From the NCBI GenBank assembly GCA_964350495.1, contig CAYGKG010000006.1:8412-63176 (forward strand): a DNA stretch of 54,765 nucleotides. Direction: 5' to 3'. The notes beneath the pieces are model-generated. The model did not search any database. It was not told where the DNA came from and worked only from the letters and a program-made list of their open reading frames with translations. A program made the position numbers and the translations under genes. Positions within the stretch are counted from its first letter, which is position 1, and each line of letters begins with the position of its first letter. Positions 1 through 54,765 of this stretch are shown piece after piece. Source of the DNA: an uncultured Alphaproteobacteria bacterium. Its GTDB lineage: Bacteria > Pseudomonadota > Alphaproteobacteria > SHVP01.

Positions 1-6
1 CCCGCT

Positions 7-2208
7 TCAAAGAAATGAGTAGGGATCGATATCGACCGCGACGCGCACCGCGCTGGGGACCCGTACCCGGGCCAGCCATTCGCGGACGATCGGCTGGACG
101 GCCACGCCCTTCTCGGCTTTCAGCAGCAGCCGGAAGCGAAAGCGGCCACGCAGGAGCGCAAGGGGCGCCGGCGCCGGTCCGAGCACTCGTACCTGCTCGA
201 AATGGGGCGCGGCCCGACGCAATGCCGCCGCCACCTGGCGCGCCGCATCCTCGGCGCGGCTCGATACGACCAACGCCACCAGACGCCCGAACGGCGGCAT
301 CCCGTGGACCCGCCGTTCGTCAAGTTCGCGGCGCACGAATTCGTCGCGTTTGCCCGCCGCCAAAGCGGTCAGGACTGGATGTTCGGGCAAATGGGATTGC
401 AAGAACACCCTACCTGGATCGCGCTCCCGGCCGGCGCGACCGGAGACCTGGGACAGTAGCTGGTAAGTCTTCTCCGCTGCCCTGAGGTCGCCCCCCGCGA
501 GACCCAAGTCCGCGTCGATCACTCCGACCAGGGTCAGTAGCGGAAAATGGAACCCTTTCGCGATGACCTGTGTCCCGATCAGCAAGTCGATCTCGTGGTC
601 CTCGATTGCCTTGACCATCGCCGCCGCCCGCGCCGGACCGGTCAAGGTATCGCTGGTCAAGACGGCGACACGCGCCTCGGGAATACGCGCCGCAACCTCC
701 TCCGCCAAGCGCTCGACGCCGGGGCCGCAGGCAGCGAATTTACCGACCGCTTCGCACGAGGGACAGGCCGCCGGCACCGGCATGCCGAAGTCGCAATGGT
801 GGCATTGCAGGCGTCCGCGGTGACGGTGCTCGACCAGCCACGACTGGCAGTTGGGGCATTGGAACCGGTGGCCGCAGGCACGGCACAGGGTCAGCGGTGC
901 ATATCCCCGTCGGTTCAGGAACAGAAGGACTTGCTGGCCGGCTTCGATGGTTTGGTGAATGGCGTCCTCGAGCACGCTCGACAGCCATCGACCGGCCGGG
1001 AGCGACTCCTGCCGCATGTCGACGATCGATAGCGCCGGGAGTTCCGCCTGTCCGTGCCTTTCCGGCAACTGGAGGTGCCCAAACTTGTTCGACTCCGCGT
1101 TAACCACCGTCTCCAGCGACGGCGTCGCCGAGACCAGGACGATCGGGCATTTCTCGAATTGTGCACGGACGACCGCCATGTCGCGCGCGTTGTAGGCAAC
1201 GCCCTCCTCCTGCTTGAAGGACGAGTCGTGCTCTTCGTCGACGATCACCAGACCCAGGTCGTGAAACGGCAAGAAGAGAGCCGACCGGGCGCCCACAACG
1301 ACGGCCACCCGCCCCTCGGATACCGCCCGCCAGACCCGCCGCCGCTCGCGTTGCGATAAATCCGAGTGCCACAGGGCGGGCCGGACGCCAAACCGCTCGA
1401 CAAAGCGGTCGAGCCATTGCGAGGTGAGCGCGATCTCGGGGAGAAGCACCAGAATAGGGCGTTCCTCGCGGATCGCTTGGGCGACAGCCTCGAAGTAGAC
1501 GGCGGTCTTGCCCGAACCCGTCACCCCCTCCAACAGAATCGGCGCGAAAGCGCGCGCGGCGACCCTAGCGACCAAATCGGCAGCCGCAGCGGCCTGATCG
1601 GATGACAAAACCTGTTGGCCGGCATCGGGCCGCGGACCGTCGAACGGCGCTTCGGTTGGCACTGCGTGCGCCTGAAGCGCGCCAAGGTCCGCGAGGGCGC
1701 GCACGACTCCGGCGCTCACGGCAGCCTGCTCCGCCAATTCGGCGGCGCGGCGCGGCACGCCGTCCGAGGACACCGCAAGCACGCGGCGGCGCGCCGGGGT
1801 CATCTTTGCCGGCGGCGTCGGGCCGGCGGCATACACCGCTTCCGTTGGCGCCGGGACCAGGGCGTCGGGGACGGAGATCGCCATCCGCAGAACGCTTCCG
1901 GGCGAAGATACTGTGTAGGTCGCGACCCAATCGATCAGGCGGCGAAGGGTTGCTGTCAGCGGGCGGGCAGGGAGAACGGCGAAGACAGCCTTCAGTTTCG
2001 CGTCGTCGATGGGTGGGCCAGCGTCCGCCACGTCATCCCACACCACACCGGTGACTTCGCGGGCGCCGAGCGGCACGCGGACGATCGCGCCGACGGGCGC
2101 TTCGATACCGGATGGCAGCAGATAGTCGTAGGGGGCGCCAAGGGGGAGAGGCACCAGAACCTTGACGCGCCGTCGACCGTCACCAGAACTGGTACGCGAT
2201 TCATGCAT
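7..2208 (-). CDS. priA: Primosomal protein N' (replication restart helicase)
   Basis: Walker A GVTGSGKT, DEEH box and four CxxC pairs (CRAC/CPNC/CHHC/CPSC). Start moved from ORF-track 2286 to the ATG at 2208 (MHESRT...). Confidence 0.96.
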   Translation of the reverse strand: MHESRTSSGDGRRRVKVLVPLPLGAPYDYLLPSGIEAPVGAIVRVPLGAREVTGVVWDDVADAGPPIDDAKLKAVFAVLPARPLTATLRRLIDWVATYTVSSPGSVLRMAISVPDALVPAPTEAVYAAGPTPPAKMTPARRRVLAVSSDGVPRRAAELAEQAAVSAGVVRALADLGALQAHAVPTEAPFDGPRPDAGQQVLSSDQAAAAADLVARVAARAFAPILLEGVTGSGKTAVYFEAVAQAIREERPILVLLPEIALTSQWLDRFVERFGVRPALWHSDLSQRERRRVWRAVSEGRVAVVVGARSALFLPFHDLGLVIVDEEHDSSFKQEEGVAYNARDMAVVRAQFEKCPIVLVSATPSLETVVNAESNKFGHLQLPERHGQAELPALSIVDMRQESLPAGRWLSSVLEDAIHQTIEAGQQVLLFLNRRGYAPLTLCRACGHRFQCPNCQSWLVEHRHRGRLQCHHCDFGMPVPAACPSCEAVGKFAACGPGVERLAEEVAARIPEARVAVLTSDTLTGPARAAAMVKAIEDHEIDLLIGTQVIAKGFHFPLLTLVGVIDADLGLAGGDLRAAEKTYQLLSQVSGRAGRERDPGRVFLQSHLPEHPVLTALAAGKRDEFVRRELDERRVHGMPPFGRLVALVVSSRAEDAARQVAAALRRAAPHFEQVRVLGPAPAPLALLRGRFRFRLLLKAEKGVAVQPIVREWLARVRVPSAVRVAVDIDPYSFL

Positions 2209-2285
2209 GCGATACACTTTGACAGGCGCGCAAAGTGACGCCAATGAGGCAGTGAGACGCGCCGAGCAGGACGAACAAGGTTTCA

Positions 2286-2939
2286 ATGCAGTTTTTTGTG
2301 GACACCGCCGATATTGACGACATTCGCGATCTGGCGGCGACAGGTCTGTTGGACGGCGTTACGACGAATCCGTCCCTCGTTGCCAAGAGCGGCCGCGATT
2401 TTTTCGACGTCCTGAAGGACATCTGCGCGGCCGTCGACGGTCCGGTGAGCGCCGAGGTGACCGCCACCGACCATGAAACGATGGTAGCCCAGGGACGCAA
2501 GCTGGCGGCACTCGCCAAGAACATCGCCGTTAAGGTGCCGCTGACGTGGGCGGGCCTCAAGGCCTGTCGGACCCTGCGCGACGACGGCACGATGGTGAAC
2601 GTGACGCTTTGTTTCTCGGTCAACCAAGCCATCCTTGCCGCCAAAGCCGGCGCGACCTTCGTGTCGCCGTTCGTTGGACGGCTGGACGATATCGGGCAGG
2701 ACGGCATGCAGTTGATCCAGGATGTTCGGACCGTTTACGACAACTATCCCGCGTTGGAGACCAAAGTGCTGGTCGCATCGATCCGGCACCCGACGCATGT
2801 GCTTCAGTCGGCCCTGATCGGGGCCGACGTCTGCACGGTGCCACCGGACACGTTGCGGAAATTGGCGCAACATCCGCTGACGGACAAGGGCCTCGCGGCG
2901 TTTCTCGCCGACTGGCAGTCGACAGGACAGGATATCTAG
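2286..2939 (+). CDS. fsa: Fructose-6-phosphate aldolase / short transaldolase
   Basis: MQFFVDTA start, GVTTNPSL, Schiff-base Lys in [13 protein letters not shown]; 217 aa. Confidence 0.93.
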
Positions 2940-2948
2940 GGTGGCACG

Positions 2949-3647
2949 GTGAACAAATCCGACACGCGCGCGGCCGACAAACTACGACCGCTCAATGCGA
3001 AGAATGTCGTGGAGTTCCTTAGTGCGCACCCCTCGTTTCTGATTGACCACCCGGAGCTCGTCGGCGTCCTCGCTCCGCCATCGCGCGGCGAGTCGGACGG
3101 TGTCTTGGACATGCAGCAATTCATGATCGAACGACTGCAGGCCGAACTCGGCGATCTTCGTTCAAGCCAACGGGAGTTGCTGTCGGCGAGCCGGGTTAAT
3201 TTGTCGAGCCAGGAACGCATCCATGCCGCCGTTCTGGCGGTCATCGAAGCGCGCACGCTCGAAGATATCGGGCGGATCGTGGCGGAGGACTATCGCTCGA
3301 TCCTCGACGTTTCGACGTCCGCACTGTGCTTTGAAGAACCCGGTCAAAGCACGCTACGCAATCTCGTATCGCTGAAACCGGGCATGATCCGCGACATGAT
3401 CGGCGATCGCAGCATTCTGCTGCGACACGACATCGCTGGCGACCCCCGCTTGTTCGGCGACGATGCGGCCAAGGTACGGTCCGACGCCCTGGTCTATCTC
3501 GACGTCGGCAAGGATGGTCCGAACGGGCTTCTCGCGCTCGGCAGCCACGAGCCGGACCGCTTCCATCCGGGCCAAGGGACCGAGTTGCTCGGCTTCATGG
3601 CGCGGGCGATCACCGGTTCGCTGCGCGCCGGACTGAATGCCGCATAG
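2949..3647 (+). CDS. DUF484 (YigA-like) GAF-fold protein
   Basis: FLSAHPSFL N-terminus, coiled coil, GLLALGS..PDRFHPGQGTELL motif; lies directly upstream of xerC as usual for this family. Confidence 0.85.
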   Translation: MNKSDTRAADKLRPLNAKNVVEFLSAHPSFLIDHPELVGVLAPPSRGESDGVLDMQQFMIERLQAELGDLRSSQRELLSASRVNLSSQERIHAAVLAVIEARTLEDIGRIVAEDYRSILDVSTSALCFEEPGQSTLRNLVSLKPGMIRDMIGDRSILLRHDIAGDPRLFGDDAAKVRSDALVYLDVGKDGPNGLLALGSHEPDRFHPGQGTELLGFMARAITGSLRAGLNAA

Positions 3648-4602
3648 CGGCGACAAGCGCACCGTAGGGGCGACGCTCGCCGCGCAATCCGACGCCGCCG
3701 ACGCCGTCCGCGATTTCCTCGGCGCCCTCCAAAACGAGAGGAACTACTCGTCTCACACGATCGCAGCGTACCAGCGCGACCTTGCGTGCTTTTTCGCCTT
3801 TGCCCAGGATCACCGCGGCAAACCCGTCGACTTGGCCGATCTGTCGGCATTCACCGTTTCGGATTTCCGGAGTTTCCTTGCTAAACGACGCAACGAGGGA
3901 ATCAGCGGCACCTCGTTGGGACGGGCGTTGTCGGCGCTCCGCAGTTTCTTTCACCACCTCGACACGCAGGGCAACGTGTCCAACGAAGCGATTCGCCTAG
4001 TCAAACGGCCAAGAACGCCCCACGGCGTGCCAAAGCCGCTGAGCAAGGAAGCGGCACGTGCCAGCATCGAAACGGTGGAGTCGCTCGACGTCTTGCCTTG
4101 GGTCGCGGCACGCGACACGGCGATACTAACCATGCTCTACGGCTGCGGACTGCGCATTTCCGAAGCGCTCGGCCTGGCCCGTCGCGATGCCCCGCTGCGC
4201 GATGCGATCCGCATTATCGGCAAGGGCAACAAGGAACGAGTCGTCCCCGTTTTGCCCGTCGTTGCCGAGGCCATCGACCGATACGTGGCGCTGTGTCCCT
4301 TCGCGCTGGCGGCGGCGGGCCCGTTATTTGTCGGCGTTCGGGGCAAGCGGTTGAATGCGGGCGTCGTCCAGCGGCAAATGCGTCACGCGCGCATCGCACT
4401 GGGACTACCGGACACGGCAACGCCGCATGCGTTGCGCCACAGCTTTGCGACCCACTTGCTTTCCGGCGGCGGCGATCTTCGGAGCATTCAGGAACTGCTG
4501 GGCCATGCGTCGCTATCGACCACGCAACGCTATACCGAAGTCGACACAGACCAGCTCAAGCGCATCTACGAGCAGGCGCATCCGCGCGCCAAGGCGAGCT
4601 GA
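3637..4602 (+). CDS. xerC: Tyrosine recombinase XerC
   Basis: LYGCGLRISE, GKGNKER, HALRHSFATH, LGHASLSTTQRY; DUF484-xerC context. Confidence 0.92.
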   Translation: MPHSGDKRTVGATLAAQSDAADAVRDFLGALQNERNYSSHTIAAYQRDLACFFAFAQDHRGKPVDLADLSAFTVSDFRSFLAKRRNEGISGTSLGRALSALRSFFHHLDTQGNVSNEAIRLVKRPRTPHGVPKPLSKEAARASIETVESLDVLPWVAARDTAILTMLYGCGLRISEALGLARRDAPLRDAIRIIGKGNKERVVPVLPVVAEAIDRYVALCPFALAAAGPLFVGVRGKRLNAGVVQRQMRHARIALGLPDTATPHALRHSFATHLLSGGGDLRSIQELLGHASLSTTQRYTEVDTDQLKRIYEQAHPRAKAS

Positions 4603-4605
4603 CCC

Positions 4606-5601
4606 TCAGTCGCGCGCGCTTGTTTCATGCGCTTGGAGGGCGATGCCGTCCGTTAGTCCCGGTAGGACATCGCGCAACCAGAGCGCCGCTGCCCGGTCCC
4701 CCTTGACGATGGAATCGAGGAAGGCAGTGGTGATCGCGCGGATCAAGTCGTGGTGACGCGCATCGGTGGGTTTGGGTGTGCGCCGCGCACCGCCAAAGAC
4801 CATATGATCCCCGCCATCCAAGATAACGAGATATTTGGACGCTCCGGCGATCAGGTCGTAGGCGCGACGACGATCAGCGGGCTCTAGGTCGTTGACGACA
4901 ACGCTATAATCGGCGCTCCCGGTCATGTGGAGCGTCGGGATCCGCACCCGCGCGAAGGTTTCGGCGTGCTGTGCGCGGAACCCGGGGGGACTGAGGGCGA
5001 TGGATGCAACCACCCGGTCGTCGCCAAAATTGGCTGGCCCGCGCCCGGGCGGAAAAAACGTCGCTCCGGCGACGGAGAGCGCCGTGAAAGCCCCGAAGGA
5101 GTGGCCGGCGACTGCGATGCGTTCGGGATCAACGGTGACGCGCATGCCCGCGACGTCCAACGGATGGGACAACATCCGGTTAATGGCAAAACGAACGTCC
5201 TGCGGGCGGGCGATCGCCGACTGCGGGTTCTCCACCGCACGTCTGATCGCTTGCATCGCCGCCGGCGGGGCGAGGCCGCGCCACACCTCAGCGTCGCTGC
5301 CGGCGTGCTGCAGGTGGACCACGGCATAGCCATGGCTGGCCCAATGACGGCCGAGAAAGGCCAGACCGTCGCGCGACCCCCCGGCGCCGTGCGAAACGAC
5401 GACGACCGGCAGCAGGCTGTTACCGTCGACCGGCGCATAGATTTTTATCGGGACGACGCGGTCGCGGGCCTCGTCACGCCATACCGCTAGCGCCTCCAAA
5501 ACCCGGTGCGGCCCGAAGCCAACGCGGTACAGGTTGTCGGCGTGCGCGACCGTCGGCGCAAGCAGCGCGGCTAAGCAGACGACCAGGAACCGTTTCATCA
5601 T
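4606..5601 (-). CDS. Secreted alpha/beta hydrolase (dienelactone hydrolase / PAF-acetylhydrolase-like)
   Basis: Sec-type signal (MMKRFLVVCLAALLAPTVAHA), SHGAGG oxyanion region, nucleophile elbow GHSFG, C-terminal GDHM His. Confidence 0.8.
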   Translation of the reverse strand: MMKRFLVVCLAALLAPTVAHADNLYRVGFGPHRVLEALAVWRDEARDRVVPIKIYAPVDGNSLLPVVVVSHGAGGSRDGLAFLGRHWASHGYAVVHLQHAGSDAEVWRGLAPPAAMQAIRRAVENPQSAIARPQDVRFAINRMLSHPLDVAGMRVTVDPERIAVAGHSFGAFTALSVAGATFFPPGRGPANFGDDRVVASIALSPPGFRAQHAETFARVRIPTLHMTGSADYSVVVNDLEPADRRRAYDLIAGASKYLVILDGGDHMVFGGARRTPKPTDARHHDLIRAITTAFLDSIVKGDRAAALWLRDVLPGLTDGIALQAHETSARD

Positions 5602-5645
5602 AGCCTGACACGTAAGGCTCCGGCCAATCCGTCGGCGTGACGGCG

Positions 5646-7052
5646 TCAGCTATGGATGGCGTGTCCAGCGACGGCCAACGCCGCCTCTTTCATGCCTTCG
5701 GAGAGCGTGGGATGGGCGTGGCAGGTGGCGGCGATATCTTCCGCCGAGCCGCCGAACTCCATACACAGAACCGCTTCGTGGATGAGCGTGCCGGCATCCG
5801 GGCCAATGATGTGGACGCCGAGGACGGCGTCGGTTTTCGCGTCCGCCAAGATCTTAATGAACCCTTCCGCGGCGCCGCTAACCTTGGCGCGCGGCACTGC
5901 AGTGAACGGAAACTTTCCAACCTTGTAGTCGACGCCAGCCTTCTTGAGGTCTTCCTCGGATCGCCCGACCGTTGCCACCTCGGGGCTGGTGTAGACCACG
6001 CCCGGGACCTTGCCATAGTCGATATGGGCGTGGCGGCCATGCAGCATTTCGACGCAGACCACACCGTCTTCGGACGCCTTGTGCGCGAGCATCGGCCCCC
6101 GAATCACGTCTCCGATCGCATAGATACCGTCGACGGAGGTTTTGTAGGTTGCGTCAACCTCGACAAATCCCTGGGCGTCCCGCTTTACGCCGACCGCTTC
6201 GAGACCGAGCCCGTCGGTGAAGGGTTTGCGGCCGATCGACACGAGCACGACATCGGCCTTCAAGTCCTCCGAATCGCCGCCGTTCGCCGGCGCGACGCTC
6301 AAGGTCACATTCGATTTGGACGCCTTGGCACCGGTGACCTTGCTGCCCAGACGAAACGTCAAACCCTGTTTGGTCAGGATGCGCTGGAGGTGCTTGGCAA
6401 CCTCGCCGTCCATTCCTGGCACGATCCGGTCCAAATACTCGACGACCGTGACGTCCGCGCCCAACCGGCTCCAGACCGAGCCCATCTCCAAGCCGATGTA
6501 ACCGCCGCCGACGACAATCATCGTCTTGGGCACCTGCGACAGCGCAAGCGCGCCGGTCGAGGACACGATTCTCTTTTCGTCGATATCGACGCCGGGCAGC
6601 GGCGTTACCGACGACCCCGTCGCCACGATAATGGTCTTGGCATCGAGCGTGGTTTTTCCCTTGGCCCCGACGACCGTCACCTTGCCTGGCGCGGCGATCG
6701 ACCCCACCCCAACGATGCTGTCGACCTTGTTTTTTTTGAGCAGGAAGGCGATGCCTTTGGTCAGATCTTCTACGACCTTGTCCTTGCGGCCGAGCATCTT
6801 GGCGAGATCGAGGGAAACGCCGCCCATGCCGATCCCGTGCGCGTCCAGCCCGTGCTGGGCTTCGGCATAGAGTTCCGAACTTTGGAGCAGTGCCTTGGAT
6901 GGAATGCAGCCGACATTGAGGCACGTCCCGCCAAGCCGGTCGCGGCTTTCGATGCACGCGACCTTGCTGCCCATCTGGGCGGCACGAATCGCGGCGACGT
7001 ACCCGCCTGGGCCGCCGCCAATAATTACGATGTCATAGCTCGCGTCTGCCAT
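5646..7052 (-). CDS. lpdA: Dihydrolipoyl dehydrogenase (E3)
   Basis: GGGPGGY, CLNVGCIPSK redox disulfide, HPTLSE; lies downstream of sucAB. Confidence 0.97.
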   Translation of the reverse strand: MADASYDIVIIGGGPGGYVAAIRAAQMGSKVACIESRDRLGGTCLNVGCIPSKALLQSSELYAEAQHGLDAHGIGMGGVSLDLAKMLGRKDKVVEDLTKGIAFLLKKNKVDSIVGVGSIAAPGKVTVVGAKGKTTLDAKTIIVATGSSVTPLPGVDIDEKRIVSSTGALALSQVPKTMIVVGGGYIGLEMGSVWSRLGADVTVVEYLDRIVPGMDGEVAKHLQRILTKQGLTFRLGSKVTGAKASKSNVTLSVAPANGGDSEDLKADVVLVSIGRKPFTDGLGLEAVGVKRDAQGFVEVDATYKTSVDGIYAIGDVIRGPMLAHKASEDGVVCVEMLHGRHAHIDYGKVPGVVYTSPEVATVGRSEEDLKKAGVDYKVGKFPFTAVPRAKVSGAAEGFIKILADAKTDAVLGVHIIGPDAGTLIHEAVLCMEFGGSAEDIAATCHAHPTLSEGMKEAALAVAGHAIHS

Positions 7053-7065
7053 GCCGCACTTCCCG

Positions 7066-7491
7066 TTAGGTTTGCCTCTCCCACACCAACACGCCGGCGC
7101 TTTCGCCGCCCCCGGCTTTTTCAGGGTCGGTGGATAGGGTCATTCGGTTGCCCGCCAAGTCGATCTTTCTGCGCAATTCGCGGCCTACCCAGTTCGGGAA
7201 AAAGCTGGCGTCCGGATAGTGCAGGACGGTATCGCCGCGCCGCTCGTAACGCCCGGCATAGGAAACAAACTGTGCCGCGGCCCGCAGGCGCTCGTCGGGT
7301 GTGCCGTAGATATCGCCGGAGTCGAACGCCGGTCGCCCACCCGGCATGAGAATGGCCTGCATATAACCGTCGGACGTGTAGGTGAGGCGCCCTACCGGGG
7401 CAAGGCCCAGTGGGTGGGTGATCGTACCATCCGATCCGTGGCGTTCCACGGAAACCAACTTCCACGTTCCAACGATTGATTCAGCGCTCAC
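7066..7491 (-). CDS. Lipocalin-like domain protein
   Basis: IVGTWKLVS start, GRLTYTSDGYM, FVSYAGRY and LVWER end, typical of lipocalin-like beta-barrels. Fills the sucB-lpdA gap co-directionally. Confidence 0.8.
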   Translation of the reverse strand: MSAESIVGTWKLVSVERHGSDGTITHPLGLAPVGRLTYTSDGYMQAILMPGGRPAFDSGDIYGTPDERLRAAAQFVSYAGRYERRGDTVLHYPDASFFPNWVGRELRRKIDLAGNRMTLSTDPEKAGGGESAGVLVWERQT

Positions 7492-7512
7492 AACATTACC
7501 CGGCGCGTGCCG

Positions 7513-8685
<1,173 letters not shown>

Positions 8686-8696
8686 GTCTGACCCAC

Positions 8697-11564
8697 TTAG
8701 ACTGTTATCGCTTCACGAACAATCTTCGATTGTTCTTCTAGATGTTTTCGCAAGAGGCCCGTTGCCGTCGATGCGCTCTCCGAACGACCAAAGTACTTTG
8801 GTCGTTCGCTTTTGCGTCCCAAGGTCTGAAATACCTCGTCGAGGCGCGGCGCAACGAACGACCAGGCCCCCTGGTTCTTCGGCTCTTCCTGGCACCAAAC
8901 GATCTCTGCGTTGGGATAGCGCCGGAGCTCTTTGGTCAAGGAGCGGTACGGGAACGGGTAAAGCTGTTCCGCCCGGAGCACCACGACATTGCGAATATCG
9001 TTCTTTTCGCGCTCTTCCCACAGGTCGTAGTAAATCTTGCCGGAACAAACGATCACGCGTTTGATCTTGTCGTCCTTATCGACCGGGCAATCGTCCCAAA
9101 GCACGCGGTGGAAACTTGTTTTCCCGTTCAGTTCGTCGAGGCGCGACACCGCACGCTTGTGTCGCAGCAGCGATTTGGGCGTCATCAGGATCAGCGGTTT
9201 ACGGAAATCGCGGTGCACCTGCCGCCTTAGAATGTGGAAGTAGTTCGCTGGCGTGGTGCAGTTTGCTACTTGGATATTGTCTTCGGCACAAAGCTGTAGG
9301 TAACGCTCCAGGCGCGCCGAGCTGTGCTCGGGCCCCTGGCCTTCGTACCCGTGCGGCAGCAACATCACCAAGCCGCTCATCCGCAACCACTTGCTCTCGC
9401 CCGACGTAATGAACTGGTCGACGATGACCTGCGCGCCGTTTGCGAAATCGCCAAATTGAGCCTCCCACATCACCAACGAGTTGGGGGCGGTTTGGCTGTA
9501 ACCATATTCAAAGCCAAGGACGGCAAATTCCGACAGCATGCTGTCGACGACTTCGAATTTCGCTTGATCGGGCGAAATATGTTCGAGCGGGATGTGACGG
9601 GCTTCGGTGTCCTGGTCGATCAGGACGGCATGGCGCTGGGAGAAGGTTCCGCGCTGGGAATCCTGTCCGCTTAGGCGGACCCCATGCCCTTCGGATAGCA
9701 GCGTTCCGAAGGCCAGCGACTCGGCGGTCGCCCAATCGATGCCTTCGCCCGACGCAAAGACCTCTTTCTTGGCGTCGAGCTGCCGACGGATAGTTCGATG
9801 CAGATTGAAGTCCTCTGGAACTTCGGTCAGCACCTTCCCGACGTGTTTGAGCGTTTTCTCATTGACGGCGGTCTTGCCGCGCCGCGCCTCGCCGCTCGCG
9901 ACGCGCAGTCCCTTCCAAGCGCCTTCGAGCCAGTCCGCTTTGTTCGGCTTGAATGCTTCGGCCGCCGTAAAGTCTTCATCGAGCTTGGCGTGAAACGCCG
10001 CACGAATTTCTTCGGCCTCGCCGGACTTCAGCAGCCCCATCTTTTCCAAGGCGTTTGCGTAAATCTCCCGCGTCGGCGGGTGATCCTTGATGCGCTTGTA
10101 CATGATGGGTTGGGTGAACGCCGGCTCGTCGCCTTCGTTATGCCCGTGCCGCCGGTAACAAAACATGTCGATTACGACGTCGCGGTGGAAAGTCTGGCGG
10201 AAGTCCGTCGCGAGCCGCGCGACATGGACGACCGCTTCGGGGTCGTCGCCGTTGACGTGGAACACCGGCGCCTGGACTCCTTTTGCCAAGTCCGACGGAT
10301 AGGGCGAAGAGCGGCTGTAACCGGGCGACGTGGTGAACCCGATTTGGTTGTTGACGATGACGTGGATGGTGCCGCCGGTGCGATAGCCCTTGAGATCGGA
10401 CAGCGCGAGACACTCCGCAACAACGCCCTGGCCGGCAAACGCCGCGTCGCCGTGCATCAGAATGCTGAGAACCTTCGTACGGTCAACATCGTCATGCTGC
10501 AACTGCTTGGCGCGCACCTTCCCCAACACGACAGGGTTCACTGCCTCGAGGTGCGACGGGTTGGCCGACAACGACAGATGAACGCTTTCGCCGTCGAACA
10601 CCCGATCGGCCGATGTGCCGAGGTGGTATTTCACGTCGCCCGAACCCTGGACATCGTCGGGGTGCGCGCTGGTTCCCTGGAACTCAGAGAAAATTTTCAA
10701 ATAGGGCTTTGCCATCACGTTGGTGAGGACGTTGAGACGGCCCCGGTGCGGCATGCCGACCACGATCTCTTTGACGCCCGAGAGGGCCGCACGCTTGTTG
10801 ATCGCCTCAAGTAGCGGTATCAACGACTCCGAACCGTCACACCCGAACCGCTTCGTGCCGGTGTACTTTAGATGCAGGAACCGCTCGAAACCCTCGGCAT
10901 GGGTGAGCTGTTCCAGAATCTTACGGCGGCCTTCCTCGGTAAACTGGGGCCGGTAGTTGTGTCCTTCGATGCGCTCCTGGATCCACGCCTTTTGGTCGGG
11001 ATACTGGATGTGCATGAACTCGTAGCCGATGTTGCCGCTGTAAGTGAGGCGCAACACCCGCTCGATCTCGCGCATCGTCGCGGTTTCGAGACCCAGCACG
11101 TTATCGATGAAAATCGGGCGGTCCATGTCGGCTTCGGTAAAGCCGTAGGTCGCGGGGTCCAATTCGGGATGGGGATCGCGCCCCTCGAGGCCCAGCGGAT
11201 CGAGCTTCGCGTTGAGGTGACCGCGAACCCGGTAGGATCGGATCAACATCAGGGCCCTGAGCGAATCGAGCGTGGCGCCGCGCAGCGCTTCGGCGCCGAC
11301 TGCCGCCTTGCGCGACGGCGCCTCTTCAGGCGATGGCCCCTCTTCGGGTTCTACCGTCGTGACAAAGGGACCGCCTTCAGGCGCCCAGCTCGCACCGCGC
11401 TGCGCGCCGAGCGCGGTGGCAACATCGTCACCCAGTCCTTCGAAAAAACTTTGCCAGTGGGCGTCCAGCGACCCAGGATTCTCGATAAAGCGCGCATATT
11501 GCTGCTCGAGAAACGCACTATTTACGCCGGTTAGAAAGGAGGCTCGATCCGGTTCGCTACCCAT
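8697..11564 (-). CDS. sucA: 2-oxoglutarate dehydrogenase E1
   Basis: [51 protein letters not shown]. Confidence 0.97.
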
Positions 11565-11602
11565 GTCATTCGGCGCGCCGTGCGCGCCCTCCGTCAGCCG
11601 CG

Positions 11603-12484
11603 TTAATGGCCGCGCTTGAGCAATTCGAGAAGTGTCGTGCCCATCGCGGCCGGCGATTCGGTTACCGTAATTCCGGCGGATTTCATGGCGTCGATCTTAT
11701 CTTCGGCGCCGCCTTTGCCGCCCGAGATGATCGCGCCGGCGTGCCCCATGCGACGCCCCGGTGGGGCCGTTCTACCGGCAATGAATCCGACGACCGGTTT
11801 TTTCGTGGTGCTGTCACGGAGAAGCCGGGCCCCCTCTTCCTCCGCGTCCCCGCCGATCTCCCCGATCATGATGATCGACTCGGTCGCCGGATCGCCCAGG
11901 AACATTTCCAAACAATCGACAAAGTTGGTGCCGTTGACAGGGTCGCCACCGATGCCGATGCAGGTCGACTGGCCGAGACCGGCAGCGGTCGTCTGCGCGA
12001 CGGCTTCATAGGTCAAGGTGCCCGACCGCGAGACGATACCTACGGACCCCGGCTTGTGAATGTGACCGGGCATGATCCCGATTTTGCAGGCGTTGGGCGT
12101 GATGACGCCCGGACAGTTCGGGCCGATTAGGCGCGACCCGGAATTCTGGAGCGCTCGTTTCACATCGACCATGTCGAGAACGGGAATGCCTTCGGTGATG
12201 CAAACGATCAGAGGCACGCCCGCATCGACGGCCTCCAGGATCGCGTCCGCAGCAAACGGCGGCGGCACGTAGATGACCGAGGCATCGACTCCAACTTTTG
12301 CGACTGCGTCGGCAACGGTGTCGAAGACCGGCAGACCCAAATGCTCCGTCCCGCCCTTTCCCGGGGTCACGCCGCCCACCATCTTGGTGCCGTAGGCGAT
12401 CGCTTGTTCGGAATGGAAGGTCCCCTGGACCCCGGTGAACCCTTGGCAGATCACCTTCGTATTCGAATCGACCAGAACAGCCAT
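11603..12484 (-). CDS. sucD: Succinyl-CoA synthetase alpha subunit
   Basis: QGFTG, IGPNCPG, phospho-His motif MGHAGA. Confidence 0.97.
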
Positions 12485-13653
12485 CAGACAGCCTCCTCGA
12501 CCGCTTTGACGATCTTTCGGGCGGCATCGCCCAAATCGTCCCCGGTGATGATCGGGAGGCCGGAGTTGGCCAGAATCTCTTTGCCCAGCGCGACATTGGT
12601 CCCTTCGAGGCGGACCACGAGCGGCACATGGAGGCTGACGTCACGCGCCGCGGCGACCACGCCCTCGGCGATCACGTCGCAACGCATGATCCCGCCGAAA
12701 ATATTCACCAGGATGCCTTCGACATTGGGGTCCGAGAGAATGATCTTGAACGCCTCGGTGACGCGCTCTTTGTTGGCGCCGCCGCCGACATCGAGAAAGT
12801 TGGCCGGCGCACCGCCGAACAGCTTGATGATATCCATCGTCGCCATGGCCAAGCCGGCGCCATTGACCATGCACCCGATCGAACCGTCGAGTTTGATGTA
12901 GTTGAGGTCGTGTTTCTGGGCCTCGATTTCGGCCGGGTCTTCTTCGTTTTCGTCACGCAGCGCCGCGATGTCTTTGTGCCGGAACAACGCGTTGTCGTCG
13001 AAGTTCATTTTCGCATCCAGCGCGACGACGCCGCCCGCGCCGGTGACCACCAGCGGATTGATTTCGAGGAGGCTCGCGTCGGTAGCGAGGAAGGCTTTGT
13101 ATGCCCCAAGCACAAACCGGACCGTCGATTTGATTTGCTCGCCCTCCAGCCCGAGTGCAAAGGCGACCTTACGGGCGTGGAAGGGCTGAATACCCGTGGC
13201 CGGATCGATGGTCACTACCGTGATCTTTTCCGGGGTGTGCGCCGCGACCTCTTCGATGTCCATGCCGCCCTCGGTGGAGGCCATGATCGACACCCGGCTG
13301 GTGCCGCGGTCGACAAGCATGCCGAGATAAAGTTCGCGGGCGATATCGGCGCCCTCTTCGACGTAGATGCGCCTGACCAGGCGGCCCTGGGGCCCGGTTT
13401 GGGGGGTGACGAGGGTCATACCGATCATGGCCGACGCAGCCGCGTTCAGTTCCTCCAGGGATTTGACGACCTTGACGCCGCCGCCCTTGCCCCGGCCACC
13501 GGCGTGGATCTGGGCTTTGACGACCCAAACCGATCCACCGAGGTCCTCGGCGACCTTTTTGGCCTCCTGAGGCGTGTAGGCAACCCCACCGCGGGGCACA
13601 GTGACCCCGTATTGGGCGAGGACGCCCTTGGCCTGATACTCATGAATATTCAT
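12484..13653 (-). CDS. sucC: Succinyl-CoA synthetase beta subunit
   Basis: [44 protein letters not shown]. Confidence 0.97.
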
Positions 13654-13750
13654 GGAACGCCTAACGTAGTTACCTTGATCGGGCGCCGGAAGTCTGGGCC
13701 ACCGTGATCATTACGCCATAACCGCCTATTTCATCAAATCGGCGGCCGGA

Positions 13751-14806
<1,056 letters not shown>

Positions 14807-14849
14807 CTACTCCGAATCCCGGAGTCGAGCAAGCGCGCGGACACTGTGG

Positions 14850-14877
14850 CTTGAAGCACCCGACGGGCGGCACATAT
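14850..14877 (+). promoter_or_regulatory. Putative sigma32 (RpoH) promoter for htpG
   Basis: CTTGAA-N15-CACATAT, close to the RpoH consensus CTTGAA-N13..17-CCCATNT/CCTATAT, about 55 bp upstream of a heat-shock gene. Confidence 0.7.
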
Positions 14878-14930
14878 GGTGCGGCAGGCCCGCGTCAGCG
14901 CGACGCACGCCCGAATCTTGACCGGAGACC

Positions 14931-16841
14931 ATGAGAATGACCGACGCGGACGCCCCAACTGTCGAGAAAAGAAGCTTTCAGGCGGAAGTCAGCCGCCTAC
15001 TCCAAATCGTCGCCAACTCGCTGTACAGCGACAGGGACGTATTCCTGCGCGAGTTGATCTCGAACGCGTCCGATGCGTGCGACAAGCTGCGCTACGAATC
15101 GATCACGGCGCCTGCGCTCATCGACGACGACCCCGACTTCCGCGTCGTGTTGGAAGTGGACAAGACCGCTGGTGTGTTGCGAGTCAGCGACAACGGCATC
15201 GGCATGACCCGCGACGAATTGGCCGACAACCTGGGAACCATCGCAAAATCCGGCACGGCGGCCTTCATGGAACAACTGAAGGACGCCAAAGCCGACAGCA
15301 AGGACAAGGCGGCCTCGATGATCGGCCAGTTCGGGGTCGGCTTCTATTCGGCGTTTATGGTGGCCGACCAGGTCGTGGTCGAGTCGCGACGGGCCGACGA
15401 GAAACAGGGGTGGCGCTGGACGTCGGACGGGCTGGGCGAGTTCACGATTGGGCCGAGCGACCGGGCCACGCGCGGCACCACAGTTAGCCTCCACCTCAAA
15501 AAAGACGCCAAGGACTACCTCAAGCCCGAGACGCTGCGGCGGATCGTCAAGAAACACGCCGACCACATTGGGATCCCTGTCGTCCTGACGGGCAGCGACG
15601 CGGCACCGGAGACGTTGAACGACGCCTCCGCCCTTTGGACCAAACCAAAGAACGAAATCGAAGCGAGCCAGTACACAGAGTTCTACCACCACGTCTCGGG
15701 CAATTTCGACGAACCGACATTGACCTTGCACGCCCGCGTCGAAGGGAAGATCGACTACACCCTCCTCCTCTTCGTGCCGACTGTCCGTCCGTTCGACATT
15801 TTCGATCCGGCGCGAGCCCACCACGTGCGGCTCTACGTCAAACGAGTCTTCGTTACCGCCGAGATGGAAGGCTTGGTGCCGCCGTATCTCCGGTTTCTCT
15901 GCGGTGTCGTCGATACCCAGGATCTCAGCCTCAACGTCAGCCGAGAAATGCTTCAGGCGAGCCCGTTGGTTGCGAAAATTCGCAAGGACATCGTCAAGAA
16001 GCTGTTCCGCGAGTTGCAAAAGCTGTCGGACAAGGAGCCGGAGAAGTTCGAGGCGTTCTGGAAAGAGTTCGGAGCGGTGGTCAAGGAAGGTCTGTACGAG
16101 GACCCCGAGGCCAAGGACAACATCCTTCCGATCGCCCGATTTCAGAGCACGCGGTCATCCGAGGTGACTACCCTCGCCGCATACATTGAACGGATGAAAG
16201 ACGGTCAGAAGACGATCTACTACATCGTCGGCGACCGCGACGCCGTGGCGCGTAGCCCCCACTTGGAGGGCTTTAAGGCGCGCGACATCGAGGTCTTGCT
16301 TTTGTCGGACCCGGTTGACGATTTCTGGGTCAATGCGCTCGGTTCCTTCGATGAAATCCCGTTCAAATCCGTGACTCGGGGCGCAGCCGACCTCCAGGAT
16401 TTGCCGGTCGCCGCGCCAGACGCTGCGGACACCGCTCGCGACCCCGACGATGTCGGCACCAAACGGCTGGTGGCGCTCCTCAAACTCGCGCTCAAAGACC
16501 GCGCGCAGGACGTTCGGGTCAGCGACCGGCTGACCGACAGCCCGGCGTGTCTCGTCGCCGCCGACGACGGATTGGATATGCACACCGAGCGCCTGTTGCG
16601 CCAGCATGGGCGGATCACGGCGGGCACCCTTCGGGTTCTGGAGATCAATCCCAAACATGCGGTGATATCAGCACTCGCGAAACTCGCCGCCAGCGAGAAC
16701 GCCGGCGCACGATTGGACGACGCCGCGCACGTCCTGTTCGATCAGGCGACAATCCTCGAAGGCGAGTTGCCGCCGGATATCGCGGCGTTTTCGCGCCGCT
16801 TGGTGGCGATTCTCGAAAAAGCAGTCGCGGTGGAGAGCTAG
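14931..16841 (+). CDS. htpG: Molecular chaperone HtpG (Hsp90)
   Basis: FLRELISNASDA, DNGIGM, IGQFGVGFYS, LNVSRE, LEINP. Start is 14931 or 14937. Confidence 0.97.
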   Translation: MRMTDADAPTVEKRSFQAEVSRLLQIVANSLYSDRDVFLRELISNASDACDKLRYESITAPALIDDDPDFRVVLEVDKTAGVLRVSDNGIGMTRDELADNLGTIAKSGTAAFMEQLKDAKADSKDKAASMIGQFGVGFYSAFMVADQVVVESRRADEKQGWRWTSDGLGEFTIGPSDRATRGTTVSLHLKKDAKDYLKPETLRRIVKKHADHIGIPVVLTGSDAAPETLNDASALWTKPKNEIEASQYTEFYHHVSGNFDEPTLTLHARVEGKIDYTLLLFVPTVRPFDIFDPARAHHVRLYVKRVFVTAEMEGLVPPYLRFLCGVVDTQDLSLNVSREMLQASPLVAKIRKDIVKKLFRELQKLSDKEPEKFEAFWKEFGAVVKEGLYEDPEAKDNILPIARFQSTRSSEVTTLAAYIERMKDGQKTIYYIVGDRDAVARSPHLEGFKARDIEVLLLSDPVDDFWVNALGSFDEIPFKSVTRGAADLQDLPVAAPDAADTARDPDDVGTKRLVALLKLALKDRAQDVRVSDRLTDSPACLVAADDGLDMHTERLLRQHGRITAGTLRVLEINPKHAVISALAKLAASENAGARLDDAAHVLFDQATILEGELPPDIAAFSRRLVAILEKAVAVES

Positions 16842-17590
16842 GGCCGCGTCAGGCTCGCAAGGTCGGCCTTTTCGGCACCCAGAATGTGGCCGGAATCATG
16901 TTCCTGCACGATTACGGCAACGGCTTCGCCAACCGCTTGGAGATCCGCGATGCTGAGCGCCAAACTCAGTGTCTTGCCGTACCATTCGCCGACTTCCCGA
17001 ACGTCGCGAACGACGTTGTGCGAGCCCAGCGTACGACCGCCGTTCTCGCCGCGCTCCACCGCCACTTCGTGGTATGGATCGAAAACGATCAACCACACTA
17101 GAACCCGCCGATTGTAAATTTGCCCCTCGGAGACATCGATCCGCAGGGTGCCCAGCGGCACCTCCGAAAGGTGAACCGTGAGGCTTTCGTTCTGTTCAAG
17201 CGCGGCCTTTCGGATCACTCGGTCGACTGCTTTGTGCCGCGAACCAACCTCATGGTAACGGCCGCCAACGACAATCTGCGGCGTATAGATCGTCCGCTCG
17301 CCGAGGGTTCGGGCGTAGTCGCGCTGGCGGTTGGTATTGGCCTCGCTGGCAAAGGTATCGCGCCACCCGAGGTAGTCCCAGTAATTGACGTGGTAGCTTA
17401 GGGCGATGACGTTGTCGCGCCCTTTGAGCGACGCGAGGTAGGCATCGGCCGGCGGACAGGAGTTGCACCCCTGCGAGGTGAACAGCTCCACCACGACAGG
17501 CGCCTTGCGGTCGGCGGCCATCGCACCGTGGACGCTCGCGAAGGTTACCGCGGCAACCGCAAGTCCAAAAAGCAACCGAAGATTAGCCAT
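16838..17590 (-). CDS. DUF1223 thioredoxin-like exported protein
   Basis: Signal peptide, VVELFTSQGCNSCPPAD, HVNYWDYLGW, YTPQ, GENGGR..HNVVR; adjacent to acnA. Confidence 0.88.
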   Translation of the reverse strand: MANLRLLFGLAVAAVTFASVHGAMAADRKAPVVVELFTSQGCNSCPPADAYLASLKGRDNVIALSYHVNYWDYLGWRDTFASEANTNRQRDYARTLGERTIYTPQIVVGGRYHEVGSRHKAVDRVIRKAALEQNESLTVHLSEVPLGTLRIDVSEGQIYNRRVLVWLIVFDPYHEVAVERGENGGRTLGSHNVVRDVREVGEWYGKTLSLALSIADLQAVGEAVAVIVQEHDSGHILGAEKADLASLTRP

Positions 17591-17650
17591 GTCTCGACGC
17601 TATCTCCGGCACCATCGACTCGCGAATCAAGAAAGGGTGACCGCCCCGCG

Positions 17651-20344
17651 CTATGCGGTGCCGGCGATTAGGTTCCTCAAGACATAGTGAAGAATGCCGC
17701 CGTTGAGGTAGTAATCGACCTCGTTCGCCGTATCGATGCGACACAGAAGTTCGACGGACTTCGATTTTCCGTCCGCGTAGACGATCCGGCAACTGACATC
17801 CATCAGCGGTTTAATGCCCTTTTCCATCCCAACGATGTCGATCGTTTCGCTACCGTCGAGCTTGAGGCTCTTGCGAGTCATCCCGTTCTTGAACTCAAGC
17901 GGGAGTACACCCATCCCGACCAGGTTGGAGCGATGGATCCGTTCGAAACTCTCGGCGACGACGGCGCCAACGCCGAGTAGGCGAGTGCCTTTCGCCGCCC
18001 AGTCGCGCGACGAACCGGTGCCATATTCCTTGCCGGCGACGATCACGAGTTTGATGCCCTTTTCTTGGTAGGCCATCGCCGCATCGTAGATCGACATTTG
18101 CTTGCCGCCGGGTTGGTAACGCGTCACCCCGCCTTCGGTGCCGGGCGCCATTTCGTTGCGCAGCCGGATGTTGGCAAATGTCCCGCGCATCATCACTTCG
18201 TGGTTGCCGCGGCGCGAACCGTAGGAGTTAAAGTCGATCGGTTTCACGCCATGCTTCTTGAGGTACTCGCCCGCGGGGCCCGCTTCCTTGATGGATCCGG
18301 CAGGGGAAATGTGGTCGGTCGTGATCGAATCGCCGAGCAACGCGAGGAGACGCGCACCCTTGATATCCGAGACCTTCGACAACTCTGGTGACAGTGCCTC
18401 AAAGTAGGGCGGGTTTTTGACGTAGGTCGATTTTTTGTTCCAGTCGTAGGTCAACCCGCCGCCGGTCTTAATCTTGCGCCAGCGCGCATCGCCTACGGTC
18501 GCGTTCGCGTATTCATCGCGGAACATGGACGGCTTGACCGAACGGCGAATGGTGCGATGGATCTCTTCGTTGGAGGGCCAAATATCGGCGAGGTAGACCG
18601 GGTTGCCCTTTTTGTCTTCGCCGAGCGGGTCCTTGAACAGATCGATCTTCATGTTCCCGGCGATCGCGTAAGCCACAACCAGCATCGGCGATGCCAGGTA
18701 GTTTGCGCGGGTATGCGGGCTAACCCGGCCTTCGAAATTGCGATTGCCCGACAGCACCGCCGCGGCAACGAGGTCGCCTGTACCGATGGCATCGGAAATC
18801 GGCGTGGGCAGCGGGCCGGAATTCCCGATGCAGGTCGTGCAGCCATAGCCGACCAGGTTGAACCCAAGCTTGTTCAAGTCGTCCTGGAGCCCGGCATGCT
18901 TGAGGTACTCGGTCACTACCTTCGACCCCGGCGCGAGCGAGGTCTTGACCCACGGCTTGACTTTCAAACCCTTCGCCACCGCATTGCGCGCGACCAACCC
19001 GGCGCCAAGCATGACGGCTGGATTGGAGGTGTTGGTGCAGCTCGTAATCGCGGCGAGGACAACGTCACCGTGGGTCAGTTCATAATTGGTGCCCGCGACC
19101 TTGACGCTCTTATCCTTATCCTTGACGCCGTATTCGCTTTCGAGGCCGGCCTTGAAGCCAAGTGCGGCGGCAGATAGCGGAATGCGATCCTGCGGCCGCT
19201 TCGGGCCCGCGAGGCTAGGTTCAACCGTCGAAATGTCGAGTTCCATCGTCGCCGAAAAAATCGGTTCGGGACCGCGCGACGTGCGCCACAGGCCCTGGGC
19301 CTTGGCGTATTTCTCGACGAGATCGATATCGGCCTTCTTACGGCCGGTCGCGCGCAGATAAGCGAGGGTCTCATCATCGACCGGAAAGAAGCCGCAGGTT
19401 GCGCCGTATTCCGGCGCCATATTCGAAATCGTCGCCCGGTCGGCAAGCGACAACTGCGACAGGCCAGGGCCGTAGAATTCGACGAACTTACCGACCACGC
19501 CCATCTTGCGCAGCATCTGGGTCACCGTGAGCACCAGATCGGTCGCGGTGGTGCCCTCCTTGGGCTTGCCGCTCAGGCGGAACCCGACGACCTCGGGGAT
19601 CAACATCGAAATGGGCTGACCCAGCATCGCGGCTTCGGCCTCGATGCCGCCGACACCCCAACCGAGGACGGACAACCCATTCACCATCGTCGTATGGCTA
19701 TCGGTACCGACCAGCGTGTCGGGATAGGCAAAGGTCTTGCCGGCAACCTTGTCAGTCCACACCACGCGGGCGAGATATTCCAGGTTCACCTGGTGGCAAA
19801 TGCCGACGCCGGGCGGCACGACGCGGAAGTTATCGAACGCCTCCTGTCCCCACCGCAGGAACTCATAGCGCTCCATGTTGCGTTCGTATTCGAACTGCAC
19901 GTTGTTCTTGAAGGCAGAAGCGGTCCCAAAGGTATCGACCATCACGGAGTGATCGATCACCAGATCGACAGGGGACAGTGGATTAATCTTGGCAGGGTTG
20001 CCACCGGCTGCCGCGACGGCGTCGCGCATGGCGGCCAAATCGACGACCGCAGGAACGCCGGTAAAGTCTTGCATCAACACGCGCGCCGGTCGGTAGGCGA
20101 TCTCGCGCGCCAACTTGCGCCGTTTCAACCACGACGCCATAGCCTTCACGTCGGAGACCTTCACCGTGCGGCCATCTTCGAAACGCAGAAGATTCTCGAA
20201 CAGAACCTTTAGCGAGAGCGGCAGCGTGCTGAGATCGACGTCGAGCGCCTTTTGCGCAGCCTTAATGCTGAAATATTCGTAGCTGCGATTGCCGACCTTC
20301 AAAGTCCGGCGCGTTTTGAGAGTGTCCCGACCGATCGACGCCAC
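17651..20344 (-). CDS. acnA: Aconitate hydratase A
   Basis: [44 protein letters not shown]; GTG start with upstream GGAGG. Confidence 0.97.
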
Positions 20345-20425
20345 AATATGCCTCCAAACCTAAGTTGAGCGCGATCCAACGACGCGCTGAAGCGCGGTTT
20401 ACCACGGCCCGGGAGGCAATTCTAC

Positions 20426-20611
20426 TCAGCCGGCAGGATCGGGCGCCGCGCCCGCGCCGACAGCGCTGAAACCGCCATTGGCACGAGCGCGCCAAAAAAG
20501 GTATCCGCCGGTGACGATCGCCAAGCCGAAGACGTTGACGCCGAAATGAGGGGTGCCGCAAGCCAATAGCTGCCCGAGCACGAGCCAGGGTAGCAAAATG
20601 GTCAAGGTCAT
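20426..20611 (-). CDS. Possible small membrane protein or transporter remnant (61 aa)
   Basis: Only coherent ORF in the acnA-ccmA gap; two hydrophobic stretches; no clear SD. Confidence 0.3.
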   Translation of the reverse strand: MTLTILLPWLVLGQLLACGTPHFGVNVFGLAIVTGGYLFWRARANGGFSAVGAGAAPDPAG

Positions 20612-20719
20612 TGGTGGAACCCGATCGGGTCGGCGTTTGCAGACGGGAAATCTTGCGCCCTAAACTGCCGGCACCCCCGTCACAATCCAGTGACGCGCCC
20701 AACCAGAGCAAGCCACACC

Positions 20720-21385
20720 ATGAGCCACGCCCCCCGGCGCGACATATTCCGGGCCGACCGGTTGACCTGTATTCGCGGCCAACGGCTGGTGTTCGCCGAT
20801 CTGTCGTTCACGGTTGCGCCGGGCAGTGTCACGCTACTGCGCGGGCCCAACGGGAGCGGCAAATCGAGCTTGCTCCGATTGGTGGCGGGTCTGCTCAAGC
20901 CCGCGAGCGGGCAGATGTTCTGGGGGACCGACGCCATTTCCCCCGACCCGGAATTCCACCGGCGACAAATCCGCTATGTCGGCCATCAAGATGCAGTCAA
21001 ACCGGCCTTGAGCGTTGCCGAGAACCTTATTTATTGGGCTGCGATCTATGGTTCGCCCCAGGTGGGGCGCGCAGCAATCAAGGAGGCCCTTGCGACCCAG
21101 GCGCTCGACGACCTCGCCGATCTTCCGGCACGTTTGCTCTCGGCCGGTCAGCGGCGGCGACTCAACCTCGTTCGGTTGACGCTCTCGCCGGGCCATCTGT
21201 GGCTGTTGGACGAACCGACGGTGTCGCTCGATGCCGAAAGCGTGACGCGCCTAGAGACCGGCCTGCGCGACCACCTCGCCCGGGAGGGCAGTGCGTTGAT
21301 TGCGACCCATGCACCGCTGTCGATCGGCGGGCACGAAACCGTCGCATTATCGCCGGCGCAGACGCTGGACGCGCTCGATGTCTGA
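20720..21385 (+). CDS. ccmA: Heme ABC exporter ATP-binding protein CcmA
   Basis: GPNGSGKS, YVGHQDAVK, LSAGQRRR, WLLDEP. Confidence 0.94.
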   Translation: MSHAPRRDIFRADRLTCIRGQRLVFADLSFTVAPGSVTLLRGPNGSGKSSLLRLVAGLLKPASGQMFWGTDAISPDPEFHRRQIRYVGHQDAVKPALSVAENLIYWAAIYGSPQVGRAAIKEALATQALDDLADLPARLLSAGQRRRLNLVRLTLSPGHLWLLDEPTVSLDAESVTRLETGLRDHLAREGSALIATHAPLSIGGHETVALSPAQTLDALDV

Positions 21386-22043
21386 GTTCCTCGCCCTGCT
21401 GCGCCGCGATCTGGTCCTCGCCCGCCGCCAGGGCAGCGCAGCGACCAGCGTTGCGGTCTTCTTTATCCTAACGGTATCGCTGTTTCCCCTCGGCGTCGGG
21501 CCGGAGTCCGCGCTGCTCGGCCGGATTGCGAGCGGCGTAATCTGGGTCGCCGCGCTCCTCGCCACGATGCTTTCGCTCGACCGCGTCTATCAGAGCGATT
21601 TCGAGGACGGCAGCCTCGACCTGATCGCGCTGAGTCCGCTGCCGCTGGAATTGGTATCGCTCGCCAAAACGCTGGCGCATTGGATGACCACGGGCCTTTT
21701 GCTTGTGGTGCTAAGCCCACTCCTCGGCGTGCTGATGCAGCTCGACGTGTCCGCGTTCTTCACGCTGATCGCGGCGATGGCCCTTGGCACCCCCAGTCTG
21801 AGCCTAATGGGCAGTATCGGCGCGGCGCTCACCGTCGGGGTCAAACGCGGCGGTGTCCTGTTGTCGCTGTTGGTGATCCCTCTTTTCATCCCGGTGTTGA
21901 TTTTTGGTGTGGCGGCGGTCGATGCGACGGTCGACGGCCTGTCGCCCCGACCCCACCTATTGATCTTGGGGGCGATTTTCCTGTTCTCGGCAGTTCTGGC
22001 GCCGATCGCGAGCGCCGCGGCGCTGCGGCTGAATCTGGAATAA
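21378..22043 (+). CDS. ccmB: Heme exporter protein CcmB
   Basis: LFPLGVGP, DFEDGSLD, IGAALT, LLVIPLFIPVLIFG; start at MSEFLALLRRD. Confidence 0.95.
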   Translation: MSEFLALLRRDLVLARRQGSAATSVAVFFILTVSLFPLGVGPESALLGRIASGVIWVAALLATMLSLDRVYQSDFEDGSLDLIALSPLPLELVSLAKTLAHWMTTGLLLVVLSPLLGVLMQLDVSAFFTLIAAMALGTPSLSLMGSIGAALTVGVKRGGVLLSLLVIPLFIPVLIFGVAAVDATVDGLSPRPHLLILGAIFLFSAVLAPIASAAALRLNLE

Positions 22044-22133
22044 TGCGCGGGCGCGTCTGTTGAGTTATCCAACACGGGTTGACCCACCTCTCACGGTGTC
22101 GTGCATTGCTGCAACGACGGTCGAGAAAGCTTA

Positions 22134-22886
22134 ATGGCCACCATGCATCGCTTCGCAAACCCCGCGCGCTTCGTGCGAATCAGTTCGGCTTTGTTGCCGT
22201 GGCTTACCGGTGCCACCGCGATCCTATTCGGGATTGGGCTTTACCTTGGGCTGTTCGTCTCGCCCCCCGACTATCAGCAAGGGGACAGCGTACGGATCAT
22301 GTATGTGCATGTCCCGGCGGCCACGTTGGCCTCCGGCGTCTATGCCTTTATGGCGATCGCAAGCGCGGTGGCGTTGATTTGGCGGCACCCGCTGGCAGAT
22401 ATCGCGGCAAAATCCGCCGCGCCCATCGGCGCAGCCTTTACCGTCATCGCCCTGATTACAGGGGCGCTGTGGGGTCAGCCGACGTGGGGCACCTGGTGGG
22501 TGTGGGACGCTCGGCTCACCTCGGTATTGATCATGTTGTTCTTGTATCTGGGGTATATGGGATTATGGGAGGCCTTCGACGACGACCGGCGCGCCGCTAA
22601 GGCTGCCGCCATTCTCGCCCTCGTCGGTGCGATCAATCTTCCGATCATCAAATTCTCGGTCGATTGGTGGAACACACTGCACCAGCCGGCCAGCATCATC
22701 CGGATTGGCGGCCCGACCATTCATCCGGACATCCTGGCGCCCCTCGCCGTTATGTGGGGCGGGTTTGCCTGTTTCTTCGCCGTCGTTCTCATCTTGCGCA
22801 TGCAGCGAGAAATCGTTGCCCGGCGGATACAGGCCTTGCAAACGCTGTACGTTGCCGCCGACGGTCGTGCGACCGTCGAAACCTAG
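22134..22886 (+). CDS. ccmC: Heme ABC transporter permease CcmC
   Basis: IMYVHVP, WWD motif WGQPTWGTWWVWDARL, WWNTLHQ. Confidence 0.96.
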   Translation: MATMHRFANPARFVRISSALLPWLTGATAILFGIGLYLGLFVSPPDYQQGDSVRIMYVHVPAATLASGVYAFMAIASAVALIWRHPLADIAAKSAAPIGAAFTVIALITGALWGQPTWGTWWVWDARLTSVLIMLFLYLGYMGLWEAFDDDRRAAKAAAILALVGAINLPIIKFSVDWWNTLHQPASIIRIGGPTIHPDILAPLAVMWGGFACFFAVVLILRMQREIVARRIQALQTLYVAADGRATVET

Positions 22887-22900
22887 AATCGGGCGCTTTG

Positions 22901-22929
22901 TGGACCCGTCTTGGGTGGGTTCCTATATT
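22901..22929 (+). promoter_or_regulatory. Possible internal sigma70 promoter upstream of ccmD
   Basis: TGGACC-N17-TATATT inside the 107-bp ccmC-ccmD gap. Confidence 0.4.
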
Positions 22930-22993
22930 GGCGCAAAACAAGTAGGGCGGTCGCGCAACGGTCAAGGCAAACGGTCTGCGGTACAACGACGGC

Positions 22994-23200
22994 ATGGACA
23001 TGGCGGCATTTCTTCACATGGGCGGATACGGGGCTTTCGTTTGGCCGGCTTTCGGGGTGACTGCCCTCCTCCTAGTGGGGCTTTTCGTGCGCAGCCGCAT
23101 CGCCTTGAAGATCGACCAAAAGACGCTAGATCTTCTGCAGCAGGCGCGGCGCGGACGGCGGCGCGATCTTGGCGGCGCCCACAGAGAATCGGATACCTAG
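22994..23200 (+). CDS. ccmD: Heme exporter protein CcmD
   Basis: FLHMGGYGAFVWPAFG motif, single TM and basic tail; lies between ccmC and ccmE. Confidence 0.9.
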   Translation: MDMAAFLHMGGYGAFVWPAFGVTALLLVGLFVRSRIALKIDQKTLDLLQQARRGRRRDLGGAHRESDT

Positions 23201-23201
23201 C

Positions 23202-23645
23202 ATGAGACCAAAACGCCGCCGCTTGTATTTCGTGCTGGCCGGGATGTCCGCGCTCGCCGTCGCGGTCGCCTTGGCCCTGGCCGCCTTCGAAGACAACCTT
23301 GTCTTCTTCAACAGCCCGACCGATGTCTATGCAAAGGAAGTCCCCCAGGACCGACGGTTCAGGCTCGGCGGCTTAGTCGAGGAGCAATCCGTCGCTAGGT
23401 CCCAAGACGGGCTGACCACAACCTTTAGGGTTACCGACCTGAATCGAGCGGTTCCGGTCGCCTATACCGGCATTTTGCCCGATCTGTTCCGGGAGGGGCA
23501 AGGCATCGTGGCCGACGGACGGCTCACCGCGGACGGCACCTTTGTCGCCGACAATGTCCTGGCTAAACATGACGAAAACTACATGCCGCCGGAAGTTGCC
23601 GAAGCGTTGAAAAAAAGCGGCCAATGGAAAGGCGGTTCGGAATGA
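23202..23645 (+). CDS. ccmE: Heme chaperone CcmE
   Basis: RLGGLV, YTGILPDLFREGQG, LAKHDENY. Confidence 0.96.
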   Translation: MRPKRRRLYFVLAGMSALAVAVALALAAFEDNLVFFNSPTDVYAKEVPQDRRFRLGGLVEEQSVARSQDGLTTTFRVTDLNRAVPVAYTGILPDLFREGQGIVADGRLTADGTFVADNVLAKHDENYMPPEVAEALKKSGQWKGGSE

Positions 23646-25639
23646 TCGCAGAGCTGGGTCATTTTGCGATCATCTTGGCGCTCATCGTGGCGCTGGTGCA
23701 GGGCACGCTACCGCTGATCGGTGCCCAACTCCGCATTCCATCCCTTACGGCAATCGCGCGCCCCACGGCGGCGGTGCAATTTCTCCTTATCGCATTCGCC
23801 TTCGTCGCGTTGACCCACGCTTTCGTGACGTCCGATTTTTCCGTCCTCAACGTCTGGCAGAACTCCCACACCGACAAACCGCTGCTTTATAAGATCAGCG
23901 GCGTGTGGGGAAACCACGAGGGTTCGCTCCTGCTTTGGGTGTTGATTCTGGCAACGTTCGGCGCCGGCGTCGCGGTCCTCGGCAACAACCTGCCCTTCTC
24001 GCTTCGGACCCGCGTGGTCGCCGTTCAAGGTTTGATCGGCGTAGGGTTTCTGCTGCTTCTCGTGTTCACATCGAACCCGTTCGAACGGGTCTTTCCGGTG
24101 CCGTTACAAGGCAACGGGTTGAACCCGCTGCTCCAAGATCCCGGCCTCGCCTTTCACCCGCCGTTTCTTTATTTCGGCTACGTCGGGTTCTCGGTCGCGT
24201 TTTCGTTTGCTGTCGCCGCTTTGATCGAAGGCAAGGTCGATGCCGCCTGGGCGCGGTGGGTTAGGCCGTGGACCCTTGCGTCGTGGACCGCACTGACTAT
24301 CGGCATCGCGATGGGGAGCTGGTGGGCCTATTACGAACTCGGTTGGGGCGGCTGGTGGTTTTGGGATCCGGTCGAGAATGCGTCCTTCATGCCCTGGCTG
24401 CTCGGCACCGCGCTCCTCCATAGCGCCATCGTCGTGGAGAAGCGCGACACCTTGAAGTCATGGACCGTTCTGCTCGCGATCCTGACATTTTCGTTCAGCC
24501 TGCTTGGCACGTTCATCGTCCGGTCGGGCGTCCTCACCTCCGTGCATGCCTTTTCCACCGACCCGGAGCGAGGGGTCTATATTCTTGCCTTCCTCGTCCT
24601 GGCAATCGGCGGTTCGCTTGCGCTCTACGCGTGGCGCGCGCCGTCGCTAAAAGGGGGCGGGATCTTCGCGCCGGTGAGCCGCGAGGGCGCATTGGTTCTG
24701 AACAACTTGCTGCTGGTCGCAGCAACCGCCACGGTCTTGATCGGCACGATGTATCCGCTGTTCCTCGATGCGATTACCGGCGAGAAGGTCACGGTCGGGC
24801 CGCCGTTCTTCAACGCGACCTTTGTGCCGTTGATGGTACCGCTCCTCGCTGTTATGGCGATCGGCCCCATGATGCCGTGGAAAAGGGCCGACCTTGCGGG
24901 AACGCTCGGTCGTCTCAAGATCGCCGCAGCGGCGACAGTCGCAATTGCATTGATGACGCTCTATTTTTCCGGCTTCGATCCGATCTTGGCGGTTCTTGGC
25001 ATCGCGCTCGGCACGTGGTTGGTGGTTGGCGCGGCGAGCGATATCGGCGATCGGACCAAGATGTTTCGGATCCCGCTCCGCGACACCGTGCGGCGCGCCC
25101 GCAACCTTCCTCGCTCGGCATGGGGCGGCGCTATCGCCCACGCCGGCCTCGGCATCGCGATCCTCGGTATCGCGGGGTCGCTTTCTTGGGAAACCGAGCG
25201 GCTGCAGGTCATGCACCCAGGCGACCGTGCGGAGATTGCCGGCTACGACCTGGAGTTCGACGGCGTCGTCCCCGTTCGCGGGCCGAACTATGACGCGATT
25301 CGGGGGACGTTCCGCATCTACAAGGACGGTAAACTCATCGATGTGATGACGCCGGAGACGCGCCGCTTCACCGACCCGCCGATGGTGACGACGGAAGCCG
25401 CCATCCGCCCGCACAACTTCGGCGACCTCTATGCGGTAATCGGCGATTCGAACGGCGACGGTGGCTATGCCGCCCGTATCTATCACAAGCCAATGATCAA
25501 CTGGCTTTGGATCGGTGCGATTCTGATGGCGTTGGGTGGGTTGGTTTCGTTGACCGATCGTAGGTTACGCGTCGGCGCGCCGGCGCGCCGGACGGCGACC
25601 TCCACAGCGAAGCTACCGACGCCCCAGCAGGCGACCTGA
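23642..25639 (+). CDS. ccmF: Cytochrome c heme lyase CcmF
   Basis: WGNHEGS, HPP, WGGWWFWDPVEN, SVHAF. Confidence 0.97.
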   Translation: MIAELGHFAIILALIVALVQGTLPLIGAQLRIPSLTAIARPTAAVQFLLIAFAFVALTHAFVTSDFSVLNVWQNSHTDKPLLYKISGVWGNHEGSLLLWVLILATFGAGVAVLGNNLPFSLRTRVVAVQGLIGVGFLLLLVFTSNPFERVFPVPLQGNGLNPLLQDPGLAFHPPFLYFGYVGFSVAFSFAVAALIEGKVDAAWARWVRPWTLASWTALTIGIAMGSWWAYYELGWGGWWFWDPVENASFMPWLLGTALLHSAIVVEKRDTLKSWTVLLAILTFSFSLLGTFIVRSGVLTSVHAFSTDPERGVYILAFLVLAIGGSLALYAWRAPSLKGGGIFAPVSREGALVLNNLLLVAATATVLIGTMYPLFLDAITGEKVTVGPPFFNATFVPLMVPLLAVMAIGPMMPWKRADLAGTLGRLKIAAAATVAIALMTLYFSGFDPILAVLGIALGTWLVVGAASDIGDRTKMFRIPLRDTVRRARNLPRSAWGGAIAHAGLGIAILGIAGSLSWETERLQVMHPGDRAEIAGYDLEFDGVVPVRGPNYDAIRGTFRIYKDGKLIDVMTPETRRFTDPPMVTTEAAIRPHNFGDLYAVIGDSNGDGGYAARIYHKPMINWLWIGAILMALGGLVSLTDRRLRVGAPARRTATSTAKLPTPQQAT

Positions 25640-26184
25640 TGCGGCTGCGCTTTCTATTGCCCATCCTTGGGTTTGCGGTGCTCGCCGGGGCGCTTGGCGT
25701 CGGCCTCACGTTAAAACCCCGCGAAATCCCCTCGGCGCTGATCGGAAAGCCGGCGCCGGTGTTCGATCTCCCGCCCGTCCAGGGCAGGACCGCCGGACTG
25801 TCTACCGCAGACTTGAAACTGAACACGCCTGTGCTGGTTAACGTCTTCGCGTCATGGTGCGGCCCCTGCCGCGAAGAGCATCCCCTTTTCATGGAATTGG
25901 CGCGGACAACCGATTTCAAGATTTACGGCCTCAACCAACGCGACACCCCGGAGGACGCGGCCCGCTGGTTGGAGACGTTCGGCGATCCCTACGATCGCAC
26001 CGGCGCCGATATCACGGGGCGGGTTTCGATCGATTGGGGGGTCTACGGCGTTCCGGAAACTTTTGTCGTCGATGGCGCCGGTTGCATTCAATACAAACAC
26101 ATCAGCGTGATGACACGCGCGATTCTCGAAAAGGAAATCCTGCCGCGTCTGCGGGGGGAAAGGCACGTGCCGTGCGAGGGGTAG
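25639..26184 (+). CDS. ccmG: Thiol:disulfide interchange protein CcmG/DsbE
   Basis: N-terminal TM, PSALIGKP, FASWCGPCREEHP, GVYGVPETF. Confidence 0.94.
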   Translation: MRLRFLLPILGFAVLAGALGVGLTLKPREIPSALIGKPAPVFDLPPVQGRTAGLSTADLKLNTPVLVNVFASWCGPCREEHPLFMELARTTDFKIYGLNQRDTPEDAARWLETFGDPYDRTGADITGRVSIDWGVYGVPETFVVDGAGCIQYKHISVMTRAILEKEILPRLRGERHVPCEG

Positions 26185-26186
26185 GA

Positions 26187-26654
26187 ATGTACCGAGTTGC
26201 TTTGCTCGCCCTCGTCGTGGCTGTCTTGGCCGGCCCCGCCGGCGCGCAGTACATCGATCAAACGTTGTCCGATCCTGCCCTTGAACAACGCGCTCTGCGG
26301 ATCAACAAAGATATCCGGTGTCTCGTTTGTCAGAACCAGGCGATTTCGGACTCGAACGCCACGCTTGCACAACAGCTTCGGGTCATCGTGCGCGAGCGTG
26401 TCGCGGCGGGCGATACCGATACCGAGGTGAAGGCCTATCTGGTGGACCGCTACGGCGATTGGGTCTTGATGCGCCCGCCATTGAAGGCGAGCACCGCCAT
26501 TCTTTGGGCCGCACCCTTTGCAATTCTCGGCGCTGTTTTGGCCGGCGTTGCGATTTTCGTCATTCGCAGACGGAAGCGGCAAACCGCGCCGTTGGACCCG
26601 TTGAGCGCCGAAGAAGAAGCGCGCCTCGCGGCCATCCTCCATGACCGGACCTAA
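26187..26654 (+). CDS. ccmH: Cytochrome c biogenesis protein CcmH (CycL)
   Basis: Signal peptide, IRCLVCQNQAISDSNA, RYGDWVLMRPP; start at MYRVALL. Confidence 0.93.
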   Translation: MYRVALLALVVAVLAGPAGAQYIDQTLSDPALEQRALRINKDIRCLVCQNQAISDSNATLAQQLRVIVRERVAAGDTDTEVKAYLVDRYGDWVLMRPPLKASTAILWAAPFAILGAVLAGVAIFVIRRRKRQTAPLDPLSAEEEARLAAILHDRT

Positions 26655-26672
26655 AGGGCAGCGGACGTCACA

Positions 26673-28319
26673 ATGATTTGGATTGCAATCGCCCTTGTGC
26701 TGCTTGCGACTGTCGTCGCCATTGCCCTCCCGGTCCTGAGCGCCCGGGCACCGCAGAGTACCACCGCCGACCATGACCTCGCGGTCTTCGCGGACCAAAT
26801 GAGCGAACTCGACCGCGACCGGGACCGCGACCTTATCAACGCCGTGGAGTACGACGCCGCGCGCGCCGAAATCGGGAGGCGAATCCTGCTGGCCGAGCGG
26901 CGTTCCCCGGCCCGGAATACGGCCGCGAGAAGCGGGCGAAGCAATCTCGCCGTCGCGATCGGCGTCCTGCTGATCGTTCCGCTTGCCGCCACGCCGGTTT
27001 ACCTGTGGCGCGGCAACCCGAGCTTGATCGGCGCAGCGGTCGTCGCCGACAGCCGCCCCGCCGCCGCGCGCGACGCCGAAACGATGGCAGGCCTGCAGGA
27101 ATCGGTCACCCGATTGAAGGCGCGTCTTGCGACCGCACCGGAGGACTTCGACGGTTGGGTTCTGCTGGGGCGCTCTTACATGGTTACGCAAGAACCGTTG
27201 CTCGCGATCGAGGCTTACGGCAAAGCCATCGCACTGCGCCCTGACGACGGCGCGGTGCGATCATTCCTGGGCGAGGCTGTCGTCTTTTCCGCAGCAGGCT
27301 CGGTGACCGAGGCCGCCCAGTCGGCGTTTCGACGCGCCCTAGCCGTCGACCCGTCAGATCCGGCCGCGCGGTTCTATCTCGCACTCGGCGACGCGCAAGC
27401 GGGGAATTTGCGCGACGCGTTCGACGACTGGCTCGACTTAGCTGGTGATACGCCGCCGGACGCGCCGTGGCGGCCAATGCTGATGCAACAACTACAAGCC
27501 GCCGCCGAAAATCTGGGCGTCGACCTCGCCACGGCTTTACCCCAGGGGCGCGCACCGGCCCTGACCCAAGGAGGGCGCGGGCCAAGCCGCGAAGACGTCG
27601 AGGCCGCGCAGGATATGTCGCCGCAGGATCGCGACCAAATGATCCGCGGCATGGTGGCGAGCCTCGCCGCACGCCTTGAGGAAAACCCCAACGATGCAGA
27701 GGGATGGGAGCGCCTAGCTCGGTCCTACCGCGTGCTCGGAGAAACGGCAAAGGCGGCTGACGCCGAAGCACGGGCGCTCGCCGCGCGCCAGCCGACGGGC
27801 GGCCCAAGCGGCCCTACCCGCCAAGCTCCAGCCCCGGCCTCCAACGAGTCCGCACCCTCCGGGCAATCCGACGACACCCAACAGGAAATGATCGAAGGCA
27901 TGGTTGCGGGCCTCGCGGCGCGCCTTGAGGAAACACCCCAAGACCGGGAGGGATGGCTTCGTCTGACGCGATCCTATGAAGTTCTGGGGAAGACCGACCT
28001 GGCGCTGCAATCGTTCGAGAAGGCGGCAACCCATTTTCCCGAGGATGTCGAGATCTTGCAGCTTTTTGCGCGGGCGGTCGTGAATCAAGCGGCGGCCGAT
28101 GCGGCGTTGCCGACACGGGCATTTAACCTCTATCGGCGGGTCTTGGAAATCCAACGCGGCAACCCGGAGGCGCTGTATTTCGTCGGTTTGGGCGAAGCCG
28201 AACGGGATAACCAAGACGAAGCGCGCCGGCATTGGACGAATTTACTTGAGACCCTTGAGCCGGAATCCGACGCCCGCGCCATCGTCCAACAACGTCTACG
28301 TGCGCTGAGTAGCCCCTAA
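26673..28319 (+). CDS. ccmI: Cytochrome c biogenesis protein CcmI (CycH), TPR repeats
   Basis: Two N-terminal TMs around the DQMSELDRD...EIGRRIL segment, YLWRGNP, several TPR modules. Confidence 0.9.
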   Translation: MIWIAIALVLLATVVAIALPVLSARAPQSTTADHDLAVFADQMSELDRDRDRDLINAVEYDAARAEIGRRILLAERRSPARNTAARSGRSNLAVAIGVLLIVPLAATPVYLWRGNPSLIGAAVVADSRPAAARDAETMAGLQESVTRLKARLATAPEDFDGWVLLGRSYMVTQEPLLAIEAYGKAIALRPDDGAVRSFLGEAVVFSAAGSVTEAAQSAFRRALAVDPSDPAARFYLALGDAQAGNLRDAFDDWLDLAGDTPPDAPWRPMLMQQLQAAAENLGVDLATALPQGRAPALTQGGRGPSREDVEAAQDMSPQDRDQMIRGMVASLAARLEENPNDAEGWERLARSYRVLGETAKAADAEARALAARQPTGGPSGPTRQAPAPASNESAPSGQSDDTQQEMIEGMVAGLAARLEETPQDREGWLRLTRSYEVLGKTDLALQSFEKAATHFPEDVEILQLFARAVVNQAAADAALPTRAFNLYRRVLEIQRGNPEALYFVGLGEAERDNQDEARRHWTNLLETLEPESDARAIVQQRLRALSSP

Positions 28320-28439
28320 AACGAAGAGAAGGCGCACCAGGGACGATGCGCCTCCTTCGATTACGGACGTATTGGGGGATCGTTCCGTAATTTGCGGCCG
28401 AAAAATACATCGCTAGGGCCCGAGCCGCCGGCCCTAACG
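28318..28439 (-). ncRNA. Candidate sigma54-dependent small RNA (~122 nt, three stem-loops, U tail)
   Basis: Minus strand, in order: 10-bp 5' stem CGUUAGGGCC/GGCCCUAGCG; U-rich linker; stem AUUACGGA/UCCGUAAU with loop AUCCCCCAAUA; stem GAGGCGCAUC/GGUGCGCCUU with loop GUCCCU; UUUU. A -24/-12 motif predicts +1 at about 28439. Confidence 0.62.
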
Positions 28440-28449
28440 CCCTCTAACG

Positions 28450-28466
28450 AGCAATCTCCGTACCAA
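28450..28466 (-). promoter_or_regulatory. sigma54 (-24/-12) promoter, leftward
   Basis: Minus strand TTGGTACGGAGATTGCT matches TGGYACG-N4-TTGCW with GG-N10-GC spacing. Confidence 0.72.
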
Positions 28467-28491
28467 ACGGCGAAACCTCGTCGATTCACCT

Positions 28492-28504
28492 CATAGCATT
28501 GATT
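28492..28504 (-). promoter_or_regulatory. Possible IHF site
   Basis: Minus strand AATCAATGCTATG vs WATCAA-N4-TTR (1 mismatch), beside an AT-rich tract, at about -53 to -65 from the leftward sigma54 start. Confidence 0.35.
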
Positions 28505-28595
28505 TTAATGGACAATTTTTCTGTTGCCGAATCCCGCAGCCGGCCTCCCGTGCCAATACGGGGACACCCCCTGTATCAATCCGGGATTGGCACGC

Positions 28596-28610
28596 TGGCA
28601 CGACCAATGC
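28596..28610 (+). promoter_or_regulatory. sigma54 (-24/-12) promoter, rightward
   Basis: TGGCACGACCAATGC: TGGCACG-N4-ATGC with GG-N10-GC spacing; about 85 bp upstream of ORF 28697. Confidence 0.6.
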
Positions 28611-28696
28611 GCGTTGAATTCCAAGGGTACAGCCCCAATATTGACAGTGTTGAACGATTTAGCCGACACTGGCGCAGGCATTAAGGTTAACTCGCT

Positions 28697-29005
28697 ATGG
28701 TTCAAATAGGCTTCGGCGGCATCAGCGCCGCACCGGTCGGTTTTACGGGCTCCGCCTTGGGCGAGGCCGTGTCGCGCCGAGTCCAGGACCAGCAGACGGC
28801 GCGTCCGGTCCGCGAGCCAGAAGAGCCCGATGACGGCGGCGATCGCCAGCCGACAACCTTGATCGATAGCCGCGAACGGAGCGATGAAATTCGCGCGCGC
28901 AATGAGGCGGAGGACGAAGCGGTCCGCGCTGCACAGGAAGACCGTCGGCGGGAGCGTGAAGACCGTGAGCCGCAGCCGGGCGATCGGCTCGACCTACGGG
29001 TTTGA
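28697..29005 (+). CDS. Hypothetical highly charged 102-aa protein
   Basis: Fills the gap between a promoter-like motif and an intrinsic terminator; E/R/D-rich helix; ends GDRLDLRV. Confidence 0.7.
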   Translation: MVQIGFGGISAAPVGFTGSALGEAVSRRVQDQQTARPVREPEEPDDGGDRQPTTLIDSRERSDEIRARNEAEDEAVRAAQEDRRREREDREPQPGDRLDLRV

Positions 29006-29028
29006 GCGCACGTAACCATGCGCTAAGC

Positions 29029-29057
29029 AAAGGCGCCTTTCAGGCGCCTTTTTTGTT
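29029..29057 (+). terminator. Intrinsic terminator (possibly bidirectional)
   Basis: AAAGGCGCC-TTTCA-GGCGCCTTT followed by TTTGTT; lies between convergent ORF 28697 and ispZ. Confidence 0.8.
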
Positions 29058-29075
29058 ACCGCAACCTGTAGCCGC

Positions 29076-29663
29076 CTAACTGCTGGGTGGCGAATCCGGC
29101 TCCGCCGCGTGGCGCTGGAGAAGCGGGAGCAGCGACAGGCTAAAGGCGATCGTTAGCGGCATGATGCCGAACACCTTGAAATTGACCCATACGTCCGTCG
29201 ACAGGTTGCGCCAAACCAATTCGTTGAGAATCGCCAGCACCACAAAGAACCACGCCCAGCGCCAGGTCAATTTGCGCCAACCGATATCGTCCAAATTGAA
29301 GACCGTGCCGAGGACGATTTTGAGAAATGGCCGGCGCAACGCCAGACCGACGAACAGGACCGCCGCGAGCAGGAGATTGGCGATCGTTGGCTTGAGCTTG
29401 ATGAATAATTCGTCATTCAAAATCAGCGTCAGGCCGCCAAAAATCAGAACCACGGCAGCCGTGATAACCGGCAAGAGCGGGAGCCGCCGTTCGATGGCGT
29501 AGGACACGCCAAGGGTGATCGTGATGGCCGCCATGAACGCCGCCGTGGCGACGAAAATATCCCACCGCGCGTTGCTGACAAAAAAGACCGCCAACGGACC
29601 GAGGTCGAGGGCAAAGCGCGGGAGCGGGCCGAGGGTGCGCCCCTTTTCAGAATGACCGGTCAT
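29076..29663 (-). CDS. ispZ: Septation protein A (YciB/IspZ)
   Basis: DLGPLAVFF, FGGLTL, FIKLKPT, WRKLTWRW, WVNFKVFG. Confidence 0.93.
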   Translation of the reverse strand: MTGHSEKGRTLGPLPRFALDLGPLAVFFVSNARWDIFVATAAFMAAITITLGVSYAIERRLPLLPVITAAVVLIFGGLTLILNDELFIKLKPTIANLLLAAVLFVGLALRRPFLKIVLGTVFNLDDIGWRKLTWRWAWFFVVLAILNELVWRNLSTDVWVNFKVFGIMPLTIAFSLSLLPLLQRHAAEPDSPPSS

Positions 29664-29717
29664 GTAGGATCCTTGGTGAAAGCGGCTCGCACCAACTGTT
29701 TGCGGCGCGGTGTTTGG

Positions 29718-30662
29718 TCATGGGGGGCTCGGTTCGGCCGCGCCTACCAACGCCCGGGCGAATGCGCCGGCCTCGAATGGCCGAAGATCGTCGATCCCTT
29801 CGCCGACACCGATCGCATGGACGGGAAGGCCGAAGCGCTCGGCGACCGCAACGAGGACACCGCCCCGTGCGGTACCGTCGAGTTTGGTCATGATTAAGCC
29901 GCTGACGTCGCACGCTTGGCGGAACAGATCGACTTGACTGAGAACGTTTTGACCGGTCGTTGCATCAAGGACGAGGAGGACGCTGTGGGGCGCACTTGGA
30001 TCTTGCTTCTTCACAACCCGGACGATCTTTTCCAATTCGCCCATCAGGCCGGTTTTGTTTTGCAGTCGCCCGGCGGTGTCGATCAGGAGAACGTCCTTCT
30101 TACTCGCCTTCGCCGAGACCAACGCATCGAAGGCGAGCCCAGCGGGATCGGCCCCAACGTCCTTTGCGAACACCTCGACCCCCGACCGCTGACCCCACAC
30201 CTTCAGCTGATCGATCGCCGCGGCGCGGAACGTATCGCCCGCAGCGATCGCGACAGAGCGTCCCTCTGAAACCAGAAGATTCGCAAGTTTGCCGATCGTG
30301 GTTGTCTTGCCGGTACCGTTAACGCCGACGACCAAAACCACGAAGGGCGCACGCGCGGGATCCGTTTCCAACGGGACCGCCACCGGGGTCAGGATTCTTT
30401 CGATCTCGTCCGCGACCAGTTGGCGAACCTTGGTCGCGTCTTCGCTATCGAGACGACGCGCCGCGATGGCACCGACGATCCGGCGCGCCGCGTCAATTCC
30501 CATATCGGCCGAGACCAACAGGTCTTCGAGTTCTTCCAGCGTCGCTCGGTCGAGCTTCCGCCCGCTGAGAATGCCGCTGATCCCCTGGCTTAGGGTTCCG
30601 GCGGAGCGGGACAGTCCCTCCCTAAGTCGGCCGATCCAACTTCGTTTGGCCGCGTCAGCCAT
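29718..30662 (-). CDS. ftsY: SRP receptor FtsY
   Basis: GVNGTGKTT, GDTFRAAA, DTAGR, TKLDGTARGG; start at MADAAKRSW overlaps the mtaB end. Confidence 0.96.
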   Translation of the reverse strand: MADAAKRSWIGRLREGLSRSAGTLSQGISGILSGRKLDRATLEELEDLLVSADMGIDAARRIVGAIAARRLDSEDATKVRQLVADEIERILTPVAVPLETDPARAPFVVLVVGVNGTGKTTTIGKLANLLVSEGRSVAIAAGDTFRAAAIDQLKVWGQRSGVEVFAKDVGADPAGLAFDALVSAKASKKDVLLIDTAGRLQNKTGLMGELEKIVRVVKKQDPSAPHSVLLVLDATTGQNVLSQVDLFRQACDVSGLIMTKLDGTARGGVLVAVAERFGLPVHAIGVGEGIDDLRPFEAGAFARALVGAAEPSPP

Positions 30663-31893
30663 CGACCGTACCGATGAGAGTACCCTCGGCATGCCCGGTG
30701 ACATGTACCGACACCCGTTGGCCCGGGTCACCCGGAGCACCGATCGAGACCGGCAGGAAGTGGTCGGTACGGGCCGCTTTTGGCGCCTCAACGACGGCGT
30801 CGACGCGCCGGTCGACGAAGCGATCAAAGGTCGCGGAAAGCTGTCGCTGACCTACCGCGCGGAGGTCGGCAGCACGGGCGCGGCGCACCGCTTTCGGCCA
30901 ACCCGGCATCGATGCTGCCGCAGTTCCGGCACGCTCCGAATATGGAAAGACGTGGAGAAGCGCGAGGTCGGCTTCGGCTACGAGCGCGAGCGTGTTGGCA
31001 AATTGCTCTTCGGTTTCGGTTGGAAAGCCGGCAATAAAATCGGCGCCAATGACCGTATCGGGGCGCGCCGCACGGAGTGCCGCGCAGACCGCCAAGACGT
31101 CGCCCCGTCGGTGCCGGCGGGCCATCCGGCGCAGCACCATGTCGTCGCCGGACTGAACGCTAAGGTGCCAATGCGGCAGCAGCCTGGCGTCCCGCGCATA
31201 AAAATCGATCAACGCATCGCTCACCTCAACCGGGTCGATCGACGTGATCCGCACCCGCATGTCGTCCGGCAACGACTGCAACAACGCGCCGACCAGCGTC
31301 GCGATGTCGAGCGCAGGCGTGAGGTCCTTGCCATAGTCGCCAATATCGACGCCGGTCAGGACGATTTCCCGATATCCGTTTTCGTATAGACGCGTCGATT
31401 GCGCGACGACATCGGATACCGCAACGCTGCGCGAGGGGCCGCGGCCGAAGGGAATGATGCAAAACGTACAGCGATGATCGCAGCCGTTTTGGATCTGTAG
31501 GAACGCCCGAGAGCGGCCCTCGAAACCTTCAATAAGGTGGCCCGCGGTTTCGCTGACCGCCATGATATCGCCGACCAGCGGCGCACCGCTGAGGTCGGCA
31601 AACGCCTTAGGGGACAACTTTTCTTGGTTGCCGATGACTGCATCGACTTCGTCCATCGCGGCATAGCGTTCGGGGTCGATCTGGGCCGAACACCCGGTGA
31701 CCACGAGCTTTGCGTCGGGCCGCTCGCGGCGGATTTTGCGAATGGTTTGACGGGCTTGCCGCTCGGCCTCCGCGGTGACCGCGCAGGTATTGACGATGAC
31801 CGCATCGGCCAGCCCGGCTGCCGTCGCGCTGCGGCGAATGACCTCGGATTCGTAGGCGTTGAGCCGGCAGCCGAAGGTAATGACGTCGATCAT
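30655..31893 (-). CDS. mtaB: tRNA t6A37 methylthiotransferase MtaB
   Basis: TFGCRLNAYES, NTCAVT, radical SAM motif CDHRCTFC, HVFPYS.R.GT. Confidence 0.93.
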   Translation of the reverse strand: MIDVITFGCRLNAYESEVIRRSATAAGLADAVIVNTCAVTAEAERQARQTIRKIRRERPDAKLVVTGCSAQIDPERYAAMDEVDAVIGNQEKLSPKAFADLSGAPLVGDIMAVSETAGHLIEGFEGRSRAFLQIQNGCDHRCTFCIIPFGRGPSRSVAVSDVVAQSTRLYENGYREIVLTGVDIGDYGKDLTPALDIATLVGALLQSLPDDMRVRITSIDPVEVSDALIDFYARDARLLPHWHLSVQSGDDMVLRRMARRHRRGDVLAVCAALRAARPDTVIGADFIAGFPTETEEQFANTLALVAEADLALLHVFPYSERAGTAAASMPGWPKAVRRARAADLRAVGQRQLSATFDRFVDRRVDAVVEAPKAARTDHFLPVSIGAPGDPGQRVSVHVTGHAEGTLIGTVDG

Positions 31894-32741
31894 GACGCCC
31901 CGGACTCGAGCCGGTCGGGATCGACGCTGCCCGAGAAACTGATCGCCACGGGGCCGGTCATCAATACGTGATCGTCATCGGCCCGCCAGACGATCCCGAG
32001 CGGCCCGCCGGGCAGATGAACGGTCGCCTCACGGCCACACAGGCCCCGGCGCGCTGCTGCTACCAGCGTCGCGCATGCCGCCGTCCCGCAGGCAAGCGTG
32101 AGCCCGACGCCCCGCTCCCACACCCGAAGGGTAATGTCGTTCCCTTCCACGGATGCAAGGCTGATATTCGCGCCTTCTGGAAATAAGGCGTGGCGCTCTA
32201 GACTTCGGCCAAATTGATCCAAGCCGTAGCGGCGCGGGTCGTCGACGAAAAACACCGCGTGGGGGTTGCCCATGTTGACCCCGACGGGATCGCTGAGCCG
32301 GCCTGCGTCGGTGTCGATCGCTAGGTCGAGATGCAGCGTGTCCATGGCCATAGCCAGCGGAATCTCCTGCCAGGTCAGACGGGCCGGGCCCATGTCCACC
32401 GTCGTGGCGCCGTCGGCGCCGCGCGATGCCGTCACCAAGCCGGTTACGGTCTCAATCGAGACGACATCGCGCTTGAGTTCGTCCAGGAGGATCGCGCCGA
32501 CGCAGCGGGTTCCGTTGCCGCAGGCCCCAACCGCCGCCCCATCCGCATTCGCCATCGTTAGACCGGCGTCGGCATTCGGTGAGTCACCGATGATCATGAT
32601 CTGGTCGAAACCGATGCCGCGATGCCGGTCAGCAAGCGCCCGAATCCGCTCCTCCGACAGCTGAATCTGCCGGCCACGCGCGTCGATCACGACGAAATCG
32701 TTGCCCAATCCGTGCATTTTGGTGAAATTCAGCGCGCCCAT
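31890..32741 (-). CDS. dapF: Diaminopimelate epimerase
   Basis: FTKMHGLGNDF, ACGNG, MGNPH, WERGVGLTLACGT. Confidence 0.96.
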   Translation of the reverse strand: MGALNFTKMHGLGNDFVVIDARGRQIQLSEERIRALADRHRGIGFDQIMIIGDSPNADAGLTMANADGAAVGACGNGTRCVGAILLDELKRDVVSIETVTGLVTASRGADGATTVDMGPARLTWQEIPLAMAMDTLHLDLAIDTDAGRLSDPVGVNMGNPHAVFFVDDPRRYGLDQFGRSLERHALFPEGANISLASVEGNDITLRVWERGVGLTLACGTAACATLVAAARRGLCGREATVHLPGGPLGIVWRADDDHVLMTGPVAISFSGSVDPDRLESGAS

Positions 32742-32799
32742 GCCGGGGTTATATGGCCCAAACCGCTGAAAATCCAAGGTATTCCCACCGCCCCGATCC

Positions 32800-32828
32800 T
32801 TGACCGGGTTCGGCGCCGGGCGTAAGGT
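32800..32828 (+). promoter_or_regulatory. sigma70 promoter for the ffh operon
   Basis: TTGACC-N17-TAAGGT. Confidence 0.6.
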
Positions 32829-32868
32829 CCGCGCCGTTCACTACGGTTTCAGCCGTAAACCCGGTCAC

Positions 32869-32917
32869 ACGCCGGTACGCCAGTCCGCGAAGGTTCGCGC
32901 ACTGGCGTTTTTGGCGT
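32869..32917 (+). promoter_or_regulatory. ffh 5'-leader hairpin (likely the alphaproteobacterial ffh RNA motif)
   Basis: Nested stems ACGCCGG/TTGGCGT, ACGCCAGT/ACTGGCGT and CGCGA/TCGCG, ending 23 nt upstream of the ffh ATG. Confidence 0.55.
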
Positions 32918-32940
32918 TTGGCGTTACGCGAAGAGATTTG

Positions 32941-34311
32941 ATGTTTGATAGCCTGCAAGAGCGCCTCGGATCGGTCCTAGCCAAGCTAAAGGACCGTGGC
33001 GCACTAAAGGAAAGCGATGTCGCCGAAGCGCTCCGCGAAGTCCGGGTCGCGCTGCTGGAGGCCGACGTCGCCTTGCCGGTGGTCAAAGACTTTATCGCCG
33101 AAGTGCAAAAGAAGGCCGTCGGCGAAGACGTCCTGCGCAGCATCACCCCCGGTCAGATGGTCATCAAGATCGTCCACGACCATTTGGTTGAAATGCTGGG
33201 GGCCGAATCTGCGGGACTCAACCTACGCGCCACACCGCCTGTCCCCATCCTGATCGTCGGCCTGCAGGGCTCCGGTAAGACGACGACCGCGGCCAAACTC
33301 GCGTTGCGGCTTCAGGAGCGGGACAAAAAGAAGGTCTACCTCGCCTCGCTCGACGTCTATCGGCCGGCCGCGCAGGAGCAGTTGCGCGTGCTTGGCGAAC
33401 AGAGCGGCGTGCCCACCCTTCCGATCGTCGACGGGCAGATGCCGCTCGATATTGCGCGCCGCGCCATGCAGGCGGCGAAGCTGCAAGGGTTCGATATCGT
33501 TATTCTCGATACCGCCGGACGGCTCCATATTGACGGCGCGTTGATGAACGAGGTCGCTGGCATTCGCGATGCCGTAAATCCGGCGGAAACCCTCCTGGTT
33601 GCCGACGCCTTAACGGGTCAGGACGCCGTTAACGTCGCCCGCGAATTCAAGGAGCGCATCGGTCTCACCGGTATTGCACTCACCCGCGTAGACGGCGACG
33701 GCCGCGGCGGCGCCGCCTTGAGCATGCGCGCCGTGACGGGATGCCCGATCAAGTTCATGGGCACCGGCGAAAAGCTCGACGCGCTGGAAGAGTTCCACCC
33801 GAGCCGGATCGCCTCGCGCATCCTCGGAATGGGCGACATCGTCAGCTTGGTCGAAAAGGCCCAAGAGACCATCGACGCCGACGAAGCCGCGGCGCTTGAG
33901 AAAAGGTTCATGAAGGGGCAGTTCAACCTCGAGGACATGGCAGCCCAGTTCCGCCAGATGCGACGGATGGGCGGCATGAGCGGGTTGATGAATCTGTTAC
34001 CGGGCGTCGCGAAGGCCAAGAAACAGATGGCCGAGTCGCAGTTGGACGACCGCTTGCTGAGACGTCAGGAAGCCATCATCGGCTCCATGACGCCGCAAGA
34101 ACGTCGCGACATTCGGGTTTTGAACGGGTCGCGGCGGCGTCGGATTGCCAGCGGTTCGGGCGTCGAAATCCAAGACGTGAATCGACTCCTCAAACAGTAC
34201 AAGCAGATTTCGACCATGATGAAGAAGGTCGGGAAACTTGGGAAAAAGGGCAAAGGACTATCGCCCGAATCCCTGCGTAACCTGATTCCGCCGCAACAAT
34301 TTCCGCATTAG
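32941..34311 (+). CDS. ffh: Signal recognition particle protein Ffh
   Basis: MFDSL start, GLQGSGKTT, DTAGR, RILGMGD, M domain. Confidence 0.97.
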   Translation: MFDSLQERLGSVLAKLKDRGALKESDVAEALREVRVALLEADVALPVVKDFIAEVQKKAVGEDVLRSITPGQMVIKIVHDHLVEMLGAESAGLNLRATPPVPILIVGLQGSGKTTTAAKLALRLQERDKKKVYLASLDVYRPAAQEQLRVLGEQSGVPTLPIVDGQMPLDIARRAMQAAKLQGFDIVILDTAGRLHIDGALMNEVAGIRDAVNPAETLLVADALTGQDAVNVAREFKERIGLTGIALTRVDGDGRGGAALSMRAVTGCPIKFMGTGEKLDALEEFHPSRIASRILGMGDIVSLVEKAQETIDADEAAALEKRFMKGQFNLEDMAAQFRQMRRMGGMSGLMNLLPGVAKAKKQMAESQLDDRLLRRQEAIIGSMTPQERRDIRVLNGSRRRRIASGSGVEIQDVNRLLKQYKQISTMMKKVGKLGKKGKGLSPESLRNLIPPQQFPH

Positions 34312-34348
34312 TTCCTGAACGCATTAGCAACCAAGAGGTAGCAGCAAA

Positions 34349-34792
34349 GTGTCAACGAAGATTCGCCTATCCCGAGCCGGCGCCAAGAAGCGCCCGTACT
34401 ATCGCGTCGTGGTCGCCGACGTACGCAGTCCGCGCGACGGCAAGTTCATCGAACGGGTCGGTTCCTACAACCCGCTTTTGCCGAAAACCGATCCGAACCG
34501 CGTCAAGATCAACGCAGAGCGGATCAAGTATTGGCTGGACAATGGGGCGCAGCCGACCGAGCGGGTCGCGCGTTTCCTGGGCGAAGCCGAAATCATCGCC
34601 ATGCCGACGCAACGGAACAGCGTGGAAAAGAGCAAGCCGAAGGCCAAAGCACAGGAGCGCCTGAAGGCAGCCGAGGAAGCAGCCAAAGCTGCTGCCGAAG
34701 CAGCAGCGGCGCCGCAGGAAGAAGCCCCGGCAGCTGAAGTACCCGCCACCGACGCACCGGCGAGCGAAGAGGGTGCGCCGCAGGCGGAATAG
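34349..34792 (+). CDS. rpsP: 30S ribosomal protein S16
   Basis: [35 protein letters not shown]; Ala/Glu-rich tail. Confidence 0.96.
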
Positions 34793-35320
34793 TTGACGCA
34801 GGAAACACCAGAGAGAGTCCTGATGGGGGTCGTCACCCGAGCCCACGGCATCCGCGGCGATGTCGTTGTGAAGTGGTTTGGCGAAGACCCCGCAGCAGTT
34901 GGTTCGTACGGAATGTTCGAAGATGAACACGGCACGCGGGAATACCGAATCGAACGGGCAAAGCCGCTCAAAGGAGATACCTTTGTGGCGCATTTTGCCG
35001 GCGTCGACTCGCGCGACGACGCAGAGGCGTTTCGCGGCACGGCCCTGTTCGTCAACCGCACGGCGCTGCCGCCGACCGAAGCTGACGAATTCTATCTCAT
35101 CGATCTCGTCGGACTCGATGCCGTCGACCTTGAGGATCGCCCGGTTGGCCGGGTCTTGGCGATGCACAATTTTGGCGCTGGGGACATCGTCGAGATCGAA
35201 CCTGCCGACGGCGGTGCAACGTTGATGGTGCCGTTCACGCATGACTGCGTGCCCGAGATCGACGTGGGCCGCCGCATCGTCGTCGTGCTCCCGACGGAAG
35301 TCGAGGCACGCCATGACTGA
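34793..35320 (+). CDS. rimM: Ribosome maturation factor RimM
   Basis: [29 protein letters not shown]; lies between rpsP and trmD. Confidence 0.94.
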
Positions 35321-36062
35321 TGTTGCGATCCGTACGGACGGGGCGCCGAAATGGACGGCGCAAGTTCTCACCGTCCTTCCCGAAGCCTTTCCCGGTCCGC
35401 TCGGCTTGTCGTTGGCCGGCAGAGGGATGGAGACCGGACTTTGGGCCCTGGACGTAATCGATCTGCGGGACTTTGCGACCGACAGACACCGGACCGTCGA
35501 CGACGCCCCGTTTGGCGGCGGACCGGGCATGGTGATCCGGCCGGACGTCGTCGCACGCGCCCTCGATAACGCCACGACGCGGCATCCTTCCAAGTCACGC
35601 AAACAAATTTATCTCACGCCGCGCGGCACACCGTTGACCCAGGACCGCGTAAGGGAAATCGCTGCGGTCGATGTCGTCACGTTGATCTGCGGCCGGTTCG
35701 AGGGTCTGGACGAGCGTGTTCTCCAAGCCCGCGACATCGAAGAGGTTAGCCTCGGAGATTTCATTCTTTCCGGCGGCGAACCCGCGGCTATTGCGCTGAT
35801 CGACGCTGTCGTGCGGCTACAGCCGGGGATCATCGGAGACCGGGAGAGCTTGTTGGAGGAGTCCTTCGAAGACGGGCTTCTGGAATACCCCCATTACACC
35901 CGACCCAGGATTTGGGAAGGGATGGCCGTGCCCGACGTCCTGATCTCGGGACATCACGAACGGGTTCGTGAATGGCGCAAAAGCCAAGCAGACCAAATCA
36001 CCAAACAGCGGCGACCGGATCTCTGGCACCGGCATGCCGAATGCAGAAAGGCAAGGATCTAG
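35313..36062 (+). CDS. trmD: tRNA (guanine37-N1)-methyltransferase
   Basis: [41 protein letters not shown]. Confidence 0.96.
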
Positions 36063-36064
36063 CC

Positions 36065-36466
36065 ATGAACATTATCGAGCAGCTTGAAAAAGACCAGGTG
36101 GAGCGTCGCGCCACCCAAGTCCCCGAATTCGGCCCAGGCGATACGATGCGCGTCAGCATCAAGGTCGTCGAGGGCGAACGCGAACGCGTTCAGGTTTTCG
36201 AAGGCGTCTGTATCGCCCGCAAGAACCGCGGCCTCAACTCCGCCTTTACCGTCCGCAAGATTTCTTACGGCGAGGGTGTGGAGCGAATCTTCCAGCTACA
36301 CTCGCCGCAAATTGCCGGCATCGAGGTCGTGCGTCGCGGCGACGTTCGCCGCGCAAAGCTCTACTACTTGCGCGGCCGTACCGGGAAGCGCGCGCGGATC
36401 GCGGAGAAGCGGGACGACCGTCGCCCGGCGGGCGGCACGGCCAAAGAAGAGGCCCCCAACAAATAG
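36065..36466 (+). CDS. rplS: 50S ribosomal protein L19
   Basis: [38 protein letters not shown]. Confidence 0.97.
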
Positions 36467-36488
36467 CTCCAAGCGAAGGCGAAGCGTT

Positions 36489-37901
36489 ATGGCGAATGCA
36501 CGCACTCTATTCGACAAGATCTGGGACGCCCATTTAGTCAAGGAACTGGATGACGGCACAGCGGTGGTCTACATCGACCGCCACTTGGTCCACGAGGTGA
36601 CCAGCCCGCAGGCCTTTGAGGGACTGCGCTTGGCTGGGCGGAAGGTTCGTAGCCCGGCCAGAACCCTCGCGGTCCCAGACCATAACGTGCCGACGACGGC
36701 TGACCGGCTGTCCACGGTAAAGGACGAGGACTCCCGCATTCAACTCGACGCGTTGAAGAAGAACGTCGCCGACTTCGGTGTCCCCTACATCCCGATCGAC
36801 GATATTCGCCAGGGAATCGTCCACATCATCGGGCCGGAACAGGGCCTGACCCAACCCGGGATGACCATCGTCTGCGGGGACTCGCATACGGCGACGCATG
36901 GCGCCTTCGGGGCCCTCGCCTTCGGCATCGGCACGTCGGAGGTCGAACACGTTCTGGCAACGCAAACCTTGCTGATGAAGCGCCCCGCCAACATGCGCAT
37001 CACGGTCACGGGCGCCCTGAAGAACGGTGTAACGGCGAAAGACTTGATCCTTGCCATTATCGGCAAGATCGGGACGGCCGGCGGCACCGGACACGTCATC
37101 GAATACGCTGGGCAGGCTATCCGCGATCTGTCGATGGAAGCGCGCATGACGGTCTGCAACATGAGCATCGAGGCAGGGGCCCGCGCGGGCCTCATCGCCC
37201 CGGACGAAACAACCTTCGCCTACGTCAAAGGCCGCCCGATGGCGCCGAAGGCCGGCCAATGGGAACAGGCCGTCGCTTACTGGGAATCCTTGCGGTCGGA
37301 TGCGGACGCGACCTACGACAAAGAGGTCACGATCAATGCCTCCGACATCGTGCCCCAAGTGACATGGGGCACCAGCCCCGAAGATGTCGTTCCAGTCACC
37401 GGCCGGGTGCCCGGCCCGAACGATGCGAAGGATGACGCCAAGAAGGTCGCGATCGAACGTGCGCTCGACTACATGGGCCTGACACCGGGAACGCCGATCA
37501 CCGAAATCAAGGTCGACAGGGTTTTCATCGGTTCGTGCACCAATGCCCGCATCGAGGATCTCCGCAGCGCCGCCGCCATTACCAAGGGGCGCAAGGTGGC
37601 ACCGGGCGTGATCGCCCTCGTCGTGCCCGGATCAGGGCTCGTCAAACAGCAGGCCGAGGAAGAGGGTTTAGACCAGATCTTCCTCGAGGCCGGCTGGGAA
37701 TGGCGCGAACCGGGGTGCTCGATGTGTCTTGGTATGAACCCCGACAAGGTCGGTGCCGGCGAGCGCTGTGCGTCGACCTCGAACCGCAACTTCGAAGGCC
37801 GCCAAGGCACCGGCGCCCGCACACACTTGGTCAGCCCGGCGATGGCCGCGGCGGCTGCCGTGACGGGCCACCTCGCCGACGTCCGCGACCTCGCCAACTA
37901 A
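36489..37901 (+). CDS. leuC: 3-isopropylmalate dehydratase large subunit
   Basis: [43 protein letters not shown]. Confidence 0.97.
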
Positions 37902-37912
37902 CGGATCGAACC

Positions 37913-38512
37913 ATGGATAAGTTTGACGTTTTGAAGGGCACGGCCGCGCCGATGCCCCTCAAGAATATCGATACGGATATGATCATTCCCGCCCAGTTCT
38001 TGAAAACGATCAAGCGGACGGGCTTGGGAAAGGTCGCGTTCTTCCGCATGCGATTCGACGAGAAGGGCGCCGAGAAACCGGATTTCGTTTTGAATCAAGA
38101 GCCCTTTCGGAACGCGAAAATCATCGTCGCAGGAGACAACTTCGGTTGCGGGTCGAGCCGCGAACACGCCCCGTGGGCGTTGGCGGATTTCGGCATTCGC
38201 TGCGTCATCTCCACCAGCTTCGCCGACATCTTCTTCAACAACTCGGCCAAGAACGGCATTCTTCTGGTCGTCGTCTCGGCGGCCGACCGTGACACCTTGA
38301 TGAAGGACGCCCAGCAGGGCGCAACCCTGACAGTCGACCTCGCAAAGCAAACGATTCGCCGTGCCGACGGGTCGGAGATCGCATTCGACGTCGATGCCAA
38401 CCGCAAGCACAACCTGCTGAACGGCCTTGACGACATTGGTTTGACGCTTGAGCACGCCGCCGACATCAGTGCCTACGAAGATCGCCTCGGCACCGAGCGT
38501 CCCTGGCTATAG
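37913..38512 (+). CDS. leuD: 3-isopropylmalate dehydratase small subunit
   Basis: [30 protein letters not shown]. Confidence 0.97.
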
Positions 38513-38525
38513 GAGCCCCGCCGGC

Positions 38526-39635
38526 ATGAACAACAAGAAACTCTTGGTCTTGGCCGGCGACGGCATTGGCCCCGAATGCGTCGCGCAGACCCTGCGGGTC
38601 GTCGATTGGTTCGAGCGCAAACGCTCGCTCGCCTTCGACATCGAGGAGGACTTGGTCGGGGGTGCGGCCTACGACGCCCACGGCACCTCGCTGACCGACG
38701 CGACCATGCAAAAGGCGGTCGATGCCGATGCGATTCTGTTCGGCTCGGTCGGCGGGCCGAAGTGGGACGGCGTGGCGCGCCATCTGCGGCCGGAAAACGG
38801 CCTCTTGCGCCTGCGTAAGCGCCTCGACCTCTTTGCGAACCTGCGTCCGGCCTACGTGTTCCCGGCGCTGGCCGAGGCGTCGAGCCTGAAAACCGACTTG
38901 GTGTCGGGCCTCGACATCATGATCATCCGCGAACTGACCGGCGGCGTGTACTTCGGCGAACCCAAGGAAATCACGACTCTGCCCGACGGGTCCAAACGGG
39001 CGATCGATTCGCAAATCTACACTACTCAGGAAATTGCCCGGACTGCCCGCGTAGCGTTCGACCTCGCCAAACAACGCGGCAACAAAGTGTGTTCGGTCGA
39101 GAAGTCGAACGTCATGGAGACAGGCGTTCTGTGGCGCGAAGTCGTCAGCCAGATCCACCGGGACGAATATCCCGATGTCGAACTCAGTCATATGCTCGCC
39201 GACGCCTGCGCCATGCAGCTGCTGCGTGCGCCCAAGCAGTTCGAGATTATCGTGACCGACAATCTGTTCGGCGACATGCTCTCGGACGAGGCGGCGATGC
39301 TGACGGGGTCGATCGGGATGCTGCCCTCGGCCTCGCTCGGTGCGCCCGACGCGCAAGGAAGACGACCGGCGCTCTACGAGCCCTGCCACGGGAGCGCGCC
39401 GGACATCGCCGGCATGGGGATCGCCAACCCACTCGCCGAGATCATGAGCTTCGCCATGTTGTTGCGTTACTCTTTCGCGCTGTCGGCCGAAGCCGATCTG
39501 ATCGAGAAGGCGGTCGGAAACGTCCTCGATTCAGGCATTCGAACCGGGGACATCATGCAGCCCGGGAAAACCAAAGTATCGACGAGTGCCATGGGCGACG
39601 CTGTGTTGGCTCAATTAGACGCCCTCGTCGCCTAA
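38526..39635 (+). CDS. leuB: 3-isopropylmalate dehydrogenase
   Basis: [39 protein letters not shown]. Confidence 0.97.
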
Positions 39636-39658
39636 AAGCCGTGAACGGAGTCTGGATG

Positions 39659-40681
39659 ATGGGTTACAAGATCGCAGTCGTCGGCGCGACCGGGAATGTC
39701 GGTCGCGAGATGCTGAATATCCTTGAAGAGCGGCAGTTTCCGATCACCGAAGTCGTGGCTCTCGCGTCGCGGCGATCGGTCGGCAGAGAGGCCGCTTTCG
39801 GAGATCGGCGTCTCAAGGTACAGGCGCTGGAAGACTACGACTTCATGGGCACCGATATCGCGTTGTTTTCCGCCGGGTCGCCGGTGTCGGAGGAATACGC
39901 GCCAAAGGCGGCGCGTGCTGGATGTGTCGTAATCGACAACTCCTCCAAGTTCCGCATGGACCCCGATGTCCCGCTCATCGTGCCTGAGGTCAACGCCGAA
40001 GCGATCTCAGGGTACCGGCGCAAAAACATCATTGCCAATCCCAATTGCTCGACGGCGCAACTGGTTGTCGCCCTCAAACCGATTCACGACGCTGCCGGGA
40101 TCAAGCGGGTGGTGGTGTCGACCTATCAATCCACCTCCGGCGCCGGCAAAGAGGCGATGGACGAACTCTTCAACCAGACCAAGGCGATCTACGTGAACGA
40201 CCCGGTCAAGCCGGTCCAGTTCACCAAACAAATCGCATTCAATGTCATCCCACATATCGATGTCTTCATGGAGGACGGCTACACTAAAGAAGAGTGGAAG
40301 ATGATGGTCGAGACGAAGAAGATTCTCGACCCGAAGATTAAATTGAGCGCGACGTGTGTTCGAGTACCGACATTTGTCGGGCATGCGGAAGCCGTCAATC
40401 TAGAACTGGAACGACCGATGTCCGCCGCCGATGCGCGCGCGCTATTGAGGGAGTCACCCGGCCTAATGGTCGTCGACAAACCTGAGGATGGGGGCTACAT
40501 CACGCCCGTCGATTGCGTCGGCGACTATGCGACTTTTGTCAGCCGGATTCGCGAGGACGCAACGGTCGAAAACGGTCTAAACCTGTGGATCGTCTCGGAC
40601 AATCTGCGCAAGGGCGCTGCGCTCAACGCCGTCCAGATCGCCGAATCGCTGATCAACCGCTACCTCAAGAAAGCCGCCTAG
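39659..40681 (+). CDS. asd: Aspartate-semialdehyde dehydrogenase
   Basis: VVGATGNVG, IANPNCST, STYQSTSGAG, DNLRKGAALNAVQI. Confidence 0.97.
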   Translation: MGYKIAVVGATGNVGREMLNILEERQFPITEVVALASRRSVGREAAFGDRRLKVQALEDYDFMGTDIALFSAGSPVSEEYAPKAARAGCVVIDNSSKFRMDPDVPLIVPEVNAEAISGYRRKNIIANPNCSTAQLVVALKPIHDAAGIKRVVVSTYQSTSGAGKEAMDELFNQTKAIYVNDPVKPVQFTKQIAFNVIPHIDVFMEDGYTKEEWKMMVETKKILDPKIKLSATCVRVPTFVGHAEAVNLELERPMSAADARALLRESPGLMVVDKPEDGGYITPVDCVGDYATFVSRIREDATVENGLNLWIVSDNLRKGAALNAVQIAESLINRYLKKAA

Positions 40682-41519
40682 GCACCGCCCGAAACAACTG
40701 CGTCGGGGCGGCAATCTCGCCCCGCGCCGCAGACAATGCCAAATCTGGATTCGGGCCGGTCGCGCTCAGAACGCCGTATACCGACGACACCGCGCACGAC
40801 AGCGCTGCCGCGGTGCTGCGAGCGCCAGCCGCCAGTTTGGCGGCCAAGATCCCGCTCAACAGGTCGCCCGCGCCATGCGCGGGTGTGACGATGCGCGGCG
40901 TCCGGATCACCCAAGCCGACTCGCGCTCCAAAAGATAGGTGTCGATCCTATCCACCGGGGTGTCCGCCGTGACCACCGACGTCACGACGACCGATTGCGG
41001 CCCCATCGCTTGGAGACGCGCCGCAGCGATCCATACGTCAGCATCGGTCTGCGCCGGCGTGCCGGTCAGATACGTCAGCTCGAAGTGGTTTGGCGTCACG
41101 ACGTTACTTGCGGGCACCAGCACCTGCCGGATGGCCTGACCAATGGTGTCGGCGACATAGAGACCGGGCCCCGTGTCGCCCAGGACCGGATCGCAAATGT
41201 AGCGGACGCTCGGATTGGACCGGCGCGCCGCCGCCAGGGCTGTGACCACGCCATCCGCCTGATCTGCATGACCGAGGAAGCCGGAGAGCACTTGCCCAAC
41301 GCGCGCCATGAGCTTGTTTCCTTCGAGTGCCGCGATGATCCGACGGTGGTGGGCTGCGGACACGACCTCGCCGCTGTGCCCGCGTCCCGCTGGATGGTTC
41401 GAGTAGAGGACGGTCGGCACCGGCCAGAGTTCTTGACCGAGAAGGGCGAACGCGGCCCCTGCTGCATTGTTGCCGACAAACCCCGCGACAACGGCGGATT
41501 GAAAGGAGAGGGTTGGCAT
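40665..41519 (-). CDS. pdxY: Pyridoxal kinase (PdxY/PdxK family)
   Basis: QS.VV.G.VGN, SNH, DPVLGD, TPNHFEL, anion-hole GAGD. Confidence 0.85.
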   Translation of the reverse strand: MPTLSFQSAVVAGFVGNNAAGAAFALLGQELWPVPTVLYSNHPAGRGHSGEVVSAAHHRRIIAALEGNKLMARVGQVLSGFLGHADQADGVVTALAAARRSNPSVRYICDPVLGDTGPGLYVADTIGQAIRQVLVPASNVVTPNHFELTYLTGTPAQTDADVWIAAARLQAMGPQSVVVTSVVTADTPVDRIDTYLLERESAWVIRTPRIVTPAHGAGDLLSGILAAKLAAGARSTAAALSCAVSSVYGVLSATGPNPDLALSAARGEIAAPTQLFRAVPRRLS

Positions 41520-41566
41520 CGCTCAACATCCCTTGCGCTTCAGTGCTGCAAATCGGCTGCGTTCGA

Positions 41567-41595
41567 TTGACTTGCCGGGGGGCCCGGTTTCTAAT
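41567..41595 (+). promoter_or_regulatory. sigma70 promoter for sdhCDAB
   Basis: TTGACT-N17-TCTAAT. Confidence 0.55.
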
Positions 41596-41627
41596 CGGTG
41601 CCTCATTTTGGCAAGAAATCTGTCAAT

Positions 41628-41676
41628 CATCACGGACCGAAACGGGTCCCTCCATCACGGGCCGAAACCGGCCCTT
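41628..41676 (+). repeat. Tandem 24-nt repeat (25-nt period), each copy a hairpin, in the sdhC leader
   Basis: CATCACGGACCGAAACGGGTCCCT and CATCACGGGCCGAAACCGGCCCTT; stems GGACC/GGTCC and GGGCC/GGCCC. Confidence 0.8.
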
Positions 41677-41708
41677 CGTTGCTGTCTCGAGGCTGAAAGG
41701 TCGCGCCG

Positions 41709-42104
41709 ATGAGTGTGCATGATCGCCCTCTTTCTCCCCACCTCCAGATATACCGGTGGCCGATATCGATGACCCTGTCGATCCTGCACCGGATTACGGG
41801 CGTCGGATTGGGCCTGGGGACGCTATTGATGGCCTATTGGCTGATCGCTGCGGCGGCCGGTCCCGACTGGTTCGCCGATGCGCAAACATTCTTGGGCAGC
41901 ATCCTTGGACGCGTCATCTTGCTTGGCTTCACGGTGTCGCTGACCTTTCATTTTTGTAACGGCATCCGTCATCTGTTTTGGGACGCCGGCAAGGGTTTCG
42001 AGCTCGGCACCGCACGGGCGAGCGGTATTGCCGTCTTTGTCGGCACGGTCGTTCTGACTGCCGCGACCTGGTTCATTGCCTATGCCCTCAGGGGGAGCGT
42101 ATGA
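41709..42104 (+). CDS. sdhC: Succinate dehydrogenase cytochrome b556 subunit
   Basis: RPLSPHLQIY, SILHRITG, HFCNGIRHLFWD. Confidence 0.96.
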   Translation: MSVHDRPLSPHLQIYRWPISMTLSILHRITGVGLGLGTLLMAYWLIAAAAGPDWFADAQTFLGSILGRVILLGFTVSLTFHFCNGIRHLFWDAGKGFELGTARASGIAVFVGTVVLTAATWFIAYALRGSV

Positions 42105-42481
42105 GCCTCAGAACACCCCTCGGACGGGTTCGCGGCCTTGGGTCCGCGAAGGAAGGCACCCAACATTGGTGGCACCAGCGGGTCACAGCGTTGGCGTTGG
42201 TATTGCTTTCCGGATGGTTCGTAATTTCGTTGATCCTCATGACGGGCGCTTCCTATGAAGAGGTTCGTGCCTGGATCGGGCATCCGGTCGTCACCGGTCT
42301 CCTTCTGCTGACGATCGGTTTCACTTTCTATCATCTCAAGCTGGGCTTGCAGGTGGTGATCGAAGACTATGTCCACAGTGAAATGATCAAGGTTGGCTCC
42401 CTGATGTTGATGTCGGCCACTTGCTTGGTCGTCGGGGTAGCCAGCGCGCTTTCCGTCCTATTCGTCGCTTTCGGGAACTGA
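42101..42481 (+). CDS. sdhD: Succinate dehydrogenase membrane anchor
   Basis: [38 protein letters not shown]. Confidence 0.96.
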
Positions 42482-42488
42482 CACAGTT

Positions 42489-44279
42489 ATGAGTGAAGCC
42501 TATCCCATCACCGAACACCTCTATGACGTCGTCGTTGTCGGCGCCGGGGGCGCCGGCCTGCGCGCCGTCGTCGGCATGGCCGAAAAGGGCCTTAAGACGG
42601 CGTGCGTCACGAAGGTTTTCCCAACCCGCTCGCACACAGTGGCAGCGCAGGGCGGCATCTCGGCAGCGCTTGGCAACATGGGTCCCGACGATTGGCGATG
42701 GCATATGTACGACACCGTCAAGGGTTCCGATTGGCTCGGCGACCAAGACGCCATCGAGTACATGTGCAAGGAGGGTCCGGCTGCCGTCATCGAGCTGGAG
42801 CATTACGGCGTGCCCTTCTCACGCACCGAAAGCGGCAGGATTTATCAACGCGCCTTCGGCGGGATGACGACGAACTTCGGCGAAGGAACGGCGCTGCGCA
42901 CGTGCGCCGCCGCCGACCGGACTGGTCACGCCATCTTGCATTCGCTTTACCAGCAAAGCCTTCGGCACAAGGCCGAGTTCTTTATCGAATACATTGCCCT
43001 CGACCTCATCATGGACGAGGACGGCAGTTGTGTCGGTATGTTGGCGTGGAACCTCGACGATGGCAGCCTCCACCTGTTCCGCTCGCACATGACGGTGCTC
43101 GCGACGGGCGGTTACGGTCGCACCTACTTTTCGTGCACGTCGGCCCATACGTGCACGGGTGACGGCAATGCCATGGCGCTCCGGGCGGGATTGCCCTTGC
43201 AGGATATGGAGTTCGTCCAATTCCACCCGACGGGGGTTTACGGCGCGGGCGTATTGATCACCGAAGGGGTGCGCGGCGAAGGCGGGTATCTCGTCAACGG
43301 CGAGGGGGAGCGCTTCATGGAGCGTTACGCCCCCCATGCGAAGGATCTGGCGTCCCGCGACGTCGTCAGCCGTTCGATGACCATCGAAATCCGAGAAGGC
43401 CGGGGCGTCGGCGCGAAGAAGGACCATATCTATCTGCACCTGGACCACCTCGACCCGACGATCATCGGCGAACGCCTCCCAGGCATCGCCGAAAGCGCCA
43501 AGGTTTTTGCCGGCGTCGATGTGACCCGCGAACCGATCCCCGTGCTGCCCACGGTCCACTACAACATGGGCGGCATTCCGACGAACTACCACGGCGAGGT
43601 CATCAACAACACGGCCGACAGTCCGGACGCGCTGGTTCCGGGACTGATGGCAGCTGGCGAAGCCGCCTGTGTCTCGGTTCACGGGGCAAATCGCCTGGGA
43701 TCGAACTCATTGCTCGATCTAGTCGTGTTTGGCCGTGCCGTTGCCAATCGTGCCGCCGAAGTGGTGAAAGCCGGCGCCGGCCACCGCGCGCTGCCTAAAG
43801 CCAGCTTGGACAAGGCGTTGCAGCGGCTCGACCATTTCCGCAACGCCAGCGGCGGCACGCCAACCGCCGAGATTCGCGCCAACATGCAAAGCACGATGCA
43901 GAATAACTGTGCGGTCTTCCGTACCGGCGACGTTCTGGAAGAAGGCAAGCAACTGATCGACAACGTGCGAAAGAGCATGTCCGACATCGGCGTAAAGGAC
44001 CGTTCGATGGTGTGGAATTCAGACTTGGTCGAGACGTTGGAACTCGACAACATGATCGGCCAGGCCGTCGTCACTATGCATGGCGCCGCGAACCGGAAGG
44101 AAAGCCGCGGCGCCCATGCCCGCGAAGACTTCCCGGATCGCGACGACGAGAACTGGATGAAACACTCGATGGAACGCTACGACGAATCGGGCAAGGTGAC
44201 GATCGATTACCGGCCCGTCCATGAGTACACGCTAACCGACGACGTTTCATATTTCCCGCCGAAGGCGCGGGTTTACTAG
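42489..44279 (+). CDS. sdhA: Succinate dehydrogenase flavoprotein
   Basis: [16 protein letters not shown] (FAD-binding His), QFHPT, HGANRLG. Confidence 0.98.
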
Positions 44280-44296
44280 AGCCGGTAGGAGCACCG

Positions 44297-45073
44297 ATGG
44301 CTGAGTTCTCGCTTCCCCGCAATTCCAAGATCGGCACCGGCAAGACGGTCAAGGCACCGTCGACCGCAACGCGTGTCCGTACCTTCAAGGTCTACCGGTG
44401 GAACCCGGACGATGGAAAGAATCCGGTAGTCGATACCTATGAGGTCGACCTCGACACGTGCGGTCCGATGGTCTTGGACGCCCTGATCAAGATCAAAAAC
44501 GAGATGGACTCCACGCTGACGTTCCGGCGTTCCTGCCGCGAAGGCGTGTGCGGATCGTGCGCGATGAACATCGACGGCTCCAACACTCTCGCCTGCACCA
44601 AGGCGATCGAGGACGTGAAAAAGGACGTCAATGTCTATCCGCTGCCGCACATGAACGTGGTGAAGGATCTCGTCCCCGATATGACGAACTTCTACGCGCA
44701 GTACGCCTCGGTCAAACCGTGGCTGCAGTCCGAATCCGAGCCACCGACCCGGGAACGCCTGCAATCGCGCGAGGAACGGGCGGAACTCGACGGCTTGTGG
44801 GAATGCATTTTGTGCGCCTGCTGCTCAACCAGCTGCCCTAGCTATTGGTGGAATAGCGACCGATATCTGGGACCGGCCGTTCTCCTCCAAGCCTACCGCT
44901 GGATCGCCGATAGTCGCGACGAGTACACTGGCGAACGCCTCGACGATCTCGAGGATCCGTTTCGGCTCTATCGCTGTCACACCATCATGAACTGCACGGC
45001 CGCTTGTCCGAAGGGCTTGAATCCGGCTAAAGCCATCGCAGAAACCAAGAAGCTGATGCAGGAGCGTCGCTAG
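44297..45073 (+). CDS. sdhB: Succinate dehydrogenase iron-sulfur subunit
   Basis: [33 protein letters not shown]. Confidence 0.98.
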
Positions 45074-45099
45074 AACCCGCTGTTGGGTCGAGGGTTAGG

Positions 45100-46629
45100 G
45101 TGAACAGCACGCCCAAAGACGGCCGCACCGACGACGCGCTGCGAGAAAGCTACGATCGGCTCCCTTACGAAACGCGCGCCCGGCGCAAGACCCACCCGGA
45201 TACGCTGGCAACCGTCGCGCAACTATTTGGCCTACCCGCGCCGGCGGTTGAGACCGGCAGAGTCCTTGAGATCGGTTGCGGTCCTGGCGAGAATCTCGTC
45301 GCGATCGCAACCGCACTTCCCCGCGCTACATGCGTCGGCGTCGACTTCGCAGGGGCACAGATCGCGCAGGCCAAGACTTTGGCGGCGGCGGCCGAAGTTG
45401 AGAACGCTGATTTTTATTGCAGTGATTTCAACAAGATAGAGAGCACCCACGCGCCCTTCGACTTCGTCGTCGCGCACGGCCTTCTGTCATGGATCCCCCC
45501 AGAGCGGCACGACGAACTTATCGCCGCCTGTAGCCAATGCCTCGCGCCGGGCGGCTTGTTGTTCTTGAGTTACAACGCGCTGCCCGGATGGCACCAGCGT
45601 CGGATCATCCGCGACTACTTGCTTTTCGAAACAGCCGGTAACGCCGATACTGTCGAGAAGGTCCGCCATGCCCGCACGGCCCTGTCCTCGCTGGCAGACG
45701 ATACCGGTCAAATCGATTGGGCCTACGGGCGCATCGTCCGTGAGGAGCGCGACAATGTGGCGAAACTCGGCGACTCCTACCTCGCCCACGACCTCCTCGA
45801 AACCTTCAACAGCGCTTTCTATTTCGGCGACGTTGTGCGGGACGCCAAGGTCCACGACCTTCACTATGTCGGCGAGGCTGCCTTCGACACGATGGTGCCG
45901 GACACGTACCCAGCTTCGATCGCACGGTCGCTGAAGACCATTGGAGACCTTCAGGTACGCGAACAACGGCTCGATTTTCTGATCAACCGCACGTTCCGTG
46001 AGTCGATTTTCGTCAAATCCCTTCGACCAACCGAACGACCCGATCAACGCGCCCTTGCCAAGCTTTTCATTGCCTCATCGCTGAAACGGGTTACCGCAAA
46101 CGAGAGTGGCGCGGTCGCCATCGTCTATAAAAGTCCCAACGGTACGGAGATTTCGGTTGAACCCGGCGCTGTGCCCGCGGCGCTCGACGTGCTGACGGCG
46201 TGCTACCCGGAAGCCCGCTCGCTCGAGGAAATTCTGGGCGAGACGCAGGCGACGAGCGGCGACCGGATAGAATCGAGCGAGGTCATCGCCCTCATCAACG
46301 CCCTTTTTGCGGCCTTTAGTCGAGGCCTTGTATCCCTTCACAGCGCCCGCCCGCCCGTGCGGGCGACGGTCGGGGCGCATCCTATCGCCTCACCCCTTGC
46401 CCGAGCGCAGTCCGCTGCCGGCACCCGGGTCACGACGATGCTGCTCGACAATATCGACCTCAACGATGCCGATTGTCATGCCCTTCTCCCCCATCTCGAC
46501 GGCCAGCGCGACGTACCAGCGCTTGCGCGGGCCCTTGCCATCGCCGATCCGGCTAGCGGAATGGAGCGGACAAAAGCGGCGCTGGAAAAGCTGGCGCGGG
46601 CCGGTCTTCTGCGTCCGTCCGCCCGATGA
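45100..46629 (+). CDS. Class I SAM-dependent methyltransferase with methyltransferase regulatory domain (rickettsial PKMT-like)
   Basis: SYD..PY N-terminus, VLEIGCGPGEN, FDFVVAHGLLSW, SYNALPGW, YLAHDLLE, DFLINRTFR. The stop overlaps the zapE ATG. Confidence 0.85.
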   Translation: MNSTPKDGRTDDALRESYDRLPYETRARRKTHPDTLATVAQLFGLPAPAVETGRVLEIGCGPGENLVAIATALPRATCVGVDFAGAQIAQAKTLAAAAEVENADFYCSDFNKIESTHAPFDFVVAHGLLSWIPPERHDELIAACSQCLAPGGLLFLSYNALPGWHQRRIIRDYLLFETAGNADTVEKVRHARTALSSLADDTGQIDWAYGRIVREERDNVAKLGDSYLAHDLLETFNSAFYFGDVVRDAKVHDLHYVGEAAFDTMVPDTYPASIARSLKTIGDLQVREQRLDFLINRTFRESIFVKSLRPTERPDQRALAKLFIASSLKRVTANESGAVAIVYKSPNGTEISVEPGAVPAALDVLTACYPEARSLEEILGETQATSGDRIESSEVIALINALFAAFSRGLVSLHSARPPVRATVGAHPIASPLARAQSAAGTRVTTMLLDNIDLNDADCHALLPHLDGQRDVPALARALAIADPASGMERTKAALEKLARAGLLRPSAR

Positions 46630-47744
46630 CATCGATTGCCGAAGCCTACACGCGCCTGCTCGAGCGGGAAGGATGGCAACCGGACACCGGTCAAGCAGCC
46701 GTCGTCGGGCGCCTCTCCCGGCTTGAAAACGAGCTCGCGCGCCTCAACAACAACCGCGGCATTTTGGCGCGCTTGAGCGGCCGGGCAAAATCACCGCCGC
46801 CAACCGGGCTTTATCTGTGGGGCGGCGTCGGCCGCGGGAAATCGATCCTGATGGACCTGTTCTATCAATGCATTCCATCGACTCCCAAGAGGCGGGTCCA
46901 CTTCCACGCCTTCATGCTCGACGTCCACGCCAGGGTTTTCCGGCTGCGCCAAGACCCGAGCAACAAGGGCGATCCGTTGAAGGCGGTCGCAAGACAGATA
47001 TCGGAGGAAACGACCCTCCTGTGCTTCGACGAGTTTCAGGTTACTGACACCGCCGATGCGATGATCCTCTCTCGATTGTTCAAGAAGATGTTCGAGCGCG
47101 GCATTGTGGTTGTCGCGACATCCAACAGGCCGCCCGGCGACCTGTACCTCCACGGACTCAATCGCGACCTATTTCTGCCCTTTATCGACATGCTGTCCGA
47201 GCGAACCGAGGTGGTTCATTTGGACGGTGCGCGGGATTACCGCTTGGAACAGCTTCGCAGCATCGGCGTTTTTCACACGCCCCTCGGGGCGGAAAGCGAG
47301 CAGGAACTCGCGGCCGCGTTTCACCAATTGACCGGGAAAGAGCGCGGCGACCCCCTGACCCTTCTCGCCCAAGGCCGGTCTCTTACGATACCAAATGCGG
47401 CAAGCGGCGTCGGACAATGCACGTTTGCCGAGCTCTGCGAACAACCCTTGGGAAGCGCGGATTACCTGGCCATCGCCGAGACATTCAACACACTCATCGT
47501 TTCCGGAATTCCCAAGATGAGCCCCGAAAAGCGCAATGAAGCCAAGCGGTTTACGACGCTGATCGACGCCCTCTATGAGCACAAAGTGAACTTGATCTGT
47601 TCGGCAGACGCTCTTCCCAACGATCTGTATACCGACGGGCATGGGTCGTTCGAGTTTGCCCGAACGGTTTCGCGGCTCATAGAAATGCAGTCGCCCGATT
47701 ACATGGCGTTGGGGCATATCGTCGGCGAGGGCGCTTCAGCCTAA
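46626..47744 (+). CDS. zapE: Cell division ATPase ZapE (AFG1 family)
   Basis: GLYLWGGVGRGKS, RVHFHAFM, LCFDEFQV, TSNRPP, RTVSRLIEMQ. Confidence 0.95.
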   Translation: MTSIAEAYTRLLEREGWQPDTGQAAVVGRLSRLENELARLNNNRGILARLSGRAKSPPPTGLYLWGGVGRGKSILMDLFYQCIPSTPKRRVHFHAFMLDVHARVFRLRQDPSNKGDPLKAVARQISEETTLLCFDEFQVTDTADAMILSRLFKKMFERGIVVVATSNRPPGDLYLHGLNRDLFLPFIDMLSERTEVVHLDGARDYRLEQLRSIGVFHTPLGAESEQELAAAFHQLTGKERGDPLTLLAQGRSLTIPNAASGVGQCTFAELCEQPLGSADYLAIAETFNTLIVSGIPKMSPEKRNEAKRFTTLIDALYEHKVNLICSADALPNDLYTDGHGSFEFARTVSRLIEMQSPDYMALGHIVGEGASA

Positions 47745-48605
47745 CGGCGGCGCCCATCGCAAGGCGGGGAGCACGCCCGTCGGACGCGTCCCGCTTGCAC
47801 CAAGGAAGGCGTCGAGACGTTTGCGGTCGATCGGGTCGCCGATTTCGTCACGATGCAATCCACCGGCCACGAAGATCGAATCGATGCCAAAGGCGTTGGC
47901 GCCGGCGATGTCGGTTCGCGGGCTATCGCCGAGTGCGACAACCCGCGACAGCGAAAGATCCCGCCCATACAGACAGGCTTGGTAGACGGGCGCAAAGGGC
48001 TTGCCGAACTGAATCACGCGACCGCCGATTTCCGCATACCATGCCGCCAACGCACCGGCGCAATACAAAATCCGTGGCCCGCGCATCACCTGTAGGTCGG
48101 GATTGGCGCAAACCAAAGGTAAATCGAGCGCTTGTGCGGTCTTTAGTTCAGCCTCGTAATCCGCGACCGTTTCGGTCTCGTCATGTCGAAGCCCTGTGAC
48201 AAGGAGAAAATCGGCCTGGTCCACCGTCGCGACGACCTGGTAGTCGAGGCCGTTCAATATGTGCGCGTCTTTTTCCGGGCCGACGTAGCGATAACGGCGA
48301 CGCCCCGCTAGGTCGGGGAGACCTTCTTCCAGGGCGCGGTAAGTTATCTCCCCAGAGCTCACAACCCCGTCGTATGCCGACCGTGGAACGCCGATACCGT
48401 CAATCTGCCGCATCACCGCATCGGTGCGCCGGGGTGCGTTGGACAACAGCACCCGTTCGACACCCGCCGTCCGCATCCGCGCCAGGCAGTCCAGAGCCTG
48501 CGGATAGGGCTGCGTGCCGTCGTGGACGACTCCCCAGAGATCGATCAGGGCGAGGTCGTAGCGCGCGGCGATGTCCCCAAAACCGTCGAGCATCCTGTAC
48601 GGCAT
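47736..48605 (-). CDS. HAD-superfamily class IIA hydrolase (TIGR01459-like)
   Basis: DLWGVVHDG, LSNAPR, CANPD, GKP, GDSPRTDIAGA. Confidence 0.88.
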   Translation of the reverse strand: MPYRMLDGFGDIAARYDLALIDLWGVVHDGTQPYPQALDCLARMRTAGVERVLLSNAPRRTDAVMRQIDGIGVPRSAYDGVVSSGEITYRALEEGLPDLAGRRRYRYVGPEKDAHILNGLDYQVVATVDQADFLLVTGLRHDETETVADYEAELKTAQALDLPLVCANPDLQVMRGPRILYCAGALAAWYAEIGGRVIQFGKPFAPVYQACLYGRDLSLSRVVALGDSPRTDIAGANAFGIDSIFVAGGLHRDEIGDPIDRKRLDAFLGASGTRPTGVLPALRWAPPLG

Positions 48606-48639
48606 TACGCTGCGGTCCTCGGCGGTGGGACAAACGAAC

Positions 48640-49701
48640 TCACGGCCGCACCTCGGCACCGATCACGTCGGCCAGCGACGACACGCCGTCGCGCTCCATG
48701 AGCGCATGCAGACGCATCAACATCCGTTGGATCAGACCTGGCCCCTGAAAAACCATCGCTGTATAGAGCTGAATCAGCGACGCGCCGGCCTTCAACTTTT
48801 CATAGGCGTCGTCTCCCGACCCAATGCCGCCAACGCCGATCAACGGCAGTCGCCCGCCGCTCAGGCGGGTCGCCTCGCGCAAGACTGCCGTCGACGGTGC
48901 GAACAACGGGGCGCCCGAGAGCCCGCCGGTTTCGGAGGCGAAGCGTTGGTTCAGGCGCCCGGGCCGCGCCACGGTCGTATTCGAGACGATCAGCCCGTCA
49001 ACCCCGGTTTCAATAGCCATGTCCACGATGCCGCCGAGTTGGCCAGGCGAGAGGTCCGGCGCGATCTTGACGAGAAGCGGCGGGCGGGCGTCGCTCTGGT
49101 TCCGCGCCTCCCGCAAGCGGTTAAGAAGCGGGCCGAACATCGCCTTGGCTTGAAGGTCGCGGAGTCCGGGAGTGTTGGGCGACGATATGTTGACCACCAG
49201 ATAATCTGCAAAACCTGAAAAACGTTCCACACCGACGACGTAGTCTTGGATCGGATCATCCGAGTCCTTGTTGGCGCCGACGTTGATCCCGATAATGCCC
49301 GGGTTGCCGGACCGTTGGCGGCGGATATTCTCGGCGAAGGCGGCATGACCGAGATTGTTGAATCCCAGCCGGTTGATGACTGCGCCGTCTTGGATCGAAC
49401 GAAACACGCGCGGCCGCGGATTGCCCGCTTGCGGTCGCGGCGTAACGGTCCCGGCCTCGGCAAACCCGAATCCGAGCCGCAGCATTGCGCGCGACGCAAC
49501 GGCGTTCTTATCGAATCCTGCCGCCAATCCAATCGGATTGGGAAACCGTAGTCCGAAGGCTTCGACCGGGAGGTCGGGCGCCCGCAGGCGGGGTACTGCC
49601 GCGGCGCCATACCGCAACGCCGCCAGCGTCCACGCGTGCGCACGTTCAGGTTCCAGCGCGAAGAGAGCCGGACGCACAAGGCTAAAGAGGCGCGTCGACA
49701 C
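48640..49701 (-). CDS. pyrD: Quinone-dependent dihydroorotate dehydrogenase
   Basis: PERAH, GLAAGFDKN, NISSPNTPGLR, KIAPD, GGLSG. Confidence 0.96.
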   Translation of the reverse strand: MSTRLFSLVRPALFALEPERAHAWTLAALRYGAAAVPRLRAPDLPVEAFGLRFPNPIGLAAGFDKNAVASRAMLRLGFGFAEAGTVTPRPQAGNPRPRVFRSIQDGAVINRLGFNNLGHAAFAENIRRQRSGNPGIIGINVGANKDSDDPIQDYVVGVERFSGFADYLVVNISSPNTPGLRDLQAKAMFGPLLNRLREARNQSDARPPLLVKIAPDLSPGQLGGIVDMAIETGVDGLIVSNTTVARPGRLNQRFASETGGLSGAPLFAPSTAVLREATRLSGGRLPLIGVGGIGSGDDAYEKLKAGASLIQLYTAMVFQGPGLIQRMLMRLHALMERDGVSSLADVIGAEVRP

Positions 49702-50436
49702 TTAGAACAGGCTCGCTTGTCGCGGCGCCACTGGCTCGGCAGCATCGAGGCATGTCGGGTCGTCGTTCTTGACGCTATTGACCGCAGACCCGACTGCGGT
49801 CACCGCCAAGTCGACGTGGCTAGGGACCATGATCGCTGCAAGGTCACCCTGGGACGATCCGGGATCGAGCCAGACGTCGAAATCGGCGGAGTCCAGAACC
49901 ACCGGCATTCGGTCGTGGGTATTTGCCACCGAGGGCAGTGCCGGCCCGGTCACGATCGAAAAGGTTTCGACAATTTCGCCAGCCGGCCCGACGTCGCGCG
50001 GACTACCCGTCTCGACGGCTTGGGGTCGCTTCCAGGCGTCCCAGATCGCGGCAAACGTCATCGTTGACCCGTCGACCGGACGGATCAGATAGGGCTGCCG
50101 CCGCCCGTCCTCGACCTTCCACTCGTAGTATCCGTCGGCCGGAACAAGGCAGCGACGCCGTGCAAAACTGTCGCGGAAAGCTCCCTTGGTCGCCACGGTT
50201 TCGCTGCGGGCATTGATCATCCGCGACCCCACGGAGATCGCATCGGCCCAGGCGGGTACCAGGCCCCAGCGGAGCAGGGCCAATTCCCGCCGCATCTCGG
50301 CATTGAGACGAACGACCGGCATCGGATCGGTCGGCGCCACATTGTAGCGCGGCGGAAAATTCGGGAGGCCGCCGAGCAGCTGGAATAGTTGCCGCATAGC
50401 TTCGGCTGGCGACAAGAGAAGATAGCGACCGCACAT
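49702..50436 (-). CDS. SOS response-associated peptidase (SRAP; YedK/HMCES family)
   Basis: N-terminal MCGRY (catalytic Cys2), RYNVAPT, INARSET, YEW, HDRMP. Confidence 0.93.
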   Translation of the reverse strand: MCGRYLLLSPAEAMRQLFQLLGGLPNFPPRYNVAPTDPMPVVRLNAEMRRELALLRWGLVPAWADAISVGSRMINARSETVATKGAFRDSFARRRCLVPADGYYEWKVEDGRRQPYLIRPVDGSTMTFAAIWDAWKRPQAVETGSPRDVGPAGEIVETFSIVTGPALPSVANTHDRMPVVLDSADFDVWLDPGSSQGDLAAIMVPSHVDLAVTAVGSAVNSVKNDDPTCLDAAEPVAPRQASLF

Positions 50437-50540
50437 TTGCGGCATCCTAACGGTTCGGCGCGCACTCGCAATCGTTCGGGTTTGACCGCTCCCGGCGTGC
50501 GCCCGACAATAGATCGGCAATCAACGAACGGACCGCAAAC

Positions 50541-51407
50541 ATGCCTAGATCCAGTATCGAAGAGGAAGGCCGCTTCTACTTTGATGGGGAATGGTTCGAC
50601 ACGAACCCCAAGATGATCGGTCCGGCAACCCATGCCTTCTGGATGTCGTCAGTCGTGTTCGACGGTGCCCGTGCCTTCGGCGGCCTGGCTCCCGATCTCG
50701 ATCGTCACTGTCAGCGGCTGATCCGATCGGCCGCCGCCATCGGACTAAACCCGCCCATAACTTGGGAGGAAGTGTATGCGTTGGCGGTAACGGGTATCCG
50801 CATGATGCCAAAGGACGCGCACCTCTATGTGCGCCCCGCGATCTATGCCGAGGCGGGGTTCGTCAATCCGGAGGCGGATAGCGCCAAGTTCGTGCTCGCC
50901 ATTCTGAACTCGCCCATGCCCCAATTTGGCGGATTCACAGCCTGCCTCTCGACACTGCGCCGCCCTGCGCGCGATATGGCAACCACGGACGCTAAGGCCG
51001 CGGCGCTCTACCCCAATAGCGGGCGGGCGCTCCGCGAAGCCGCGCGGCGCGGTTTTGACAACGCGGTCATGCTCGACCCGAACGGCAACGTCGCCGAATT
51101 CGCGACGGCAAATTTATGGTTCGCCAAGAACGGAGTCGCGGTAACGCCGGCCGAGAACGGAACCTTCCTTAGCGGCATCACGCGGCGCCGGGTTCTCGAT
51201 CTGCTCCAGGCCGACGGCATCGTGACGGAGGAACGGGCCTTTACCTTCGACGAGGTGATGGACGCCGACGAAGTCTTCAATACCGGCAATTACGGCAAAG
51301 TCATGCCGGTGACGAAGATCGAAGACCGCGAACTACAGCCGGGACCGGTTGCCCGGCGGGCCTACGACCTCTACATGGCCTTCGCGAAGGCGCACAGCGT
51401 CCTATAG
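50541..51407 (+). CDS. Branched-chain amino acid aminotransferase (PLP class IV)
   Basis: [35 protein letters not shown]. Confidence 0.88.
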
Positions 51408-52988
51408 TTGATTGGTTGGCGCCAACGTGCGGCGGATCAATGCGATAAAGTTGTCGATGCCGTAGAGGGCGACGAAGGACCCAATGCGCGGCCCCTGCTT
51501 TTGTCCAAAGAGGACTTCGTATAGCACACCGAACCAGTCGCGTAGATTGTCGTAGTTGTGCCCCTTCCCGATTTCATAGACCCGATTCTGGATGGTTTCG
51601 GCGTCCGATCCGGGTGCCAAGCTCTCCAGTTCGACAACGAGATCAAGAAGCGCACTCTGTTCCGTGGGCGACGCCGGTCGAAAGACCTTGGAGGGCGCGA
51701 CAAAGTCTCGGTAGTAGGCAATCGCATAGGTGACAAGGCTATCGAGAAGCGGGTGGGTCTCGGGCGACGCACCGTCGACATAGCGACCGACAAAGCCCCA
51801 AAGCACCGCAGGGTCGTCCGTATTACAAACACTGACCAAATTGAGCAGGATGCCAAAGCTCAGGGTCAAATCCTCGGACGGCGCATCGTCGCCGTGGATG
51901 TGCCAAACGGGATTGTCGAGACGGGCCGGGCGGTCGGGCGTTTCGTGAAAGGTCCGCAGGAACGCCGCATACTCATCGACAGCCCGCGGAATTACATCGA
52001 AATACAATCGCTTCGCCTTGCGCGGCGATTGAAACATGTAGAGCGAGAGGCTTTCGGGCGACGCGTACCGCAGCCAATCGTCCAAGGTCAGGCCGTTGCC
52101 CCGGGATTTCGAGATCTTCTCGCCGTTCTCGTCGAGGAAAAGTTCGTAGGTGAAACCGGCGGGCGGTTTTCCGCCCAATATCTTGCAGATCCGGCTGGAA
52201 AGACGGACCGAATCGATCAAATCCTTGCCGGACATCTCGTAGTCGACGTCGAGCGCGCACCAGCGCATCGCCCAGTCAGCCTTCCACTGAAGCTTGCAGT
52301 GGCCGCCTGTCACCGGCACCTCGACTCGGGAACCGTCGTCGTCCAGGTAAATGATCGTCCCGGCGTCGGGGTCTTTATCGACCAGCGGGACCTGGAGAAC
52401 TCTGCCCGTCTTCGGGCAAACCGGGAGAAACGGGCTATAGGTCGTGCGCCGCTCGGCACCGAGCGTCGGCAAGATCACGGCAGTCACCGCATCGTAGTGC
52501 CGCAACATGCGCATCAGTACGTCGTCGAAATCCCCGGCGCGATAGCTTTCGGTCGCGCTCTTGAACTCGTACTCGAACCCGAACCGATCGAGGAACGCCC
52601 GCAAGCGCGCGTTGTTGTGGTGGCCGAAACTCTCATGCGTCCCGAAGGGATCGGGCACCGCGGTCAATGGTTTGCCGAGGTGGGCCTCAAGCTTGTCACG
52701 GTTGGGAACGTTATCCGGGACCTTCCGCAACCCATCCATGTCGTCCGAGAAAGCAAAAAGCCGTGTCGGGATGTCGGATATTTCCGCAAAGGCTCGGCGC
52801 ACCATGGTCGTCCGCGCCACTTCCCCGAACGTGCCGATATGGGGAAGTCCGGACGGGCCGTAACCGGTTTCGAACAGCACAAAGCCTTTGGCCGGCTGTT
52901 CGGCGCTATAGCGTTCAACGAGGGAACGCGCCTCGGCAAAGGGCCAGGATTTTTGGATATCGGTGGGCACAGGCAACTCGCGCGGCAA
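51402..52988 (-). CDS. lysS: Lysine--tRNA ligase, class I
   Basis: [31 protein letters not shown]. Start is uncertain (TTG 52988, TTG 52976 or GTG 52970). Confidence 0.95.
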
Positions 52989-53016
52989 CCTAGGCGGACA
53001 GGCCGGGGACGGTCAA
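52987..53016 (-). promoter_or_regulatory. Possible sigma70 promoter for lysS
   Basis: Minus strand TTGACC-N18-TAGGTT. Confidence 0.45.
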
Positions 53017-53050
53017 GCGGCCAGACGTGGTGTGATCGCAGGGCACGGGG

Positions 53051-53079
53051 TTGCTGCGACCTCCCCCAATCCCTAAATT
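53051..53079 (+). promoter_or_regulatory. Possible sigma70 promoter for the terB-like gene
   Basis: TTGCTG-N17-TAAATT; AAGGA SD before the ATG at 53107. Confidence 0.4.
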
Positions 53080-53106
53080 GCGCCGTCCCCTAAAGAAGGA
53101 AATCAG

Positions 53107-53517
53107 ATGTCCGTGAAACAAGAGCATCAGGCCCTTATCTACGTCATGGTGCTGATGTCGGCCGCCGACAACGATATGACCGACAAGGAGCTCTTTACGA
53201 TCGGCGAGATCGTCAAGACGTTGCCGGTCTTTGGCGGCCTGGATATCGAGAAACTACCCGACACGGCGGAAGCCTGCGCCGACCTTCTCGCCAAGGATAA
53301 CGGCCTCGAATCCGTGCTGAAATTCATCGCCGAGAAACTTCCGGCCCGCCTTCACGAAACGGCCTATGCGCTCGCCTGCGATATCGCCGCCGTAGAGGGG
53401 CGCTTGCGCAGCGAAGAAATAAAGCTCCTCGAATTTCTCCGCCACCGCCTAGAGATCGGCCGCCTCCCGGCAGCCGCGATCGAACGCGGCTCCAAGGCTC
53501 GCTACCAGATCCTCTAA
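53107..53517 (+). CDS. TerB-family protein
   Basis: ALIYVMVLMSAADN.MTD.E, LPVF, ETAYALACDIAA, AAAIERG; divergent from lysS. Confidence 0.85.
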   Translation: MSVKQEHQALIYVMVLMSAADNDMTDKELFTIGEIVKTLPVFGGLDIEKLPDTAEACADLLAKDNGLESVLKFIAEKLPARLHETAYALACDIAAVEGRLRSEEIKLLEFLRHRLEIGRLPAAAIERGSKARYQIL

Positions 53518-53518
53518 T

Positions 53519-54133
53519 CTAAAGAGCGAGAGCGAACCTGGCCGCTGCTTGGACCGCTTCGTCGACGTTCTGGGCGTGGGTACGCCCAGAAGCCTTGCGC
53601 GGCTTTAGGTCGTGGTCGCCGTCTTCCAGCCAACGCAGCGCGATGACGGGACTAAGCTCGTACCCTGCGACATCGTCGCGGTTGCCGAGGGGATCGCGCG
53701 TCCCCTGTAGGATGAGCGTCGGCGTCCTGATCGCCCGCAAATGCTCCGTCCGCGTGGTTTGCGGCCGTCCAGCCGGGTGAAACGGGTAGCTGAAGCATAC
53801 AAGCCCGGCGACTTCCTGCTCGTCGGCGATCAGGGTTGCCATCCGTCCCCCCATGCTCTTGCCCCCGATGATGAGTCCGTCGGCACCGCCGAGTTGGGCG
53901 ATCGCGTCGCGCCACGCGTCCAGCAACACCGGTGCTCGGTCGGGGCCTTTGCGCACGCCCTGCGCGCGCCGCAAGGCCATATAGGGGAACTCGAAGCGAA
54001 CGACACGCAGTCCGCTCTTCGCCAATCCGCTGGCCACAGATGCCATGAAGGACGAATCCATCGGCGCGCCGGCTCCATGCGCCAGCACGACCGTACGTGC
54101 GGCGATCTTCTCGCCGTCAATCAGGAAATCCAT
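53519..54133 (-). CDS. Alpha/beta hydrolase (KANL3/Tex30-like)
   Basis: LAHGAGAPMDS, GGKSMGGR, YPFHP, QGTRD, GDHDL. Confidence 0.87.
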   Translation of the reverse strand: MDFLIDGEKIAARTVVLAHGAGAPMDSSFMASVASGLAKSGLRVVRFEFPYMALRRAQGVRKGPDRAPVLLDAWRDAIAQLGGADGLIIGGKSMGGRMATLIADEQEVAGLVCFSYPFHPAGRPQTTRTEHLRAIRTPTLILQGTRDPLGNRDDVAGYELSPVIALRWLEDGDHDLKPRKASGRTHAQNVDEAVQAAARFALAL

Positions 54134-54198
54134 CGGCCCTGTTCTGCCACCCGATCCGGTGCGGAGACAAGATCAGCCTGCAATCCCACCGGCACCGG

Positions 54199-54633
54199 CT
54201 AATCCCGAGGTTTGATCATTTTCTCGGCCATCGCGACAATAAACTTGGTGAGCCGCTCGGTGTGCTCGTCGCCCGCTTCGGTCGGAGAGAAATGGCCAAA
54301 GAAACGCCCGGTGCCGAGTACCTTACGAGTCTGTTCGGCGGAAATCGGCACATAGGCCATGCTCCAGTCGCCAAACAGCCTCTTATCGGTCTCGCGGGAA
54401 TCAAGCCGCTTCACGGTTACGTGCCGGGGATCGTTCGAAATCCGTTTGAACAACGCCTCGACTGCGTCCTTGGGCCCTTCCAGAACTTGAAGAAACTCGC
54501 CCTCGTAGAAGAGAAGCAGACCCGTTAGGTCGTGCTGAGGGTTGCTCGAACGTGCGTTCGCCAGAATTTTCCGTAGTTCGCCATCGTCGATCCGGGCAAC
54601 GGCCTTAGAGGAATAGACGAGTCTAAAGACCAT
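54199..54633 (-). CDS. Stand-alone BLUF blue-light sensor protein
   Basis: LVYSS (Tyr), ARSSN, TGLL, FLQVLEG (Gln), DPRH, LFGDWSM; start at MVFRLVY. Confidence 0.92.
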   Translation of the reverse strand: MVFRLVYSSKAVARIDDGELRKILANARSSNPQHDLTGLLLFYEGEFLQVLEGPKDAVEALFKRISNDPRHVTVKRLDSRETDKRLFGDWSMAYVPISAEQTRKVLGTGRFFGHFSPTEAGDEHTERLTKFIVAMAEKMIKPRD

Positions 54634-54653
54634 GCTCGTTCTTCGCTCCGCTG

Positions 54654-54674
54654 AACAATTGCCGGAAGCGGCAA
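54654..54674 (-). terminator. Weak terminator-like hairpin downstream of tRNA-Gly
   Basis: Minus strand TTGCCG-CTTC-CGGCAA-TTGTT. Confidence 0.35.
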
Positions 54675-54691
54675 CAGGAGGCGGTTTCAAT

Positions 54692-54765
54692 TGGAGCGGG
54701 TGAAGGGAATCGAACCCTCGTCGTAAGCTTGGGAAGCTTCTGCTCTACCATTGAGCTACACCCGC
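54692..54765 (-). tRNA. tRNA-Gly (CCC)
   Basis: Minus strand GCGGGTGTAGCTCAATGGTAGAGCAGAAGCTTCCCAAGCTTACGACGAGGGTTCGATTCCCTTCACCCGCTCCA: 74-nt cloverleaf, anticodon CCC, encoded CCA. Confidence 0.97.

Follow-up and report, generated by a model that had tools for sequence, protein, structure and literature searches.

A candidate sigma-54-dependent small RNA gene with C-rich loops in uncultured Alphaproteobacteria

The minus strand at 28440-28318 of the window (the whole stretch of 54,765 bp that was analysed, from an uncultured alphaproteobacterium) is, on comparative evidence, an independent small RNA gene that had not been catalogued previously. The comparisons support its reading as a sigma-54-dependent, base-pairing sRNA of no recognised family, and it is probable that the complete explanation is a sigma-54 sRNA with a dyad-bound activator, an IHF-like bend site and anti-Shine-Dalgarno pairing in trans. 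An independent sRNA of about 122 nt, with a sigma-54 promoter and C-rich anti-Shine-Dalgarno loops, had been proposed in the initial annotation of this DNA. Comparative evidence now backs that proposal, because the promoter motif is present in all 23 copies despite drift of the flanks, the helices covaried and Rfam was blank. The core of this reading is further backed by a genome that encodes RpoN, enhancer-binding proteins and Hfq, and by a complement of loop 2 at a conserved ribosome-binding site. The promoter, stems, linker and loops of the annotation were all found on the minus strand within 28466-28318.

Structure, conservation and setting of the RNA

The gene spans about 122-123 nt, from a predicted start at 28442-28439 to the end of a U run. 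The predicted fold of the minus-strand RNA had a free energy of -53.6 kcal/mol (z = -2.98), which none of 200 shuffled sequences equalled, while the plus-strand fold had z = -1.09 and was equalled by 33 of 200 shuffles. The only ATG-led frame in the region, 28410-28123, had a start codon that was not conserved and was broken by indels, which indicates a non-coding gene. The RNA also carries its own intrinsic terminator and U tail, as would a gene that stands alone.

A covariance model of the RNA (R1), run on 17 genomes of the order, identified it in 14, representing six of seven genera, with one copy per genome. A second model (R2) was applied to 23 metagenome contigs selected by a loop pattern; it scored nine, and the other 14 were dropped. 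The homologue search suggested at the outset thus yielded 23 copies, 14 from genomes and nine from metagenome contigs, with a conserved and covarying structure. A second R2 match in contig L132 was on the opposite strand, overlapped the true match and was dropped, and reverse-strand R1 matches in L006, L009, L008 and L004 overlapped terminators and were excluded. When 151 sampled genomes of the class were scanned with R2, no member was accepted outside the family: the match in G126 (31.5 bits) had only a degenerate GG-N10-GC, and that in G143 (27.6 bits) sat just past the end of a coding region. In Rfam, there was no match within 28200-28720 at E ≤ 10 or at gathering score, and the sole gathering-score match in the window was a tRNA at 54695-54765. 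The RNA did not fall into any Rfam 15 family, including Qrr, cuckoo, the AbcR/SuhB-type and alpha-r families, and 6C. The claim of an unrecognised family, for which an Rfam scan had been named as the check, therefore held even at the most permissive threshold.

The order ccmI - RNA - ispA was constant in all six genera that contained the RNA. The convergent neighbour on the plus strand, ccmI/cycH (26673-28319), matched PF23914 (TPR_CcmH_CycH) at 7.2e-42 and is given here as context only. As had been noted, its stop codon overlaps the U run of the RNA (TAA at 28317-28319, U's at 28321-28318).

Three stem-loops make up the RNA. Stem-loop 1 (28439-28411) has a 9-nt loop and the 10-bp 5' stem that had been described, in which 28439-28430 pairs with 28420-28411. 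Its sequence was variable and its pairing was kept, with four of ten pairs changed on both sides within the genus and nine of ten across 20 sequences. A single-stranded, A/U-rich linker (28410-28392) follows, and the AUGUAUUUUU reported for it was located at 28410-28401. Stem-loop 2 (28391-28360) presents an invariant C-rich loop, AUCCCCCAAUA (28380-28370), which is the proposed seed. The single-sequence minimum free energy structure draws this element differently from the annotation, pairing AUGUAUU with AAUACGU; the alignments supported the pairing originally claimed. The CCCCCA core of the loop was invariant in all 14 genome copies, and the stem pairs persisted in other genera through A-U to G-C and wobble changes. 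Stem-loop 3 (28356-28318) is an intrinsic terminator, recognised from its U-rich tail and its covariation. Its hairpin at 28356-28327 has the loop GUCCCU, and the U's expected behind it are present as the tail UUCUCUUCGUUUU. Seven of its 12 pairs were changed on both sides, 100% of cells were paired in the 20 sequences, and the loop was C-rich in 13 of the 14 genome copies.

Covariation was seen in all three helices, in the minus-strand sense. In an alignment of eight sequences, 97.4% of 304 cells were paired and seven of 38 pairs were changed on both sides; with 14 sequences, 12 of 22 pairs were changed on both sides. With 20 sequences the proportion was 18 of 32, with 95.8% of cells paired, and none of 500 shuffles reached the observed value, though this alignment (A6) was fitted to the covariance model and for that reason favours the structure. 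Its cut-off of E ≤ 1e-5 left out the G015 copy (27 bits) and the reverse-strand R1 matches. The G-U pairs that had been put forward as strand-specific were recovered as U-G at columns 4-28, 2-30 and 101-108 and G-U at columns 52-83 of alignment A2.

The 5' hairpin may in addition form a pseudoknot with the linker, in which the loop-1 bases GCGGCU (28423-28428) would make six pairs with GGCCGC (28394-28399). In the alignment 97.9% of these cells were paired, with two pairs changed on both sides, one unpaired cell and one double change, in G007, that was not compensated. No equivalent was present in genus g2, and the copy from genus g7 had a different loop-1/linker pair of 7 bp, UUGGCUG/CAGCCAA.

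Assembled contigs from two metatranscriptome studies, belonging to a relative about 92% alike, cover the gene. Libraries X1 and X2 gave one short contig each, and X3 and X4 gave none over the stretch; a lack of coverage in these libraries is not informative. Because these contigs run past the promoter, by 14 and 145 nt upstream, they cannot show a transcription start and may hold DNA or read-through.

Promoter, upstream sites and candidate activator

Sigma-54 promoters are defined by GG at -24 and GC at -12 with a fixed spacing of 10 nt, within the consensus TGGCACG-N4-TTGCW. The near-consensus -24/-12 motif that the annotation had pointed out is TTGGTACGGAGATTGCT at 28466-28450 on the minus strand, in which TGGTACGGAGATTGCT matches 11 of the 12 specified positions of the consensus. 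GG-N10-GC was found in 23 of 23 copies of the RNA gene at a near-fixed distance upstream, each copy matching 9-11 of the 12 specified positions, and the distance from GC to the start of the model was 48-49 nt in all 14 copies of the genus-g1 type. The pattern TGGYAYNNNNNTTGCW occurred once in the 54,765-bp window, where 0.07 matches were expected and seven of 100 shuffles gave one or more; a slightly wider pattern occurred seven times across the whole 3.35-Mb genome. The transcription start and the RpoN dependence of the RNA are inferred from this arrangement. The predicted +1 agrees with the earlier one, falling at 28439, which is the first base of stem 1 and lies 12 nt past the C of the -12 GC. 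The divergent ORF102 has a possible sigma-54 motif of its own, TGGCACGACCAATGCG at 28596-28611 on the plus strand, which was rejected as a promoter because the closest relative does not have it.

In sigma-54 systems, the upstream activator site is typically about 80-150 bp from the promoter, often with an IHF site in between. In the present case two 15-bp dyads, candidate activator sites, lie about 100-145 bp upstream, and across the copies the dyads cluster near -120 to -145. The distal dyad, ATCCCGGATTGATAC (28573-28587, minus strand), is a candidate enhancer half of a tandem pair and occupies a homologous position in relatives. It is degenerate in this genome, with three mismatches to GTCCC-N5-GGSAC, and a dyad with at most two mismatches began 118-146 nt upstream of TGG in 19 of the 23 copies. 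The proximal dyad, GTCCCCGTATTGGCAC (28550-28565, minus strand), is a candidate second activator site about 22 bp from the distal one. It lies 99 nt upstream of TGG in the genome of the window, and a second copy at 93-99 nt was also found in G006, G005, G007 and G002. Between the dyads and the promoter is an IHF-like site, AATCAATGCTATG (28492-28504, minus strand), with one mismatch to the IHF consensus, taken as WATCAANNNNTTR. A site with at most one mismatch began 38-40 nt upstream of TGG in 17 of the 23 copies, and apart from this site the sequence between promoter and dyads was poorly conserved. The tandem dyads and the IHF-like site are therefore conserved in place, and by position they are what a putative upstream activating region would require.

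The genome contains a single rpoN gene, and all 17 genomes of the family have rpoN. Of the five enhancer-binding proteins encoded, four have a GAFTGA or GSFTGA loop, so that RpoN occurs together with at least one activator of the GAFTGA type. hfq is also present, and the RNA probably acts with Hfq.

One of the candidate activators is an orphan response regulator, an enhancer-binding protein encoded at G000:C60:4015-5475, with a receiver domain, an AAA+ domain and an HTH_8 domain and no adjacent kinase. It scored below every NCBIfam equivalog cut-off. Orthologues were found in 13 of the 17 genomes, comprising 13 of the 14 genomes with the RNA and none of the three genomes without it, a co-occurrence that amounts to one evolutionary event, a single loss in genus g4, which has small genomes. 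The only RNA-positive genome in which the regulator was not found, G009, is 66% complete. On this pattern we lean somewhat towards the orphan regulator as the activator of the RNA. That it resembles the TacA-type orphan enhancer-binding protein of Caulobacter, which is controlled by a ShkA/ShpA-type phosphorelay, is offered as an idea only; four such enhancer-binding proteins are listed for Caulobacter in the portion of the literature available to us, and that portion gave no TacA binding motif.

A mismatch scan of the genome for further dyads gave 1,752 sites with at most two mismatches and was too noisy to interpret. The top position-weight matches, on contigs C2, C52 and C102, were within coding sequence, the match on C153 was a lone intergenic site with no good promoter, and on C131 two weak dyad-like sites accompanied a good sigma-54 promoter. 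In other words, the genome scan gave no convincing second copy of the dyad linked to sigma-54, possibly excepting C131, and no regulon to back the assignment of the activator. The near-absence of other dyads and the joint presence and loss of RNA and regulator allow, and do not prove, a reading in which the two form a dedicated module. The RNA would then be the main or only direct sigma-54 target of the regulator, an alphaproteobacterial counterpart of LuxO-Qrr or GlrR-GlmY with a pseudoknot in its 5' domain and two C5 loops for silencing mRNAs whose Shine-Dalgarno sequences are of the GGGGG type. We regard this as a tentative possibility with the odds somewhat against it.

Candidate targets and alternative readings

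The Shine-Dalgarno region of a gene for a secreted protein of 286 aa (G000:C45:21296-22156) matches, over 11 nt and without a mismatch, the complement of the invariant loop AUCCCCCAAU; the 5' region of this gene also has a -10-like TCTAAT. The target prediction from the two loops that had been proposed as a check thus leads from loop 2 to a putative 11-nt site at the ribosome-binding site of this gene. The duplex (-21.7 kcal/mol) was the best over a ribosome-binding site in a genome scan that returned 1,568 duplexes at ≤ -13 kcal/mol, mostly expected noise. The 11-mer ATTGGGGGATC stands 2 nt before the ATG in seven of the seven orthologues found in genus g1, within a 14-nt invariant block, and the orthologous proteins are only 55-74% identical. 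Across the 17 genomes ATTGGGGGATC had 35 matches, compared with four for the reversed control: ten were in the RNA gene, seven were the target site, and 18 were scattered, mostly off start codons. TTGGGGGA was not enriched in the genome, with 35 occurrences compared with 43 for its reverse. From the site and its conservation we infer that the RNA represses translation of the mRNA for the secreted protein.

The search for the target gene was positive in genus g1; elsewhere it gave only two paralogues in g7, which are 30% identical and do not have the site. When g3, g5 and g6 were scanned for WATGGGGGTTS, which is complementary to the loop of their RNA copies, there were three, four and four matches, compared with four, two and two for the controls, and none was at a clear ribosome-binding site. 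A conserved pair of seed and target was therefore seen within g1 and not in g3, g5 or g6. Neither the target protein nor ORF102 belongs to a family in Pfam, NCBIfam or the protein atlas. A pentapeptide-repeat gene directly downstream of glnBA, which has a UUGGGGGA-type Shine-Dalgarno sequence, is a weak candidate for a further target; its orthologues keep an 8-12-nt match of this type, with a mismatch in the G006 copy.

Under the proposed mechanism, RNA polymerase with sigma-54 would transcribe the RNA from the -24/-12 promoter at 28466-28450, driven by an enhancer-binding protein on the two 15-bp dyads with the IHF-like bend site between. The transcript would fold into a variable 5' hairpin, possibly pseudoknotted with the linker; beyond the A/U-rich linker, a second hairpin would expose AUCCCCCAAUA and a third, the terminator, would carry the other C-rich loop. 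It would act in trans, probably with Hfq, its C-rich loops pairing with G-rich Shine-Dalgarno regions and blocking translation, and its best target in genus g1 would be the mRNA of the secreted 286-aa protein.

Two alternatives keep the sRNA and assign it to another activator. The main one is activation by NtrC, which would make this a nitrogen-limitation sRNA. The genome has an NtrC whose GAFTGA loop is intact, genes of the NtrC type are found throughout the family, and the weaker candidate target is the gene behind glnBA. However, NtrC is retained in genus g4, where the RNA is absent, and the glnBA sigma-54 promoter (G000:C1:7010), assuming that it is NtrC-dependent, has the dyads CCTGC-N7-GCAGG and GTGCC-N9-GGCAC, whereas those of the RNA are of the form GTCCC-N5-GGSAC. 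We consider activation by NtrC unlikely, and the role in nitrogen metabolism guessed at in the annotation was not supported as written, because NtrC does not track the RNA. The other guess, motility, fared worse. It would place the RNA in the flagellar hierarchy under an FlbD-like activator, and such an activator and flagellar genes with sigma-54 promoters do occur in this genome. Yet the FlbD-like protein was found in only eight of the 14 RNA-positive genomes and in two of the three RNA-negative ones; it is missing from six genomes with the RNA (G001, which is 100% complete, G005, G009, G010, G015 and G016), and the dyads of the flagellar promoters resemble CGGCAA-N3-TTGCCG, a pattern that shows no conservation upstream of the RNA. 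A flagellar role is accordingly very improbable.

The pairing function and the gene itself can also be questioned. If the RNA were sigma-54-dependent but titrated a protein, or had some other role that does not involve pairing, the match at the ribosome-binding site would be incidental. Two loops with the same C5 motif do recall multi-site decoy RNAs, and the searches gave a conserved target in genus g1 only. Such a role is nonetheless improbable given a perfect 11-nt complement that coincides exactly with the Shine-Dalgarno sequence and does not vary among the seven orthologues, and we know of no bacterial protein that binds C5 loops. That there is no RNA gene at all, only a ccmI terminator with chance structure and a chance -24/-12 match, could be suggested by hairpin 3, which abuts the ccmI stop codon. 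No T run follows this hairpin on the plus strand, however, the three helices covary in the minus-strand sense, the plus-strand fold is no better than that of shuffled sequence, and a motif present in every copy argues against a chance match, so that the probability of this explanation is close to nil.

Relation to known RNAs

Few sigma-54-dependent sRNAs are known, and Qrr, GlmY and CrcZ are each central to a signalling pathway. The Qrr1-5 RNAs of Vibrio combine a sigma-54 promoter, a response-regulator enhancer-binding protein (LuxO) that has the RNA as its main output, and base pairing with Hfq. The RNA described here is likewise a multi-hairpin RNA of about 100 nt with its own terminator and a sigma-54 promoter, and a response-regulator activator and Hfq are predicted for it. 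It differs from Qrr in having no Rfam match, a different enhancer dyad, a single copy per genome and a host among uncultured Alphaproteobacteria, and its seed is a C5 loop, whereas that of Qrr is single-stranded. In GlmY/GlrR of Enterobacteria and CrcZ/CbrB of Pseudomonas, the RNA is the principal sigma-54 output and an IHF site lies between enhancer and promoter. The present RNA resembles them as a predicted sigma-54 RNA under a (likewise predicted) response-regulator enhancer-binding protein with an IHF-like site between. GlmY and CrcZ, however, titrate proteins (RapZ and Hfq/Crc, respectively), whereas anti-Shine-Dalgarno pairing is proposed here, and there is no Rfam match to either.

With cuckoo/CcsR, the alpha-r14 family (NfeR1) and AbcR, the RNA shares the (here proposed) character of an alphaproteobacterial trans-acting sRNA with C-rich anti-Shine-Dalgarno hairpin loops. 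Those RNAs have sigma-70 or RpoH-type promoters, and their motif is CCUCCUCCC or CUCCCA, compared with AUCCCCCAAU here, again with no Rfam match. C-rich apical loops that pair with G-rich 5' sites of mRNAs are also described, in the parts of the reports available to us, for the 6C sRNA of Actinobacteria and sX13 of Xanthomonas (PMC6486639, PMC3771888). Both belong to unrelated lineages, neither is known to have a sigma-54 promoter, and by the Rfam scan they are not homologues. Closer by lineage are BjsR5a, BjsR6a and BjsR2 of Bradyrhizobium japonicum, alphaproteobacterial sRNAs for which the available part of one report predicts an RpoN-type promoter (PMC5082802); according to its Table 1 they are restricted to Bradyrhizobium, and they are compared here by description only. 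For sigma-54-dependent sRNAs of Alphaproteobacteria, the main texts of the literature covered gave promoter predictions only.

Together these elements form a complete and conserved architecture, from the enhancer through the bend site and promoter to the structured RNA, with a candidate activator and a candidate target. The source organisms are uncultured, but the whole can be reconstructed in a laboratory host. The RNA would add a family to Rfam and would provide the first regulatory link for two proteins whose annotation is without function.

Structure and distribution of the RNA gene

The candidate small RNA gene is about 123 nt long and lies on the minus strand at 28440-28318, between ccmI and ispA. 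The near-consensus -24/-12 motif of the initial annotation is present on that strand at 28466-28450 (TTGGTACGGAGATTGCT); a strict pattern had one match in the window versus 0.07 expected, and a slightly wider pattern had seven in the 3.35-Mb genome from which the window comes (G000). The first base of stem 1 (28439), predicted initially to be the +1, is 12 bases past the C of the -12 GC. After this 10-bp stem (28439-28430 paired with 28420-28411) come an A/U-rich linker (AUGUAUUUUUCGGCCGCAAA), hairpin 2 (28391-28360, loop AUCCCCCAAUA), and the G+C-rich hairpin 3 (28356-28327, loop GUCCCU), which continues into UUCUCUUCGUUUU and was called a terminator by a simple scanner. The last U's of its tail overlap the TAA of a plus-strand ORF (26673-28319) for a CcmI/CycH-type TPR protein (PF23914, 7.2e-42). 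The minus-strand RNA fold was better than that of shuffled sequences (z = -2.98), while the plus-strand fold was not (z = -1.09). Thus the original sequence observation holds with one correction: the minimum-energy fold of the single sequence draws the middle of the RNA otherwise than as hairpin 2, but it is hairpin 2 as described initially that the alignments back. No conserved reading frame was found in the RNA; the ATG at 28410 is lost in relatives and the frame is shifted by indels. No family had been recognised initially, and an Rfam 15 scan of 28200-28720 gave zero matches, even at E<=10; the sole gathering-score match in the whole window was a tRNA at its end.

The family and the order contain the same 17 genomes. 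Searching these with the DNA sequence matched the stretch in all seven other genomes of the genus (g1) at 79-91% identity, and matched hairpin 2 alone in two further genera. R1, a covariance model built on the eight genus copies, identified the RNA in 14 of the 17 genomes and in six of the seven genera of the order, the R1 search giving none in the three genomes of genus g4 (1.2-2.2 Mb; 64, 98 and 83% complete). In all six RNA-bearing genera it is found between the ccmI 3' end and ispA. When 185,579 species genomes were scanned for an exact pattern, eight loci matched, titled as uncultured Alphaproteobacteria MAGs (one 'Proteobacteria'), all duplicates of the genomes above. A degenerate loop pattern retrieved 23 loci from metagenome contigs, nine of which were true members by a further covariance model, R2; a 151-genome sample of the class gave two weak matches only, both without the RNA architecture. 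The homologue search proposed in the initial annotation yielded relatives both in the order and in metagenomes.

The helices covary. Of the 304 cells in the alignment of the eight genus sequences, 97.4% were paired, compared to 35-51% in slid controls, and 7 of 38 pairs had changed on both sides. For hairpins 2 and 3 in 14 sequences the values were 95.8% and 12 of 22 pairs. Among 20 sequences aligned to R1, a fit which biases the alignment towards the structure, 95.8% of 620 cells were paired and 18 of 32 pairs had changed on both sides (stem 1, 9 of 10; terminator, 7 of 12), values equalled by none of 500 shuffles. The loop 2 core, CCCCCA, was unchanged in all 14 genome copies, and the terminator loop was C-rich in 13 of them (GUCCCU, UCCCCCAA or a ten-C run). 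A loop 1/linker pseudoknot is possible: six loop-1 bases are complementary to bases of the linker (97.9% of cells paired, two pairs changed on both sides, one uncompensated change, in G007), and the g7 copy has another 7-bp complement at the equivalent places. Genus g2 has a tetraloop in place of the pairing loop 1.

A single short contig of a relative about 92% alike was present in each of two metatranscriptome runs, which came from two studies, one of 203 nt covering 28313-28466 and extending 14 nt past the promoter, the other of 283 nt covering 28329-28466 and extending 145 nt past it. These are contigs from libraries in which DNA may be present, and are at most a weak hint of expression.

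Divergent from the RNA is ORF102 (28697-29005, plus strand; MVQIGFGG...), encoding a highly charged 102-aa protein conserved in genera g1, g2 and g7, for which no Pfam, NCBIfam or protein atlas family was found. Upstream of this ORF an 11-nt motif, TTAAGGTTAAC (28681-28691), is conserved, with a varying distance to the ATG. TGGCACGACCAATGCG (28596-28611, plus strand) was considered as a sigma-54 promoter for ORF102, but it is absent from the closest relative, G006, and is probably a chance match. A hairpin at 29029-29051 with T runs on both sides, between ORF102 (plus) and ispA (minus), looks like a shared bidirectional terminator.

Promoter elements and candidate activators

Promoters were compared in 23 copies, 14 from genomes and nine from metagenome contigs, among which 21 upstream sequences were distinct. 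All 23 had GG-N10-GC and matched 9-11 of the 12 specified consensus positions (for example TGGCACAGGTCTTGCT in g7, TGGCATATGACTTGCG in g6 and TGGCCCGCCGCTTGCC in g3). In each of the 14 genus-g1-type copies the motif and the conserved portion of the RNA were 48-49 nt apart, and conservation was lost just 5' of the motif. In 17 copies a site resembling WATCAANNNNTTR (<=1 mismatch), taken here as the consensus for an IHF-like site, began 38-40 nt upstream of the TGG. A 15-bp dyad, GTCCC-N5-GGSAC (<=2 mismatches), began 118-146 nt upstream of the TGG in 19 of the 23 copies, which are kin, often with a second copy about 22 bp nearer the promoter. Such sites number 1,752 in 3.35 Mb, or about one per 1.9 kb, so this positioning is not chance. 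In the window itself the distal dyad is degenerate (three mismatches) and the proximal one is GTCCCCGTATTGGCAC. Sigma-54 promoters typically combine an enhancer, a bend site and a -24/-12 element, and the candidate elements here together make that textbook layout. In one subclade of the genus (L004, L005, L015, L127, L130 and L146) a palindrome absent from the window, TTGGCA-N3-TGCCAA or a near copy, separates the IHF-like site from the promoter, at about 14-30 nt upstream of the -24 element.

RpoN was found in all 17 genomes, and G000 encodes one rpoN gene and five enhancer-binding proteins. These are a FlbD-like protein (GSFTGA loop), tentatively so named from its N-terminus; a PspF-like protein that lacks a receiver domain; an orphan response regulator (C60:4015-5475) with a GSFTGA loop and with receiver, AAA+ and HTH_8 domains, which has no adjacent kinase gene and reached no NCBIfam equivalog cut-off; an NtrC type, whose loop is GAFTGA; and, adjoining it, an NtrX type without a GAFTGA-type loop, in agreement with a passage on NtrX in a Caulobacter NtrC preprint.

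Orthologues of the orphan regulator (62-95% identity) occurred in 13 of the 17 genomes, namely in every RNA-positive genome but G009, which is 66% complete; the three g4 genomes had none. With slightly better than even confidence, it is preferred over NtrC as the putative activator because it shares presence and loss with the RNA and because the dyads at the glnBA sigma-54 promoter (G000:C1:7010) are unlike those of the RNA in sequence and spacing, an argument that depends on one loss event and on an assumed NtrC dependence of glnBA. On that assumption the differing dyads count against NtrC. NtrC is also retained in g4, where the RNA was not found, and is a less likely activator. The FlbD-like protein was found in ten genomes, two of them RNA-negative, and was not found in six RNA-positive ones, including G001 (100% complete) and G016 (99%). 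G015 contains the RNA, yet has only three enhancer-binding proteins: the orphan type and two adjacent on C212, one a confirmed NtrC and the other assigned to NtrX by position. Of the RpoN control for motility or nitrogen suggested initially, RpoN control agrees with the promoter motif in every copy, but the FlbD-like and NtrC patterns do not follow the RNA. No other convincing RNA-type dyad was found beside a sigma-54 promoter in G000, save possibly on C131, which would allow the regulator and the RNA to be a dedicated pair.

The C131 promoter (TGGCACGGGGCTTGCG, 2291, minus strand) is upstream of a gene whose secreted product, about 180 aa long, has no family; the promoter has two sites 130-180 nt upstream loosely like the dyads of the RNA; this gene may belong to the same regulon. 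The glnB-glnA operon (G000:C1:6900-10363) has its sigma-54 promoter, TGGCACACGGGGTGCA, at 7010, with its own upstream dyads. Strong sigma-54 promoters also precede flagellin/hook-type genes of G000 (C5:22652, minus; C69:15329 and C29:28365, plus; C17:13347 and 14644, minus), with upstream dyads of the type CGGCAA-N3-TTGCCG, presumably FlbD sites.

A conserved candidate target

G000 encodes Hfq. Target prediction with the two loops, also proposed initially, was carried out by scanning the start regions from a crude gene call of G000 for duplexes with both loops. The best duplex directly over a ribosome-binding site (-21.7 kcal/mol) was on G000:C45:21296-22156, encoding a 286-aa protein with a signal peptide, for which no protein family was found. 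The mRNA reads CGAUUGGGGGAUCAUAUG, in which an 11-nt stretch, AUUGGGGGAUC, covers the Shine-Dalgarno sequence and is exactly complementary to loop-2 GAUCCCCCAAU. The 11-mer had 35 matches in the 17 genomes, versus four for a reversed control; ten were the RNA gene itself and seven were target orthologues. All seven orthologues found in the genus have it 2 nt before the ATG; in G002 (88% complete) no orthologue was found. The block CGATTGGGGGATCA was unchanged across the seven aligned 5' regions, while its flanks were variable and protein identity was 55-74%. The gene is taken as a conserved target and is proposed as a candidate for translation block by the RNA. TCTAAT is conserved about 8-10 nt upstream, which suggests a very short leader, with the pairing site as nearly its whole length. 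Beyond g1 the gene was found only as two distant g7 paralogues, both without the site, and in g3, g5 and g6 complements of their own loops were neither enriched nor at clear start sites.

The second candidate target, a pentapeptide-repeat gene downstream of glnBA, keeps only an 8-12-nt match. It encodes 409 aa and belongs to a family of seven paralogues in G000; such proteins were not found in g4 and g6. In G000 only, and not in the other six orthologues, the leader of the first target (C45:21240-21295) also contains CCCAAUCCCC, a cis anti-Shine-Dalgarno sequence which resembles the RNA's loop and can pair with the leader's own GAUUGGGGGAUC. The G004 orthologue (C2:615003-615809) has one in-frame TGA, which may be a sequencing error or indicate a pseudogene.

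Relation to known small RNAs

Sigma-54-dependent small RNAs are known from the Qrr/LuxO, GlmY/GlrR and CrcZ/CbrB systems, and C-rich anti-Shine-Dalgarno loops from cuckoo/alpha-r14, AbcR, 6C and sX13. The RNA resembles the former in its predicted sigma-54 dependence and the latter in its loops. Predicted RpoN promoters are also reported for Bradyrhizobium BjsR5a and BjsR6a (PMC5082802). No described family matching the RNA was found in Rfam or the literature searched. The comparative sequence data indicate that the RNA is real and conserved, and that it is very probably sigma-54-dependent and base-pairing; the activator and target are proposed. Its hosts are uncultured, and it would represent a known kind of regulator, a sigma-54-dependent small RNA with C-rich loops.
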